Part shown: positions 1 through 64,000 of the stretch, one piece after another
How positions within the stretch are numbered: position 1 is the stretch's first letter
Layout of the letters: each line of letters begins with the position of its first letter
Assembly (NCBI GenBank): GCA_963733035.1
Contig: CAVTBU010000007.1
Span: 608,001 to 672,000, forward strand
Direction: 5' to 3'
Length of the DNA: 64,000 bases
Source: Pirellulales bacterium
GTDB lineage: Bacteria > Planctomycetota > Planctomycetia > Pirellulales > PALSA-1355
Made by a program: the position numbers and the translations under genes
The notes under the pieces: model-generated
What the model was told of the DNA's origin: nothing
The model's input: only the letters and a program-made list of their open reading frames with translations
The model's database searches: none

Positions 1-1356
1 ATGCGGCTGCGACGGCACGATTCGCCATCAGGCGCGAGCCAGAACGACGTCTGGTCGATGCCGTCCACGTAGCGATCGGCCGGCAGAAACTTGCTCACCT
101 CGGCGCCCGGGGCGCCGCCAATTGCGGCGAAGGTATTGAACAGATCGGCCAGATCGAAAAGCCCGTCACTCTTGCGAGGTTCGATCACACCCTTCCAATA
201 GACGAACGTTGGTACGCGCACACCCCCTTCCCAACTCGATCCCTTTGCGCCCCGGAACGGCGTGCGGCCGTGCGGAGGAACTTCCTGCTCGGGGCCGTTG
301 TCGCTGGTGAAGAACACAATGGTGTTGTCCAGTTGTCCGGTCTCTTCGAGCGACTTGACCAGTCGGCCGACAATGTCGTCGATTTCCACCATCCCGTCGC
401 TAAATACTGTTCGCGCCGGCGATTTGCCGGCATATTCGTCGTTCGGATAGTTATCGAAATGACACGCCCGAGTGCAGTGGTAGAGGAACCAGGGTTGCTC
501 GTCCTTCGCGCGGTCGCGGATGAACTTCTCGCTATATGCGGTCCAGTCTTGATCGAGATCCTTGATCTTGTTCAGGTCGATCAGATACGTGTTTTCAAGC
601 CCCTTCTCGGGAGTGCAGTGCACGTTGTAGTGATTGAAATCGAGCTTTTCGAGCATCTTGAACCGCGACGGGCTGAGGGCGACTTCCGGATTAAAGTAGA
701 TGTCGCGCCATTCGGTGTACATGTCGGAGACGCCGAGGAAACCGTAGAAATCATCGAAGCCGACGTTCTGCGGCTGTGATCCGTCGTTCTCGCCCATGTG
801 CCACTTGCCGACTCCCTGCGTGCGGTAGCCCAACTTCTTGAGCACCGATGCCAGCGTGACGGCGCCGTCGAGGCCGCCCTTTTCCCCATACATCGGCGGA
901 CGCAGCAGCCCATGGTGCAGCGGATTTTGCCCCGTCATGATCGTAGCTCGGGTGGGGGTGCAGGAAGGCGTCGAGTACGCGCTTGTCAGTATCAGGCCCG
1001 CGTGGGCCAACCGGTCGATGTTCGGCGTGGGATTCCCTACGGCAGGCCCGCCGCCATTGAATCCGGGGTCCATCCAACCGACGTCGTCGAGCAGCACGAT
1101 CAATATGTTGGGCTTCTTGCCGAACTTTTTGGCCGTGGCCTGTAGACGCTCTTTGGCCGCCTTCGCCTGCTTTGGGTGCTCCATCACCGGTTCCATGTTG
1201 TCGGCGATTTGCTTGGCTGGCAGGGCGATGAATTGATTCGGATGGTCGTACCCCTTGGCCGTCGTGGGACCGGTCGAGGCCCCACGAATGTTCTGCGCAA
1301 CACCACACTGGCAAACCGAGCGTCAGCGCCAGCACAACAAACGTGCGAACCTTCAT
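1..1356 (-). CDS. Arylsulfatase (AslA-like, formylglycine-dependent); 3' end runs off the window; apparent frameshift near 1300 between signal peptide and mature part
   Basis: Manual minus-strand translation gives [14 protein letters not shown], the sulfatase motif SCTPTR (CxPxR), GKWHMG, FTSDNGP and WEGGVRVP. The signal-peptide start [11 protein letters not shown] (ATG at 1356) is in a different frame. Confidence 0.9.
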
Positions 1357-1626
1357 GACCCACCCCCGTTGGAAAAAGGAGACCTTCCGAAACTGCTCTA
1401 GTCGCCCAGGCGCGCACGACCGGCGCAAGTCTCTTAGCATATGTGGGGAGTCGCGGCAAATTTTTCTGTGCAAACGCGGGCGAATTCTATCGCGATGCGA
1501 CATCCGCCAGAGCTGCCCGCATCGGCGCCGATCTCGGGCGAACCGAGAACTCGGCGAGTGACCCCGTCATTCGCAATTCGTGGCACCCGCCAGAATGCGA
1601 GTCCGTCGCCGATGATTGTCGAAATC

Positions 1627-2016
1627 CTATTGCTCGTGGTCTGGCACGTCGAATAACCGACGATCTATTTCATCTCGAATGCCATAGAACTGATCAAAGT
1701 TTGGGAGGTGAGTTCCCTGACGATCGTGCAGCTGCAGAGCGAAACCAAGATGCTCCATCTGCAGACGGAATTCAGGAGTCTTTGCGTAGGCGCTGAATTG
1801 GGCGGCCCACCGCAGGTAGTCTTCAAGCAAGGTTAACTCAGCAGTCGAAAGGGTCTGAAGATCGAGTTTGTCGAGTGGATACTCTGCCAGTTCGACACCG
1901 TTAACCTCCACCCGGCACTCGCCGCGGCCACTTTCGAATTCCGCCCGTCCTGCCGCGATTAGTTCGCGCAAGCGGGCAAGTAATCGTTCGCGATTGACTT
2001 CGCTCGTATCACTCAT
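1627..2016 (-). CDS. Hypothetical protein, 129 aa
   Basis: ATG ORF with natural helical composition, 39 bp downstream of queF on the same strand. Confidence 0.65.
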   Translation of the reverse strand: MSDTSEVNRERLLARLRELIAAGRAEFESGRGECRVEVNGVELAEYPLDKLDLQTLSTAELTLLEDYLRWAAQFSAYAKTPEFRLQMEHLGFALQLHDRQGTHLPNFDQFYGIRDEIDRRLFDVPDHEQ

Positions 2017-2055
2017 ATCGGTATTCTGTCACATCGTGACGCCGTTGTGGACATT

Positions 2056-2418
2056 CTACTTCCGCCCCTTCTCATGCGTCGCTGTCACGTTCGTTGTGAT
2101 GCCGCCGCGGGGGGTGAAGGCGGCGACGAGAGTCATCCGCCGTGGATCAAGCACGGCGACCAGGTCATCGAGGATTCGGTTGGTGACGTTTTCGTAGAAG
2201 ATGCCCTCGTTACGGAATCTTTGCAGGTACAGCTTCAGGCTCTTCAGCTCCACGCAGAGTTCATCTGGCGTGTAGGTAAATGTCAACACTCCGAAGTCTG
2301 GCTGGCCTGTCTTGGGGCAGACGCTGGTGAACTCCGGGCAGCGAATTTCAATCGTGTAGTCCCGCTGCGGGAACTGGTTGGGAAATGTTTCGAGGATTTT
2401 TCTAAAATCGTCGGCCAT
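2056..2418 (-). CDS. queF: preQ0 (7-cyano-7-deazaguanine) reductase, type I
   Basis: [24 protein letters not shown] and PRGGI motifs; start MADDFRK at 2418. Confidence 0.96.
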
Positions 2419-2498
2419 GGGCAGTCCTTTCGTGGATCGGCTACATTTGCCATCATAGAATGATACAGGCCCCATTGTCAGGCTACCTGCCCCCACAC

Positions 2499-3188
2499 AT
2501 GTCTACTCCAGCGGTCATTTTACTGTCCGGCGGTCTCGATTCAGCCACGTGCGGAGCGATTGCGCGGCGGGAGGGATTTCAGCTGCTCGCCATATCATTC
2601 GATTACGGACAGCGGCATCGCGCGGAACTCGAAGCTGCACATCGGGTGGCAGAACACTTGGGAGTTCTGCGTCATGTGACGGTCCCGATCGACCTGCGCC
2701 AATTTGGCGGCAGTGCGCTGACCTCCGACATCGACGTTCCCTTGGACCGCCCGCCGGAGGACATGGGGGTAGGGATTCCGATTACGTACGTGCCGGCACG
2801 AAACACGGTGTTTCTTTCGCTGGCCTTGGCCTACGCCGAAGTGCAAGGGGCGGCCGATCTGTTCATTGGCGTCAATGCCGTCGACTACAGCGGCTATCCC
2901 GACTGCCGTCCCGAGTACGTCGCCGCATTTGAGCAGATGGCGAACCTGGCAACCAAAGCATCGGTTGAGGGGGCGCTTCGCTACCAGATTCATACGCCTC
3001 TGGTCGATCTGACGAAAGCGGAGATCATTCGTGGCGGCACGGAACTGGGAGTCGACTACGGCCTGACACGCAGTTGTTACAACCTGGACTCGGCCGGAAC
3101 CTCGTGCGGCCACTGCGATTCGTGCCTGCTGCGGCTTAGAGGCTTTGCCGAGGCGGGACTTACCGATCCGGCCCCATACCGCGCATGA
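2499..3188 (+). CDS. queC: 7-cyano-7-deazaguanine synthase
   Basis: [10 protein letters not shown]-loop, DYGQRH, TYVPARN, YPDCR and SC...CGHCDSC zinc ligands. Confidence 0.97.
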
Positions 3189-3872
3189 AGATTGCCGAGA
3201 TCTACCGGAGTTTGCAAGGCGAAGGCTTCCTGACGGGTGTCGAAAGCGTCTTTGTGCGCGCACAGCGGCTGCAACCTCCGTTGTTGGTATTGCGACACGC
3301 CGTATGCGTCGTGGCAGCCCGAAGGCGAGGATCTGGCAGTCCACGAGATTCTTGCTCGTGTTGAGGCCTTGGGGGCTCGGCACGTCGTGCTTACGGGGGG
3401 CGAACCAATGTTGTTTGCCGAATTGCTACCACTCTGCACCGCCATGCATGAGCGGGGTTTGCACGTCACGATCGAGACTGCCGGCACACTTTACTTGCCG
3501 GTCGAGTGCCAGCTGATGTCGCTGAGTCCGAAACTTGCCAGTTCGACGCCCGACCGTCAGCAATCAATTCGCTGGAGCGAGCGGCACGAGCTGGCGCGGC
3601 ATGCGCCGGACGTAATTCGCCGACTTGTTGCCGAGTACACTTACCAGTTCAAGTTCGTGGTCGACGAACCGGCCGACTGCATCGAAGTGGAACGTTATCT
3701 TGAAGCGTTCCCCGAGATTGAATGGAACCGCGTGATGTTGATGCCGCAAGGCACCAACACCGAAGCGTTGGCCCGTCAGGCCGAATGGCTCGAGCCGTAC
3801 TGCCGAGAGCGATGCCTGCACTTCTGCCGGCGAAAGCACATCGAATGGTTTGGGTTGGTGCGCGGAACGTAG
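3185..3872 (+). CDS. queE: 7-carboxy-7-deazaguanine synthase (radical SAM); apparent extra base near 3262
   Basis: The ATG overlapping the queC stop gives [17 protein letters not shown]; the next frame gives [12 protein letters not shown] (CxxxCxxC), LTGGEP and IETAGT. Confidence 0.93.
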
Positions 3873-3948
3873 TTCTGGCGGCCGCGATGGAAGCGCGACC
3901 CACTCAGGAAAGAACAAATCACGCTGCCACGCATATTGAGAGTCCGGC

Positions 3949-4902
3949 CTAGCCCTTGCTGGCCATTCCGGCGGACCGAAGGCCGCGAAGGATGCAATCT
4001 TGAGTGGCGGCTACATCGACCTTCGTGGCCACGGCCAGGTTCGTGCGCCATTCGCGATTCCGCCGGCGATCGAACACCGTGGCGCCGCGTGTCAGCTCAC
4101 CGCTCAGCTCCACGTCGCCCGCGACAAGTTCGATCTCGAATAGCTCGGGATGGAGAGCGGCAATCAAGGCCACCGCATCGTTCAGGCAGATGCTTTCATA
4201 GCCCAACTCTTGTCGGTAAGAGCGAAATAGGTGCGGCAGGATCTTCGAAAGAAATCGCCCGACTCGACTGTTGCCATCGGGCAGATTCTCCAATAGGTCA
4301 TAGCCGAAGGTAACCTGGCGCGTGATGTCGATCGGAACCAGTGTCATCGTCGCAGCCGCTGATCGAAATACGGCGCGGGCCGACTCGGGATCGCAATAAA
4401 TGTTGAAATCGGCGGCAGGCGTCACATTGCCCACGCCGTCGAGCGTCCCCCCCATCATAACGATTTGCCCCACAATTTCAGGCAAGGCGGGATCGCGGGC
4501 AAACGCCCGGGCGACGTTCGTCAGCGGGCCCAAGGCGACAATCGTGATTTCGCCTGGAGCCGCGCGGACCTCCTCGTGAATCACCTTCTCGGCCGCATGG
4601 CGGTGCTGCAACTCGGAAACCTGGAAATTGGCATTTCCCAGTCCGTCGGGCCCGTGCAACTGGATATTCCGCGACGGGAGGCCCAGGTCTGGGTCGGAAG
4701 CTTCACCGATACGCGGCCAACGGGGAGGATCGAGTTGCTCGATGATCGCCTGGACATTTCGGGTGGCTTGTTCCGGCTGGACATTTCCAGCAACTGCCGT
4801 CACGGCCACAACTTCGAGTTGTGGATCGAAAAGCGCCAAGCTTAGGGCCACGGCATCATCGATGCCAGGATCGACGTCGAACAGTATCTTTTTCGTGAGC
4901 AT
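3949..4902 (-). CDS. Nucleoside hydrolase (IU-NH family)
   Basis: DVDPGIDDA aspartate cluster, HGPDGLG, LGPLTN, MGG and FNIYCDPE. Confidence 0.93.
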   Translation of the reverse strand: MLTKKILFDVDPGIDDAVALSLALFDPQLEVVAVTAVAGNVQPEQATRNVQAIIEQLDPPRWPRIGEASDPDLGLPSRNIQLHGPDGLGNANFQVSELQHRHAAEKVIHEEVRAAPGEITIVALGPLTNVARAFARDPALPEIVGQIVMMGGTLDGVGNVTPAADFNIYCDPESARAVFRSAAATMTLVPIDITRQVTFGYDLLENLPDGNSRVGRFLSKILPHLFRSYRQELGYESICLNDAVALIAALHPELFEIELVAGDVELSGELTRGATVFDRRRNREWRTNLAVATKVDVAATQDCILRGLRSAGMASKG

Positions 4903-5115
4903 GGAACCAGGTTGTGGCACGGGATTTGGCAAACTGGGCAGTCCGCCAGCGCGGGGATTGTATGGGGAGCCGGAAAATGAAACAAGAGTACTCGCCAAGT
5001 GAACCAGATATGTGGCGGCGCCCCTCCCGCAGTGTTCGCGGTTGATATCGGCAGTTAAAATCGATCAGACGGCCGCGCTTGGACCGTTGTTTTCATATAG
5101 ATGAGGTGATTCGGA

Positions 5116-6127
5116 GTGATCGAGGCAACCATTGGCCGTGTAGCGGCCGGCGAAGACCTGTCGATGGAGGAAATGGCCGCCACGATCGATGCCGTGGTTG
5201 CGGGCCGCTGCTCGAGCGGCGAAATGGGCATTTTGCTGACCGCGCTGCATGCAAAAGGAGAAACCAGTCAGGAAATCGCGGGCGCCGCGCTGGCATTGCG
5301 GCGGCATATGACTCCGATTCGGTCTGATCGGGACGTCATTGTTGATACCTGTGGAACCGGTGGCGATGCTTCAGGGACGTTCAATATCAGTACCGCAGCT
5401 GCACTGATCGTCGCTGCCGCCGGGGTGCCAGTCGCCAAACATGGCAATCGGGCAGTGACAAGCCGCACGGGTTCGGCCGACGCACTGGCGGCCCTGGGCG
5501 TGAACGTATCGGCCAGCGTCAAGCAGGTGGAACGCTGTCTTGACGAGCTCGGCATTTGTTTTTGCTTTGCCCCGCTGATGCACCCCTCCATGAAACAGGT
5601 TGCGGAAGTGCGTAGGCAATTGGGATTTCCGACGATTTTCAACCTGCTGGGCCCGCTTGCGAACCCCGCGCGTGCTCCGTTTCAGGTCGTCGGCGTCGGG
5701 CGGAGCGAACTTCGACCACTTGTCGCCCAAGCGCTCAAGTTGTTGGGTACTCGACGGACGCTTGTCGTGCACGGCGAAGATGGCCTCGACGAGGTGACCT
5801 TGGCGGGTCCCACTCGTGTCACTGAAGTCACTGCGGACGGACTGCGTAGCTTCAGTTGGACGCCCAGTGACTTTGGCCTTTCGCTGACCAGCCTCGTATC
5901 GCTGCAGGTTAGCGGACCCGAGGAAAGCGCCCGCGTGATCCGCGAAATTCTGGCCGATAGGCCGGGGCCGGCCCGCGATATTGTGGTCATGAACGCGGCG
6001 GCCGCGCGTATGGACCGCCGGCAAGGCTGCCACTCCTGCCACGGCTGCCAAAATGGCGCAAGACGCAATTGAAACTGGCCGGGCCTTGAAGCTGTTGGAC
6101 AGATTGATTGCGCTAAGCAACGCATGA
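5116..6127 (+). CDS. trpD: Anthranilate phosphoribosyltransferase; apparent frameshift near 6008
   Basis: DTCGTGGD, FNIST, KHGNR and GLDE motifs. The C-terminal helix WTAGK...KLLDRLIALSNA* continues in another frame to TGA at 6125-6127. Confidence 0.95.
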
Positions 6128-6164
6128 GCAATTCAAGAAGGCGGCGTATTTCGTTAGCGAAGCA

Positions 6165-6959
6165 ATGAGTGACATCATTCCAAGCAACGTGCCGCAGTCC
6201 GCTCTCGAACCTCCAAAGCAACCCTGCCGATTGCTCCTTGAGGGTCCCGCCGGCGGCGCTTGGCAAATGGCCGTGGACGAGGTGCTCTTGGAGTCGGTGG
6301 CTGCGGGAGGGGCGGCGACGCTTCGCTTTTATCAATGGAGTGAACCAACCCTTTCTCTGGGGTACTTCCAGCCGTTTCTGGCCCGACGTCAGCATATTCC
6401 AAGTCGCGATTGTTCTGTCGTGCGACGACAAACCGGAGGCGGGGCCATCCTGCACGACCGCGAGTGGACCTATAGTTTGGTGCTGCCCGTCGCGCACCCT
6501 CTGGCTTCCGACGCCAAGCAACTCTATGACGCTGTTCACAATGCGCTTGCGATGACCTTGGAGGAGTCGAATGTCCGGGTTTCAGTTCTCCGTGAGCCAT
6601 CAGGACGGAGTGCTCGCGAGCAACCTTTTCTATGTTTCGAACGTCGCTCTCAGGGAGACGTTGTGTGTGGAGACACGAAGGTTTGTGGTAGCGCGCAACG
6701 ACGGCGCCGCGGGGCTATCTTGCAGCATGGTTCACTGCTCATGGCACGTAGTCCACACGCGCCGGAACTACCCGGTATATTGGAATTGACGGGCAAGAAG
6801 CTCGAGCGTGAGCCGGTCGTCGAGACGTGGGTAAGGCACATTGCTGCCGGCCTGGGATTGGAGCTAGCGTCCGGCAAGCTGTCAGAGTTGGAATTGGATC
6901 GTGTGCGAACCTTAACGTTAGAAAAATACAGCGGATTCGGTTGGACCGAGCGGCGCTAG
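6165..6959 (+). CDS. Lipoate-protein ligase / octanoyltransferase family (LplA/LipM-like)
   Basis: MAVDE, LRFYQWSEPTLSLGYFQ, VRRQTGGGAILH, KVCGSAQ and LQHGS. Confidence 0.9.
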   Translation: MSDIIPSNVPQSALEPPKQPCRLLLEGPAGGAWQMAVDEVLLESVAAGGAATLRFYQWSEPTLSLGYFQPFLARRQHIPSRDCSVVRRQTGGGAILHDREWTYSLVLPVAHPLASDAKQLYDAVHNALAMTLEESNVRVSVLREPSGRSAREQPFLCFERRSQGDVVCGDTKVCGSAQRRRRGAILQHGSLLMARSPHAPELPGILELTGKKLEREPVVETWVRHIAAGLGLELASGKLSELELDRVRTLTLEKYSGFGWTERR

Positions 6960-7236
6960 TGGCAGGCCGTGCCTGCTTGATTTGGCTGCCTTGGGCCGGT
7001 TTTATTACGGATAATCCACTTTGCAGAAAAGTTGGAATCTGATTGCTCTGGACCCGATTTATTGACATAATGCGTAAACAGGCATCATGCCGGTCGATCG
7101 CGTTCTGCGATACAGAGAAGGACCGGCAAAAGAGTTTCTCTCTATTCAGTTTGCGCCCTGAGGGCCACATATTGGTCTGCAATTTCCGCACTCGTTCCCG
7201 GTCGTAATTCGGTGCTCAGGCGGAGTTGGTCGAAAA

Positions 7237-7875
7237 ATGGATATGAAGTTAAAGGTGTTGGAGGGGAAGAACGCCGGTAAGGAAATCGCGGTCAAAACCA
7301 ACAAGTTTTTGATCGGTCGGGCGGAAGACTGCCACTTGCGCCCCGGCAGCGAATTGATCAGCCGGCACCATTGTGCAATTCTGGTCGAAGACGGCTACAT
7401 CGGCATCCGTGACTTCGGCAGCAAGAACGGCACGTTCGTCAACGAAGAACGAATTATTGGAGAGCGCGAACTCAAGGCTGGCGATCGCCTCACAATCGGA
7501 CAATTGCAGTTCGAAGTCCATGTCGCCCACAACATCGGCGCCAAAAAGCAGCCGCCGGTGGAAAACATCAAAGATGCAGTCAACCGCACGGCTACGAACG
7601 CTGCCAAGGATCCCTTCGATGTCTCCAATTGGCTCGAGGGTGAATCGACCGATGAAACGGCGACGCGCGAAACCCGCGACGCCGTCTTTACGGATACCGA
7701 CTCACTTAGCATAAGCGCAACACAGGTTGGTGACGAGGCGGCGGCTCCGCCAGAGGAAGAGGCCAAGGACTCCAAAGGCAAACGCCTTCCGGGTAAGCTC
7801 CCGCCTCGTCCGACGAGTAAAGACAGTCAGGACGCCGCTTCCGCCGTCCTGAGCGCACTTCGCAAGCGCAGATAA
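7237..7875 (+). CDS. FHA domain protein with acidic, probably disordered C-terminus
   Basis: IGR, SRHH and SKNGTFVN FHA motifs. Confidence 0.92.
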   Translation: MDMKLKVLEGKNAGKEIAVKTNKFLIGRAEDCHLRPGSELISRHHCAILVEDGYIGIRDFGSKNGTFVNEERIIGERELKAGDRLTIGQLQFEVHVAHNIGAKKQPPVENIKDAVNRTATNAAKDPFDVSNWLEGESTDETATRETRDAVFTDTDSLSISATQVGDEAAAPPEEEAKDSKGKRLPGKLPPRPTSKDSQDAASAVLSALRKRR

Positions 7876-8093
7876 GAACAAGCCGAGAGGTACCGTGCAA
7901 CACCGCAAGACGGCTGGTCTTGAGTGAATTGCTACCGGGTCTTTCTATTGCCAGCGATGGCGACCGAGTTACGGTCCGCTTGCTCTTCCGCCTGTAGGCG
8001 GTAATCTGTCGAATGCCCAGCCGCGTGGGTTGCCTTCACTAGCCGCGGGGGCACCACGGTTTTTCAGCCACAAGTTCGGGAGACCGCCAAATC

Positions 8094-8300
8094 ATGGCAA
8101 ATGACGATGACGCCCTGCGACGCAGGTATAAGGAATTTCTAGATTTGATGCCGTTGATGATCGCAATTGCCGGCCTGCCGGTCAGCGACGCACCATACAA
8201 TTTCTCGCCAGACCAGATGGAGGTCCGGGCAAACACGTTGCACACGGCCTTCAAGCTCGCCCGACAGCTCACACGTGACGCCGTCACGGGGCAGTCCTAA
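8094..8300 (+). CDS. Small hypothetical protein, 68 aa
   Basis: GGAG RBS, ATG start, natural helical composition. Confidence 0.7.
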   Translation: MANDDDALRRRYKEFLDLMPLMIAIAGLPVSDAPYNFSPDQMEVRANTLHTAFKLARQLTRDAVTGQS

Positions 8301-8635
8301 GAATAGTTCTAAAAAGAGTTTGGCAAGTTTGGGTACCGCCGCCAGGCTCCTACTGAAGCGTTCTTGCGAATGCGCGGCGACCGCCATATCTGCTATTTTC
8401 GGCATCCTTGGCACCCCCGGTTCTCCCACCGCCCAGCCGGCCCGCGTGGACTATCTTTGGATTGACTCGCGCTGACCTCGTTGGTCCGTGAGCATGCCGT
8501 CGCCTGCCGAGCATGTAGTCGTGTGGGCCCTGCCGGCCGGGTATTGAGTCCGTACCGGTTCGGGCGATATACTTCCGCAAGCATGGCGGCGCGGGGCTGG
8601 ATTCCAATTGTGTCTTCGCTTGGGAGCGTACGAGC

Positions 8636-8857
8636 ATGGCAACGGCTCAACAATCTTGCCGGGAGCAAATCGGGGAAACCGCCGGAATGGTTTGGCACTG
8701 TCTAAACGAGAATGGTCCGCGCACGCTGACACAACTTGCCAAGGACATTGACGCCCCGCGCGATGTCATCATGCAAGCGATCGGCTGGCTGGCCCGGGAA
8801 GACAAGATCGCCATCGAAGAAGAAGCTCGCAAGAAGCTCGTAGTGCTGCGAGCCTAA
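8636..8857 (+). CDS. Small winged-helix protein (DUF2582-like)
   Basis: IGETAGMVWHCL...AIGWLAREDKI pattern. Confidence 0.85.
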   Translation: MATAQQSCREQIGETAGMVWHCLNENGPRTLTQLAKDIDAPRDVIMQAIGWLAREDKIAIEEEARKKLVVLRA

Positions 8858-8913
8858 GCTTCAATTATCAACTGCTCATAGGAAGGTGGGGGCGGGATCG
8901 CGTCTTCGCCTCG

Positions 8914-11589
8914 CTACTTGGCCGTTGATTCGTAGAGCGGCAGGTGCCGATAGTAGACTTCCAGCGACAGCAAGTTCAGCGTCGTAACATAGATTCGCCC
9001 GGCGTGAGGACCCCAGCGATCGGGCACCGGACGGCGCGGGTCCCAACTGCCGGCCAGCGGCCCGGACTGCTGCTGCGTGTCAACAAGCAAGGGATGCAGG
9101 CGGCCGTTCCACTCGCTCCAGTACTTGCCACGCATATGAAACATGACCTGGGTGGCATAGTACCAATAGTACGTGTCGCGGGCCGGGCTACGAGAGGCGC
9201 CGTTCTCGGGAAGCCGACCGAGCAGGTATTCGGCCCCTTCGACCATGTGCGCGTCGTCACGGTCGAGCCCCGTGTACAGCCGCATTAGGAGACCGACAGC
9301 GGTCATTGCGGGTGTGGGCGATCGGCCGTGTCGCTGCTGAGGTGTGTCCGGTGCCGACGGATTGTAAACGTACCGCGAACCGACCACTTGCGCGCCATCC
9401 AGCCAGCGGCGAACTCGATCGTAAGCGTCCCGCGGCACCTCGAGCCCGGCAAGTTCGCCGCTCTTTAGGGCCATCAATTGCCAACCGCTGACCGACGTGT
9501 CGGAACCGTTGCCGGGTACGTAGCGCCACGCCCCGCGCCGTGGATCCTGCGCGGCGATGATGAAGTCGATTGCCTTTTGGGCTGGGGCCCGCAGCACCGG
9601 ATCACCTGTCATTCCATAGGCTTCACAGAGCGCAATCGTGGCAATACCGTGGCTATACAGCCATGCGCTACGATTGGATCGCTCATCTTCAGGACGATAG
9701 AGGTCGCCGTTGGCACGCTGGTGTTTGATCAAATCGTCTAGCGCCCGCTGCACGACGTCGGCGTAGGCACCCCCATAGTGATCATATCCGGCCCCCAAGA
9801 ACGACAGTAAGCCCAAGCCCGTGGCGGCCGTTTCGGCGCGGAATGTCGGCGGCGGTTCGGGAACGTCCGCAGCCGGACCGAATTGGAGACTCCAACTGCC
9901 GTCGGCGCGTTGGTGATTGGCCAGAAAGACGAGCCCTAGTTCGATGGCGGCTTCCGTGCGTTCGGCCATCCGCCCGCTAGGGCCGCCCGGGTTGCGACGT
10001 GCTCCTCCACGGCGCGCAAAAGCGTCGGTCGGCTCGCGCGAGCGGCCATCGATCGTTGGCGGACCACCGGTCCTGCGCGACAGCAAGCGGCCGGGAGTGA
10101 CGTCGACAAGCTGGCTCTCCTCGCTGGCACGTCGATTCGGGGTCCCCAGGTCCAGTACAGCTCGATCGCTCAATCCTCCCTGCTTGGTTGGGGCTGGTAA
10201 GGGCACAGGCAGCCTTGCGGTTCCCGTCGCCTGTGAGGGTTTGATCGCCGGCACCGAAGGCGCAGGACGGCTCAACTTAGGTAAATTCGGCGACACCGTG
10301 TCGCTTTCCTCCGTCTCTAGCTCGGCGAGCGACGGCAGTCGCAATACGGGGTTTGCCGGAATGTTGGTCATCGACTTGGCGAGCTGATTTGCCGGCGCGC
10401 CAGCGCGCGAGGATAGCGGCGAGGATTTACTAGTCGACTGCCTGTCGGATGACAGCTTGGGCGTCAACGAAGGATTTAGGGGTGCCGAGGGGCGCACCGC
10501 AACGCGAGTTTCAATCGAATCGCGCAAAGTGCCGACCTCGCGTGGTGCAGTGATTCCGGAACCTGCCCGCAGTGGGGCGGGAACCAGCGGTTGCGGCTCA
10601 TCGGTCGTTTTGTCGCTTCCGCTTTGCGCGCGCGGAACGTCAGCGATCTGTGCTGACCGAACTTGCGGAGCCTCCACGTGTCGCATCGTGAGCGGTCCGG
10701 GTAACGAAGGAACCTGCGGCCCGATGGACGGCTCGTCGAAGTGGCGCGGCGAATCGGCGACGTTTGGTGTTCGTTCCAGCGGCCTTGATGCGGGCAGTTC
10801 ATTGGACAGCGGCAGCTTTGGTTCTACCGGCTCTGTCACCACTGGCGTGGGTGTAGAGTTTGCTGCCGTGGGCCTATCGAGTTCCGCTGCCACGTCTAGT
10901 TCCGGTACCGCGACGGGTTCCGGCACATTCAGTTCTATCGTACTCGCTTCGGCGCGGCTGAGCTCAGCGCTTTCTGGGGCGAGCCGCGGGGCGGCCTCTT
11001 CGAGCTTCTTGAGCGGGATTAGCTGCGGCTGTACGTCAGGTGCTGTGCCCGACAATGGGCTGGGCTGACTTTCTAGCGGCATCTCGTCAAGTTTTTGCGA
11101 TGGCCGGCGGCTGAGCTCTTCCCGCGGTTCTTCTGGCGTCTCTGTCGTCACCGGTTTGTCAAATTCCTCGGTTGGCTCATCCGGAGCGCGAATGTGGTAG
11201 TCCGGAGCGCGGAACTCTTCGACAGGGGGTGTTCGCCGGGAATCCGGAACGCGGGCGTCCGCCAGCGCCGCGAGCCGATACTGATTGAGGGAAACGAACA
11301 ATAAGATATGCGCCAGCAGGCTGAGTACGGCAGCCAACTGCAGCCCGCGGCGAGATCGATCGAGTCGGCTGACACCCAGGATGAGCAACAGCGTGACCGC
11401 GATCAAGGTTCCGAGATAAGTCCAGCCGTTGGCCCACCAGCGTGGATCTTCGAAGCTAGCAACACGGTAAATCACGCCCGCACCCAATAGCGCGAGCACC
11501 AACAAGGCCGCAAGCACGGGCCACAGACGGTCGTCGAAAGTGACCGTCGGTCGGACGGTGGTATCGCGTTGATCAGGGGCAACGGACAT
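8914..11589 (-). CDS. Membrane-anchored protein: 3 TM helices, Pro-rich stalk, C-terminal prenyltransferase/squalene-oxidase-repeat alpha-barrel
   Basis: Third TM has SLLAH. About 430 aa are Pro/Glu/Ser-rich. QW-like repeats HQRADGSW, AQDPRRGAW and QQQSGPLAGSW. Confidence 0.85.
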   Translation of the reverse strand: MSVAPDQRDTTVRPTVTFDDRLWPVLAALLVLALLGAGVIYRVASFEDPRWWANGWTYLGTLIAVTLLLILGVSRLDRSRRGLQLAAVLSLLAHILLFVSLNQYRLAALADARVPDSRRTPPVEEFRAPDYHIRAPDEPTEEFDKPVTTETPEEPREELSRRPSQKLDEMPLESQPSPLSGTAPDVQPQLIPLKKLEEAAPRLAPESAELSRAEASTIELNVPEPVAVPELDVAAELDRPTAANSTPTPVVTEPVEPKLPLSNELPASRPLERTPNVADSPRHFDEPSIGPQVPSLPGPLTMRHVEAPQVRSAQIADVPRAQSGSDKTTDEPQPLVPAPLRAGSGITAPREVGTLRDSIETRVAVRPSAPLNPSLTPKLSSDRQSTSKSSPLSSRAGAPANQLAKSMTNIPANPVLRLPSLAELETEESDTVSPNLPKLSRPAPSVPAIKPSQATGTARLPVPLPAPTKQGGLSDRAVLDLGTPNRRASEESQLVDVTPGRLLSRRTGGPPTIDGRSREPTDAFARRGGARRNPGGPSGRMAERTEAAIELGLVFLANHQRADGSWSLQFGPAADVPEPPPTFRAETAATGLGLLSFLGAGYDHYGGAYADVVQRALDDLIKHQRANGDLYRPEDERSNRSAWLYSHGIATIALCEAYGMTGDPVLRAPAQKAIDFIIAAQDPRRGAWRYVPGNGSDTSVSGWQLMALKSGELAGLEVPRDAYDRVRRWLDGAQVVGSRYVYNPSAPDTPQQRHGRSPTPAMTAVGLLMRLYTGLDRDDAHMVEGAEYLLGRLPENGASRSPARDTYYWYYATQVMFHMRGKYWSEWNGRLHPLLVDTQQQSGPLAGSWDPRRPVPDRWGPHAGRIYVTTLNLLSLEVYYRHLPLYESTAK

Positions 11590-11641
11590 GAGTTGTGAAA
11601 GTCGTTGGTCGCGGCGATGTTCGTCCAGGCACGTCAGCCCA

Positions 11642-12067
11642 CTATCCGGGTTTTTCCAATGCTGTGGTTGTGACGCGGTAGTCCCGAATGCCCGCCTTGT
11701 TGCAGAGATTCATCACAGCCACTACGAATTCCCAGCGGCACTGTCGGTCGGCGCGGATCTCGACGGTTTGCTGGCCTGGATTGTTTGCCGAAACCTGCCT
11801 CAGTTTGGCTTCGAGCCCCTTGGAATCGAATTCTTCACGGCCAATGAAATAACGCCCCTGAGCGTCGACGTTCACAAACAGTAGGTCGGGCTTGGTGGTC
11901 AGCGGACGGGCCTCGCTGGCGTGCGGCAACACGATGTTCAGCTCGCGTTCATCCTCGGCAAACTTGCTTGCCACCAAAAAGAACAGCAAGAGCTGAAATA
12001 CGACGTCGATCATCGGCGTGAGATTGACGAGCCCAGCCGAGCGCCCCTTGTCGATCTTGACGCTCAT
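11642..12067 (-). CDS. exbD: Biopolymer transporter ExbD/TolR family
   Basis: NLTPMIDVVFQLLLFFLV (conserved Asp) and IRAD motif. Confidence 0.93.
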   Translation of the reverse strand: MSVKIDKGRSAGLVNLTPMIDVVFQLLLFFLVASKFAEDERELNIVLPHASEARPLTTKPDLLFVNVDAQGRYFIGREEFDSKGLEAKLRQVSANNPGQQTVEIRADRQCRWEFVVAVMNLCNKAGIRDYRVTTTALEKPG

Positions 12068-12071
12068 GGCA

Positions 12072-13010
12072 CTACTCGCTGGCCGCGGCTGCTTTTTGTG
12101 CCGGCCCGGCCTCATGAGGTTTCGTTTCGTCCTCGTTTGTTCCGTTGGCCGTGAAGCCCATGCGGACGCGGCCCTCGTAACGTTGCAATGCTGGCACAAG
12201 GCGACTGCTGAGCTCCTCCAATTGCCCAAATAGTCGCTGGATCTTACCTTCAAAGTAGTGCGCCAAGACGACAGCGGGAATCGCGACGCACAAACCAGCA
12301 AACGTGGTGATCAGGGCGATGTACACACCGGAGGCCAGAGCTTGAGCCTTATTCGCACCATCGGGGAGATGAGCCGTTTCATAGAATGCGAGAATCATTC
12401 CCTGCACCGTACCGGCCAGACCTAATAGCGGTGCCACTGTGGCGGAGAGATTCAGCGGGCGAATGTTTGAATAGAGCCGTGCGACTTCGCGCTCGCTTGC
12501 CTTGGTCGCGGTCGACTCGAGTTCCGCCTGTGGGCGGCCGGTTTGAAGTAGGATCGCGCGGATCACGTTGGCGGCTGCGGATGGGTACTTATGACAGAGT
12601 CGCCAGGCGTGGCGAGGATCGAATGCCCCGCCCTTCCCGGCTAGCATCTCGTTCAGCCCGCGAATCAACTTGCGTGGAACGACCTTACGACGGCGGAGAC
12701 CAATGATCCGTTCGATGCCGAACAGTACGACGACGAACGAGAATGCATAGATCGGGTACATAAAGACGCCGCCAACCATGGGGGACGCCATCTCGAATAG
12801 GTTCATTCCCTCATCGGCGGTTGGCGCCGGCGTTGTTTCCGCGGGCGTCGGTTCGGCGGCCATGGCGGATTCAAACCGTTCGTCGGCCATGTCCTTGGCC
12901 GATGGTTGTTGGGCCGCAGCCGTCAGGCCACAGGCCAGCACTAGCATTGCCGCCAGGAGGATCCGCGGTAGCGTAGTCCGAAAGTTCACAACGAGGCTAG
13001 TTGTCGGCAT
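12072..13010 (-). CDS. exbB: MotA/TolQ/ExbB proton channel protein with N-terminal signal extension
   Basis: APLLGLAGTVQGMI and ALITTFAGLCVAIP motifs. Confidence 0.93.
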   Translation of the reverse strand: MPTTSLVVNFRTTLPRILLAAMLVLACGLTAAAQQPSAKDMADERFESAMAAEPTPAETTPAPTADEGMNLFEMASPMVGGVFMYPIYAFSFVVVLFGIERIIGLRRRKVVPRKLIRGLNEMLAGKGGAFDPRHAWRLCHKYPSAAANVIRAILLQTGRPQAELESTATKASEREVARLYSNIRPLNLSATVAPLLGLAGTVQGMILAFYETAHLPDGANKAQALASGVYIALITTFAGLCVAIPAVVLAHYFEGKIQRLFGQLEELSSRLVPALQRYEGRVRMGFTANGTNEDETKPHEAGPAQKAAAASE

Positions 13011-13080
13011 CCACTCACACATTTCCTGATTGGTTCTCGGCTCTCACCGAGAATGACGTAGTTTGTCGCCCCAATGGGAG

Positions 13081-16000
13081 TTACGAGCCCAATGCTTCCA
13101 GTCGATTTTTGGCCAACGGAACTTTGTCGCTTTGAGGGTACTTGTCGACTACCTCCTGATACGACTTCCGAGCTTGATCGACCATTTTTAGAACTTCGAA
13201 ACAACGGGCCGCTTCGTACGAGGCGTTCGCTTGCCAGACCTGTAAGGCATCAGGGGCCTTGGGGTAACCATACCCGTAGGCGACCTTGAAAAAATTGCGA
13301 ATAGCCTCTTTATATTGTTTCTTCTCGAACAGGATCTCGCCGAGCATGAAACGCGCTCTAGCCGACACTTCGCGATCGGTTTGAGCAATTACTTCCTCAT
13401 AGCGGACAACGGCTTCCTCCGTTTGTCCCAAATTCTGGCACGCCCAGCCGGATTCGTATTGCAATTCGGGTAGGTAGGCGGAATCTCCAAACTGTACGAT
13501 GGCGTCATCGAGAAGTTTCTGACTCGCTTCCCACTTCTGCTGTTGTGCAAGCGCCTGACCAGCATGCAAATATGCCAAGGCTTGAAAAACCGGATTTTCG
13601 CTGGGACGGGTGAACGACTTTTGGTAGGTCTCGACGGCCGCTTCATAGAGGTTCTGTCCGAACAATGATTCACCGACCATGAACAACGCATCGGCTGCGA
13701 GTTCACCTTCCGGATAGTCAGTCAGTTGCTTACGAAATGCCGCGGTTGCCGCGGCGAGTTCGCCTCCTTGATACAATGCCCAACCTCTCTTGTGAGCGGC
13801 TTTTTCGCCCAATCCGCCATGGCCGGCTTTGTCGTGCGCCGCCCGATAGTGTTCGGCCGCACGGGCAAATTCTTTTGCCGCGTAGTCGGCTTCGCCCAAA
13901 TGGTAGAAGCCCTCGGCTGCTAGCGGGCTCATGGGATGTTGCTCGGCGAGTTGGGCAAATGCGGCAATTGCTTTGTCTTCATGGCCGTCGGATTTCAGCG
14001 CCCAGGCGAGTTCATAGAGGACTTTGTCCGCGCCGGAGAAATTAGGATCGGCATCGAGAACGGAGCGAAACGCATCAGCTGCCGGCTCCCATCGCTGTAA
14101 ACCGGCATAGCACAGTCCTTGCAAGTACAGGGCGTCGAGCCGATCTGCCGCGGGCGGATTGGACACCAACTCCGTAAGGTCGTCGAGAGCGGCGGTGTAT
14201 TTTTGTTGGCGTTCACGAGCGACCGCGCGTGCATAGCGCGCCTTGGCCATGGTGGGTTCTTGTGGAAACAACTCGAGGTACCTGGTCAGCGTGGTCTCGG
14301 CAGCGGCGAAATCTTGTTGCTCCAACTCAACGCTGGCCAAGCCGAACATGGCGTGAGATGCCAAGGCGCCTTGTGGCCAAGTCTTCAATAACTTCCGGTA
14401 GTCCTGTGTGGCCGCCGCGAAATTCCCGGCCCGAGCCTCGTATTCGCCAAGGAGTAGGTATGCTCGTTCCAATCGCGGACTATGCGGAAATTCGGTCGTA
14501 AGCCGCCGTAGCGTGTCGCAGGCTTCATCCAGTTTGGCCTCTGCCTGGTATGCAGTGGCTAGCGTGAGCAATGCTTCATCCGCACGCGGACCAGTCGGAG
14601 CGTCAGCGAGCGCAGCTAGTAGCGACTTGACGGCTGCCGCGTGTTCCCCAAGTTCGGCTTGGGCGCTGCCGAGCAAGAATTGTCCTTCGGCCGCTAGTGC
14701 AACCGGTTTGAGCTGCGATACGACCGGCGACAACGTGGCAACGACGTCGGCAAGTTGTTCGTCGAGAAACAGAGACAAACCGAGCCGCACTTTCCAGGAT
14801 GCTGCCTCCGCGTGCTTGGGAAACTTTGCCAGAAGTTCGCGATAGGCCGCCGTCGCCGCGGCGTATCGCTTCTGCTGGAGTGCCGCTTCGGCGACGATAT
14901 AGTGTACGTCTGCCGCCAGCGGATCCTCGGCGTGTGCTTTAAGAAATTCTTCACCGTATTGCTCGGCCTTGACATAATCTCCCTGTCCAAGCGAAGCGAA
15001 CGCTGCCATGTACAAGGCCTGTGGCGCGAGTTCGTGCGCCGGATATTGCTCCGCCAATGCTGCATATGCGACGATGGCGTCTGGACGTCTCCCATTGATC
15101 TCGTAGAGCGTGTCGCCCCGATCGAGCATCAATTGCGGCTCTTGCTTGCTTCCTTTCGCGTCAGCCAGGACGCGCTCAAGCGCGGTCAGTGCCTGGTCCG
15201 GCTGCTTCTGCTTTAGGTACGTGCGAACCAGGCCGTGCGTCGCTTCGAGTGCTAGTGGATCGTCGGAGATCGCCACCGCGTTGAACGCCTTGGCTGAGGC
15301 GTCCCAATCTGCGAGCTGGTAGTAGTTATTGCCCGCCGCAATGAGTGCCGCGCTGCGATGCGCCGAGTTCGGGAATCGATCGGGAATCGCGGCATAGAGT
15401 GCCGCCGCCTCGGCTGTCTTACCCTGAGCTACCAGGCAGGCTGCCTGCCGCATGGCGGCCAGATCGGCATGAGCAAAGTCTTTCGAGGCGGCCGCTGAAG
15501 CGAACCATTGCTCGGCCGCGGAGTGCTTGCCTTCGGCGAACAAAGATTCCGCGCGTCGCAGAATCACTTCAGCACGAAGCGGATGTTGCGGGTACGCCTT
15601 GAGAAACGTATCGAACGTCGTGCCAGCCAGTTTGTTGTTTCCTAGATCTTGTTGCGTCACGCCCAGGGCATACAGTCCTTCGGCCCGATGTGGGCTTTCA
15701 GTAAACTGGTCGACCAACTGTTTATAAGACCGGGCGGCGACGTCTTTCTTGTTCCGAGCGTAAAGCGATTCACCACGGTAATAGAGCGCCTCGGAAACTT
15801 CTTTCGATTTGGGGAACTTCTCGATGAGCGTTTGCAGAGTGGCGGCGGCTTGGTCATAGAATTCCGTCTTTCCTGTCTGTGCCAAGCTATACTGAGCCAA
15901 GCCCAGATTCAGGTAGCTGGCATCTGCAAGGCCGCTCTCGGGATGCTCTCTTATGACGCGCTCGAATGTGGTTACCGCATCGGCAAAGTTCTTCTGCAGT

Positions 16001-16293
16001 AACTCGCAAACACCCAGGTAATGGCGGGCCTTTGCTGCCAGTGGATCGGCAGGAAATTTCTTAAGAAAGGACTGCCACTCGTCGGCTGCCAGATCGTAGA
16101 CGCCCCGATCTTGGAAAGCCACGGCGTCGCGAAACTGCCGGATCGCCGCGGGTGGAGACTTGGTATTCGGCGCCCCGTCATTCTTTGCGGCTGGCGAGCT
16201 ATTGGGAGGCTGAGCTAGCGCAGCGGACGGCGCAATCAACAGCGCGACCACCGCCGCGTATGCGAGTGCCCATCTTAAGTCGGCAATCGTCAT
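13081..16293 (-). CDS. Large exported TPR protein (CpoB/BamD-like repeats), about 1070 aa
   Basis: Signal peptide ending AALAQ, followed by many TPR units of the type A..Y..L...FP.S...A.Y.LG. Confidence 0.9.
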   Translation of the reverse strand: MTIADLRWALAYAAVVALLIAPSAALAQPPNSSPAAKNDGAPNTKSPPAAIRQFRDAVAFQDRGVYDLAADEWQSFLKKFPADPLAAKARHYLGVCELLQKNFADAVTTFERVIREHPESGLADASYLNLGLAQYSLAQTGKTEFYDQAAATLQTLIEKFPKSKEVSEALYYRGESLYARNKKDVAARSYKQLVDQFTESPHRAEGLYALGVTQQDLGNNKLAGTTFDTFLKAYPQHPLRAEVILRRAESLFAEGKHSAAEQWFASAAASKDFAHADLAAMRQAACLVAQGKTAEAAALYAAIPDRFPNSAHRSAALIAAGNNYYQLADWDASAKAFNAVAISDDPLALEATHGLVRTYLKQKQPDQALTALERVLADAKGSKQEPQLMLDRGDTLYEINGRRPDAIVAYAALAEQYPAHELAPQALYMAAFASLGQGDYVKAEQYGEEFLKAHAEDPLAADVHYIVAEAALQQKRYAAATAAYRELLAKFPKHAEAASWKVRLGLSLFLDEQLADVVATLSPVVSQLKPVALAAEGQFLLGSAQAELGEHAAAVKSLLAALADAPTGPRADEALLTLATAYQAEAKLDEACDTLRRLTTEFPHSPRLERAYLLLGEYEARAGNFAAATQDYRKLLKTWPQGALASHAMFGLASVELEQQDFAAAETTLTRYLELFPQEPTMAKARYARAVARERQQKYTAALDDLTELVSNPPAADRLDALYLQGLCYAGLQRWEPAADAFRSVLDADPNFSGADKVLYELAWALKSDGHEDKAIAAFAQLAEQHPMSPLAAEGFYHLGEADYAAKEFARAAEHYRAAHDKAGHGGLGEKAAHKRGWALYQGGELAAATAAFRKQLTDYPEGELAADALFMVGESLFGQNLYEAAVETYQKSFTRPSENPVFQALAYLHAGQALAQQQKWEASQKLLDDAIVQFGDSAYLPELQYESGWACQNLGQTEEAVVRYEEVIAQTDREVSARARFMLGEILFEKKQYKEAIRNFFKVAYGYGYPKAPDALQVWQANASYEAARCFEVLKMVDQARKSYQEVVDKYPQSDKVPLAKNRLEALGS

Positions 16294-16493
16294 CCAGCAA
16301 AGCTCTCGTACGCGCCGTTGTTCCGGAGAAGTTTGGTGTGGCCCAGCCATTATTTCAGTACTTCCGTGGGAAAACAAGAAACCCTTTCGGCGCCAGTGGA
16401 TAAGGTGACGTTGATCATGCCTTGCGCGGCCCCTATGATTGATCGATCGCGAACCAAGAACGTACCAAACACTTTTCTCTGGACATTGCCGCG

Positions 16494-17588
16494 TTGTCAG
16501 AACTCAATTCCATCTACCAAGTTGCGATCGGCCTGCTGGCTCAAGCAACCCCTACGGACGGTGCAAGCGGCGTCCAAGTCTGGCACTGGATCGCCTTTGG
16601 CGTATTCGTCGTCGTGGTGCTGGTCCTTGACCTGTTTGTCTTTCACCGCGAGTCACAGGAGCCGACTTTACGCGAGTCGGCCACCTGGACGCTTATCTGG
16701 TGTGGGTTGGCGCTGGCCTTTAACGGGCTGATATGGGCCTGGCGCGGCAGTGCTATCGGCATCCTGTTTCTTACGGGCTATCTGGTCGAATGGTCGTTGT
16801 CGATGGACAACGTATTTGTCTTCGCTGTCGTCTTCAGTTTCTTCGGCGTGCCGCTGAAATATCAGTATCGTGTGCTGTTTTGGGGAATCCTCGGCGCGAT
16901 CGTAATGCGGCTGGCCTTTATCCTGGCCGGAACTGCCCTGCTGGAGCGATTTGGCTGGGTGATGCCCATCTTTGGGGCCTTTCTGATTTACACGGCCTTT
17001 AAGCTCGCAACGCATGGTGACTCGGAGGTCAATCCCGAGAAAAACATCCTGCTGCGGCTGGCGCGGCGGCTGTTTCCTGTGAGTAAGGAGCCGCATGGCC
17101 ACCGATTCTTTGTCATCGAGAACGGCCGTCGATGCATCACGCCGTTGTTTCTGGTGCTATTGGTCGTTGAAAGTACCGACGTCCTGTTTGCCGTTGACAG
17201 CGTGCCTGCCATTTTTGGAATCACGAAGGATGCGTTTACGGTGTTCACGTCGAACATCTTTGCCATTCTAGGGCTGCGGGCTCTCTACTTCCTGTTGGCC
17301 GGCGTGATGGACATGTTCCGCTATTTGAACTACGGTCTGTCGGCCGTATTGGCGTTCGTGGGCATTAAGATGGTTGGCGAGTGGTACCGGGGCCACCATT
17401 TGTTTGATCCACTCGCGTCGCTGCTGATCATCCTGTCACTCTTGGCCGTGGCGATTGCGGCGTCGATTGTCGCCAACCGTCGGGAGCAGGCTCTCCAGCA
17501 CAGCCAATCGATTGACCCCGACGCAACGCTCGACGAGAGTGCCGCCAAGACGATGGACGGCCGCGGCCCCCTGAGGCGAGCGCCATAA
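16494..17588 (+). CDS. TerC/Alx family membrane protein
   Basis: GYLVEWSLSMDNVFVF, QYRVLFWG, DVLFAVDSVPA and SNIFAILGLR. Confidence 0.95.
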   Translation: MSELNSIYQVAIGLLAQATPTDGASGVQVWHWIAFGVFVVVVLVLDLFVFHRESQEPTLRESATWTLIWCGLALAFNGLIWAWRGSAIGILFLTGYLVEWSLSMDNVFVFAVVFSFFGVPLKYQYRVLFWGILGAIVMRLAFILAGTALLERFGWVMPIFGAFLIYTAFKLATHGDSEVNPEKNILLRLARRLFPVSKEPHGHRFFVIENGRRCITPLFLVLLVVESTDVLFAVDSVPAIFGITKDAFTVFTSNIFAILGLRALYFLLAGVMDMFRYLNYGLSAVLAFVGIKMVGEWYRGHHLFDPLASLLIILSLLAVAIAASIVANRREQALQHSQSIDPDATLDESAAKTMDGRGPLRRAP

Positions 17589-17702
17589 TCGCGAGGATTT
17601 CAGCCTTATCCGCCCGGTAGCCATTACGCAACTTGACGGTGCTGGTCGTGGGGTACACTTTGAACGTAGGACAATTTGCCAGCCCAAGCGAAATAAACGC
17701 AC

Positions 17703-18692
17703 GTGAGACACGCTCTGATAACCGGCGGTGCAGGATTCATTGGCAGCCATTTGGCTGAAGCCCTGTTGGCCCGCGACTACCGAGTAACCGTGCTCGATGA
17801 TGAATCGACCGGGACAGCCGAAAATCTGGCAGCGGTTCGCGATCACTTCAACTTCAGCTTCGTGGCGGGTACCGCGGCCGACAAGTCGCTGGTCCGGCAA
17901 CTCGTGACCGATGTGGACGAGGTGTACCATCTGGCTGCGGCCGTCGGTGTGCAATTGATCTCGACGGCACCGATCCACACGATCGAGACAAACATCTACC
18001 CGACGGAGCTGGTCCTTAGCGAACTGCTGCGACGCAAGCGCGACGGCTATGCCGTGAAGCTGTTTCTGGCCAGCTCGAGCGAAGTTTACGGCAAGAACCC
18101 CAAGCCGCTGTGGAGCGAAGACGACGACATCGTGCTGGGCCCCACCACCCGAGCTCGCTGGTCATACGGAGCCTCCAAGGCGATTGACGAGTTTCTGGCA
18201 TTGGCCTATTGGCGGCAGCATCGCCTGCCGGTCGTCATCGCCCGTTTCTTCAATGTCGTCGGTCCCCGACAGACGGGCCGCTATGGCATGGTGCTGCCGC
18301 GTTTCGTTGAGGCGGCGCTGGCCGGTCGGCCGCTACTGGTCCACGACGACGGACGCCAAGTGCGATGTTTTGCCCACGTGCATGACGTGGTCCGCTCGGT
18401 CATCGAACTAATGGAAACCGACGCGGCAGTGGCAGGCGTGTTCAATATCGGAAGCGATCAGCCAGTGAGCATCTTGCAGTTGGCCAAGAGCGTGATCGCT
18501 CAGGTTAATCCGAAGCTAGAAATCCAATTTCAGAGTTATGCGGAAGCCTATGACGCCGATTTTGAGGATGTTCGCTCGCGGATTCCTGATCTCACGCGGC
18601 TTCGGCGCACTATCCAATATCGCCCAAAATATGATCTGGAAACGACCATCCGCGAGGTTGTCGAAACCATGCGGGTGAGGCCGCAACGGTAG
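17703..18692 (+). CDS. NAD-dependent nucleotide-sugar epimerase/dehydratase
   Basis: ITGGAGFIG, SSSEVYG, YGASK and RFFNVVGPRQ. Confidence 0.93.
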   Translation: MRHALITGGAGFIGSHLAEALLARDYRVTVLDDESTGTAENLAAVRDHFNFSFVAGTAADKSLVRQLVTDVDEVYHLAAAVGVQLISTAPIHTIETNIYPTELVLSELLRRKRDGYAVKLFLASSSEVYGKNPKPLWSEDDDIVLGPTTRARWSYGASKAIDEFLALAYWRQHRLPVVIARFFNVVGPRQTGRYGMVLPRFVEAALAGRPLLVHDDGRQVRCFAHVHDVVRSVIELMETDAAVAGVFNIGSDQPVSILQLAKSVIAQVNPKLEIQFQSYAEAYDADFEDVRSRIPDLTRLRRTIQYRPKYDLETTIREVVETMRVRPQR

Positions 18693-18725
18693 GCCGCTGC
18701 GACGCCAAACGCCATTTTTGGGCGG

Positions 18726-19877
18726 CTACTTGGACTTTGGCACCAGGCGATCGGCCTCGGGTGCGCTTCCCAGCTTGACGTTGAGATGAATCTGTTTTTG
18801 ATCCCGCAGGATGACCAGTGGAACCTCGCGATTGGCTTCCGTCATGCCGACAAGATTGATCAAATGGTCATCGTCGTCGACCGGCACGCCAGCGAATTCC
18901 AGCACCACGTCGCCAACTTTCAGGTGCACGGACTCGGCCGGTGAACCAGGCACGACGCCGGAAATCCTCGCCCCGCGAGGACGATTCAGGCCGACGCTGA
19001 CGGCCATGGCGGAATCGAATTTGCGATCCAGCTGGACGCCCAATAGAGCGCGGGCGACGCTATTGTTTTCCACCAATTGTTTGGCCACAAACACGACCAT
19101 GTTACTGGGAATGGAAAACCCGATGCCCTCGTTGTGACCGGAACTGGAGGCAATCGCCGTGTTCATGCCAATCACTTCACCGCGAAGGTTGATCAGCGGT
19201 CCACCGCTATTGCCGGGATTGATCGCGGCGTCGGTTTGCAGAAAGTCCTGAAACTTCACATCTTCCGAGAGGATAAGGTCTCGGCGGCCTGTCGCGCTGA
19301 TGATGCCGAACGTGATCGAATGACTCAACCCGAACGGGCTCCCGACCGCAAGTACGAAATCGCCGATTTCCAGGTTGTCGCTGTCGCCGAATTTGACCGG
19401 TACCAGCCCCGAGGCATTCACGGCCATCACGGCAATGTCCGTATACGGGTCGTCCCATACACGAATCGGATTGAGCTGCCGGCCGTCGGCCAAACGAATC
19501 TTGATATCCTCGTTCTTGGCGGACTTGATGACATGCCGATTGGTAAGGACGTAGTCGTGCCCGTTGATCCGTGCGATGTAACCGCTGCCGGCTTCCTCGA
19601 CATGGTTTTTGCGGCCATATTGGCCCGGAGAGCTGTCGATCTTATCCGCTTCGATATGCACGACAGTGGGACGGACGAGCCGCACCACCATCTTCAGTAC
19701 GTTGCTTTGACGCTCAAGTGCTGTCGTTTCCCGGGCTAGCGCGTCGTACATCTTGGCTCGAACAGCCTCGCTGCGCTGCTGGTCCTGGGTGTCCTGTGCG
19801 CGAGCCGGGGAGACAAAAAGCAGGCCGACGACGGCGGCCATGATACCCAAGAAATGCAAGCAGCTCAGGGGGTTCAT
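18726..19877 (-). CDS. HtrA/DegP-family serine protease with one PDZ domain
   Basis: LTNRHV, DIAV and QTDAAINPGNSGGPL catalytic motifs; signal peptide; C-terminal PDZ. Confidence 0.95.
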   Translation of the reverse strand: MNPLSCLHFLGIMAAVVGLLFVSPARAQDTQDQQRSEAVRAKMYDALARETTALERQSNVLKMVVRLVRPTVVHIEADKIDSSPGQYGRKNHVEEAGSGYIARINGHDYVLTNRHVIKSAKNEDIKIRLADGRQLNPIRVWDDPYTDIAVMAVNASGLVPVKFGDSDNLEIGDFVLAVGSPFGLSHSITFGIISATGRRDLILSEDVKFQDFLQTDAAINPGNSGGPLINLRGEVIGMNTAIASSSGHNEGIGFSIPSNMVVFVAKQLVENNSVARALLGVQLDRKFDSAMAVSVGLNRPRGARISGVVPGSPAESVHLKVGDVVLEFAGVPVDDDDHLINLVGMTEANREVPLVILRDQKQIHLNVKLGSAPEADRLVPKSK

Positions 19878-20021
19878 TCCGGTTTGCTCCGGCGGAAAGG
19901 GCATACCCAACTCGGGCGCAAAATCACTAGGATAACTCAGCTTGTACGATAAGCGGGAGACGGAAGATTAGCAACCAGTACCCTCGCCGGACTTATGGGT
20001 TTGCCCATCCGCCCTCGCATT

Positions 20022-20062
20022 AAAAAAAGATGCACTGACGGTCTGGTTCCCGCCAGTGCATC
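20022..20062 (-). terminator. Intrinsic terminator of dksA
   Basis: Stem GATGCACTG/CAGTGCATC followed on the minus strand by a T7 run, about 30 bp past the stop. Confidence 0.85.
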
Positions 20063-20091
20063 AGGTTAGACGACTCATTTGACGGCGTGGG

Positions 20092-20535
20092 CTACACGTC
20101 GATTTCAATATCGTTGATCGAGACGTCGTTGTCGCTGCCGGCATCGAGTACGCGGCCCCAGTCGGCATTTCCGCCGCCGGCACCCCCGAAACGCTCTTGC
20201 TCGCGCTGGCAATTGATGCACAGCGTGGCATAGGGTAACGCGTTCAGCCGCGCCATGGGGATCGAGCAGCCGCAGCCTTCGCAGACCCCGTATTGACCTT
20301 CTCGCATTCGCTCCAAGGCATTTTCGATAGAGGCCAATTCACGGCTTTCCACTTCAGCCAGCTGTGAACTGATTTCGTCCTGCGCCGAGTCGAGAGCTGC
20401 ATCGACCACGTCACCGGCCGTCTGCGCCCGCAGTTCCTTCAATAAGCTCAAGTCACCCGCCAACGCCGTGCGGAGCGCGTCGCGGCGCATGATCAAGATT
20501 TGGCGCATGCTCAGGATTGCGTCTTTGCGTGCCAT
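20092..20535 (-). CDS. dksA: DksA/TraR C4-type zinc finger protein
   Basis: DVVDAA (DxxDxA) coiled-coil tip and YGVCEGC...RLNALPYATLCINC. Confidence 0.9.
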   Translation of the reverse strand: MARKDAILSMRQILIMRRDALRTALAGDLSLLKELRAQTAGDVVDAALDSAQDEISSQLAEVESRELASIENALERMREGQYGVCEGCGCSIPMARLNALPYATLCINCQREQERFGGAGGGNADWGRVLDAGSDNDVSINDIEIDV

Positions 20536-21165
20536 TTTCCTTCACCTTCTATGTCCGGATGTCTGTTGCGGCCGAAGGTTAGGCCCCCCGGCAAGCCGCT
20601 GCCAACTTCTCGGAAGTTTCGGTTTAAAAACACAACTTACAACACCTAGGCCGGCTGCGAGTCTTTGTGATTCGCAGCCAAACTATAGTACGCATCAAGT
20701 TCGACCGGGGTCACAAAATTCGGAAGAGTTTTTTGTCGTCATGGACGCGCGAACGATTCTTCCAGCACCCCGGCAAAAGTCAAGCTACCCAAGGCCTTTA
20801 CGGCCGGCACCAGCGTCGCCCCTACCAGCCGGTCGGTCAACTCTTGGGACGGACAGTTGCGCGATCCGGCATCCCACCTGCGGGAAGCGTTTTTTGCTTG
20901 ACCGTTTGGGTCCTCGGTGACACTGACCTGTGCTACCCGATAATCGACACAATCGGCCCAGATATACAGCCGATCTTCGCAAATCGCTAAAACCGCGCTG
21001 GCCGCCCCGCTGTCGTCCGATTCGGCGCGGTTTGACCACAGACTGACGGTAACCTACATGTCCTCGGTGTGTTCCGTTGTGCGCCGCAGTGGCGGCCCAC
21101 GGGCTTTAAGGGCCGATCCATAGCTCGGTGTGTCGCGTCCCAACTTCGCATGGTGGGAGTAAACC

Positions 21166-23853
21166 ATGGTTTTTGTCGCTAGCAAGGATTGTTCCCGCTT
21201 CGTGCAAGGTTCGCCAGCCGGCGAACTGAGGCTACGCGTGGTTGGCTCGGCGCGCGATGGCCAAATCGTCGAACTCAAATCCCCGAAATGCGCGATCGGC
21301 TCGGCCCGCGGGTGCACTCTGCGACTGGTGGCACGGGGCGTCCGACCGGTTCACTGCCTGATCTTGCGCGGAACCAAGGGGACGGTCGCCCGGTCGTGGG
21401 CTCCCAACACCGAAATCAATGGCCAGGTTTTCCGCGACTCCCTACTGCAAGTTGGCGATCGTCTCTCGATTGGACCGGTCGAGTTTGAGGTCCTGCCGGC
21501 TAAGGGGGGCCCCCCGCCGGACCCTACCGATGCCGGTCGTACGGTCGTTCTTGATCGTCGGCCGGCTGGCAGCAATCCGCGTCGTACTCCGCGGGAAGGG
21601 AGACCGGCTCGGGACTCGCGGCGGCGCGCCCAGGTGCGAGCACTGATCAAGGAGGTCCGCCGGCTCCGGTCGGAGACCGATCGGCTGTCGATGCATCCTC
21701 CTCGACCGCTCGAACAGGCGCCCACCGAGGAATCGACTCGAGAGCTGCACGAGAAACTGGAAGTCTACAAACAGCAGCATGAGTTGTGGGAAACAACACT
21801 ACAGGACTTGCACAATGAGTTGGACTCTCGCCAGCGTCAATTGACCGAACTTGCCACCGAGCTCGAGTCCACTCGCCAATCTTTCACCGTTGAACGACAG
21901 CAGCGGGAGGCCGACCTGGATGCCATGCGTGGCGAACTGGCCGTAGAGCGTGACGCTTGTCGGCGAGCCAAGGAAGCAACTCAGTCCGCCCAATCCGCTC
22001 GCGAACAGGCAAAGCTGGCCGCTGAATCGGACCTGGAAGAGTTACGTCGGCGTTTGGCACAACGAGAGTCCGAGCTGGCAGCGGCCCAGGATTGCCAAAG
22101 GAACTCAGCCGGCCAATTGCGGGAATTGGAACTGCGGGCCGAGGGGCTTGACCAGCGATCGCTGGAACTGGATCGTTTGCAGACGGAATGCCGTCAGGCG
22201 CAGGTTGCGAACCAACTTGTTGCCGAGGAGCTAACCCAGGCCCGGACGGACTTCGAAGCACAACAAGCCGAGGCGTGGCGAGAGCTGGAGCGGCAGCGAG
22301 CGGAGGCTGCCGCGCTGGAGCTAACGCATCAAGAAAAGCTTTCCGAAGCACAGGGCCGCTCGGAATCGCTGGTGACAGCCGAGCGCGAACTGAGTGAACG
22401 CCAAGCCGTTCTCGCCGAGGCGGAAGCCCACTTGCGGCACGAACGTCAGAAGCTGGCCGAAGAACGTGCCGCACAGCGAGCGGCGTTGGAACAAGCCGGA
22501 GAATCGCTGAATCGTCAGACAATTGAATTGCAGGAACTACAAGGCGCCTTGGCGGCCCAGACGGCAAGTCTCCATACGGCTCCTTCCGAACTATCGCCAG
22601 ACGTCTCGCAAGAGTTGGCTACCCGCCGCGCCGAACTCGACCAGCAATTCGAGGCGTTTGCCTGTCAACGTAGTGAGTGGGAGGCTGCATTTGCCACGCG
22701 GACGGAGCAGTTTGAAAATGCCCAGCGGGCTTTCCAAATTGAACGTCACCAATTCGAAACGGAGCGTCAGTGCCAAGAGCACGATTTTCAAGAGCGCGTG
22801 CGCGATTTCGAAGCTAGTCAACAGCAATTCGTCGCTAAACAGGCAGCCGACGTGAACGCGACGGCTGAAGGCACCGCGCGGGAACGTCAACTGCTTGATC
22901 AACAACGTACCGAGCTTGAGCAGGCGCGGGCTGAGCTCGACAGGGAGCGAGAGACTTTCGAGGCTTTGCGACGTGAGTCGTCGGACCGGTTTGACGAAGA
23001 GGCAAAGCGGCTTGAACTTGAGCGTCAGGAATTGGCGGCCGAACGCAGCGATTTCGAAGCCCACCGGCAAGCGACTCCGTGCCGCAGCGAGGAATTGACG
23101 CCGACCGGGGACGAGCATGGACTGGCGGAAGTTGACGATTCCTTGACGCGCGGACCGGCACGCTCGTCGCCGGCGATTGAGGAGGCCGTCTGCGATGATG
23201 CAAGCGATACGGAAACCGCGCGATACTTGCCACCCGTCGACGACGAAGAGTCGGTCGAGCAATATATGGCAGCACTCTTGCAGCGCATGCGGGGCGGCTC
23301 ATCTGGCACACCCAACGCACCCGTCGCCACGGAAGGTGATTGCAAGGCGAATACCAACGTGCCACGGTCTGCGCTTGCCGCAGCCCCAACCGATCCGCAA
23401 CCGGCGGAACCAGAACCGGAGTCTCCCGTTCTTGAACTACCGGCACCTCCCAAGGAACTGGAACGTCGTAAGTCTGTCGAAGCGACGACGAGCCTCAACG
23501 TCCTTCGTGAGATCGGTCTGACGCATGCCCGCAGCGCGATTGAGACGCACGGTCAGCAGAGTTCTTTGCGGCAGGCATACGGCACGCTGGCAACGAGCAT
23601 TTTCTGCTTCGTGGCAGCGGTGCTTGTGTTCTACTTTGGTGCCGACCGAGCAACTAACATGACCGCCACCAGCATTGTCGTGATTGGCATTTTCTGGATG
23701 GGGTCGAGCATCTGGGCCGTCCGAAAGGTGGTCACCTCGATGCGGAAGAAGCGCAGCGGTCTGCGATCCATGATGGAAGAGATCGAGGCCGAAATTGCGT
23801 TGCTCGAGCAAGAGCGGGCCGAAGCCGAAAGGAACGGCAGCCAAAATGGCTAG
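21166..23853 (+). CDS. FHA-like domain, long coiled coil and two C-terminal TM helices
   Basis: N-terminal IGSARGC..HCLI..ING..L.VGDRLSIG; about 450 aa of E/Q/R/L heptads; two hydrophobic helices near the C-terminus. Confidence 0.85.
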   Translation: MVFVASKDCSRFVQGSPAGELRLRVVGSARDGQIVELKSPKCAIGSARGCTLRLVARGVRPVHCLILRGTKGTVARSWAPNTEINGQVFRDSLLQVGDRLSIGPVEFEVLPAKGGPPPDPTDAGRTVVLDRRPAGSNPRRTPREGRPARDSRRRAQVRALIKEVRRLRSETDRLSMHPPRPLEQAPTEESTRELHEKLEVYKQQHELWETTLQDLHNELDSRQRQLTELATELESTRQSFTVERQQREADLDAMRGELAVERDACRRAKEATQSAQSAREQAKLAAESDLEELRRRLAQRESELAAAQDCQRNSAGQLRELELRAEGLDQRSLELDRLQTECRQAQVANQLVAEELTQARTDFEAQQAEAWRELERQRAEAAALELTHQEKLSEAQGRSESLVTAERELSERQAVLAEAEAHLRHERQKLAEERAAQRAALEQAGESLNRQTIELQELQGALAAQTASLHTAPSELSPDVSQELATRRAELDQQFEAFACQRSEWEAAFATRTEQFENAQRAFQIERHQFETERQCQEHDFQERVRDFEASQQQFVAKQAADVNATAEGTARERQLLDQQRTELEQARAELDRERETFEALRRESSDRFDEEAKRLELERQELAAERSDFEAHRQATPCRSEELTPTGDEHGLAEVDDSLTRGPARSSPAIEEAVCDDASDTETARYLPPVDDEESVEQYMAALLQRMRGGSSGTPNAPVATEGDCKANTNVPRSALAAAPTDPQPAEPEPESPVLELPAPPKELERRKSVEATTSLNVLREIGLTHARSAIETHGQQSSLRQAYGTLATSIFCFVAAVLVFYFGADRATNMTATSIVVIGIFWMGSSIWAVRKVVTSMRKKRSGLRSMMEEIEAEIALLEQERAEAERNGSQNG

Positions 23854-23856
23854 GTG

Positions 23857-24870
23857 CTAGAATCCTCGGGCGGCGACGATATCTTCGAAGTCGCGAAGGT
23901 GGTAGTCAATCTGGCAGAAATCGAGCACGCGGCAGAGCGACCGCAAGGCTACTCCCATGCCGTCGGGGCCGCTAAAGCCGCCATACTGCCCGCCCGCTTT
24001 TACGTGCGGTTCGAGATCGAGGAACACTCCGGGAATTCCCCTCCTCCTGAGCTTGGCATCGAGCTTGGGTAGCATCTCGCGGAGTTCCTTGAAGATCATT
24101 TCGTGGCCGCTGTCGCCGAGGTCTGCTGGCACGAAGTGTTTTAGCGTCTCTTCGTCGATGTGCGACTCCCGCTTGGCCGGTTGCGGATGGCGATAGTCCT
24201 TGATGTGCATCCAACCTAGCCCCGCCTTCATGAAGCGAAACTGTTCGAGCACTTCTGCCGCAGTGTAACCCTGGCAAGTGAGGTTTCCGGCGTCGAAGAT
24301 CAACACGAGTGCCGGATTCTTCACCTGGCGATGGATAGCCGCCAGGATCTCGCCGTTTTGACCGACCAAATTGGCTTCTAATTCGACGCCGTAGGTTAAG
24401 TCGCTTCGCAGGCACGTTTCGGCGACTTGGCCCAGCTGGTCAACTACCTGCGGCAGGTGTGCCCAGGGATCGCTGCCTTTGGGATGATAGAACGAAAAGC
24501 CGCGGATCAGTTTGGTTTCGAAGGCGTGAGCCATGTCGCAGGCCTTTTTCACGTCCTTTTCGAGGTATTTCTTAAACGGCACGTAGGCATTCTTAGTTCC
24601 GTCGTCAATGTCGAGAAGCTTCGTCTTTCCCAGTGGTGAACCGATTGAGGCAACGTTGAGCCCGTACTCGTCCTCCAAATGGCGGATGGTTTGGATCTCG
24701 CCCTTGCTGAGCTTCATCACGTTCTTGATACCGTCACCGGCGTCGATGAACCGCAGGCTGTAATACTGCAGTCCAATGGCGGCCATCGCGGCGAATTGCT
24801 GCACGGCCGTTTTCTGATTAGCCGCTTCGTCGCCAAATCCGCTGAGTGTGACCTGAGTATTTTTCGTCAT
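23857..24870 (-). CDS. Sugar phosphate isomerase/epimerase (xylose isomerase-like TIM barrel)
   Basis: SGFGDE, VELEAN, FDAGN, MHIKD and LEPH metal-ligand pattern. Confidence 0.88.
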   Translation of the reverse strand: MTKNTQVTLSGFGDEAANQKTAVQQFAAMAAIGLQYYSLRFIDAGDGIKNVMKLSKGEIQTIRHLEDEYGLNVASIGSPLGKTKLLDIDDGTKNAYVPFKKYLEKDVKKACDMAHAFETKLIRGFSFYHPKGSDPWAHLPQVVDQLGQVAETCLRSDLTYGVELEANLVGQNGEILAAIHRQVKNPALVLIFDAGNLTCQGYTAAEVLEQFRFMKAGLGWMHIKDYRHPQPAKRESHIDEETLKHFVPADLGDSGHEMIFKELREMLPKLDAKLRRRGIPGVFLDLEPHVKAGGQYGGFSGPDGMGVALRSLCRVLDFCQIDYHLRDFEDIVAARGF

Positions 24871-25504
24871 GACACCATCCGAAGACTGAGGGAATGCGGG
24901 TTGGTAGGTATCGCCCCGCGAGGACAAGTCTGGCCGACGGGCAAGAGGCACATTGTGGCGCGACGCGGCGGCTCGTGACAAGGGGCCAAGTCCGTCGATT
25001 TTCTACATCCATCTGGTATTTGCCGCGGTAGAACGCTTCGAAGATGCTGAAACGACAAAGTTGATTTTGATTCAGGAGACTTTGGGGATGTTGCGATGTG
25101 TTTGGCCGACGCGCCGCTCGGTGATTGAATGGATCCCGATAACAACGGTTGTGTCATCGGCCGTAGCGACGGCGCATGATGCGTTCGACCTGGTGGCGTA
25201 CTGGTCGCACTTCGGCGGGCGTAATTGCGCATGGCATATGCCTCAATCCGCAAAGAACGGGTGCTTATGATCCTTGGCCAGCCGGCGGCCACTGCAACGT
25301 CGGTGGCGATTGACAGAGAAATTGCCGTGCAGGACGTCGACTGCGGCAATCTCCGCCGACAACTGCTTACTGATGGCCACGTGTTGTAGTAGGCCGCTCG
25401 CAAGCCGGCTCCTCGCGCGAATTCCGCGCCCAAGTAGATTGGACAATCGTTGTGCGCGATCCAGCTATGGATGCTTGGGACACGGGACGTTATCTTGGGT
25501 GGCT

Positions 25505-26805
25505 ATGAGTAGTACCGCCAAGAATTCCACGTCTCCAGCCGAGATACGCCGCCTACGGGCGGGTATGGTCGGGATGGGCATGATCTTTGACGAGACGTAT
25601 CGGCCCTTCTTTGAGACGGTGCGCCGGCAGCCGCTTTACGAGCCCGGTGTCGGCGTCTGCCAGGTCGAGCTCGCCGCGGTTGGCAGTCGCACCGGCAAGC
25701 GGGCCGAGGCCTATCGTCAGTCAGCCGGAGGGTGCATCGGCGACTTCCAAAGCTTTACGGAACCGCGAAGCATGGAACAAATGCTGGCCTGCGGCGTCGA
25801 TTTCGTCTGCGTGGCCACACCCGATGATCGGCATTTCGAGGCTGCCAAGGCCGCGATCGAAGCCGGCAAGCATGTGCTGGTCGAGAAACCGTCAGTGCTA
25901 TCGCTGGCGGAACTCGATGAGTTGGCATTTCTAGCTAAAAAACACGAGGTCTTGACCAAGGTTGTCTATCACAAACTGCTCGATCCAGACCATAAGAAGC
26001 TGCGCACGTTGGTCGCTGACGGTGTGCTCCGGCATGTTAACAACGGCTATTGCACGCTGCTCGAGCCGAAAACGATTTCTGGAAGTCAGTTCGCCGAATG
26101 GATCACTGGCCGCAATCCCGGCACTTACGTCGCCGTGCACTACATAAAGCTGATCGATTTCACATTCGGCGGCCGACTCAAGTCCGTGCAGTGTACCGGG
26201 CAGCGCGGCTTGGTCGGTCCGGTCGACGGTCCGACCTGGGATTCGACCCAATTGCGGATGATCTATCTCTACGACGACGGTCGCGAGGCCGCTTTCGACA
26301 TTCACACGTCCTGGGTGACGCCAGACAACTTTCCCGGTTACGTCGAGCAGGAAGTGCAGTTCCGCTTTGATAATGGCGTGTGGAACGGTCACAGCCGTAA
26401 GCGCGGAGTCGAATTGACCGTCGAAGGCCGCACGCCAATGGAAATCAAGAATACGATCAACAACCACTACAACGGGACGTTTCTCGAACCCTGGGCGCCC
26501 GCTCACAACGCGGGTACGGAATTGAGGTGCTCGAGCGTTTCGTCCGCGAAGTGGCCCAGGTCGAATTCGGTGGCTCTAAGAGTGATCGACCGCAGCGTTT
26601 GGCCGCAGCGCGAACCCTGCACTACAACGACCTGTCTGCCGATCGTCAGACCGTGGCCACGGTGCAGGCGATGGAGGCCATTTTGGCCTGCCATGCAGCT
26701 GGCCTGCGCAACTGCCTGGTGAACATCAACGATAAGCATGGCGGTTTGGTGCTTTACCAACCGGGTTCGACCGAGCCTGAGATCCTCTATCAACCCGAGG
26801 TGTAA
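25505..26805 (+). CDS. Gfo/Idh/MocA family oxidoreductase; apparent missing G at about 26494
   Basis: GMVGMGMI, VATPDDRH and HVLVEKP. Restoring one G gives EPWGARSQRGYGIEVLERF and reads on to TAA at 26805. Confidence 0.88.
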
Positions 26806-26863
26806 ATCTCGCTGGGTCGGTGCTCCCGCCACAGGCGTGCCTGCCGCGAGTCGAAAACGTGAC

Positions 26864-28255
26864 ATGAAACAGAACGTTCCCTCCCCTGCCCCGATTCAGC
26901 ATCCCGGCGAAGACGCTTCGAACGATCTTCGGCGCCGACTAGCCGCCGTTGAGCCGATTGCCCAGCGAACCTACACGCCCAGTCTGGCCGTGCTCGCCCA
27001 AAGCGAGGGCTGCTACCACTATACGCCCGAGGGGCGCAAGCTGGCCGACTTTACATCGGGAGTCTTGGTGGCCAACTTGGGGCACAACCCAACCCGCTGG
27101 TGGCGGCGCGTGCTGGATTATCTTGAACTTGGCCAAATATCGAGCCACGGGGAGTTTTTTCGAGCTGTCACACTCACATCTTACAACGCCGTGGTACCGC
27201 TCGAAGTACAGGCCGCCGAACGCTTGCTCGAGAACTTGCGTAGCCAGCCGGGCGGATCGCGCATGGAGCAAGTCCTCTGGGCCGCCACCGGTAGCGAAGC
27301 TGTGCAGAAGGCCCTTTGGGCCGCGCTCGACCGCCGGCCAGGCGCCAACGTGATATTGGCGACGCGGCACGGCTTTCATGGCAAGAAGGGACTCGCCGGT
27401 GCCGTAACTGGCTCGGAACGCGATGCGGAACGCGATCCGCGTGTCCGCTTCATTAGTTTCCCAACCGCCGAGTGCGAAAGCATCGAAGCCCGCAAGAAGA
27501 GACTCGACCTGGAGCCCTATCGCAAGGAACTGGAAGCTCTGGCGGCGGAGCATCCCGGTAAAATCGCCTGTCTGATCACCGAGCCCTATCTTGGCGGCGG
27601 TGGTTCCTATCACCCGCAGCCCGAGTACTTGCAATTGCTGGAGAAGTTTTGTCGCGAGCACGACATCGTATTCATCCTCGATGAAGTGCAGGCCAACTTT
27701 GGCCGGACGGGCCAGATGTACGCCTTCACGCACTACGGCGTGGAGCCCGATATCGTCATTCTCGGCAAGGGACTCGGCAACGGCGTGCCGGTCGATGCGG
27801 CCGTAGGCCGGGCCGACATCTTTGCGGCGATGCATTATGGCGAGGGGTCGGACACCTGGAGTGCGTCGCCGCTTGGTTGTGCGGCCGTGTTGGCGACGCT
27901 CGACGAGTTTGACGCGTCCGACGTCATGCGACATGCCCGGCAACTGTCGGGCGTCATCGAACGAGGGCTGTGCCGATTGGCGGAGCTCGGCTGCGTTGCC
28001 AATGTGCGTGGTGAAGGGCTCGTGTGGGGCGTCGAACTGGCCGCTATCGGCGATCAGCCCGCCGAAAACGTGGCGAACGCTTGTGTGGAGGCTTGCTATC
28101 GGGGCGACGCTTCGGGCCGGGCCATTCATCTGCTCGGTCCCCTGGCCGGCAAAGTGTTGCGTGTCAGTCCGCCGCTCGTAATGCCGCTCGACGAGGCCCA
28201 ACAGTATTTGGATGCGATGTACGATATTTTTGCAAACCTCCAGCGCTCGCTTTAG
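26864..28255 (+). CDS. Class-III PLP-dependent aminotransferase
   Basis: NLGH, TGSEA, GFHG, ILDEVQANFGRTG, ILGKGLGNG and VRGEGL. Confidence 0.93.
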   Translation: MKQNVPSPAPIQHPGEDASNDLRRRLAAVEPIAQRTYTPSLAVLAQSEGCYHYTPEGRKLADFTSGVLVANLGHNPTRWWRRVLDYLELGQISSHGEFFRAVTLTSYNAVVPLEVQAAERLLENLRSQPGGSRMEQVLWAATGSEAVQKALWAALDRRPGANVILATRHGFHGKKGLAGAVTGSERDAERDPRVRFISFPTAECESIEARKKRLDLEPYRKELEALAAEHPGKIACLITEPYLGGGGSYHPQPEYLQLLEKFCREHDIVFILDEVQANFGRTGQMYAFTHYGVEPDIVILGKGLGNGVPVDAAVGRADIFAAMHYGEGSDTWSASPLGCAAVLATLDEFDASDVMRHARQLSGVIERGLCRLAELGCVANVRGEGLVWGVELAAIGDQPAENVANACVEACYRGDASGRAIHLLGPLAGKVLRVSPPLVMPLDEAQQYLDAMYDIFANLQRSL

Positions 28256-28267
28256 CGGAACTGCCGG

Positions 28268-28738
28268 ATGGATCCCGACGCGCTCATGCGATTGGCGATT
28301 GATAGGGCCCGCGCGGGGATCGCGGCTGGACAATCGCCGTTTGGATGCGCGATCGCAATGGGAGATCGGGTGTTGGCGGTGGAGCACAACTGCGTGCTCG
28401 CTACCAAGGACATCACGGCCCATGCCGAGATCACGGCTCTTCGCGCCGCGTGTCGCTTGACCGGCGACATCCACTTGCATGGTGCTCAAGTAGCGACGAC
28501 TTGCGAGCCGTGCCCGATGTGCATCGCCGCGTTACACTGGGCTCGTGTCGACACGGTATATTACGGTGCTACGATCGCCGATGCCACTTCCGGCGGTTTC
28601 AACGAACTCGCTATCTCGGCCGCCGAATTGGTGCGACTGGGAAAAAGTCAGGTGCAGGTCGTCGGTGGAACACTGACCGTGGCATGCGTCGATTTGTTCC
28701 GCGAATGGCGGGTTGCCGGCAAGGGACGTCCCTATTGA
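28268..28738 (+). CDS. Zn-dependent nucleoside/nucleobase deaminase (guanine deaminase-like)
   Basis: PFGC, HAE and EPCPMC motifs. Confidence 0.92.
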   Translation: MDPDALMRLAIDRARAGIAAGQSPFGCAIAMGDRVLAVEHNCVLATKDITAHAEITALRAACRLTGDIHLHGAQVATTCEPCPMCIAALHWARVDTVYYGATIADATSGGFNELAISAAELVRLGKSQVQVVGGTLTVACVDLFREWRVAGKGRPY

Positions 28739-28760
28739 TTTGCCGAGCGATCGTGCGTTC

Positions 28761-29447
28761 CTACGATTTCGGGTCGTAACGGAACACGAAAAGCTGCTTG
28801 TAAAGGTAAGTGTCGGGACCTGTTGGCCACGACAGGCCTTGCAGCAGCGAGACGAGTTCCTCGTCGACGATCCCATCGACCGCGGCTTGCACTTCAGCAG
28901 CGGTACTGCAAGTGGCCATTATGTAGATCGAATGCAACGTAAAGCGGTGTGGTTGCTCCCATTTTGCGACCAACTGCTTAAGCCGCTCGAACAACGGCCG
29001 ATAGAACGTACCGCCCTGCATGAGCCCCGAGGGCACCGTTCCGCGAATGCCAATCCGCCCTGGAAAGACGTCCCAGCCGGCGAGAACTTGTGGCTTCTGT
29101 TGACCACGGCGTGTTTCGACCTCGGCACCCAGTGCCGAAAACAGCGGCCATACCGCCAGCGTGTGCCACTCGGAAATCGCGTCTCGCAACGCTTTCGCGG
29201 GATCGGGGCCGACGCCCAGAGCTCCGACGCGAAATCGGTCCCCACTGTCGCCATCGACGTGGATTTGAATGTCGAGCGGTGCGAGCATCTGGTCGCCCTG
29301 CTGCGCGCAGCCGTCGAAACTGATTGCTATTCCGATGCGGTGGGAGTCGACGACCAACTCTCCATCGTCGATGGAATAACTAACCCCCGCTTCATCGAGG
29401 TGATGCTTGAGCGTCGTGAAGGCTGCCTGGTACAGGTCGTCGATCAT
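28761..29447 (-). CDS. Hypothetical protein, 228 aa
   Basis: ATG ORF with natural composition filling the gap between the deaminase and purC. Confidence 0.75.
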   Translation of the reverse strand: MIDDLYQAAFTTLKHHLDEAGVSYSIDDGELVVDSHRIGIAISFDGCAQQGDQMLAPLDIQIHVDGDSGDRFRVGALGVGPDPAKALRDAISEWHTLAVWPLFSALGAEVETRRGQQKPQVLAGWDVFPGRIGIRGTVPSGLMQGGTFYRPLFERLKQLVAKWEQPHRFTLHSIYIMATCSTAAEVQAAVDGIVDEELVSLLQGLSWPTGPDTYLYKQLFVFRYDPKS

Positions 29448-29625
29448 CGGCTTGCCGTCGAGCGTGCGGAGAAAATTACAAACGGGACATGCTTCGCATC
29501 ATGTTATCCATTGACCGGCGGCCGGCAAAGCAAACGCGGCCAGACGATGCGCGCCGACGGATCTTTTTGCTATACTCAGCCGCTTCTCGACAAACGAGCG
29601 ACTTGCTTTTGGGAACTAATATGTC

Positions 29626-30513
29626 ATGCGCCAGCCAGTAATGCGGACCAACCTTGGCGACCTCCCCGTGCGACGTGGAAAAGTGCGCGACATCTACGAC
29701 TTTGGCGATCGGCTCCTGTTGGTCGCCAGCGATCGGATTAGCGCCTTTGATTGGGTTTTACCCACAGGTATACCAGACAAGGGGCGAGTGTTGACGCAAA
29801 TCAGTGCCTTCTGGTTCAATCGGCTAGACGAACCGAACCACTTAATCAGCACCGATATCGCCGCAGCAGATCTGCCACCCGAGATCGACACTTCCCCGCT
29901 AGCCGGCCGCAGCATGCTCGTGCGAAAGACCGAAGTCGTGCCGATCGAGTGCGTTGTTCGTGGCTACCTGTCTGGTTCGGGCTGGAAGGAATACCGCCAG
30001 TCGCAATGCGTGTGTGGCATTCGCTTGCCGGCGGGTTTCCAAGAGAGCGACCGGCTTCCGGAACCGATCTTCACTCCCGCTACCAAGGCAGAGAGCGGCC
30101 ACGATATCAACATCTCGTTCAACCAGATGGTCGATCTGGTGGGTCGGGAGGTGTCCGAAGAACTCCGTGACCGCAGTATGGGGGTGTATCAACGCGGGTC
30201 GGAACATGCTCGGTCAAATGGAATCATCATTGCCGATACAAAGTTTGAATGGGGTCGCGCTGGCAGTGAATTGATTCTGATCGACGAAGCGCTCACGCCG
30301 GACAGCTCGCGATTCTGGCCGGTCGACGAATATCAGCCCGGCGGCGTGCAACCATCATTTGACAAGCAATATGTGCGTGACTGGCTGGAGACGACCCCCT
30401 GGGATAAGAACAGCCCCCCGCCAGAATTGCCAGCCGACGTTGTGGCACGCACGCGCGACAAGTACATCGATGCCTATGAGCGGCTGACGGGAGAACCGTT
30501 TGCATGGAAGTAG
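29626..30513 (+). CDS. purC: SAICAR synthetase
   Basis: [33 protein letters not shown] and DKQYVR. Confidence 0.97.
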
Positions 30514-30516
30514 CTG

Positions 30517-32172
30517 TCACGGCTTGACGATAGGTCGGACACCGCGAATCTTACCGGCCGGGCGAAAGCGATCCAAAGTGAGCGGTTCGCTGGTGTCGTA
30601 GGTGCCAATATTTCCAGCTTCATCGCGGACTTCAAGGCGGAGCAGAATGCGCGACGGTACCCGACTGTCGAGCTTCCATCGATAGCTGCCCGAGTTTTCC
30701 AGGCCCGAGGCGAAGGGCGTCCAAGGTCCATTGACGCTCTCGCTAAACAGCAGCGTGATTGGCCGAGTGGCAAGCAGATCGTCCGCGGCCTCCCAGGCGA
30801 CTAGCAGTTCAGTGCCATCTGGCGACACCTCGGTGTTCGTGATCTTACACGTTGGCTTTGTTTGATCGACGCCAACCCAAATATCCGGCAGATCGCCTTC
30901 GGCGGGCGGACGTCCGCCAAAACCGGCTCCGCTTTGCACCAAGATGCGAAATCCGTAGATGCCCTCACCGCCCACGGCTACTGGCATAGGGCTGCGATTG
31001 TCGGTGTCGACCGCAAAGTCACTCCACGTACGTCCGCCATCACGTGTGCCCCATAGCTCCACGCGGCCAACGCCCGAGGGGCCGACCGACTCGATGTCGT
31101 ATTCTAGCTCGAACGTGGGAGTGGCCATCATTCGAGGCCTGACCGCCGCGGGTAGGATCGAAAAGTCCAGCGGGGAGCCGGGGCGGCTCGAGTTGACGTC
31201 ACTTCCGGTGCTAACTTGCCGGGCTGGCGTCCGCGGCTGGGCACGGGCATCGGGCACGAATCCGGGCGGCGCGGCCGAGGGTGAATAGGCATTGCCTGGC
31301 AGATTGGAAGGTGCGTTGCCGCCATCACCGGCTAGGGGCGGATCGTAGGAGTTTCGATCTGGCGGCCAATGCGTCGACTGGTCGACCGGCGCCTCCGATT
31401 CGTTTGGACTCCAGCCTTCTGAATCGGCCGGCGTGATTTGCTGATTGGCGACATCAGGAGCCGCTCCCAGGCGAGGCCTTGTCGCATCGCTCGGTTTAAC
31501 GACGGCTTGCGTAACAGCCGGGTTCCCAGCCCGATCAGAGATTTCGGCTCGCACCAGGACTGGCCCGGTGGTGTCGTTGGCCCACCAGGTCGCCTCTCCC
31601 GAAAGCGTGTGCTTCATTGCGCTGGGGGGGGATTCAACGGCCACGCGTTCCCAGGGACCGCTGGAGGTGGCTTGATATTCCAGTTTGAAGCTGCCCGGCT
31701 TGAGGTTCGGATCGATTGCTTGCCAACGTGCCACGATTTCGCCGTCCGGCCCGCGGATCACCGACACATCGAGCCGCGGAGCCACGGTGTCGACGGTCAC
31801 CTGTAATTGCGGCTGCATCTGACCTGTAGGTCGCGATATTCCTTGGCCGTCGACCGTGCGAATACTAAACCAATACTCACCGTCATGTGGTGCCCGAAAT
31901 ACGAATGATCCTCGGTCCGGTTTCACGCGACTGGAAAGCACCCAATTTGCACCCAGGTCGGTCGAAACGTGCAATTGCGCTTCGACGGGTTGTTCAGCAG
32001 GGTTGGCCGTCGGTTCGATTCGGAACGGAATTGTAAAAGCGTTCTGGCGCGTGGCCGTGACGATGGGGACAACTGGTTGAGGGGACCCCGTTGTGGACGG
32101 TTGCGCAGCACCGACAGCCGGCCAGGTTGCGGCCAGTAGCAGGAAGGCGGCGGTAATAGGGCGCAGCCACAT
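30517..32172 (-). CDS. Exported protein with two copies of a beta-rich (Ig/Fn3-like) module joined by a Pro-rich linker
   Basis: Signal peptide MWLRPITAAFLLL; duplicated motifs STDLGANW/TRDGGRTW, DGEYWF/EGIYGF, VDTVAP/VDQTKP and DRAGN/DEAGN. Confidence 0.85.
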   Translation of the reverse strand: MWLRPITAAFLLLAATWPAVGAAQPSTTGSPQPVVPIVTATRQNAFTIPFRIEPTANPAEQPVEAQLHVSTDLGANWVLSSRVKPDRGSFVFRAPHDGEYWFSIRTVDGQGISRPTGQMQPQLQVTVDTVAPRLDVSVIRGPDGEIVARWQAIDPNLKPGSFKLEYQATSSGPWERVAVESPPSAMKHTLSGEATWWANDTTGPVLVRAEISDRAGNPAVTQAVVKPSDATRPRLGAAPDVANQQITPADSEGWSPNESEAPVDQSTHWPPDRNSYDPPLAGDGGNAPSNLPGNAYSPSAAPPGFVPDARAQPRTPARQVSTGSDVNSSRPGSPLDFSILPAAVRPRMMATPTFELEYDIESVGPSGVGRVELWGTRDGGRTWSDFAVDTDNRSPMPVAVGGEGIYGFRILVQSGAGFGGRPPAEGDLPDIWVGVDQTKPTCKITNTEVSPDGTELLVAWEAADDLLATRPITLLFSESVNGPWTPFASGLENSGSYRWKLDSRVPSRILLRLEVRDEAGNIGTYDTSEPLTLDRFRPAGKIRGVRPIVKP

Positions 32173-32405
32173 GGTGCTCGCTCGTGCACTTCTCCTGTCA
32201 CGCGGGCAAAGGTTTCCCGCGCGGGTAACCGTGGGCGGCGCAGACGGACCGGTGGCGCCCCCTGAAGTGCTTATCGCCCCCAGCGATCTTACCGCTTGAG
32301 CAAGAGTTGTCGGCACTGTGAGGGTAGCTGGACGAGGCAAGCTCCAACGCCATTGTGGCCGGCGTTGGGTGCGGCCAGTTTGCCGACTTTGTCAAATCGT
32401 CAAAC

Positions 32406-33053
32406 TCAACCGCTACGGGTCTGACGTACGATTTCCACGTACTGGGCAGCCAAAGTTTCGATTCTCTTAAGATCCCCGGAGGCGACTGCCGTCGGCTCGA
32501 CGAGCGAACTTCCGATACCCAACGCAAACGCGCCCGCTCGCAAGAAGGTTGCCGCAGTCTGCAGATTTACCCCGCCAGTGGGCATCATGCGGACTTGGGG
32601 AAGCGGACCGGCCAGGGCCTTTAGGTACCCCGGTCCCGTCAGGTCCGAAGGGAATATCTTCACGATGTCCGCCCCGGCCTCCCAGGCGGTTAGCACCTCG
32701 GTAGGCGTCAACGCGCCGGGCATTACGAGCTTGCCATACCGTCGACAGAGGGCGATTACTTCGACGTTCACAGTCGGTGAAACGATGAATTCGGCACCTG
32801 AAAGCAGTGCCATACGTGCCGTTTCCGTATCGAGCACCGTGCCAGCCCCCAACAGCAGGCGATCGCCCAGCCGCTCCGCGACACGTTGTAAAACGTCAGT
32901 TGCACGTGGCACGGTGAATGTGACTTCCATCACGTCGATTCCACCGGTCAACAAGGCCTCGGCGACGTCGGCCAATAGCTCGCCATTTGCGGCACGAATG
33001 ACGGCGACGATACCGGTGGAGTGGATCCGAGTTAGGGAATTCTGCTTCTGCAT
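32406..33053 (-). CDS. eda: KDPG/KHG aldolase
   Basis: EVT, GAGTV, FIVSP, TPTE, KIFP and PTGGV. Confidence 0.95.
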   Translation of the reverse strand: MQKQNSLTRIHSTGIVAVIRAANGELLADVAEALLTGGIDVMEVTFTVPRATDVLQRVAERLGDRLLLGAGTVLDTETARMALLSGAEFIVSPTVNVEVIALCRRYGKLVMPGALTPTEVLTAWEAGADIVKIFPSDLTGPGYLKALAGPLPQVRMMPTGGVNLQTAATFLRAGAFALGIGSSLVEPTAVASGDLKRIETLAAQYVEIVRQTRSG

Positions 33054-33401
33054 GGGGATGCTTGTCCAAACGATCGGAAACCGGATTTAGAGGCTCTAAG
33101 CTAAGTTTGCCGCATGTCCCGTGTCAACGAGACCTCCGATGACCATTGCGGTGTCCCGGTTCATGAAAATGACACGATTTGCACATCTCGGGGCGTACTT
33201 CGAAGTTTGTCCAGTGATAGCCCACGATTTGGCATGCGACAGAAAAACCACCAATCTCCCGGCCAAATGCGGTGTGGGGATGGGTTGACATCCGGTCGAC
33301 GAATCTGGACTGGACGGGCGCACACGTGCATAATAGTTGGCAGTAAGTGGGCTGCCGGTGGGGGACGTTAGCGACAGACTGCCCAGCTTCGATTGCGTGT
33401 C

Positions 33402-33674
33402 ATGGCCGAGTTTGCCGAATTCCTGTCGAGCCCTGTGGCGTCGATTGTGTTCCTATTGGCTTTGTCGGCCACGTTAGTCGCTGTAGGCGTCTACGTGATC
33501 GGCAAATTCCGCGCAGGAATTCGCGATCGTGAACCGCAATCGAGCGAATGGTTGACGAATTTTCAGGAAATGCATGACCAAGGAGAGCTAAACGAAGAGG
33601 AATTCCGAACTATAAAGGCGATGCTGGCAGCGCGGCTGCAGCAGGAGTTAAACGATACGGACGAAACAAGTTAG
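33402..33674 (+). CDS. Small membrane protein with SHOCT-like C-terminus
   Basis: One TM helix followed by EMHDQGELNEEEFRTIK. Confidence 0.8.
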   Translation: MAEFAEFLSSPVASIVFLLALSATLVAVGVYVIGKFRAGIRDREPQSSEWLTNFQEMHDQGELNEEEFRTIKAMLAARLQQELNDTDETS

Positions 33675-33947
33675 CCACATGGTTCCGCCGCCGGGTCAAG
33701 CTTCGGCGGGGAGAGAAGCTGTGCCGGCTTGCGTGGTTTTTGCGACGGTGCTAGCCAGGCGCCCCTGCGGCACTTTGGCTGTGACAAGCGGGTTCGACCG
33801 CTCGAAATAACTTCGGTCAGGGAAGCTGGATCGGCCAATGCAATGACGCGCCCGAATGGCCACTTCGAGTGACACCTTGGGATTTCCCCTTGCCGACTGA
33901 ACGTGGCGACGCCGCGGCAGCGTGAGGGACACTAAGAAGGAGTAGAC

Positions 33948-35233
33948 ATGCCCTCAGGTAGGGACATTGGCGCGGGTCGACGAGGCGGTGGTACCACGAA
34001 AAAGAACGCATTCTGTTCTTTCTGTCGCAAAAGCTACCGCGACGTTGGGCCTTTGGTCGAAGGACCCGGCGACGTTTACATTTGCGGCGAGTGCATCGAG
34101 CTCTGCCAGTCGATCCTCGAACAGGAGCGACGGCGCCGCGGCACCAGCAAACAGCTATTTACGAAGATCCCTACGCCGCGAGAAATTGTCGGTCAGCTTG
34201 ACGATTACGTCATCGGCCAGGATCATGCTAAAAAAGTGCTGGCCGTGGCCGTGCACAGCCACTACAAGCGGCTGATGCTGGGTGCCGAGGGGGGAGACGT
34301 CGAGATCGAGAAATCGAATATCTTGCTCATCGGCCCGACCGGTTGCGGCAAGACCCTGCTAGCGCGCACGCTGGCAAAGATTCTCAACGTGCCATTTGCC
34401 ATCGGCGACGCGACCACGCTTACCGAGGCCGGGTACGTCGGCGAAGACGTCGAAAACCTGCTTTTGAAACTTCTGCATGCCGCCGACTTCGACCTGGAAG
34501 CGGCCCAGCGCGGCGTGCTCTATATCGACGAGATCGACAAGATTGGCAAGACGAGCCAGAATGTCTCGATTACCCGCGACGTATCGGGCGAGGGCGTTCA
34601 ACAGGCTCTGCTGAAGATGCTTGAAGGTACGCTGGCCAACGTGCCTCCGCAGGGTGGCCGCAAACATCCCGAGCAGCAATACATCCAGATGGACACGAGC
34701 AATATCCTGTTCATCTGCGGCGGGACGTTCGTGAACATTGACAAGATCATCGGCAAGCGTCTCGGCAAACGGACCATCGGTTTCGGCCAGGAGGCTGGCG
34801 AGCAAGCGAACCAGGACATGCAAAAGCTGCTGCCTCAGGTGACAAGTGACGACGTTTTGGAATTTGGTCTGATTCCAGAACTCGTCGGTCGACTTCCCGT
34901 GATCTCGGCCCTCACGCCGCTCGATAGTGACGCTTTGGTACGCGTTCTAACGGAGCCGAAGAATGCTCTGATCAAACAATATCAGCGGCTATTTTCCATG
35001 GAAAATGCCGATTTGCAGTTCACCGACGAGGCGCTGCAGGCAATTGCCCGTCGGGCGCAGGAAAAAGATACCGGTGCCCGCGGCCTGCGGTCGATTATCG
35101 AAGAGGTAATGCTCGACATTATGTTTGATTTGCCGGAGCGAGGACCAGGCAATCGATACGTGATCAATCAGGACGTGATCGAGGGCGCAAGCCTAAGTTA
35201 TCGATCGTCGAGCCCAAGAACAAAAGCGCGTAA
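33948..35233 (+). CDS. clpX: ATP-dependent Clp protease ATPase subunit; apparent missing G at about 35184
   Basis: CSFC..CGEC zinc domain, [25 protein letters not shown] and IGF loop. The corrected end reads [16 protein letters not shown]. Strong AAGGAG RBS. Confidence 0.97.
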
Positions 35234-35289
35234 CGTTCAAGCCCGTCCCCTGGAAAGGCCGGCGGGATCTTCGAGTTTCGCGCTCTACT

Positions 35290-35329
35290 AAAAAGTCCGG
35301 GACGCGCACGGCCGCGTCCCGGACTTTTT
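35290..35329 (+). terminator. Intrinsic terminator after clpX (A and T tracts on both sides)
   Basis: Perfect inverted repeat AAAAAGTCCGGGACGCG-cacggc-CGCGTCCCGGACTTTTT. Confidence 0.9.
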
Positions 35330-35385
35330 GCATCTAGGTCCTTTTGTCTCTTGCGTACAGGTGCCCGCGGCTAGAATAGCAAACC

Positions 35386-37614
35386 ATGACGTTTACGTGT
35401 CCCATGCATCCTGAAGTGCGCCAGGATCATCCTGGTAGTTGCCCGAAGTGCGGAATGGCTCTCGAAGCGATTGAGCAAGCGGCGTCCCCTGCGGAAGCGA
35501 CGCAGTACACGTGCCCGATGCATCCCCAGATCGTACGCGATGAACCTGGGCAATGTCCGATTTGCGGCATGGACTTGGAGCGCCGCGTCGTCTTAGCAGC
35601 GGCCGAAGATAGCAATCCTGAACTCGAGTCGATGACACGGCGATTCTCGTTGGGAGTCGTGCTGTGCGTTCCGCTCCTTGTCCTGACGATGGGCGAAATG
35701 GTCGTCGGACACCAACTCAGGTTTGTAGGTCCGCGCGCGATGGCCTGCCTGCAGTTCGTGCTGGCAACGCCTGTCGTTGTTTGGGGAGGGTGGCCGTTTT
35801 TTGATCGGGCCTGGCGGTCGGTCGTTTACCGCAGTTTGAATATGTTTACGCTCATTGCATTGGGGACTGGTGCCGCCTACGGCTTCAGCGTGCTGGCCAC
35901 GATCGTGCCCAGCGTCTTTCCAGAATCATTTCGTGGACCGAAAGGTGAGGTCGCGCTTTACTACGAGCCGGCCGCCGTAATTGTCACGCTCGTGCTCTTA
36001 GGCCAAGTGCTGGAGCTGCGAGCCCGCGGCCAGACGAGTTCTGCAATTCGCGGACTCCTGGGCCTGGCTCCAAAAATGGCCAGGCGGATTGCCGATGATG
36101 GCCAGGAACAGGACGTGCCGCTCGACGACGTGCACCCCGGCGATCGACTGAGAGTGCGGCCGGGCGAAAAGGTGCCCGTTGACGGCCAGGTTTTGGAGGG
36201 GACCAGCTTCATTGATGAATCGATGATTTCTGGCGAACCGGTGCCGGTTGAGAAACAGCCCGGCGACAAGGTCACCGGGGCCACGGTCAACGGACAAGGC
36301 TCGCTGGTGATGCGTGCCGAACGTGTTGGTAGTGAGACCTTGCTCGCACAAATTGTCAAAATGGTCAGTGACGCCCAGCGCAGTTGCGCGCCGATCCAGC
36401 GTTTGGCCGATGTCGTGTCGGGCTTCTTCGTTCCGGCGGTCGTACTCACGGCCGTGATTACGTTTGTCGCGTGGGCTGTCTTGGGCCCACCGCCGCGGTT
36501 CGCCCACGCACTGGTCAACGCAGTCGCCGTGCTGATCATCGCCTGTCCGTGCGCTTTGGGGTTGGCGACGCCCATGTCCATCATGGTCGGCACGGGGCGC
36601 GGTGCTCGGGCTGGCGTCCTACTAAAAGACGCAGAAGCCCTGGAGACGCTCGAAAAGGTCGACACGCTGGTGGTCGACAAGACCGGCACGTTAACGGCGG
36701 GTAGGCCGAGACTGCAATCGATCTTCACCAACGGCACGATAAAGGAAATGGAATTCCTGCGATTGGCCGCAAGCCTTGAGCAAGGCAGCGAACATCCGCT
36801 GGGTGCCGCGATCGTCAGCGGTGCCCGCGAGCGCGGAGTGGAAATCTCGAAGTCGAGCGATTTCGAATACATCACCGGAAAGGGTCTTCGCGGCAAGGTC
36901 GGTTCAAGCGGCGTGGCGCTTGGCAACCGTGCTCTGATGGATGCCTTGAACGTCGACGTTCGTCCGCTCGTTGTACAGGCGGAAAAGCTTCGCGGCACGG
37001 GGCAGACGGCGATGTTCGTCGCCATCAACGGTCAGGCCGCTGGATTGTTAGGCGTGGCTGATCCCATTAAGGAATCGACGGTCGAGGCGCTGCAGCTGTT
37101 ACGGGCGGAAGGGATCCAGGTCGTAATGCTCACGGGCGACAGCCACACGACCGCAGAAGCCGTGGCTGCTCAGCTGGAAATCGCCAAGGTCTGGGCCGAA
37201 GTGCTACCCGAGAACAAACAGCAAGTTGTCACCGAACTGCGCGACAAGGGGCACGTTGTGGCCATGGCTGGTGATGGCATTAACGATGCCCCAGCATTGG
37301 CGGCCGCGCACGTGGGTATTGCGATGGGAACCGGAACCGACGTAGCGATGGAAGCGGCCGGCGTAACGCTCGTCCAAGGTGATCTGCGTGGTGTCGCGCG
37401 CGCCGTGCGGTTGAGTCGCGCGACCATGCGCAACATTCGGCAGAACCTGTTTTTTGCATTTGCCTACAACGCCCTAGGCGTGCCCATTGCGGCCGGTGTG
37501 CTTTATCCCTGGACCGGGTGGCTCTTAAGCCCGATGATTGCCAGTGCGGCGATGAGCTTCAGTTCGGTATCGGTTATCGGGAACTCACTTCGGCTGAGAC
37601 GCGTTGCGCTCTAA
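35386..37614 (+). CDS. copA: Copper-translocating P1B-type ATPase with two N-terminal CPMHP metal-binding domains
   Basis: FTCPMHP and [32 protein letters not shown] and MSFSS ligands. Confidence 0.95.
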
Positions 37615-37767
37615 CGGCTTCGGCATGCTAGCAACGGCGCTCTTGATTGGCACCGACAAAGCAGGTACGCTGCCGCCCCTTTCCGTGCGCCGAGCCCGTT
37701 TCTGACGCCACATTCGTCGGCCGATACGAAACTCCGTCGATCTCAAATGAACGCACGAACTCGCCGG

Positions 37768-38793
37768 ATGCGCTGCCATTCGTTAGGTCTACTGTGCGCG
37801 CAGTTGACCCTGGTTTGGAGCTGCGCGGCGGGGCCCTATCATTACGGCAAGAACCGGGACTCGTCCAATGCTGCCGTCAATGGTAGTGCGACAGGCCAGG
37901 TGGCATTCAAGTATGGAAAACCACAAAAGACGCTCGATCGCATGTCCGACATCGTCTCGTGGCCAAGGCGTGTTTTTCGACCGGATACTCCGGACAAACG
38001 GACGATCACATCCGAAACGACGGACAAGCTGCGAGAATACCTATCAAAGAACGACCTCATGGACGTGGAAGTTACCGTTCGAGACTACGACCCCGGCGAG
38101 CAATGGAGCAGGTTACGCGACAATCGCATTGTACCTGGTCTCTCCCGCTACACACTCGGCGTTTTCAGCATGTTGAACTACGCGTTGATTCCGGGACGTG
38201 TGTTTGGTCGAAACGAATACAATCCCTACACAAACACGCTGTACGTCAACTCCGAGGCACCGGCCCTCGTAGTACACGAAGCGGCCTTTGCCAAGAATCT
38301 GCGCGCCAGACCATGGCCGGGTGTCTATGCGGTTGCCAGCAGCCTGCCGTTTCTATCGGCATTGCACGAGATCGACAGCGCACGCGAGGTCGTTGCATAT
38401 GCTCGCGCCGAAGAGGATTGGGCCCTAGAGCAAGAATCCTATCGCGAAATCTATCCACGCGTTGGATCAGAGGCCACCGGTGGCATGGCGGCGCTTGTGC
38501 CTGTCTGGTGGGGAGGTCCGGTGCTCGGTTTGGCCGGGTCGGCAATGGGAAGCGTGGCTGGCCGCACGGTGCTTGCCCGCCGGCAACACGAGCGGGACCA
38601 AGCGTTGGACGCGCGTGTGACAAGAGAGGTTACCGGCGTACAGCAGGCAACGTACGAAGAGCCTGTTGGATCAAAGCCGGAGGCCCGACGCACGGTCGCG
38701 AGTACCACCGCTTCGCGCCAAGCTCGCCGTGAGGTGCGAACCCGCGGAAGTCGGGCAAAAGACGCATCATTTGACCCGCAACGGTCGAACTGA
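37768..38793 (+). CDS. Hypothetical exported protein, possible lipoprotein
   Basis: Lipobox-like LVWSC; DY.P..QW.RL and YNPYTNT..HE motifs; glycine-zipper-like C-terminal segment. Confidence 0.75.
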   Translation: MRCHSLGLLCAQLTLVWSCAAGPYHYGKNRDSSNAAVNGSATGQVAFKYGKPQKTLDRMSDIVSWPRRVFRPDTPDKRTITSETTDKLREYLSKNDLMDVEVTVRDYDPGEQWSRLRDNRIVPGLSRYTLGVFSMLNYALIPGRVFGRNEYNPYTNTLYVNSEAPALVVHEAAFAKNLRARPWPGVYAVASSLPFLSALHEIDSAREVVAYARAEEDWALEQESYREIYPRVGSEATGGMAALVPVWWGGPVLGLAGSAMGSVAGRTVLARRQHERDQALDARVTREVTGVQQATYEEPVGSKPEARRTVASTTASRQARREVRTRGSRAKDASFDPQRSN

Positions 38794-38870
38794 CGAATCC
38801 CAGAGCCTTTGCCTGGGGCCGTTTACTTCTGGCGGGCCCGAGCAATTTAGCGCTCAAGATGATTTGTCGA

Positions 38871-39558
38871 TTAGAGCCCAAGGGTGAGTTCAAGGTTCAA
38901 GGGCACTCGTACTGTATCGGCATCGGCCCCTAGGCCGCAGACGAGATGCACTTCGCCTTTGAGGGCCAGCCGCACACTCTTTTGGGCGGGCAGGTTGGGA
39001 ACGTGAATCGTGACCAAGCCCCCCTTTCCATCCGACGATGCCTCGAACGAAAACGGTTCGGTTGCGCCGCCTTCAAGCAAGTCCGTGTTCTTGTTGTCCG
39101 TAAATGACGCGATCTTGCTCTTCTCGGCATCGAGGCTGACAATGCTCAATTCTGGATCAGAAAACATCAGTCGTACGTGCGTACCGGGAGAAAACAAGCC
39201 GCCTTCCTCGCTCGACTGTTGGGCGACGGGTTTCACAATTGCCAAGCCGACCACCTCGGGCTTGGGCGCTCCCTTCTTGCCGCTTGGCGAGCTCTTCGCG
39301 GCCATCTTGCCATCAGGATAGGTCTTCTTCAAATAGGCCCGATCTTCCTCGCTTAGCTTTTCGACCGGAATGTTGACGGCCACGCCTTGTTCCAGCGCGA
39401 GCCGCAAAACCTTGCCGTCATAGGATACGACTTCGCCCTTAACCTTGAAGTTACCCGTGAAGTCAGACCATTCGCGCGGTTACAAACGGAGCCCAAGAGA
39501 GCGACAACAGCACAAGGAGAACAAATCGAAAATGGAAGCGACAAGAAATGCGATTCAT
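38871..39558 (-). CDS. Exported SHD1-domain protein; apparent frameshift at about 39475
   Basis: Signal peptide MNRIS...APFVTAR joins EWSDFTGNFKVKG...IPVEKLSEEDRAYL (SHD1 pattern) in another frame across a CGCGCG run. Confidence 0.8.
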
Positions 39559-39668
39559 CGTTCTCGCTCCTAAACTGGAATCGGACGGCCCAACGACCAA
39601 TCTATCAAGACGATTTATACGGATCAACGTACGGGCCAAAATGCCCCAGGCGATGCGGGCGACTCTGT

Positions 39669-40784
39669 TCAAGGTTTCTCTTGGGCCAGCTTTTTGAGCA
39701 CTTCGAGGCCGCGGCCAATGGTGGCGTCGTCGGCTGCATACGATATGCGGAAATGGGTGTCCTGACTGCTGAAAATGTTGCCCGGAATAATCAGCACCTT
39801 GTTCTCAATTGCCCGATGCACGAATTGCTCGCCGGTGCCCCAGGGGACCTTGGGAAAGACGTAGAATGCGCCTCCGGGCGCGACCACTTCGTAATCTTCC
39901 TTTAGCGCGGCCACAACTCGGTCGCGCTTGCCGCGATAGGCGGCGATCTGATCGCTGGTGTCGACGTCTAACGCAGTCAGGCCTGCCCATTGAGCCGGCT
40001 GCGGTGCACAAACGAACGTGTACTGCTGCAACTTGATCATCTGTTGGATGAGTTCCGCAGGCCCGTGTGCCCATCCCAGTCGCCAACCGGTCATCGCGTG
40101 GCTCTTTGAGAAACCGTCGATGACAAGGGTTTGGGGATTGTACCTAGCCGGCGACAGAAACGGTGCATCATACGAATAGCGGCTGTATATCTCGTCGCTG
40201 ATCAACGCGATATTGCGTTCAGCCGCCAATTGTGCCAGCCCACGAATTTCCGCCTCGCTCGCCGTGACACCGGTCGGGTTGGCCGGGCTGTTAAACAGAA
40301 TTGCCTTGGTTCGCTTCGTGATGGCCGCGGCCACTTTGTCTGAGTCGATTCGAAAGTCGGGATAGGTATCGATGACGACGCTCTTACCGCCCACCAGCCC
40401 GACCAGCGACTTGTACATGACGAAATAGGGGTCAAACACAATCACTTCGTCGCCCGGGTTGACCAGTGCCATCATCGCCAGTACGAGACCGCCGCTGGTG
40501 CCGCTGGTGACGAATACTTGGCGTGTGGAGTGGGTGTACTGAGAGGCAATCCGTTCGGCCAGCTTCTCGCGCAGCGGGGCAATTCCCTGAGTGGGTGAAT
40601 AGCCATTCTTGCCGTCGCGAATCGCTTTGATTGCAGCTTCTTGGACGGGCTCGGGCACGGGGAAATCCGGCTGACCGATCGACAGATTAATCGGGTCGGG
40701 CATGTTAGCCGCCAAGTCAAACACTTTGCGAATGCCCGAACTGTCAAAATACTGCATCCGTTCGGCGATCCACGGGTGATTCAT
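39669..40784 (-). CDS. Class I/II PLP aminotransferase (aspartate aminotransferase-like)
   Basis: INLSIGQPDF, NSPANPTG, SDEIY, GFSKSHAMTGWRLG and GAFY. Confidence 0.95.
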   Translation of the reverse strand: MNHPWIAERMQYFDSSGIRKVFDLAANMPDPINLSIGQPDFPVPEPVQEAAIKAIRDGKNGYSPTQGIAPLREKLAERIASQYTHSTRQVFVTSGTSGGLVLAMMALVNPGDEVIVFDPYFVMYKSLVGLVGGKSVVIDTYPDFRIDSDKVAAAITKRTKAILFNSPANPTGVTASEAEIRGLAQLAAERNIALISDEIYSRYSYDAPFLSPARYNPQTLVIDGFSKSHAMTGWRLGWAHGPAELIQQMIKLQQYTFVCAPQPAQWAGLTALDVDTSDQIAAYRGKRDRVVAALKEDYEVVAPGGAFYVFPKVPWGTGEQFVHRAIENKVLIIPGNIFSSQDTHFRISYAADDATIGRGLEVLKKLAQEKP

Positions 40785-40851
40785 CGAATTAATGTTCCGC
40801 AAGTGGCCAGTGGGTGGGACATTGCGAGCGACCGCAGGCAACGATACCTTT

Positions 40852-42168
40852 TTACCCCTCGGCATGCGCCGCGTCGAGAACATCCGAGAGCGGTCGGTCT
40901 GACTCACTGAGTAGCTTGAGGAGCAAGCACAAGGTCGCCAAAGCATCCGGGACACATGCCTGGCCGCCCAGCCAATATCGATCTCCTCCGCTGCCGAAGG
41001 TCGCTTGTTTCCGTGTCATTTGCTCAGCCATTTGCTGACGAGTGACGTGCATGTTCACGCTGGCAGATTCGAGATCGCGAATAAACGTGGCTTGTGGATT
41101 GTGTCTTTTTAGAAAGCTTTCCAACGTTCGGGATGCATTTTCCCCGACGACCAATTCGCCTCGTTCGTCGATCAAGTGACATCGCTCCCCGCAACCGTCG
41201 ATCCACATCCCAAAATGCGAACCCTCGATGATCACTTGGCGAGCAACGGCATCGAGATGCCCTGTATCAGGTGAACCTGAGGAGATGAAGTTCGCTAAGC
41301 CTGCACATTGGACGTGCACAGCTCGGCAGGCCGATGCGGTGCTGAGCCGCTGCCAATACCGCATGAACGTTTCGGACATTGTGGCCACAACAATGTTCAG
41401 CGGTCGCAAGCCATGAAACAGGTTTTCCAAGCTGGCGAGATAGGCGTCTTCGGGTTGGAAGCGTCGCAAGATACCGCCATTCCGCTTGAACCGAACCGGC
41501 CCCGCCTCAAACCTGGCTCGCACGGCATCGAGCATACCGGGCGACGAAGCAGGCAGGCCACCAGCGGTGTACGCTTGAATTGCCAACGAGTGAGGTTCTC
41601 CAATCGCATTGCCGATCCACAACGCAGCGGACGCTTGTTGGTGGGCTGTTGCCATGGCAAGGCACGGAGACGTCACCGCTCCAACCTCGACGGCAATGCA
41701 GCCAGCCAGTTGCAATGCACGACAAATTGCGGGCACCAAGTCGGCGGTTGTCCAGCCGCCATCGCTGCCGACAAATACCGTGGGCTGCGTCGATCGTGAC
41801 CCCCAAATTTCCGCCGCGAATGCCGAGGCGAATCGCATTGGCAAATCACGATTAACACCTCCGCGGGTTGTCCCTTTGAGACCCTCCGAGTCCCACTGCC
41901 AACTGCGAGGGTGAGATCGTTCAACCTCGGCGCGAGCTTCCAATTGCAGTGAAGTTAGGCCCGCGTTTTCATCGCGAGCGGGGCACTTGAGGCAGGCAGG
42001 ATAGAATGACGCCAGTCGCTTAAGATGCGTCGCGCGGTCGATGGGCCGGGTTTCGCCGGGACATTGAAATGCCCTGCAGGGGTCGCCGAGGCGGGTATCG
42101 TTGTCGTCCATGACATGCCTCGCAATGTGCGATTCCTGCACGGGTGGTGACCGGTTGCTCGCCGACAC
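40852..42168 (-). CDS. Degenerate phosphomannomutase/phosphoglucomutase-like protein with Cys/His-rich N-terminus
   Basis: Residual PMM landmarks in the expected order (SEGLKG, VFVGSD, VGAVTSP, FGMWIDGCGER, PDAL), but no SHN phosphoserine and no DxDxD loop. Confidence 0.7.
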   Translation of the reverse strand: MSASNRSPPVQESHIARHVMDDNDTRLGDPCRAFQCPGETRPIDRATHLKRLASFYPACLKCPARDENAGLTSLQLEARAEVERSHPRSWQWDSEGLKGTTRGGVNRDLPMRFASAFAAEIWGSRSTQPTVFVGSDGGWTTADLVPAICRALQLAGCIAVEVGAVTSPCLAMATAHQQASAALWIGNAIGEPHSLAIQAYTAGGLPASSPGMLDAVRARFEAGPVRFKRNGGILRRFQPEDAYLASLENLFHGLRPLNIVVATMSETFMRYWQRLSTASACRAVHVQCAGLANFISSGSPDTGHLDAVARQVIIEGSHFGMWIDGCGERCHLIDERGELVVGENASRTLESFLKRHNPQATFIRDLESASVNMHVTRQQMAEQMTRKQATFGSGGDRYWLGGQACVPDALATLCLLLKLLSESDRPLSDVLDAAHAEG

Positions 42169-42187
42169 CGCATTGACCGAGGCTGGT

Positions 42188-42763
42188 CTATGCCTTCTCT
42201 TCGGCGCTCATTCGCATCTTGCGGCGTGCGCGGCTTAACGTTGGGCCGACACTATTCTCGGGCATGCCGACGGCGGAACTGATCTCCTGGTAACTTTTGC
42301 CTTCCAGGTGGTACATCCGCACGATACTGGCTTCGGCCGTGTCGAGTTGGGCCATCATCCGTTCGACCTCTTCCCGGTTGCTTACACGTTGCTCGACTTC
42401 AATGGCGGCCATGGCCATCTCGGCTCGGGCATGGTGCCCGTTTTCCTGCCGTGTACTCACCCGCTGACGGAGCAGTTCGGTAACAACCACCCGACGGGCG
42501 ATAACGGTCAGATACGTGGCGAGACTGCTCTCGCCGCGGAACTGCCGGAGCACCGATAGGTCGTCCTTGATGATCGTCAAGAATACCTGGGCGATCAGAT
42601 CCTCGCGATCCTCGGGGGTCAGCCTGAGGGATCGACACTGGGCCGAATGGTTGACCACATGCACCACTAGCCCCATAAATCGATCGACAAAGTCTTCCCA
42701 GGCCCTCGGTTTGCGGGCCAAGCAGCGTTGCAGCAGACTGCGGTCAATTTCAGACAGTGCCAC
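42188..42763 (-). CDS. ECF RNA polymerase sigma factor
   Basis: Region 2 (AWEDFV..EDL..VF..F..SSLATYL) and region 4 (EGKSYQEIS..GMPENSVGPTLSRAR). Confidence 0.93.
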   Translation of the reverse strand: MALSEIDRSLLQRCLARKPRAWEDFVDRFMGLVVHVVNHSAQCRSLRLTPEDREDLIAQVFLTIIKDDLSVLRQFRGESSLATYLTVIARRVVVTELLRQRVSTRQENGHHARAEMAMAAIEVEQRVSNREEVERMMAQLDTAEASIVRMYHLEGKSYQEISSAVGMPENSVGPTLSRARRKMRMSAEEKA

Positions 42764-43078
42764 ACTCGCGATCCTTATGGATACAGCCGACAGAGGCCGG
42801 TAGCGGGCTCCGCGAGGAACCTGGACGTTCCAGACATGCGTTCCGAAAAGCCTTAACTCCTTTGATTTTAAGTAGAGCTCACGATCCAGGCAAGTCGGAG
42901 TTGGCTCTCAGCCGATGATGGCAATGGAGCGTCGCTTGACAGTGAGAATAGCCAGCACTAGAATTCGCGCGACGGACCCAGGAATGGCCTTCAAGTGCTT
43001 GTGTTTTAAGGGGTTTAAGTCTGTGTTCCGCGGGGATTGGAAGTCCACCGCGGGATGCCAGTATGGAGAGCAGTGTCA

Positions 43079-43357
43079 ATGACTCACGTTGTTGCCGAAC
43101 CGTGCTTCGCCTGCAAATACACCGACTGTGTGGTGGTTTGCCCCGTGGAGTGTTTCTACGAGGGAGAAAAGATGCTTTACATCCATCCGGATGAATGCAT
43201 CGACTGTGAAGCGTGCGTTCCGGAATGTCCGGTCGAAGCGATTTTTCACGAAGACAACCTTCCGGAAGAGTGGAAGGAATTTACGGCTCTGAACGCCGAA
43301 ATGGCACCACAGTGCCCAGTTATCACTGAAAAGAAAGAGCCGCTGGCAGGCAGTTAG
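43079..43357 (+). CDS. fdxA: FdxA-type ferredoxin
   Basis: [18 protein letters not shown] and [17 protein letters not shown]. Confidence 0.93.
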
Positions 43358-43674
43358 TCGCGCCGACTGTCGCTGAGAATGGTTTACGTCTCGCAGCTAC
43401 AAGGGGTCCGGCGTCGCCAGCGCCAAGCCGGTCACTCCCGCGGCGCTCGCGCGAAAGTCAATCGGAAACGGCCAACAGTCTCCGGCACATCGCTGGGTTT
43501 CTTGCGCGGCTGAGTCGTCCGCGATCACAGTGCTCCGCCTTCACGCGAAATACGCCGTTTCGCCTGTTCTCCGCGTAGCGTGGTTGGGCATGACCTGCGG
43601 CACCACCACCCTTGCAAAGAGTTCGGCGACTCCTTGGCCGACGAGGTGCGAACACCTCTGCGTGATCGCGGCGC

Positions 43675-43893
43675 TTATGCTGACATCGAGGTTGTAAACC
43701 CGTGCGGCGTTAAGGAGTACGCATGGCGGTGCCTTTCCTTGACCACCAAACCGTCGCGGATAAGGGACGACATCGCGGATTGGAATTTGGGCGAGTTTGA
43801 ATTTGCCATCGTCGTGTTGAAGCACAGCATCTCATTGATGCCGATGCGATATTGACGGAAATGTCGCAAGATGTCTCTCTCGGTCTTCGTCAT
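43675..43893 (-). CDS. Small winged-helix-like hypothetical protein, 72 aa
   Basis: GGAGG RBS; MTKTERDIL...SLIRDGLV...YSLTPHG pattern. Confidence 0.75.
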   Translation of the reverse strand: MTKTERDILRHFRQYRIGINEMLCFNTTMANSNSPKFQSAMSSLIRDGLVVKERHRHAYSLTPHGFTTSMSA

Positions 43894-44135
43894 GGGTTTA
43901 CCTCCAGCCTCGTGAGTCTGAAGCAACCCATTGTAGCGAATTTTTGAATCCGCCGGGCGATTCTCTGCGGAAGTCAGCAAAGAAATCGCGAAAAACACCA
44001 AAAGACGCCCGCGAAATCGCCGTTTTTTGCGTATCCTCCGGTCGTCTTCGGCGAAAGCCGTATTCAACCGAGGATCCGCCGATTCAATATCGGCCGCGAA
44101 TTTCTGGCGAGGTTCTGCCAGCCAACGGCGACAGC

Positions 44136-44789
44136 CTACTTCAGATCAACCGACCAATACGCGCTGTCAAGAAATGTCTTCCAGCTCTCATATTTCGGAT
44201 TGCCGAGTTTGATTGCGAGTAGCGGGCTGCGCTTTGGTTTGGCCGGTTGGCGAATCAGTTTCATATGTGCTTCTTGAGGTGTGCGCCCCCCCTTGCGGAC
44301 ATTGCAAGTGACGCAGGCACACACGATATTTTCCCAGCAGGTCGCACCCGCGCGGCTCTTGGGAACCACGTGGTCAAGGCTCAACTCGCTGGTCGGAAAA
44401 CTGCGGCCGCAGTATTGGCAACGATTTCCGTCGCGGGCAAAAATGTTGCGACGATTAAAGCGGATCGTCTGTTTAGGCACCCGATCGAACGTAAGCAGGC
44501 GAATGACGCGAGGCACCTGGATTTCAAAGTTGACCGACGAAATCCAGTCTTCATTCGGTTCCTTGAACGAGGCGCGCAGTTCGCTGATTTCTCGCCACGA
44601 CTCGAAATTGTAGTTGGCGAATTGGCCCTGATCGAGGTGGATCACCTCGGCCAACTCTCGACACAGTAGCCCTAAGGCACGCCGCACGTTGACCACGTGC
44701 ACTGCCATATAAAAGCGATTGAGCACCAGCACGCTGGCGCTCAAAGGACTCGCTGCGCCAGCCGGAGCCGTCAACGCCGAACTCGCCAT
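44136..44789 (-). CDS. HNH endonuclease family protein
   Basis: VLVLN, RRNIFARDGNRCQYCG, LDHVVP and WENIVCACVTCNVRKG. Confidence 0.93.
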   Translation of the reverse strand: MASSALTAPAGAASPLSASVLVLNRFYMAVHVVNVRRALGLLCRELAEVIHLDQGQFANYNFESWREISELRASFKEPNEDWISSVNFEIQVPRVIRLLTFDRVPKQTIRFNRRNIFARDGNRCQYCGRSFPTSELSLDHVVPKSRAGATCWENIVCACVTCNVRKGGRTPQEAHMKLIRQPAKPKRSPLLAIKLGNPKYESWKTFLDSAYWSVDLK

Positions 44790-45339
44790 GGGCATGCTCC
44801 CAAAGTATGGGGATTCTCCCACACTGTCCGTGCGCCGCGCCAATCGCCAGAATCAACGGCCAACCGACGCACAGCCAGCAGACTTTGCTTTTAGGCGGAT
44901 GTGGGCATGCTTCCGCCCCGCATAAAATTATTGTAATCGTCACCAATGGCGTCGCCTAGGGCATGGAGGCGTCCAAACATTGGTCTGGCCATGGGATTTC
45001 CGTGTTCGTCCGCTTCCTTTTTCGTGTCGCCGTCTCCTTATAAGCCAACCGAGGAAGGTGGCCTGCGGGCACATGCCAGCGTGTTTGTCAAGCAATCTGG
45101 CACGCGATTTTCCCGACGGACAAAGATTGCGGAAATTGCCTCAACATCACTTGCTGTGGCGCGCGCAACCACATTAGGATGGGAAGCGGCGGTGATGCTT
45201 GGTGTCGAAAACCGGGCAGCAAACGGAACGGAGAGCGTTGCGATTCCTTCAGTGACGCAGGGCATTAGTTCGTTTTCTGTAAGGATTCGATTCCAAGTGT
45301 TCAGAATGGAAGCCTCAGAATTATTTTGCCGCGGGGAAC

Positions 45340-45651
45340 GTGTTGATGATTCATTACTCGTGTGATTGCTGCAAGCGGACCTTCGATTCGGAGGATCTGC
45401 GCTACGTTGTAAAGATGGAAGTGTACGCGGCGATCGACCCGGATTCCGTGAACAACATGGACGACGACCGCGATCATTTGCAGGAAATTCAAGAAATCCT
45501 GCAGCGCTCCGGCGAGGCGGTCGACCCACAGATCGGCGACGACGTTTATGAGCAAATGCGGTTTGACCTCTGTCCCGAGTGCCGCAAAAAGTTCCTCAAG
45601 AACCCAGTCGGGCGCGAGCTCTCCAAGCAGTTCGATTTCAGCGAAAACTAG
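45340..45651 (+). CDS. Small putative zinc-binding protein
   Basis: Paired CxxC motifs (YSCDCC and FDLCPEC) around an acidic insert. Confidence 0.8.
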   Translation: MLMIHYSCDCCKRTFDSEDLRYVVKMEVYAAIDPDSVNNMDDDRDHLQEIQEILQRSGEAVDPQIGDDVYEQMRFDLCPECRKKFLKNPVGRELSKQFDFSEN

Positions 45652-45757
45652 GTTGAGCGTCGCCTCCAGCGGTCATAACGTCGGTTCGTTGCGGTGAGTC
45701 GACCTTTGGCATCGGAAAGTTTCGGGATTCGCGGGAGCGCAAGCCACGAACCGCCCC

Positions 45758-46291
45758 ATGCGACGATTTCGTCGTCGACCGTACCGTGCTCTGATGTTAG
45801 GCGCGGCGATCGTGATCTTGCTACTTGCTCGGCAGTTCTGGGATCGCCCACGGGCTTCCGTTCCAAGCGACCCGCCCGCCGCTGGTTCGTATGAAGTGCT
45901 TCGCGTTGTTGACGGGGATACGATTCTCTTTGTTCCCGATATGCGTGTGCGCTTGATCGGCGTCAATACACCCGAAAGTGTCAAACCCGATCATCCCATC
46001 GAGCCGTGGGGTCCGGAGGCCAGCCAGTTTACGCACGATTTCTTGGCGGGCGGCACAGCGCGGCTGGAATTCGACCGCGAACGCTTCGACCAATACGGTC
46101 GCTTCCTAGCCTACGTCTGGGTGGGCAACCAGATGCTAAACGAAGAGTTACTTCGCGCCGGACTCGCTCGTTGGGAACCCAACTACAACTACTCCGGCGA
46201 AAAGAAAGACCGCTTTCGCAAAGCCCAGGACCAGGCCCGCGACGAGGGGCGAGGCGTGTGGTCGAGCAAAGCGCGAGCCGGGACGAGGTAG
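45758..46291 (+). CDS. Thermonuclease (SNase) family protein with membrane anchor
   Basis: VVDGDT, VRLIGVNTPE, DQYGRFLAY, NEELLRAGLA and RGVW. Confidence 0.95.
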   Translation: MRRFRRRPYRALMLGAAIVILLLARQFWDRPRASVPSDPPAAGSYEVLRVVDGDTILFVPDMRVRLIGVNTPESVKPDHPIEPWGPEASQFTHDFLAGGTARLEFDRERFDQYGRFLAYVWVGNQMLNEELLRAGLARWEPNYNYSGEKKDRFRKAQDQARDEGRGVWSSKARAGTR

Positions 46292-46698
46292 GCAGTTTCA
46301 AGGCTATGCTGGATCCAGTGTTCTTTCGGTCTACGGGCGGGATTTCGTCTGCCTGCGACTGACCGACCCACAAAGTCTGCTGAGCACGGCGGGACGCGAG
46401 AATCTTGTCACCAGAAGCCGGGGTAGATCATTCTGGCCTCGAGCCTTTGGTCTGCTCACGCTCCGAGTGCACTGGCACTCGTCGTTTGGACATTCTTGAA
46501 CGCGACCGACTCGAGCCTTGCAACTCGACGGCTAATTTTTCCGCCGCCATCGCGTGCGCGCCACCTCGAACATTCCGGGCCCATTTTGATTCGCGAGATG
46601 GTGCGGCCGCTCTACTCACCTTGGCAACTTGAGACGCTGGCTCGCCACTGCTAGAATCCTCGTTTTCGTTCGTTACGGTCACTACCCCGGGGGGTCCA

Positions 46699-47772
46699 TT
46701 GAACGCCAACCGATCACTTAAAATCGCCGTCGTAGGCGGAGATGGCACCGGCCCGGAAGTGGCCGCCGAGGGCATCAAGGTCCTCCGGGCTGTCGCCAAA
46801 CTTGACGGTTTCAAGTTTGAAACGACCGACTTTGATTTTGGCGGCGATCGCTACCTGCGAACCGGCGAGATCCTGCCCGAGGGGGCTGTCGAGAAGCTCA
46901 AGAAGTTCGATGCCATTTACCTCGGCGCGGTCGGTCACCCGGAGGTAAAGCCCGGCGTCTTGGAAAAGGGCTTGTTGCTCGAGCTTCGTTTTCAACTCGA
47001 TCAATACATCAATCTCCGCCCGGTGAAGCTCTTCCCCGGCGTCGAGACCCCACTCCGCGATAAGGGACCCGACGACATCGACTTCGTCGTCGTCCGCGAG
47101 AACACCGAGGATCTGTACTGCGGTGTGGGCGGTTTTCTAAAGAAGAACACCCCCGACGAGGTGGCGATGCAATCGGCCGTCTATACTCGCAAGGGCTGCG
47201 AGCGTTGCATCCGCTGGGCCTTCGAATTCACGCGCAAGCGAAACAATCCCAAAAAGATGCTCACGCTAGTGGCCAAGACCAACGTGCTCACTTACGGGCA
47301 CGACTTGTGGTGGCGCACATTTCAAGACGTGGCCCAGGAGTATCCGGACATCAAGCCGGACTACAACCACGTTGACGCCTGCTGCATGTGGATGGTGAAA
47401 AATCCCGAATACTACGACGTCATCGTCACCACGAACATGTTCGGCGACATTATCACCGACCTGGCCGGTATCCTACAGGGCGGTATGGGCGTCGCAGCGG
47501 GCGGGAATATTAATCCCGATCCGGGCGGCACCAGCATGTACGAACCGATGGGCGGCAGCGCACCCAAGTACACCGGTACCGGAAAAATCAACCCCATTGC
47601 GGCCATTAACGCCATGAGCATGCTGCTCGAGCACTCCGGCCAGCCCAAAGCCGCCCAGCGGATTCAATCGGCGATTCAGGTCGTAACGGGCACCAAAATG
47701 AAGAGCCAGGCTGCTGGCAAGATGGGCTATAGCACGTCCGATGTCGGCGATTTGGTGTGCGAGGCACTGTAG
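46699..47772 (+). CDS. leuB: 3-isopropylmalate dehydrogenase
   Basis: [35 protein letters not shown] and EPMGGSAP. Confidence 0.88.
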
Positions 47773-47861
47773 CGCAATCCGAGGCGACCGGGGGATAGCC
47801 ACACCGTGTGGCTGCCTTTTCCCCTTTCTGGCGAACCCACGTTCTGCAAGGAGACTTCATC

Positions 47862-48629
47862 ATGCATCCGCTGTTCGACCTTTCGGGACGTGTTGCACTG
47901 GTAACTGGTGGCAGTAAGGGGCTTGGTAAGGCGATGGCCCGTGTGTTTGTCGAAGCGGGCGCCGACGTCGTGATTTCGAGCCGGCACGAAGACGAGCTCA
48001 AAAAAACACAGGCGGAAATTCAAGATGGTACCAAGGCAAAAGTCGTGTACGTCGTCGCCGATATGACCAATCGCGATCAGGTGAAGGGGCTTGCCGAACG
48101 GACCTTGGCCGAGATGGGCCGCGTCGACATTCTGGTTAACAATGCGGGCAGCAACGTGCCTCAAGCAATCGATCAAATTACCGACGAAGCTTGGGATCGG
48201 ATTGTCGAGCTTAATCTCACCTCATGTATGTTGCTTACCCGGGCGCTGGTGCCGCAAATGAAAGCGCGAAAATGGGGCCGCGTAATCCACATCTCGTCGA
48301 TCATGGGCCTGGCCTCGAAGGACGCCCGCAACTCGTACTCGGCCACCAAGAGCGCGTTGTTGGGGCTAGCCCGCGCCAGCGCACTCGACCTCGGCGCATT
48401 CAACATCACGGTCAATTGCATTGCCCCGGGACCATTTCTTACCGACCTGCCTGGGTCACTGCTGTCCCCCGAACAGAAGAAGGCGCTGGCCGCACGCACG
48501 GCGCTGGAACGGTGGGGCGACCCGCGGGAACTGGCCGGTCCCGCTTTGCTGCTGGCAAGTGAGGCAGGCAGCTACATTACCGGAGAAGTTTTGGTGGTCG
48601 ACGGCGGCTCTCTGGCCAAGACGTTCTAG
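47862..48629 (+). CDS. SDR family oxidoreductase (FabG-like)
   Basis: TGGSKGLG, NNAG, YSATK and NCIAPG. Confidence 0.95.
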   Translation: MHPLFDLSGRVALVTGGSKGLGKAMARVFVEAGADVVISSRHEDELKKTQAEIQDGTKAKVVYVVADMTNRDQVKGLAERTLAEMGRVDILVNNAGSNVPQAIDQITDEAWDRIVELNLTSCMLLTRALVPQMKARKWGRVIHISSIMGLASKDARNSYSATKSALLGLARASALDLGAFNITVNCIAPGPFLTDLPGSLLSPEQKKALAARTALERWGDPRELAGPALLLASEAGSYITGEVLVVDGGSLAKTF

Positions 48630-48710
48630 AACGCAGTTCAGCTCGCACCGTTTTGAGACGTTGCTGATCCGCAGCGGCCCCCACTTCTGCCGCGTTCGTT
48701 TATGCCAGCG

Positions 48711-48890
48711 CTATTTGCGGAGAATGAGCTTGCCGCTGCGCGTGACGCTTAGCCGGTAAGCCTCGGTGCCGTGGCGAATCACGATCTCGCGATTGCCTTG
48801 CATCAACTCCCGCGAGTTGACTTCACGCCGGCAAGCTCCCGCATCAACGGGGTTTGAAGTGCTGTCAGGTCTGATTGGTTCGGTGTTCAC
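48711..48890 (-). CDS. hemP: Hemin uptake protein HemP/HmuP family
   Basis: SRELMQGNREIVIRHGTEAYRLSVTRSGKLILRK, with the C-terminal KLILxK signature. The GTG start is approximate. Confidence 0.9.
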   Translation of the reverse strand: MNTEPIRPDSTSNPVDAGACRREVNSRELMQGNREIVIRHGTEAYRLSVTRSGKLILRK

Positions 48891-48936
48891 CGCACACCAG
48901 CAGAGTTTAAGTCGCCAGGTTGAGTCATGGCGACTA

Positions 48937-48968
48937 GTTCTACGTTTATTGAGACTATATGTCAATAA
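48937..48968 (-). promoter_or_regulatory. sigma70-type promoter of hemP overlapped by operator 1
   Basis: Minus-strand TTGACA (48965-48960)-N17-TAGAAC. The palindrome TTATTGAGACTATATGTCAATAA (48946-48968) covers the -35 and spacer. Confidence 0.7.
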
Positions 48969-49063
48969 CGTGGCCAGGTGAAGTGAATCGGTCAGCATTT
49001 TTTCAATGTAAACTATAGTAAATAAATGCTTTACGACAACGCACTTTTTTTCCGAGACGCGGA

Positions 49064-49118
49064 TTGACGCCGCGCAAGAAACGGTTAATATGACACTAAT
49101 TGAGACGCGATCTCAATT
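49064..49118 (+). promoter_or_regulatory. sigma70-type promoter of the PEP-CTERM operon with operator 2
   Basis: TTGACG-N16-TAATAT, then the perfect-armed palindrome AATTGAGA-cgcga-TCTCAATT (49098-49118) at the predicted start site. Confidence 0.75.
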
Positions 49119-49336
49119 TCTAGAGCTAGCCCGCCTCCTGGCACGTGCTCGTGCCGATTCGCCCGCCACGCTCAATGGCTTGGGCTGTCTGTCCGTTCTG
49201 CGAGATTTCTCGCCGCGCAGGCCGCCGATTCACCCCGAGTGCCGAGAAAGGAGCAGCTGCTGAATTGTTTTGAGCGTAGGTATTGGGAACCCGTTGTGTT
49301 TGAGATCCGCATTTCACAACCGAGGAAAGAATCGAC

Positions 49337-50038
49337 ATGAACCGCCATTTGTTTTTCACCTTGATTGCAGTTGCCGCCGGTCTGACCGCACATGCGGTGC
49401 ACGGCGCGTCGCTGCTGCCGACCGACGATGGTTTTGGCTATCAGTTTCTAGGCACGACACCGCTTAATGGTTCGCCACCATTTTCCGAGTACCTGCCCGC
49501 TGGTGCGACGACCACGGGTCACAACACCAAGTCGGCATTGAGATTCGACCTGTCCGGCGTGGGACTCGGGGCCGCCGACGTTACGTCGGCCACGCTGAGT
49601 TTATATGTGATCGACACCACGGTTACGGGCTTTGGTGCCAGCCCCGCGCCCGCTAGTCCGATTGTCGTCAGTCTGTTCGCGTTGGGGGCCGGCATCTGGG
49701 ATGAGGCGACACTAACATATGACAACATGCCCTCCACGACCGGTCCCGCCTACGATTCGATTTCCATCGACGGGGTTGATCAGAGCGTGTCATTCGACGT
49801 GACGGCGCTTGTCAAGGATTGGCTCGACGGCAGTGTGGCAAACAATGGGCTGGCACTTGTCGTCGACGTTCCGGTGGGCGCGTTGCCCAATTGGGTGTAT
49901 GCCGTGTTCAGTTCTTCCGAGTCTCAGACTTCACCTGAGCTTACCGTCGTACCCGAACCGGCAAGCGCGTTGATTGCGTTTCTTGCCGTCCCGGCGCTCG
50001 TGTGGTTTGGCCGTTGCCGAATCGAAAGTCGCAAGTAG
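49337..50038 (+). CDS. PEP-CTERM surface protein with DNRLRE-like domain
   Basis: Signal peptide; LRFDLS, SATLSLY, WDEATLTY and FDVTALVKDW..NNGL; VPEP followed by a TM helix and basic tail. Confidence 0.9.
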   Translation: MNRHLFFTLIAVAAGLTAHAVHGASLLPTDDGFGYQFLGTTPLNGSPPFSEYLPAGATTTGHNTKSALRFDLSGVGLGAADVTSATLSLYVIDTTVTGFGASPAPASPIVVSLFALGAGIWDEATLTYDNMPSTTGPAYDSISIDGVDQSVSFDVTALVKDWLDGSVANNGLALVVDVPVGALPNWVYAVFSSSESQTSPELTVVPEPASALIAFLAVPALVWFGRCRIESRK

Positions 50039-50055
50039 ACGAAAAATCTCCCACC

Positions 50056-50094
50056 AGGCGGCGAGCCGGCGTGCCCCTTCGGCGGCCCGCCGCC
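50056..50094 (+). other. GC-rich stem-loop between the PEP-CTERM and DUF1559 genes
   Basis: Imperfect inverted repeat GGCGGCGAGCCG...CGGCCCGCCGCC with no U-tract. Confidence 0.5.
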
Positions 50095-50128
50095 AGCGTG
50101 TTGATTCAATTCGCTGACGAAGGCGCGA

Positions 50129-51076
50129 ATGAGGAACAGAATGGTTCGGTCACGCTTAATGCTCTCGGCCCGTCGCGCCGGCTTCTCGCTCGTGGAGTTA
50201 CTGGTCGTCATTGCGATCATCGGCGTGCTGGTGGCAATCATGTTGCCAGCCATCCAAGCCGCGCGAGAGGCTGCCCGCAGTGCTTCCTGTCGGAATAACC
50301 TGCGACAAATTAGCACCGCCATCCACCTGTATCACGACACTTGCCGTCATTTGCCCCCCGCACGCATCGACCAGGGCACGGTTGGTGCCGGGACCAGTAC
50401 GTTTTACATTATTCTTCCCTTCTTGGAGGAAGGAAACTTAGCCGACGGCTACGACAAATCGGCCGATTATCGCGACGGCGATAATCTGAAAGTTTCTAGC
50501 ACGATTGTCTCTCCGTACCTCTGTCCCTCAATGGTGCTGCCGCGTGACGTGCCCGACCCGGACCCGGCCTGCGCGGAGAAAGGTGCCCCGGGAAGCTATG
50601 CCGTATCGACGAGTTCGGACGTTTGCTTCATCCAACTGAACCTGATTCCAAAGCACAACGGCGCAATCGTCCACCCGCGATTTGGCCGGACGTCGATTGC
50701 CAAGATTTCCGCAGGCGACGGCTCTTCGAAGACGTTCATGGTTGGTGAAATGGACTATGGCCTGACGGACTACTATTGGACCACCTGTCATTCCGCGAAT
50801 TCCGTCCGCGGGGGCGCTATGCGCTGGGCCGTGGGCTATGCCGGAGTTACCTGGGGGTCAACGGTCGGTCCGATCAACAGCGCGACCGTCGGTGCGATAA
50901 AGTACGGGTTTTACAATGTTGGTTACGAGGCCTTCCGCAGCGATCACGCAGGTGGCGTGAACTTCGCCTTTGTTGACGGCAGCGTCCGCTTCATCAGCGA
51001 CGAGATTGATCCAAACCTGTACAAAGCCCTGGCGACTCGCGAAGGTGGAGAAATGATCGACAACTCGGCCTACTGA
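50129..51076 (+). CDS. DUF1559 prepilin-type protein with H-X9-DG C-terminus
   Basis: GFSLVELLVVIAIIG..PAIQAAREAAR..C.NNL and FRSDHAGGVNFAFVDGSV. Confidence 0.95.
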   Translation: MRNRMVRSRLMLSARRAGFSLVELLVVIAIIGVLVAIMLPAIQAAREAARSASCRNNLRQISTAIHLYHDTCRHLPPARIDQGTVGAGTSTFYIILPFLEEGNLADGYDKSADYRDGDNLKVSSTIVSPYLCPSMVLPRDVPDPDPACAEKGAPGSYAVSTSSDVCFIQLNLIPKHNGAIVHPRFGRTSIAKISAGDGSSKTFMVGEMDYGLTDYYWTTCHSANSVRGGAMRWAVGYAGVTWGSTVGPINSATVGAIKYGFYNVGYEAFRSDHAGGVNFAFVDGSVRFISDEIDPNLYKALATREGGEMIDNSAY

Positions 51077-51191
51077 ACGACGCGCCGTCCGATTCGCTGA
51101 AATTCCAACAACAACCGATTGCCGACGACGGATCGCCGGCCCAACAATTTGATAGTGATGCCGTCCGTTTCGCTTTGAAAGGAAACCAGCA

Positions 51192-52549
51192 ATGCTTCGC
51201 AATGTATGCTTGGGCCTCGTTTGTGCCGCCGCGCTCGGCACGCCCGCTTGGGCGCACTTTATTTGGCTTGACTTGAGGCCGAGTGTCGGTGGAAAGGGCC
51301 AGGCGAGACTCTATTTTTCCGAGGAGCCCGCTCCCGGCGAGGCCGACTTGATCGGCAAGGCCGCCAAGGCTCAGGTCTGGCTCCGTAAAGCCGACGGAAC
51401 CACTGCGGAATTAAAACTCGATTCCTCGACAGAAGATGAAGCCGTGTTGGTGGCCGAATGTGCATGCGACGGTGCCAGCCTGGAAGGTGTTTGGGATTAT
51501 GGTGTTTACTCGCGCGGACCGGTGGCAGGGCCGCTGCTGCAGTACTATGCGAAGGGGCTCACCGGAGATTGGGTGAAACACCCCAGTTTGTCCCACTCCA
51601 AAAAATTGAAACTCGACATTGTTCCTTCGCTTCAAGATCGGAAGCTATCCATTCAGGTGCTTTACGATGGCGAGTCGATCAAGGATTGCGACGTACTGTT
51701 CGTAGACCCCACCGGCCAGCAGCACGAGTTGACCACCGACGACCAGGGACGGGCGGAGGTCGAAGTCACGCCCGGTCAATGGGCCGTGCGTACCGCGAAG
51801 ATCGATGCCGACAACAGCGGCGAGCGCGACGGCAAGAAGTTCAGCCAAACCTGGCACTTTGCGACACTCACCGTTGACGTTCCCAGCCGTACACCAGCCG
51901 AAGAACAGGCCGTTGAGTCTGTCTCCGCCATCAACGCTTTGGTGCGGGCACGTAAACACCGAGCGGTCTGGCAGGACTTCCCCGGTTTCAAGGCCGACCT
52001 GACTGTTCTCTCGGACGAGAAGGTCATCAAGGGTACGATGGAGATCGATCGCGATGGTGTGGTGACACTCGATATGCCAAAGTCGAACATTGCCGACTGG
52101 GTGGAGGAACAGCTCAACTCAATGGTTCAGCACCGCATGCCGGACGGCGAAGTTTCTGAGGGCAACGTGACTTGGGCCCAAGAGGAAGGCGTGCATCCAC
52201 TGGGACGCAAGATCGATTTGGGCGATCCGAGACTGCAGAGCACTACCGCATCAAAGACGACGTCATCATGGAAGTGAACCGTTCGGCGGGTCCGACGATG
52301 CGGTTCACGATCAGCGTGTTGGAGATCGAGCGGAATCCGGAAGGGAAGTATCTTCCCCGTTCCTTTACCATGAATTTCTTCGATTCCAAGACCGGCGAAC
52401 TGCAGACGAGCCTTGGCTACCTAAATGCCTGGCAGCGGGTCGACGGCTTTGATTTACCTCGAACGATTGTCGAAGTCGACGCCCATCGGGGAGGCGCGAG
52501 CACCAGGCAAATTACCTTCAGCAACTGCCGACTACTCTCAGCCAGGTAG
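51192..52549 (+). CDS. Exported DUF4198-like + DUF3386-like fusion protein; apparent missing base at about 52241
   Basis: Signal peptide then HFIWL; LDIVP, VLYDG and TDDQG (DUF4198-like); AVWQDFPGFKADL, and after the frameshift YRIKDDVIMEVNR...GKYLP (DUF3386-like). Confidence 0.75.
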
Positions 52550-52589
52550 AGGCCACTGGGAAAGCTTCGCGGCTTCCGCGGGTGGAGCA

Positions 52590-53412
52590 TCACTTTCCGC
52601 TCGTGGTGGCCGCACCAGAAAGGTTGCGCGAGGCAATCATTTTCAGCACGCGCCACGGGCATCAAACGCTTGAGTCGCCAGAAGAACGTGGCCTCGCGCG
52701 GCACCGTGACGTACAGTTGCTTGCGATCGACGGCCTGGAGAATCTTCTGCGCCACGTGTTCGGCCGTGCATTTCGCGTCGGCCATCAGCTTGGTGGCGAC
52801 CTCGCGTTGTGCGTCTCCCTGAAAGCGGCCACTCTTGACAATGCTCGTGGGAAAGAACGAAGGGCAGACACCAGTCACGCCGACATGATGTGGCAACAAC
52901 TCGCCGTAAAGCGTTTCCGAGAGCGAGAGCACGCCGGCCTTGGTGACGTTGTAGGGCGCCATGCTGGGGGCCGATACGATCGCGGCCATCGACGCGATGT
53001 TCACGATGTGGGCGCCGCGCGGATTCGCCTTCAGCCATTCGACCATCGTGTGGCAGCCGTAGATCACACCCCACAGGTTGATATTGACGATCCATTGCCA
53101 GTCTTCCAGCGGAAGTTTGCCCACTTCGCCGCCCACACCGACTCCGGCGTTGTTCACCAGCAGGTCAAGCTGCGGCCAATCGGCTTGCAGCCGGTCGCGC
53201 AACGCTTCCCATTGTTCGACTTTTGTCACGTCCAAGTGTTCGACGCGCCCGTCTCCGCCCGCGGCTCGAACGAGCTTCAGGGTTTCTTCGCCGCCCGCGT
53301 CGTTGATATCGGCAACGGCGATGTGCCAACCGCGCTGGGCGAGCGCGACGGAAAGCGCGCGGCCCAATCCGCTGCCGGCTCCGCTGATCAATGCATACCT
53401 GGTCTGGCTCAT
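52590..53412 (-). CDS. SDR family oxidoreductase; apparent extra base at about 52658
   Basis: SGAGSGLG, NNAGV, NIAS and YNVTK. The corrected end reads MPWRVLKMIASRNLSGAATTSGK*. Confidence 0.92.
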
Positions 53413-53606
53413 CCTGGCAATCGTCCCGCGTTGGGTGGTGTGTGGGCGCCGCGGGCCAGTCGACTGCGACCGTTCCGCCACCGCGGTATTTGCAGATACG
53501 CGCATCGTTGGCCCGTGAGGTGCCCCGAGTGTAACGACAATGGACGTCCCGGCGAAAGAGGCGCCCGTGTCATTGCGGCTGGCGGGCGAAGGTGCAAGTC
53601 CGAATG

Positions 53607-54443
53607 CTACGTCGCAAGGGGGCTGTCCGGCGGCGATTTCCCGGCCTGGTGGAGCTGCCACAACAGCTCGGCGGTTTGAAACGGCTTGGAAATCACGCTG
53701 GCGACTCCCGCCGCACAAGCGGCACGCACATCGTCCGGACGCGGAAAGCTCGTGATTGCCAGGATCGGTGTCCCTGGCGATTGTTCTCGTATGCGACCGA
53801 TTCGTTCGTCATCCTGTAGCGCGGCGGCGTGCGTATCCCACAGTATGGCGTGGAATCGTATCGAGGGGGCGGGAGCGGCAGCTCCGGCGACGAACGTCTG
53901 GTAACCGGCGCGGCGGCAGACTTCGCAAAGGGCACGGCTGGCGGCCGAAGTCGGAGCCCGAACGAGAATCGCGCCGGATTGATCTACGTTTCCCAACGAA
54001 AGCGAATCACCCGCCAAGAGCTGTTCTTCCGGGGTTGCCGTAAGAGGCTGCGACCAACTTGGACGGCGACCGTCCAGGGAGGCTTCGAGCTCGATGGCCA
54101 TGCGCGAGGGCCACCGGTGCCAGTAGATTGCCGGACAACCCGAGGGTGGCCGCCCGCTTCGCGATTGGCCCTCGCACCAGCTTCCCGAGAGCCGGAGCAG
54201 GCGAGCCAAGGGAGCGGCCGCGCGGAGCGTGGCGACCGCCGCTTCACTCCAGACGCCGGGCCGCCTCTCGCAGAGGACAATGAGCGAGGGTGCGTATGCC
54301 ACGGCGTCGCCGAGCACGTTAAGAGCGCGCGACAAATCGGCGACTCGGCGCGCGCCCGGCACCCAGGCGGTTAGCTCCGTGCCGTCATAACCGCTGGTCG
54401 AGCGGGGCAGTTCGCCAACGAGCAGGACGTCGTGTGGATCCAT
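53607..54443 (-). CDS. Protein with divergent receiver-like domain(s)
   Basis: C-terminal AILWD...PILAITSF..GVASVISKPF receiver pattern; the N-terminal half has a similar but more degenerate alpha/beta pattern. Confidence 0.65.
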   Translation of the reverse strand: MDPHDVLLVGELPRSTSGYDGTELTAWVPGARRVADLSRALNVLGDAVAYAPSLIVLCERRPGVWSEAAVATLRAAAPLARLLRLSGSWCEGQSRSGRPPSGCPAIYWHRWPSRMAIELEASLDGRRPSWSQPLTATPEEQLLAGDSLSLGNVDQSGAILVRAPTSAASRALCEVCRRAGYQTFVAGAAAPAPSIRFHAILWDTHAAALQDDERIGRIREQSPGTPILAITSFPRPDDVRAACAAGVASVISKPFQTAELLWQLHQAGKSPPDSPLAT

Positions 54444-54577
54444 GAAGGTGCGGTTCCAGTCTGCGTTTTCGACTGAGATTGGCGGGCGAACCAATAACGG
54501 ATTGGCAGCCCTGGTCGCAGTGTAGCGTAGAGCGTCTTGTCGGCTAAGAGTGACGCACGTCTGTACTCCGCGGGCGC

Positions 54578-54610
54578 AAAAAAAGCCCCGCGCTGCTGCG
54601 CGGGGCTTTT
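54578..54610 (-). terminator. Intrinsic terminator after the DUF1559 gene
   Basis: AAAAAAAGCCCCGCGC-tgct-GCGCGGGGCTTTT. Confidence 0.9.
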
Positions 54611-54633
54611 GAGGGGCTCGCTTGGTTTAGCAA

Positions 54634-55860
54634 CTATTCCGGAAGGTCAACGACGTCGTCCGCTCTCATGGTCGACAACCGCTGGTAGGTGAGCATGTCG
54701 ATGTCGTCGCCCAAGAAGTGCACGGAGCCGTCGGCAAACAGGAAGTTGCCTCCGCCACTATGATCGCTCCTGAAGTTGGCGGTAGAGAACTGCCACATGC
54801 CGGTCGGATTTGACTTGGAGTAGCTTGAATTCAATATTTTCGGGCCTAGGGTCATGGTTGGCGAACCAGGACCAGCCGGCGGCAATATGCCATTCGCCGG
54901 TGGTATCGAAATAAAATCTTCCTGGCCCGCTCCGTTATTGGGGCTCCAGCACTGGGTCACCGGATTTTTGTTCATCGGTTCGAGCGTGCAGGCATAGATC
55001 CCCGTCTCGAAGAGGGCAATGGCACCGGTAGCCACTTGCGTAAACGCGACCTGCCCGCAAATCCAGCCGGCCCAGGGCTTGTAAGGAAGTCCATTGTTCG
55101 ATTTGGTCGTCGGAACGTAGCGATTGTTGCTAGGCGCATTCAGGCTCGTGATCGACCAGGCGGAACCGTCGGCTCCCTCACCCATGGCAATCGTGTGCGA
55201 CGTGCCGTCGGTGATCTTGCGGATCGGCGCGCCCCAGTTCACGTCAAAAATGCCACGGTAGTACTTCGTTTGGTTTCCGGGAGCTCTGCACCACGTGTCG
55301 GAAATACCCTTGCAGAGGATGTAGTTTGTCGTGCCGTACCCCTGGTTCTTTAGCTGATAGCTGGGATTGCCGCTTTTATTAACCGCGATCAGAAATACCG
55401 TCGACAATTGTATGTCTTCATGGGGATTTTCGCCGTCGGCGCTCGGACAATTAAACACGGGGATCACCGTGGCCGGAACCGTGAAGTAGTAGTAACCGCC
55501 CGACGATTTCGTAACATCCCAAACCCCGGTCTGATGCTGCCAGTCGGTCGTCTGGTTGTAAAGACTTTTGAGAGCTGCTTCCTCGAAGTAAGGCAGCATC
55601 ATCGCATAGAAGGACGAATACGTTTGATTCTGATCGAAGGTGGTACCAGTGTCGATGGCGCCAGGCGGGAACGTTTTCAGCGCGTCGTGATAGGTTTGCA
55701 TCGCGATGCCGAACTGCTTGATGTTGTTCGTGCACTTCGACCGCCGAGCGGCCTCTCGCGCGGCCTGAATGGCCGGCAGCAACAGCGCCACGAGCACGCC
55801 GATGATGGCGATCACCACCAGCAGCTCCACCAGGGTAAATCCACGTTTTCTGCCCGTCAT
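54634..55860 (-). CDS. DUF1559 prepilin-type protein with H-X9-DG C-terminus
   Basis: GFTLVELLVVIAIIGVLVALLLPAIQAAREAARR, ITDGTSHT and FRSDHSGGGNFLFADGSV. Confidence 0.96.
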   Translation of the reverse strand: MTGRKRGFTLVELLVVIAIIGVLVALLLPAIQAAREAARRSKCTNNIKQFGIAMQTYHDALKTFPPGAIDTGTTFDQNQTYSSFYAMMLPYFEEAALKSLYNQTTDWQHQTGVWDVTKSSGGYYYFTVPATVIPVFNCPSADGENPHEDIQLSTVFLIAVNKSGNPSYQLKNQGYGTTNYILCKGISDTWCRAPGNQTKYYRGIFDVNWGAPIRKITDGTSHTIAMGEGADGSAWSITSLNAPSNNRYVPTTKSNNGLPYKPWAGWICGQVAFTQVATGAIALFETGIYACTLEPMNKNPVTQCWSPNNGAGQEDFISIPPANGILPPAGPGSPTMTLGPKILNSSYSKSNPTGMWQFSTANFRSDHSGGGNFLFADGSVHFLGDDIDMLTYQRLSTMRADDVVDLPE

Positions 55861-55973
55861 AACCTGCACCCCCTTGTCATGGATGGGACACCACGCGTCG
55901 ATCGCAGCCGTGGTCACTAAAAGATAATAAGAGAATTGCCGGCGCCGACACTCCTGGCCAGCGCCCGAACCCT

Positions 55974-56002
55974 AGTATCTGCTTTTACGCTTCCTTTGTC
56001 AA
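55974..56002 (-). promoter_or_regulatory. Putative sigma70 promoter of the DUF1559 gene
   Basis: TTGACA-N17-GATACT on the minus strand. Confidence 0.55.
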
Positions 56003-56108
56003 AGGATTTCCCCAGGATTCGAACCAACCCAATTCAGCCCCGCCAGTAGGCCCCCGGCAACGTGCCGGCATCAGGGGGCCGCGGGCGCGGCGAGCGCAGA
56101 TTAGCTCG

Positions 56109-56813
56109 TCAAATCAGGCCCCTTTCGCACTCCAGCAGCGCTTCACGAACGGCCGCCGCATCACTGGCCGACCGCAGTTGGTCGATCAAACCGGGGTCCG
56201 AGAGCAACCGGCTGAGCCTTGCCAATACGCGCAAATGTCCGCGGTCGTCGACCGACAGGATAAGAAAAAAAAGATCGGTCAGTGCTCGGCCTCCGAACGG
56301 AATGCCCGTGGCCGTGCGGCCAAAGGCGACGAACGGCTGCGCGAGAATGCTGGCCAGCGGGCGGCGGGGATGCAGCAGCGCCACTCCGCCGTCGAGCGCC
56401 GTGGGGAGCATATCCTCGCGGGCACGCACCGCCTCGGCCAGCTTGGCCGTATCCCACAGCCAGCCGGTCCGCGCGGCCACGTCGACCAGCGAGGTGATGA
56501 CGCTGCCGCGGGTCCGCGCGGGCAGCGGCACGGCAATCGCCTCGAGCGGCAGTAGGTCGGCAAACGAGATGGCCGCCTCGCCGGCCGCGGTGGCGGCCTT
56601 GTCGAGCACCCCTTCCATCTGCACGAGCTCGGCGTCGGTCGAGAGGCCGATCTGCTCTTCCAGCCAATGATGAATCTCGGGCTGCGCGAATCGCCACTGC
56701 CCGGCCACCTTGCGGCCCGGCAACTTTCCCCGCTCGACCAGCTTGAGCACCTGCGCCGGATCGAGGTGCAAATAAGCCGCCAGGCTCTCAATACCAAAGT
56801 CGTCGTCAGACAT
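56109..56813 (-). CDS. PTS IIA (Ntr/fructose-type) with N-terminal excisionase-like HTH
   Basis: LAAYL..GKLPGRKVAGQWRF HTH; REDMLPTALDGGVALLHPR (phospho-His); HLRVLARLSRL. Confidence 0.92.
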   Translation of the reverse strand: MSDDDFGIESLAAYLHLDPAQVLKLVERGKLPGRKVAGQWRFAQPEIHHWLEEQIGLSTDAELVQMEGVLDKAATAAGEAAISFADLLPLEAIAVPLPARTRGSVITSLVDVAARTGWLWDTAKLAEAVRAREDMLPTALDGGVALLHPRRPLASILAQPFVAFGRTATGIPFGGRALTDLFFLILSVDDRGHLRVLARLSRLLSDPGLIDQLRSASDAAAVREALLECERGLI

Positions 56814-57145
56814 GGAAACAATTTCGCCGCTGATGAGGGTGTCGTGCAGTCGCCAGCTCCGGCTGGCATCCTGTCGAGCATGATTCGCAACCAATGAACA
56901 ATCCACCCATACTCTAACCTTTGTCGTGGCGGCCGCCATCAAAAACCGGACGTTCTTGCCAGGTGATCCGGACCGTGCACGGCAATCGGGGGTATCACCG
57001 CTGGGCAGGCCCGAGGTTGTACCCGAAGCGCGCCGACTTCGCGGCTCCCCGTTCCTCGGCCGCGTGGCACTCCACTGCGAGAGTCACTCCAATTTCGAGG
57101 TCGTAGTGAGCGCGAACGTGTCCGGACGTCGCTGCTTTTTTCCGT

Positions 57146-57650
57146 CTTTGTGTCCTTGGTGCCTTGGTGGTTGATTCTTCTGTCGCAGTTGCGAAACCGG
57201 GGATTCACCACGAAGGCACGAAGACACAAAGGAGCGGAGAACAGGAAGCTTGGCTTGCTTGGTGAACTCCGCGGCCGATTCGGTTGCTTGTTGGAGATCG
57301 AGGGACGCGCGACTGGCTTTTGCTTTTGGTGCTTTGTGTTCTTGGTGCCTTTGTGGTTGATTCTTGCGTTGTCGTTCCGAAACCGGGGATTCACCACAAA
57401 GGCACGAAGACACAAAGGAGTGGAGAACAGGAGGCATGGCTTGGTCGGTGAACTCCGCGGCCGATTCGGTTGCTTGTTGAAGGCCCGACAAGGCCGTGCT
57501 TGGTACCGTTCCGAAATTGGTCCTTATCACTGGCATTGAACTCGACTGGTTTTTGCTTTTCCTTCTTTGTGTTCTTGGTGCCTTGGTGGTTGATTCTTCT
57601 TTCGTAGAGTCCAAGCAAGGGATTCGCCACCAAGACACGAAGGCACAAAG
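57146..57650. repeat. Array of three long inverted-repeat units with related linkers
   Basis: Left arms CTTTGTGTYCTTGGTGCCTTKGTGGT at 57146, 57332 and 57565; right arms RCCACVAAGRCACGAAGRCACAAAG at 57207, 57393 and 57626; every loop is 35 nt. Confidence 0.92.
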
Positions 57651-58505
57651 TGAGGAGGCAAGGGATACGGGCGCGGAGCAAGCGCGCAGCGGCGCGCTGG
57701 CGAAGCAATAAAAATGGTGCCGCTGGCCCGGTTGAGCCGGGATTGGACTCTGAAACGCTTGTTAAGGGTTAGTTGACCACTCCTCGACCATCGACCGAGA
57801 ACAGCGGCACGCGGAACGGCCACCCGTTTTTGCTCAGGCGGTCGTTTCCAACCGTACGCCGTTCCCGCCGATCGGGACCCGCCTGAGACTTGGGCAAAGC
57901 TCCCGCGGCACGACCTCCCACACCGAGCGCTATCTGCAGCTAGCGCGAGTGATCGGAGGAGCATGGGTCGAGGACATAAGCGGCCGCGAAACGTTGTTCA
58001 CGGAAATCACGTGCCGCTTGCGCCGGGGCTCAGACAAGCCGATCCTACGCCCCGGGATTAACGTCCCCACTTGGCCACGCAGGCCACCGGACTGCTCGCG
58101 ATTGTGCACCAGGTGCTGGCCCGAATTCAAGCGAGCAATTTCCGCGGACGAAAATCAGGCGGCAATTTCCAGATCTCGAGGTGGGACACAGACCAACAGC
58201 AGATCGAAGCAAGCAAGGGCGCAATGGAGGCGACAACCCTGGGTATTTCCTGCGGATCCACTCCAGAACGAGGTGCGCATCGCCGCTATCCAGTCCACCT
58301 TGCGGCCGAAGACGATCTTGGAACGGAATGCCCCCCGGGATGATCTCTATCGCGGTCCGGGGCAGGTGAGAAACCAGTCGAACCAAGCGATGTGCAGGGG
58401 CAATTCAACGCGTGCAAGCGTCATGCGTGTCGAGCAACAGTGATTGGTCTGCTAGCGTGCTTCGTTCCAGAACATCCGCGCTCCGCCCTCCTAGATAAAC
58501 CCGCC

Positions 58506-58533
58506 TTGACAGGTCTCGGGAAATCGCCAGAAT
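58506..58533 (+). promoter_or_regulatory. Putative sigma70 promoter of the mur operon
   Basis: TTGACA-N16-CAGAAT about 150 bp upstream of murE. Confidence 0.55.
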
Positions 58534-58680
58534 CCCGCCACGCTGTTTTCTGAAACGGGTGGTTCTGGTGGGAGGTCTTCCCGCGGAACGCTTTATTAAA
58601 TAGAGATGCGCCGGGCAGGCTGGTGAGGCCGCCGAAGCGCGTCTTGGTGGCAACGGCTTTGGCACGGAGGCCAGGCTCTC

Positions 58681-60192
58681 ATGTCGCGGTTGGGTTCGTC
58701 GAGCGAGCCACTGAGCTTGCGCGAGATGCTTTCCGGGGCCGTCATCGACGGTTCAGGTGAGCTGCGCGTGACGGGCTGTTCGTGCGATTCGCGCGCCTGC
58801 CACCCCGGCGATGCCTTCGTTGCCATCCGTGGCACACACGTCGACGGCCACGACCATCTTGCCGAGGCCGTGGCCCGCGGCGCGACGGCTGTCGTTGCCG
58901 AGAGGCCGGTGAAGGCCGCCGTGCCGGTGTACGTGGTGCCGGACTCGCGGCAGGCGCTGGGTGCGCTGTGCCAGGCGATTGCCGGACATCCGAGCCGCAA
59001 GTTGCGCACGATCGGAGTGACGGGCACCAACGGCAAGACCACCACCACGCACCTGGTCGCCAGCGTGCTGGAAGCCGCCGGCTATGGCGCGGGGCTGCTG
59101 GGGACGCTCAAATGCTTTGACGGATTGGAGACGACGCCCGCGGAGTTGACCACGCCGACTGCGCCGGAGATTGCCGCCTGGATGCGGCGGATGGTCGAAA
59201 ACGGCTGCTCGCACGCCGTGCTGGAGATTTCCAGCCATGCGATTGCCCAGCGGCGGATCGCCGGCATCGAACTGGCCGCGGCGTGCCTGACGAACTTGCG
59301 TCGCGATCACCTCGACTACCACCCAACGCTCGTCCACTACCACCAGACCAAGAGCCGGATCTTCGAAGCGCTAGGGCCAGCCGGCCTGGCGGTCGTCAAC
59401 GCCGACGATCCGGCAAGCCGCGAGTACGCCCCGCTGGTTCCAGGCGGCGTATTGACGGTGGGCATGCATTCGATGGCCAACGTGACGGCCCAATTGCTCG
59501 ATCGATCGAAGAGCGAACAAACATTTTTGCTGACGGCCGGCGACATGACCGCGGCCGTGCGGACCGCGATGATCGGTGACCACCACGTGCACAATTGCCT
59601 GATTGCCGCGGCCGTGGGCCTGGCCGAGGGGATCGACCTGCCGACGATTGTCCGCGGACTGGAAAACGTCAGCCGCGTGCCGGGCCGGCTCGAGCGGATC
59701 GAATGCGGACAGCCGTTTGGCGTCTATGTTGACTACGCCCACACGCCCGATGCCCTGGAGACGGCGCTGGAGACGATTCGCGCGGTCGCGGCTGGGCGAT
59801 TGATTTGCGTGTTTGGCGCCGGTGGCAATCGCGACGTGGTCAAGCGGCCCTTGATGGGACGCGCCGTCGAGCAGCGTGCCGACGTGGCCGTTGTGACCAC
59901 CGACAACCCACGGCACGAGGATCCCGGTTCGATTGCGTCCGACATCCTCGCCGGCTGTCAGCGGCGCGAGGCGGTGCGTTACGTGCCCGATCGGTCGGAA
60001 GCGATTCGGTATGCCCTGTCGCTGGCCGGTCCGGATGATTGCGTGCTGATCGCAGGCCGCGGACACGAAGCCTTTCAGATCGTGGGCGAGCGGCGGCTCG
60101 CGCTCGACGACCGCGAAGTGGCGCGGCGGTACTTGTACAACCTGGAGCCCGCATCGCCGTATGGCGCGCTGGCCAGCGTATCGAACTCATAA
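58681..60192 (+). CDS. murE: UDP-MurNAc-tripeptide synthetase (meso-DAP type)
   Basis: GVTGTNGKTT, LTTP, EISSH, DHLDYH, VDYAHTPD and the DNPR DAP-specificity motif. Confidence 0.96.
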   Translation: MSRLGSSSEPLSLREMLSGAVIDGSGELRVTGCSCDSRACHPGDAFVAIRGTHVDGHDHLAEAVARGATAVVAERPVKAAVPVYVVPDSRQALGALCQAIAGHPSRKLRTIGVTGTNGKTTTTHLVASVLEAAGYGAGLLGTLKCFDGLETTPAELTTPTAPEIAAWMRRMVENGCSHAVLEISSHAIAQRRIAGIELAAACLTNLRRDHLDYHPTLVHYHQTKSRIFEALGPAGLAVVNADDPASREYAPLVPGGVLTVGMHSMANVTAQLLDRSKSEQTFLLTAGDMTAAVRTAMIGDHHVHNCLIAAAVGLAEGIDLPTIVRGLENVSRVPGRLERIECGQPFGVYVDYAHTPDALETALETIRAVAAGRLICVFGAGGNRDVVKRPLMGRAVEQRADVAVVTTDNPRHEDPGSIASDILAGCQRREAVRYVPDRSEAIRYALSLAGPDDCVLIAGRGHEAFQIVGERRLALDDREVARRYLYNLEPASPYGALASVSNS

Positions 60193-60253
60193 AGCTGGAA
60201 GATAGACGTCAAACCGGTGCGGGCGAAGCAGGCCCGGCCAGCAGGTGAAGTGC

Positions 60254-61656
60254 ATGGTGGATGTAACCGTCAAGCAATTGCATGAAATCGTGGGTGGTCG
60301 CTTGCGGCTGGCGACGCTTGCACCACGTCATGGCGAAATGGCGCGCGTGGGCCGAGTCGTCACCGACAGCCGGCAGGTACAGCATGGCGATGTCTTCTGG
60401 GGGCTGCCGGGAAGTCAGTTCGACGGAGCCCAATTTGTCGGCGATGGGTTCGCTCGCGGCGCCGAAGGCGTGGTCGTGGGTCAGAAATACGTTCAACCGG
60501 CGCCAGGATGCTGGAGCCTGGAAGTCGATGACGCGCGGCAGTCGCTGGTGAAGCTGGCCTGCTGGAACCGAGGCCGCTCGAGTGGCCGCGTGGTGGCGGT
60601 GACCGGCAGCGTCGGCAAGACAACGACCCGGCAGATGATTCGAGCCGTACTCGAACAACAATTTTGCGGCATCGGCAGCCCGAAGAACTACAACAACCAC
60701 GTGGGCGTACCGCTCTCGATGCTGGCGATGGAACCGCGGCATGATTTTGCCGTGTTGGAATTGGCCGCCAGCGCTGCCGGCGAAATTGGCTGTTTGGCGG
60801 AACTGTGCCGGCCGCAGGTCGGTGTGATCACGCGGATTGGCGACGCGCACCTGGGCGGCTTTGGTTCGCTCGACGCAGTCGCGGCCGCCAAGGCCGAACT
60901 ACTCGCGACCCTGCCAAGCGACGGCTACGCCGTGCTGGCCGGCGACGACGCGCGACTGCGAAGACTCGCGTCGGGCTGCCGGGCGAAGGTCGTGTGGTTT
61001 GGCCGATCGCTCGAGAATGATCTGGTTGCAACCAACGTCGAGAGTCGCGACGGCCGGCTGAGTTTCGACGTCGACGGCACGCACATGTCGGTGGCCGTTT
61101 GGGGCCGCCATCACTTGTGTAGCGCACTGGCCGCCGTGGCCGTCGGCCGGATCTTTGGCATGCGCGACGTGGAGATCAGTCGCGGGCTATGCGATTTCGA
61201 GCCACCTCCGATGCGGTGTCAGATTTTCAAAGTCGGCGGCGCCACGATCATCGACGACTCGTACAACGCCAGCCCCGTTGCGATGCGGGCCGCGCTGGAA
61301 CTGCTGCGCAACATCAACGCGCCGGGCCGCCGGATCGTCGTTTGCGGCGACATGCGTGAACTCGGCGAAGCGGCCGGTCGCTTGCACCGGCACCTGGGCG
61401 ACCAGGTGGTGACGGTGTGCGGAGCCGACATGTTGTTAGCCTGCGGGAAGTATCGCGACGAAGTAGTCGACGGCGCGCGGACCGCTGGCATGCCAATGTC
61501 GCGGGCCGTGGCCGTGACCGACGTGGAACAACTGATGGTGCACTGTCAGGACGTCGTGCAGCCGGGAGACGTACTTCTGATCAAGGGATCGCGCGCCTGG
61601 CGATGGAACGGCTCGTCGAGCTGCTGGCACGGCGCGAAGTGAGTTGCGTGGCCTAG
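60254..61656 (+). CDS. murF: UDP-MurNAc-pentapeptide synthetase; apparent missing C at about 61596
   Basis: VTGSVGKTTT, NYNNHVGVP, DDSYNASP, GDMRELG and KGSR, then LAMERLV in the next frame. Confidence 0.94.
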
Positions 61657-62018
61657 CGGTGTGACGAACAAAGGAACAATCAACCCGATACATTTGTGAG
61701 CTCCATCGAAGGTGTAGAGTTTGCGGGAACTCGACACTACCCTCCCTCCTGGGTAGGAGCATTGGCTCGCTGGATCACGCGGTTACTGGGTCGACCGCGC
61801 CGGTGAGTGCTTCGCGATGGAACTCAAGCACTGAGCGTCGGGGCGGCGGTAAAACGCCGCTCCGACGGCTCAGGGAACACGCCGAGGCCGAGTGAAATCG
61901 GCTGCCGGCACAAAGTTTTAAGACGCCGGCCACGGGCGGGGCCGGCGCACTTGCCCCAAGAGCGCCAGCCCCTCACGCGACACCGCCACATTTCACTGGT
62001 TCATTCGAGCAGTTGTCC

Positions 62019-63215
62019 ATGTTTGTCTTGCTGGCTCAGCGTTTGTCTGCTGCCTGGCCGGGACTTCTCGGGCCTGTTCCGCCGGGTGAACACAACCTCG
62101 GCTTATCAACGCGCGCCGTGCTGGCGGCCGTCGCGAGCTTTCTGTTGGCAATGCTTTGCGCCCGCGCTGCATTGCCTGGCTGCGGGTCCGCTATCGCGAA
62201 CCGGTCAAGACGGCGTCGGCCGAGGTGGCCCGCCTGCACGCGAAAAAACAAAACACGCCCACGATGGGCGGCGTGTTCTTGACGGGGTTGGTGGTTGCCG
62301 TGGCACTCGCGTTCGGCGATCGCGACAATGCGTATTTGCGAATCACGCTAGTCACCGCCGCCGCGCTTTGCGGGCTGGGGACGATCGACGATTGGATCAA
62401 GTTGCGCACCGCGCAACGGGGACTTTCCGCCCGAAGCAAGCTGGCAGCGCAAGCCGTCATCGCAATCGCCGCGACCACACTTATCTACTCGGTGCATCTG
62501 CACGTTCCGGACGCGACGAAACTGAACCTGCCTTGGGTGGGTAGCTTTGAAATGGGGTGCTGGTTCGTGCCGTGGGCGGCGCTCGTTGTTATCGCTTCGT
62601 CGAACGCCGTGAATCTGACGGACGGGCTCGACGGTCTGGCGGGCGGATGTCTGGTTTGGTCGGCCGCGGCATTGAGTTTGGTTGCCTTCATTGCCGGGCG
62701 GGCGGACTTGGCCGCGGCGCTGGGCGCCGTACGTTCCTGGTACGGGAGAGATGGTCGTCGTTTGCGCGGCTTTCGGTGGCGGTGTCCTGGCGTTCCTCTG
62801 GTTCAATTGTCATCCGGCATCCGTATTCATGGGAGACGCAGGGTCGCTGCCGCTCGGCGGGGTGTTGGGGCTCGTCGCCGTCATCACGCGGCAAGAGTTG
62901 TTGCTCGTCGTGATCGGCGGTGTATTTGTCGTCGAAGCATTGAGTGTGATCATACAGGTCGGGTCGTATCGATGGATGCGTCGACGCGTGTTCTTGTGCG
63001 CGCCACTGCATCACCACTTTCAATTGCGAGGTTGGCCCGAGGACAAGATCGTGGTGCGGTTCTGGATTGCGGCCGGCTTATGCGCCGTGGCCGGCCTGGC
63101 GACGCTCGCAACGGGGGCGACCGGGTTTGCCCGACCCGGACAATCGGCATTTTTGCCTTCCGAGGGGGCCAGGGCGTTGAACCAAGAACCGCCAACTTTC
63201 GCCGAACTATTTTGA
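62019..63215 (+). CDS. mraY: Phospho-MurNAc-pentapeptide transferase; apparent frameshifts at about 62160 and 62727
   Basis: [35 protein letters not shown] and APLHHHF spread over three frames. Confidence 0.94.
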
Positions 63216-63296
63216 AGAGGATCGTGTCCTAGTAGCATTCACCGCCCGAGCCGCATCGGACGACTCGCGCGGCGGATTGAATCTTGGACCAGTGTC

Positions 63297-64000
63297 ATGA
63301 ACGAGTTACGCAATCACATCCTGTTTACCGGCGGCGGCACCGCGGGGCATTTATTTCCGGGCCTGGCCGTGGCCGACTATTTGCACCGCCACGCGCCGCA
63401 GCTACGTATTTCCTTTGCAGGAACTGGCAAAAGTTTCGAGGCGCGCTACACCGAACAAGCGGGCTTCGCCTATTTGAGGCTTCCTAGCCGGCCGTTCCCA
63501 CGACGCGCGGCCGAAGCGCTGCGCTTCGTGACCGAGAATGTGGCGGGCTACTATGCGGCACGACGTCATCTGCGCGAGCAACAGGTCGGACTCGTCGTCG
63601 GGCTGGGCGGCTACGCCAGTGTGCCCGCGGCGCGAGCTGCCGCGGCGGCAGGCATCCCCTATCTATTGCTCGAGCAAAACGCCGTGCCGGGACGTGCCAC
63701 ACGGTGGCTGGCACCGGGGGCGAGCGGTGTCTGTTCCGCATTCGATGGGATTCGGCCCTATTTGAAGCACGGCTCGCGCGTTCGCGTGACGGGGAATCCG
63801 CTCCGGCGCCCTTTCCTCGAACGTGCCTTCCAACCGCGAAACCTTCCTGACCGTTTCGCCGGCAGGCGAACACTGTTGGTGATGGGGGGCAGCGGTGGCG
63901 CGCAGACATTGAACGAACAAGTTCCTCGGGCGCTTTACAAGGCTGGTGCCGTGCTGCATGGGTGGCAGGTCGTGCATCAAACCGGCCAGCGCGACGTCGG
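63297..64000 (+). CDS. murG: Lipid II GlcNAc transferase; truncated by the window end
   Basis: Manual translation gives TGGGTAGHLFPG, GLGGYAS, EQNAVPG, TGNP, MGGSGGA and HQTG. Confidence 0.95.
   Translation, partial: MNELRNHILFTGGGTAGHLFPGLAVADYLHRHAPQLRISFAGTGKSFEARYTEQAGFAYLRLPSRPFPRRAAEALRFVTENVAGYYAARRHLREQQVGLVVGLGGYASVPAARAAAAAGIPYLLLEQNAVPGRATRWLAPGASGVCSAFDGIRPYLKHGSRVRVTGNPLRRPFLERAFQPRNLPDRFAGRRTLLVMGGSGGAQTLNEQVPRALYKAGAVLHGWQVVHQTGQRDV

Follow-up and report, generated by a model that had tools for sequence, protein, structure and literature searches.

Related systems

Small regulators of the HemP/HmuP/ChuP family are known from proteobacterial loci such as Chromobacterium chuPRSTUV and Ensifer hmuP–shmR. 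There, the hemP-family gene stands first in its operon with an iron operator at its promoter, and the target, a TonB receptor gene, has paired GCCAGC repeats in its 5′ leader, the HmuP-responsive elements or HPRE (bioRxiv 10.1101/2022.02.10.479982). The planctomycete locus described here shares the HemP-family gene and the operator, and leaders across its class carry HPRE-like repeats. In contrast to the proteobacterial loci, its hemP is divergent, its target is a prepilin-type DUF1559 operon, and it has neither an ABC transporter nor a heme-degrading gene.

Two DUF4198 proteins have been characterized, Neisseria Zcp (PMC12663993) and an Ideonella NikK-like protein (PMC12537917), and they bind Zn or Ni. 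The solved Ideonella protein is given His1 and His18 as ligands (PMC12537917); Zcp is described as showing no Fe density after soaking and as not needed for zinc uptake (PMC12663993). DUF4198 genes of Caulobacter (CC2193 and CC3061) belong to the Fur targets that iron represses most strongly (PMC3751524), the control that we propose here. The protein of our locus has the same whole-domain fold (Z 18–20) and an N-terminal His after the signal peptide. It differs from these known proteins in its second candidate ligand, Glu/Asp23 and not His (at a presumed equivalent position), in its fusion partner, LolA-like DUF3386 here and Kelch elsewhere, and in its linkage to DUF1559 where the known ones go with TonB or ECF transporters.

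Few unexplained families of Planctomycetes have expanded as much as DUF1559, with at least 41 genes per genome reported for Planctomycetales (PMC8567305). Members, including ours, share N_methyl, SBP_bac_10 and an H-X9-DG motif, often followed by a signal-peptide gene (PMC8567305, PMC2754498), and the passages on the family in these two papers assign no regulator or iron role to any member. We found no relevant passage linking DUF1559 with iron or pilins, no literature on DUF3386, no planctomycete Fur regulon for iron and no description of the module; the HPRE list of Amarelle 2019 and supplementary files, where planctomycete HPREs or expression values may be given, lay outside the search. Gemmata genomes have been reported to have no iron acquisition pathway (PMC6851166).

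Genes and sites of the locus

Positions refer to the window, the whole 64,000-nt stretch of Pirellulales DNA that was analyzed.

48711–48890, minus strand: small regulator of the hemP/HmuP family, 59 aa (PF10636 at 51.8 bits; cut-off 25)
48948–48966, no strand assigned: iron box 1 (ATTGAGACTATATGTCAAT; 29.4 bits, matrix trained without this window)
49064–49091, plus strand: sigma-70-like promoter TTGACG-16-TAATAT, directly 5′ of box 2 (consensus scan only)
49099–49117, no strand assigned: iron box 2 (ATTGAGACGCGATCTCAAT; 25.7 bits with the same matrix), where the operon is predicted to start
49123–49173, plus strand: pair of conserved blocks in the leader (GAGCTAGCCCGCC; TGCCGATTCGCCCGCCACGCTC), nearly invariant across five aligned loci
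49337–50038, plus strand: secreted protein with a DNRLRE/CBM96 domain and a PEP-CTERM-like tail, a variable accessory part (domain profiles)
50129–51076, plus strand: DUF1559 (SBP_bac_10) prepilin-type protein of clade A, a core part (N_methyl, PF07596 and H-X9-DG)
51192–52549, plus strand: exported fusion of DUF4198 and LolA-like DUF3386 (domain profiles, fold matches and conservation)

Genes and orientations agree with the initial annotation, which had described hemP as divergent from a three-gene unit, with the same palindrome at each promoter; we located the palindromes as boxes 1 and 2. Its statement that TonB receptor and ABC transporter genes are missing also held for 40–62 kb of the window (by inspection, with 13 ORFs profile-scanned). 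The open frame of hemP reaches an ATG at 48998, but this lies upstream of box 1, and we therefore placed the start at GTG 48890, the probable one. Rfam gave no matches in 48600–52700. A protein-based genome scan returned only one locus, and hemP was present in 167 of 301 genomes of the class.

An iron box shared with feoAB

Both promoters carry ATTGAGAC-N3-GTCTCAAT-like boxes. Box 1 overlaps the predicted −10 element of the hemP promoter (promoter-like site 48982–48954, minus strand), and box 2 is kept in four close relatives in the alignment, as is the TTGAC of the predicted operon promoter in all three aligned sequences covering that stretch. The pattern has four matches in the window (two sites, both strands) against 0.22 expected, and none of 100 shuffles reached four. 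With up to 4 mismatches allowed, 59 of 82 loci have it 5′ of hemP, compared with 1–3 of 82 in shuffled sequence; of the other upstream regions examined, 10 of 356 had it. In a test independent of matrix training, the box preceded feoB in 27 of 30 genomes and followed it in 0 of 30; it occurred in 12 of 437 regions taken as controls and in 0 of 30 before znuA/mntA-like genes; the genomes compared are related, so that these and the other counts are not independent events. Complete genomes had pattern matches near bfd, feoA, ferritin-like and ApbE genes. Five sites in the genome carrying our locus reach 20 bits: two at this locus, one before feoAB, one before a clade B DUF1559 gene and one elsewhere. 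Another motif match (C5:914327), near a DUF4198–DUF3386 paralogue, was discarded as intragenic, and the matrix places no box 5′ of that paralogue.

On the sequence evidence, the box is an iron operator and regulation of the module by it is well supported. The iron-type control suggested in the initial annotation is thus supported, the box being common to feoAB, bfd and ferritin-like genes and missing at Zn/Mn ABC genes. Fur operators are staggered by 6 nt, and 30 of 32 close box pairs show this stagger, which is partly inherent in the motif's own periodicity; Fur is the likely binder, and the genome has two Fur-family genes. The genome also has one DtxR-family gene, and Zn or Ni is the metal bound by solved DUF4198 proteins, so we considered that a DtxR/MntR or Zn/Ni regulator might read the box and the module might handle Mn, Ni or Zn. 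Given the contrast between feoB and znuA/mntA-like genes, the Fur-like stagger and the Fur-family genes, we regard this as very improbable.

Leader repeats and HemP

The two leader blocks are a predicted HemP target, by analogy with the published elements. In the window the repeat reads GCCCGCC, a variant of the HPRE-like GCCAGCC found across the class and not the published GCCAGC. GCCAGCC occurred in sense orientation in 28 of 63 leaders and in antisense in 0 of 63; the figure for feo leaders was 3 of 28, an imperfect control because 130 nt often extends into coding sequence. HemP is not essential, since one member of a family in which hemP is rare (f16; 2 of 73) still has a boxed unit of DUF1559 and DUF4198–Kelch genes. 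Another family (f18) has a different leader together with an RR motif in HemP, a co-variation of HemP with leader type that is confounded by kinship.

Two DUF1559 clades linked to the box

Clades A and B stand apart from other DUF1559 proteins by their iron box and linkage to hemP. Only two of 34 DUF1559-like ORFs in the genome carry the box, one from each clade. In 51 of 82 loci a member of the two clades lies no more than ∼7 kb from hemP. Orientation is divergent from hemP in 38 of 41 cases for clade A and 14 of 15 for clade B. Clade A genes collected by orthology alone were boxed in 31 of 32 cases: 11 of 11 in a first set, eight of them with no hemP at the locus, and 20 of 21 in a second set for which whole operons were fetched. 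At the cut-off used, clade A was found in 40 of 81 genomes of the order sample, about half being without it. The clades were examined in a quick tree (89 rows kept; rows shorter than 220 aa or without a prepilin motif excluded), whose shuffle test is partly circular because clade labels are best BLAST hits to the genome of our locus. The regulatory handle on DUF1559 anticipated in the initial annotation is supported for specific clades, through box and hemP linkage. In each genome it points to one or two orthologous members of DUF1559 and to the condition expected to induce them. It also supplies an iron box valid across the class and a candidate RNA target of HemP, and all of this is directly testable in cultured planctomycetes.

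The clade A protein shares with type IV pilins and T2SS pseudopilins a prepilin motif with Glu5 and a long N-terminal helix. Fold matches of its model (pLDDT 95.5) were exclusively pilin-type, though weak (Z up to 4.7) and aligned to residue ∼277, leaving a large insert unmatched; no match reached Foldseek E ≤ 0.001 or Z ≥ 5, which is not proof of a new fold. Clade-specific ligand candidates were few (Met118 and Tyr220). Complex prediction for the head of DUF1559-A and the DUF4198 domain (score 0.01, mark 0.32) gave no verdict and was taken as evidence neither way. Secretins, relevant to putative pilus export, are present in the genome. We tentatively raise the possibility, which we would not favor at present, of TonB-independent, pilus-based iron capture, in which clade A/B proteins would act as pilin subunits or tips that pass through a secretin to the surface, bind ferric iron or its complexes there and deliver it to the His/Glu DUF4198 carrier and on to FeoAB. 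If so, the DUF1559 family would consist of pilins specialized by substrate, with a separate regulator and separate partner genes for each, and the HemP–HPRE switch would reach beyond Proteobacteria to non-receptor targets.

The metal-binding candidate and variable partners

The fusion begins with a signal peptide followed by mature H-F-I-W, with His1 encoded at 51255 and Glu at position 23. In the DUF4198 domains compared, His1 was kept in 34 of 34 and Glu/Asp23 in 33 of 34. Profile searches upheld the HemP call and the DUF3386 call, the latter above cut-off in both halves of a fusion split by a frameshift; DUF4198 (PF10670) scored 32.5 bits, just below its cut-off of 34, although most homologues have a precomputed PF10670 match. 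The modeled fold of the intact same-genus orthologue (whole fusion) matched Zcp (Z 20.1, rmsd 2.7, 198 aligned), NikK (Z 18.1) and LolA-like proteins (Z 9.7), and by this fold match DUF4198 identity is confirmed in spite of the profile score.

In the first operon position, 49337–50038 scored 88 bits for DNRLRE (NF033679; cut-off 34) and 48 for CBM96 (cut-off 26). A VPEP, hydrophobic and basic tail is visible at its C terminus and the genome has two exosortases, but no PEP-CTERM HMM exceeded its cut-off on this protein (NF038129, E 0.036). Of 39 clade A loci, at least 15 have PEP-CTERM genes, which come from several separate families; the slot is taken by four or more separate PEP-CTERM clusters, with varied, carbohydrate-binding-like domains. 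The exosortase-anchored protein, one of the building blocks of the module in the initial annotation, is thus not a core part. Across Planctomycetia, synteny was conserved for hemP and clade A/B DUF1559, and PEP-CTERM and DUF3386 proved variable and non-core: over 82 loci the partner domain was DUF3386 in nine and Kelch in 31. The module core has no outer-membrane channel or reductase, and a PepSY-TM gene appeared in just three of 82 loci.

The missing transporter and the varied domains of the PEP-CTERM slot fit an envelope response to iron starvation that does not import iron. DUF4198 would then buffer or chaperone periplasmic metal, as Zcp is described to buffer Zn while being dispensable for uptake (PMC12663993), and the pilin-like and PEP-CTERM proteins would remodel the surface for adhesion to minerals or siderophore-producing neighbors. 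The regulatory evidence is identical for this reading and for iron capture. However, the HemP/HmuP targets named in the work cited above are iron-uptake receptors, a slot that the operon fills here with its box and HPRE-like leader, and hemP adjoins TonB or TonB receptor genes in seven of 82 planctomycete loci. We consider a response without import a serious contender, though a less probable one.

Iron import and the proposed route

Most sampled members of the class are without the usual outer-membrane iron receptors, 44 of 61 genomes showing no TonB receptor. The same sample had FeoB in 56 genomes, TonB receptors in 17 and FecCD in 12. Among the families searched in the genome of our locus (92% complete), FeoAB was the only iron importer; FecCD permease and HemS were both missing, and the one TonB receptor it has is linked to YfiR and lacks the box. 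FecCD was likewise found in 0 of 14 genomes of family f18, in which the module is common.

These counts bear on heme, one of the substrates that the initial annotation had put forward; in such a reading the DUF1559 or PEP-CTERM protein would be a hemophore. HemP/HmuP is classically linked with heme uptake, ChuP binds heme (bioRxiv 10.1101/2022.02.10.479982), and Met, Tyr and His residues are kept in clade A. Against this, the genome has neither FecCD nor HemS and only the box-less receptor, FecCD is sparse in the class, and no hemophore fold appeared among the structure matches of DUF1559-A and the fusion. Heme acquisition thus seems improbable.

On balance we lean toward a module under a feoAB-type iron box, likely Fur-repressed and likely HemP-activated, that is predicted to capture envelope iron for FeoAB. 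With iron present, Fe-Fur, the presumed regulator, would occupy both observed boxes and block both divergent promoters. With iron absent, HemP would act on paired GCC(A/C)GCC leader repeats, by analogy with HmuP and ChuP, and the operon would be expressed. The DUF1559 protein would be cleaved by prepilin peptidase and held, by prediction, in the inner membrane or a pilus-like fiber; the DUF4198 domain, predicted to be periplasmic, would bind metal through His1 and Glu/Asp23. LolA-like DUF3386 here, or a Kelch propeller in most relatives, may together with the variable PEP-CTERM protein bind an iron-bearing ligand or surface, and iron would then be handed to FeoAB. Of the acquisition module proposed initially, iron-type regulation and synteny stand; iron uptake itself is what we infer from them. 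Clade A/B DUF1559 proteins, a small regulator and a predicted metal-binding protein would thus likely form a class-wide iron-scavenging system.

Finally, the frameshift in the fusion, absent from the initial annotation, is a 1-nt shift near 52241. It is likely an assembly error, because a near-identical strain carries an additional base at that point in a 151-nt contig (one contig, depth 2; from the four runs listed, all DNA, of one study and with small shares) and because ∼100 near-full-length fused homologues exist.

The window locus

The window carries one instance of an iron-regulated module that recurs across the class. The genes, their orientation and both copies of the palindrome in the divergent promoters (the iron box; 48948-48966 and 49099-49117), as described in the initial annotation, proved to be real:

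Start probably 48890, minus strand: hemP (PF10636)
First in the divergent unit, plus strand: DNRLRE/CBM96 protein with a PEP-CTERM-like tail (domain search and visible tail)
After the DNRLRE/CBM96 gene, plus strand: DUF1559 prepilin-type protein (domain search)
After the DUF1559 gene, plus strand: exported DUF4198-DUF3386 fusion (domain search)

Named close homologues came from Pirellulales or Planctomycetia. A one-base frameshift near 52241 splits the fusion, and a second, near 52653, lies in the neighboring SDR gene (52417-53718, minus strand). Both are likely assembly errors, because a single short contig from a nearly identical strain reads one base more near 52241, contigs of two runs have one base fewer near 52653, and about 100 near-full-length homologues are fused. 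The assembly of the window's genome (G000; 6.65 Mb, 92% complete), in which the window spans C7:608001-672000, is prone to indels. The flanking leuB-like gene and two SDR genes recur in the same-genus locus only and are not module members. About 3.5 kb from the window's DUF1559 gene lies a paralogue (54634-55917, minus strand) that falls outside the two clades described below and has no box (4.1 bits). The region 56939-57964 appears noncoding; recurring phrases in its ORFs (NHQGTKNTK and TTKARRHKG, for example) suggest multiple copies of an intergenic repeat.

Core and variable parts of the module

We detected hemP in 167 of 301 class genomes. For synteny, we extracted ∼14 kb around 80 of the hemP matches listed, selected by their spread and the length of their contigs; locus L040 and the window completed the set (82 loci). 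The module was conserved around hemP: a DUF1559 gene of one of two clades, A (including the window gene) or B, occurred in 51 of 82 loci, a number inflated, like all our synteny and box counts, by kinship of the genomes. DUF4198 was found in 34 of these loci (28 jointly with clade A), Kelch in 31, DUF3386 in nine, and TonB or a TonB receptor in seven; at least 15 of 39 clade A loci had a PEP-CTERM gene from one of the recurring families. Clade A genes were divergent from hemP in 38 out of 41 cases, and clade B genes in 14 out of 15. The locus counts and the divergence therefore define a core of iron box, hemP, DUF1559-A/B and DUF4198. DUF3386 and the PEP-CTERM protein are accessories that can replace one another or be replaced. 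In a genome of the same genus (G217), hemP directly faces the DUF4198 fusion, and two further boxed loci elsewhere carry clade A; module parts can therefore separate.

The regulation belongs to a known type; its target does not. A literature search covering the main text of openly accessible papers found no description of the module, and a 2025 review (PMC12673574) has no passage on DUF1559, prepilin or TonB.

Iron-type regulation

Sequence evidence bears out the earlier proposal of iron-type regulation, which we consider very probable. With the window consensus as seed (≤4 mismatches), 59 of 82 loci had a box upstream of hemP; three shuffles gave one to three of 82, and a comparison set of other upstream regions gave 10 of 356. 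We then built a matrix from 87 sites in 58 loci, leaving the window out. It gave five sites of ≥20 bits in G000 (0 and 1 in two shuffles): two in the window, one before feoA-feoB, one before a DUF1559 gene on contig C2, and one unexplained; a ferritin gene has a weak site (15.4 bits). Outside the training data, 27 of 30 genomes had a box at most 1.5 kb upstream of feoB (downstream 0/30; control regions 12/437); upstream of znuA/mntA-like genes the count was 0/30. When five complete genomes were searched with a strict pattern (30 loci extracted, 21 distinct ones inspected, several lacking a recognizable gene), matches lay near bfd, feoA/feoB, a ferritin-like gene, ApbE, YceI and cytochrome c peroxidase, as well as near DUF1559, Kelch and DUF4198 genes.

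Of 32 close box pairs, 30 showed a 6-nt stagger, to which the motif's own periodicity contributes; such a stagger is typical of Fur operators. G000 carries two genes of the Fur family and one of the DtxR family, so Fur is the presumed binder. A strong box of 26.6 bits at G000:C5:442695 (L005) also has a partner staggered by 6 nt; ∼220 nt downstream lies a gene that starts MCRWIAYLG and appears to be a class II glutamine amidotransferase gene.

The DUF1559 clades

Sixty of 75 scored DUF1559-cluster proteins (a count that includes the window's own two) had their best G000 match in one of two paralogues among 34 candidate ORFs, and exactly these two carry a box. A quick tree separated clade A (41 rows, SH-aLRT 92) from clade B (16 rows, SH-aLRT 100). 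Searching genomes with a clade A profile, which removes the hemP bias, gave strong matches in other genomes of the phylum sample that were all boxed (11/11, eight without hemP in the locus); two weak matches were unboxed (0/2). Clade A was not found in that sample's other 141 genomes, and the listed members of that set belong to other classes. In the order sample, half of which had no clade A gene at our cut-off, 13 of 21 new loci had a box within 1.5 kb; of the eight misses, seven had a box heading a longer operon and the eighth stops at a contig edge.

Clade A conserves Met118 and Tyr220, and its confident structure model (pLDDT 95.5) weakly matched pilins only. The His-x-Glu-Trp-x-Asp ... 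Glu set of clade B is very strongly conserved (His232, Glu234 and Glu273 in 16/16; Asp237 in 13/16), and this clade could be the stronger candidate for metal binding. The lone clade B gene of G000 (L001; G000:C2:87166-88250) has the genome's strongest iron box (31.6 bits) and a short leader without GCCAGC.

DUF4198 and a proposed role in iron capture

In the model of an intact same-genus fusion, the DUF4198 domain aligned structurally with Zcp over 198 residues (Z 20.1, rmsd 2.7) and with a Ni-bound Ideonella protein (Z 18.1); the other domain is LolA-like (Z 9.7, rmsd 4.8, 151 residues). The Ideonella DUF4198 protein binds Ni via His1 and His18 (PMC12537917). Zcp binds Zn via three His; no density for Fe was seen in it, and uptake does not require it (PMC12663993). 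Module proteins keep His1 (34/34), whereas the second candidate ligand is acidic (Glu/Asp23, 33/34), which would suit iron. Caulobacter DUF4198 genes are described as strong Fur targets (PMC3751524), paralleling the iron-boxed loci here. A second DUF4198-DUF3386 gene in G000 (L002; G000:C5:915895-917245) is also frameshifted and has no iron box upstream. Its neighbor is presumably cstA-like.

On balance, we lean towards a role for the module in iron capture; against this reading, its core genes include no channel or reductase. Heme, one of the substrates first suggested, is unlikely: neither FecCD nor HemS was found in G000 (92% complete), and its sole TonB receptor is YfiR-linked and unboxed. 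Of 61 genomes sampled from the class, 56 had FeoB, 17 had TonB receptors and 12 had FecCD; the module-rich families f17 and f18 had TonB receptors in 1/14 each. At seven loci (L042, L049, L053, L057, L061, L065 and L067), hemP adjoins TonB and TonB-dependent receptors, with no iron box near hemP.

A putative HemP-type leader

According to a preprint, HmuP/ChuP proteins activate iron receptor genes post-transcriptionally via a GCCAGC-rich element, the HPRE (bioRxiv 10.1101/2022.02.10.479982). Within module leaders (130 nt downstream of the last box), GCCAGCC occurred in 28/63 in sense, mostly in pairs, and in 0/63 in antisense; its frequency was 3/28 in feo leaders and 2.9% in random windows. 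Two nearly invariant leader blocks with GCCCGCC (49123-49173) are common to the window and four relatives. We infer that HemP acts on these leader repeats. A third block (49246-49290; AAGGAG ... CTRCTGA ... GAGCGT), conserved in five relatives, lies upstream of the real ribosome-binding site; it had no Rfam match and, on inspection, no conserved small ORF.

In family f16, hemP is mostly absent, yet one genome has a boxed DUF1559 gene, neither clearly A nor B, followed by DUF4198-Kelch (L270; G015:C1:5441000-5450000). Its leader lacks GCCAGC, a single case that would fit coupling of HemP and leader.

Family f18 has a distinct, conserved bipartite leader. With an RR motif in HemP, it could possibly represent a changed RNA-protein code, a reading confounded by kinship. 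This leader (CTCCGCYA ... CGTYCGCAAYGC) follows the box in many of the loci L101-L111, L115, L116 and L120 (f18 and one f22 genome), and many HemP proteins of f18 and the f22 genome carry the RR motif.
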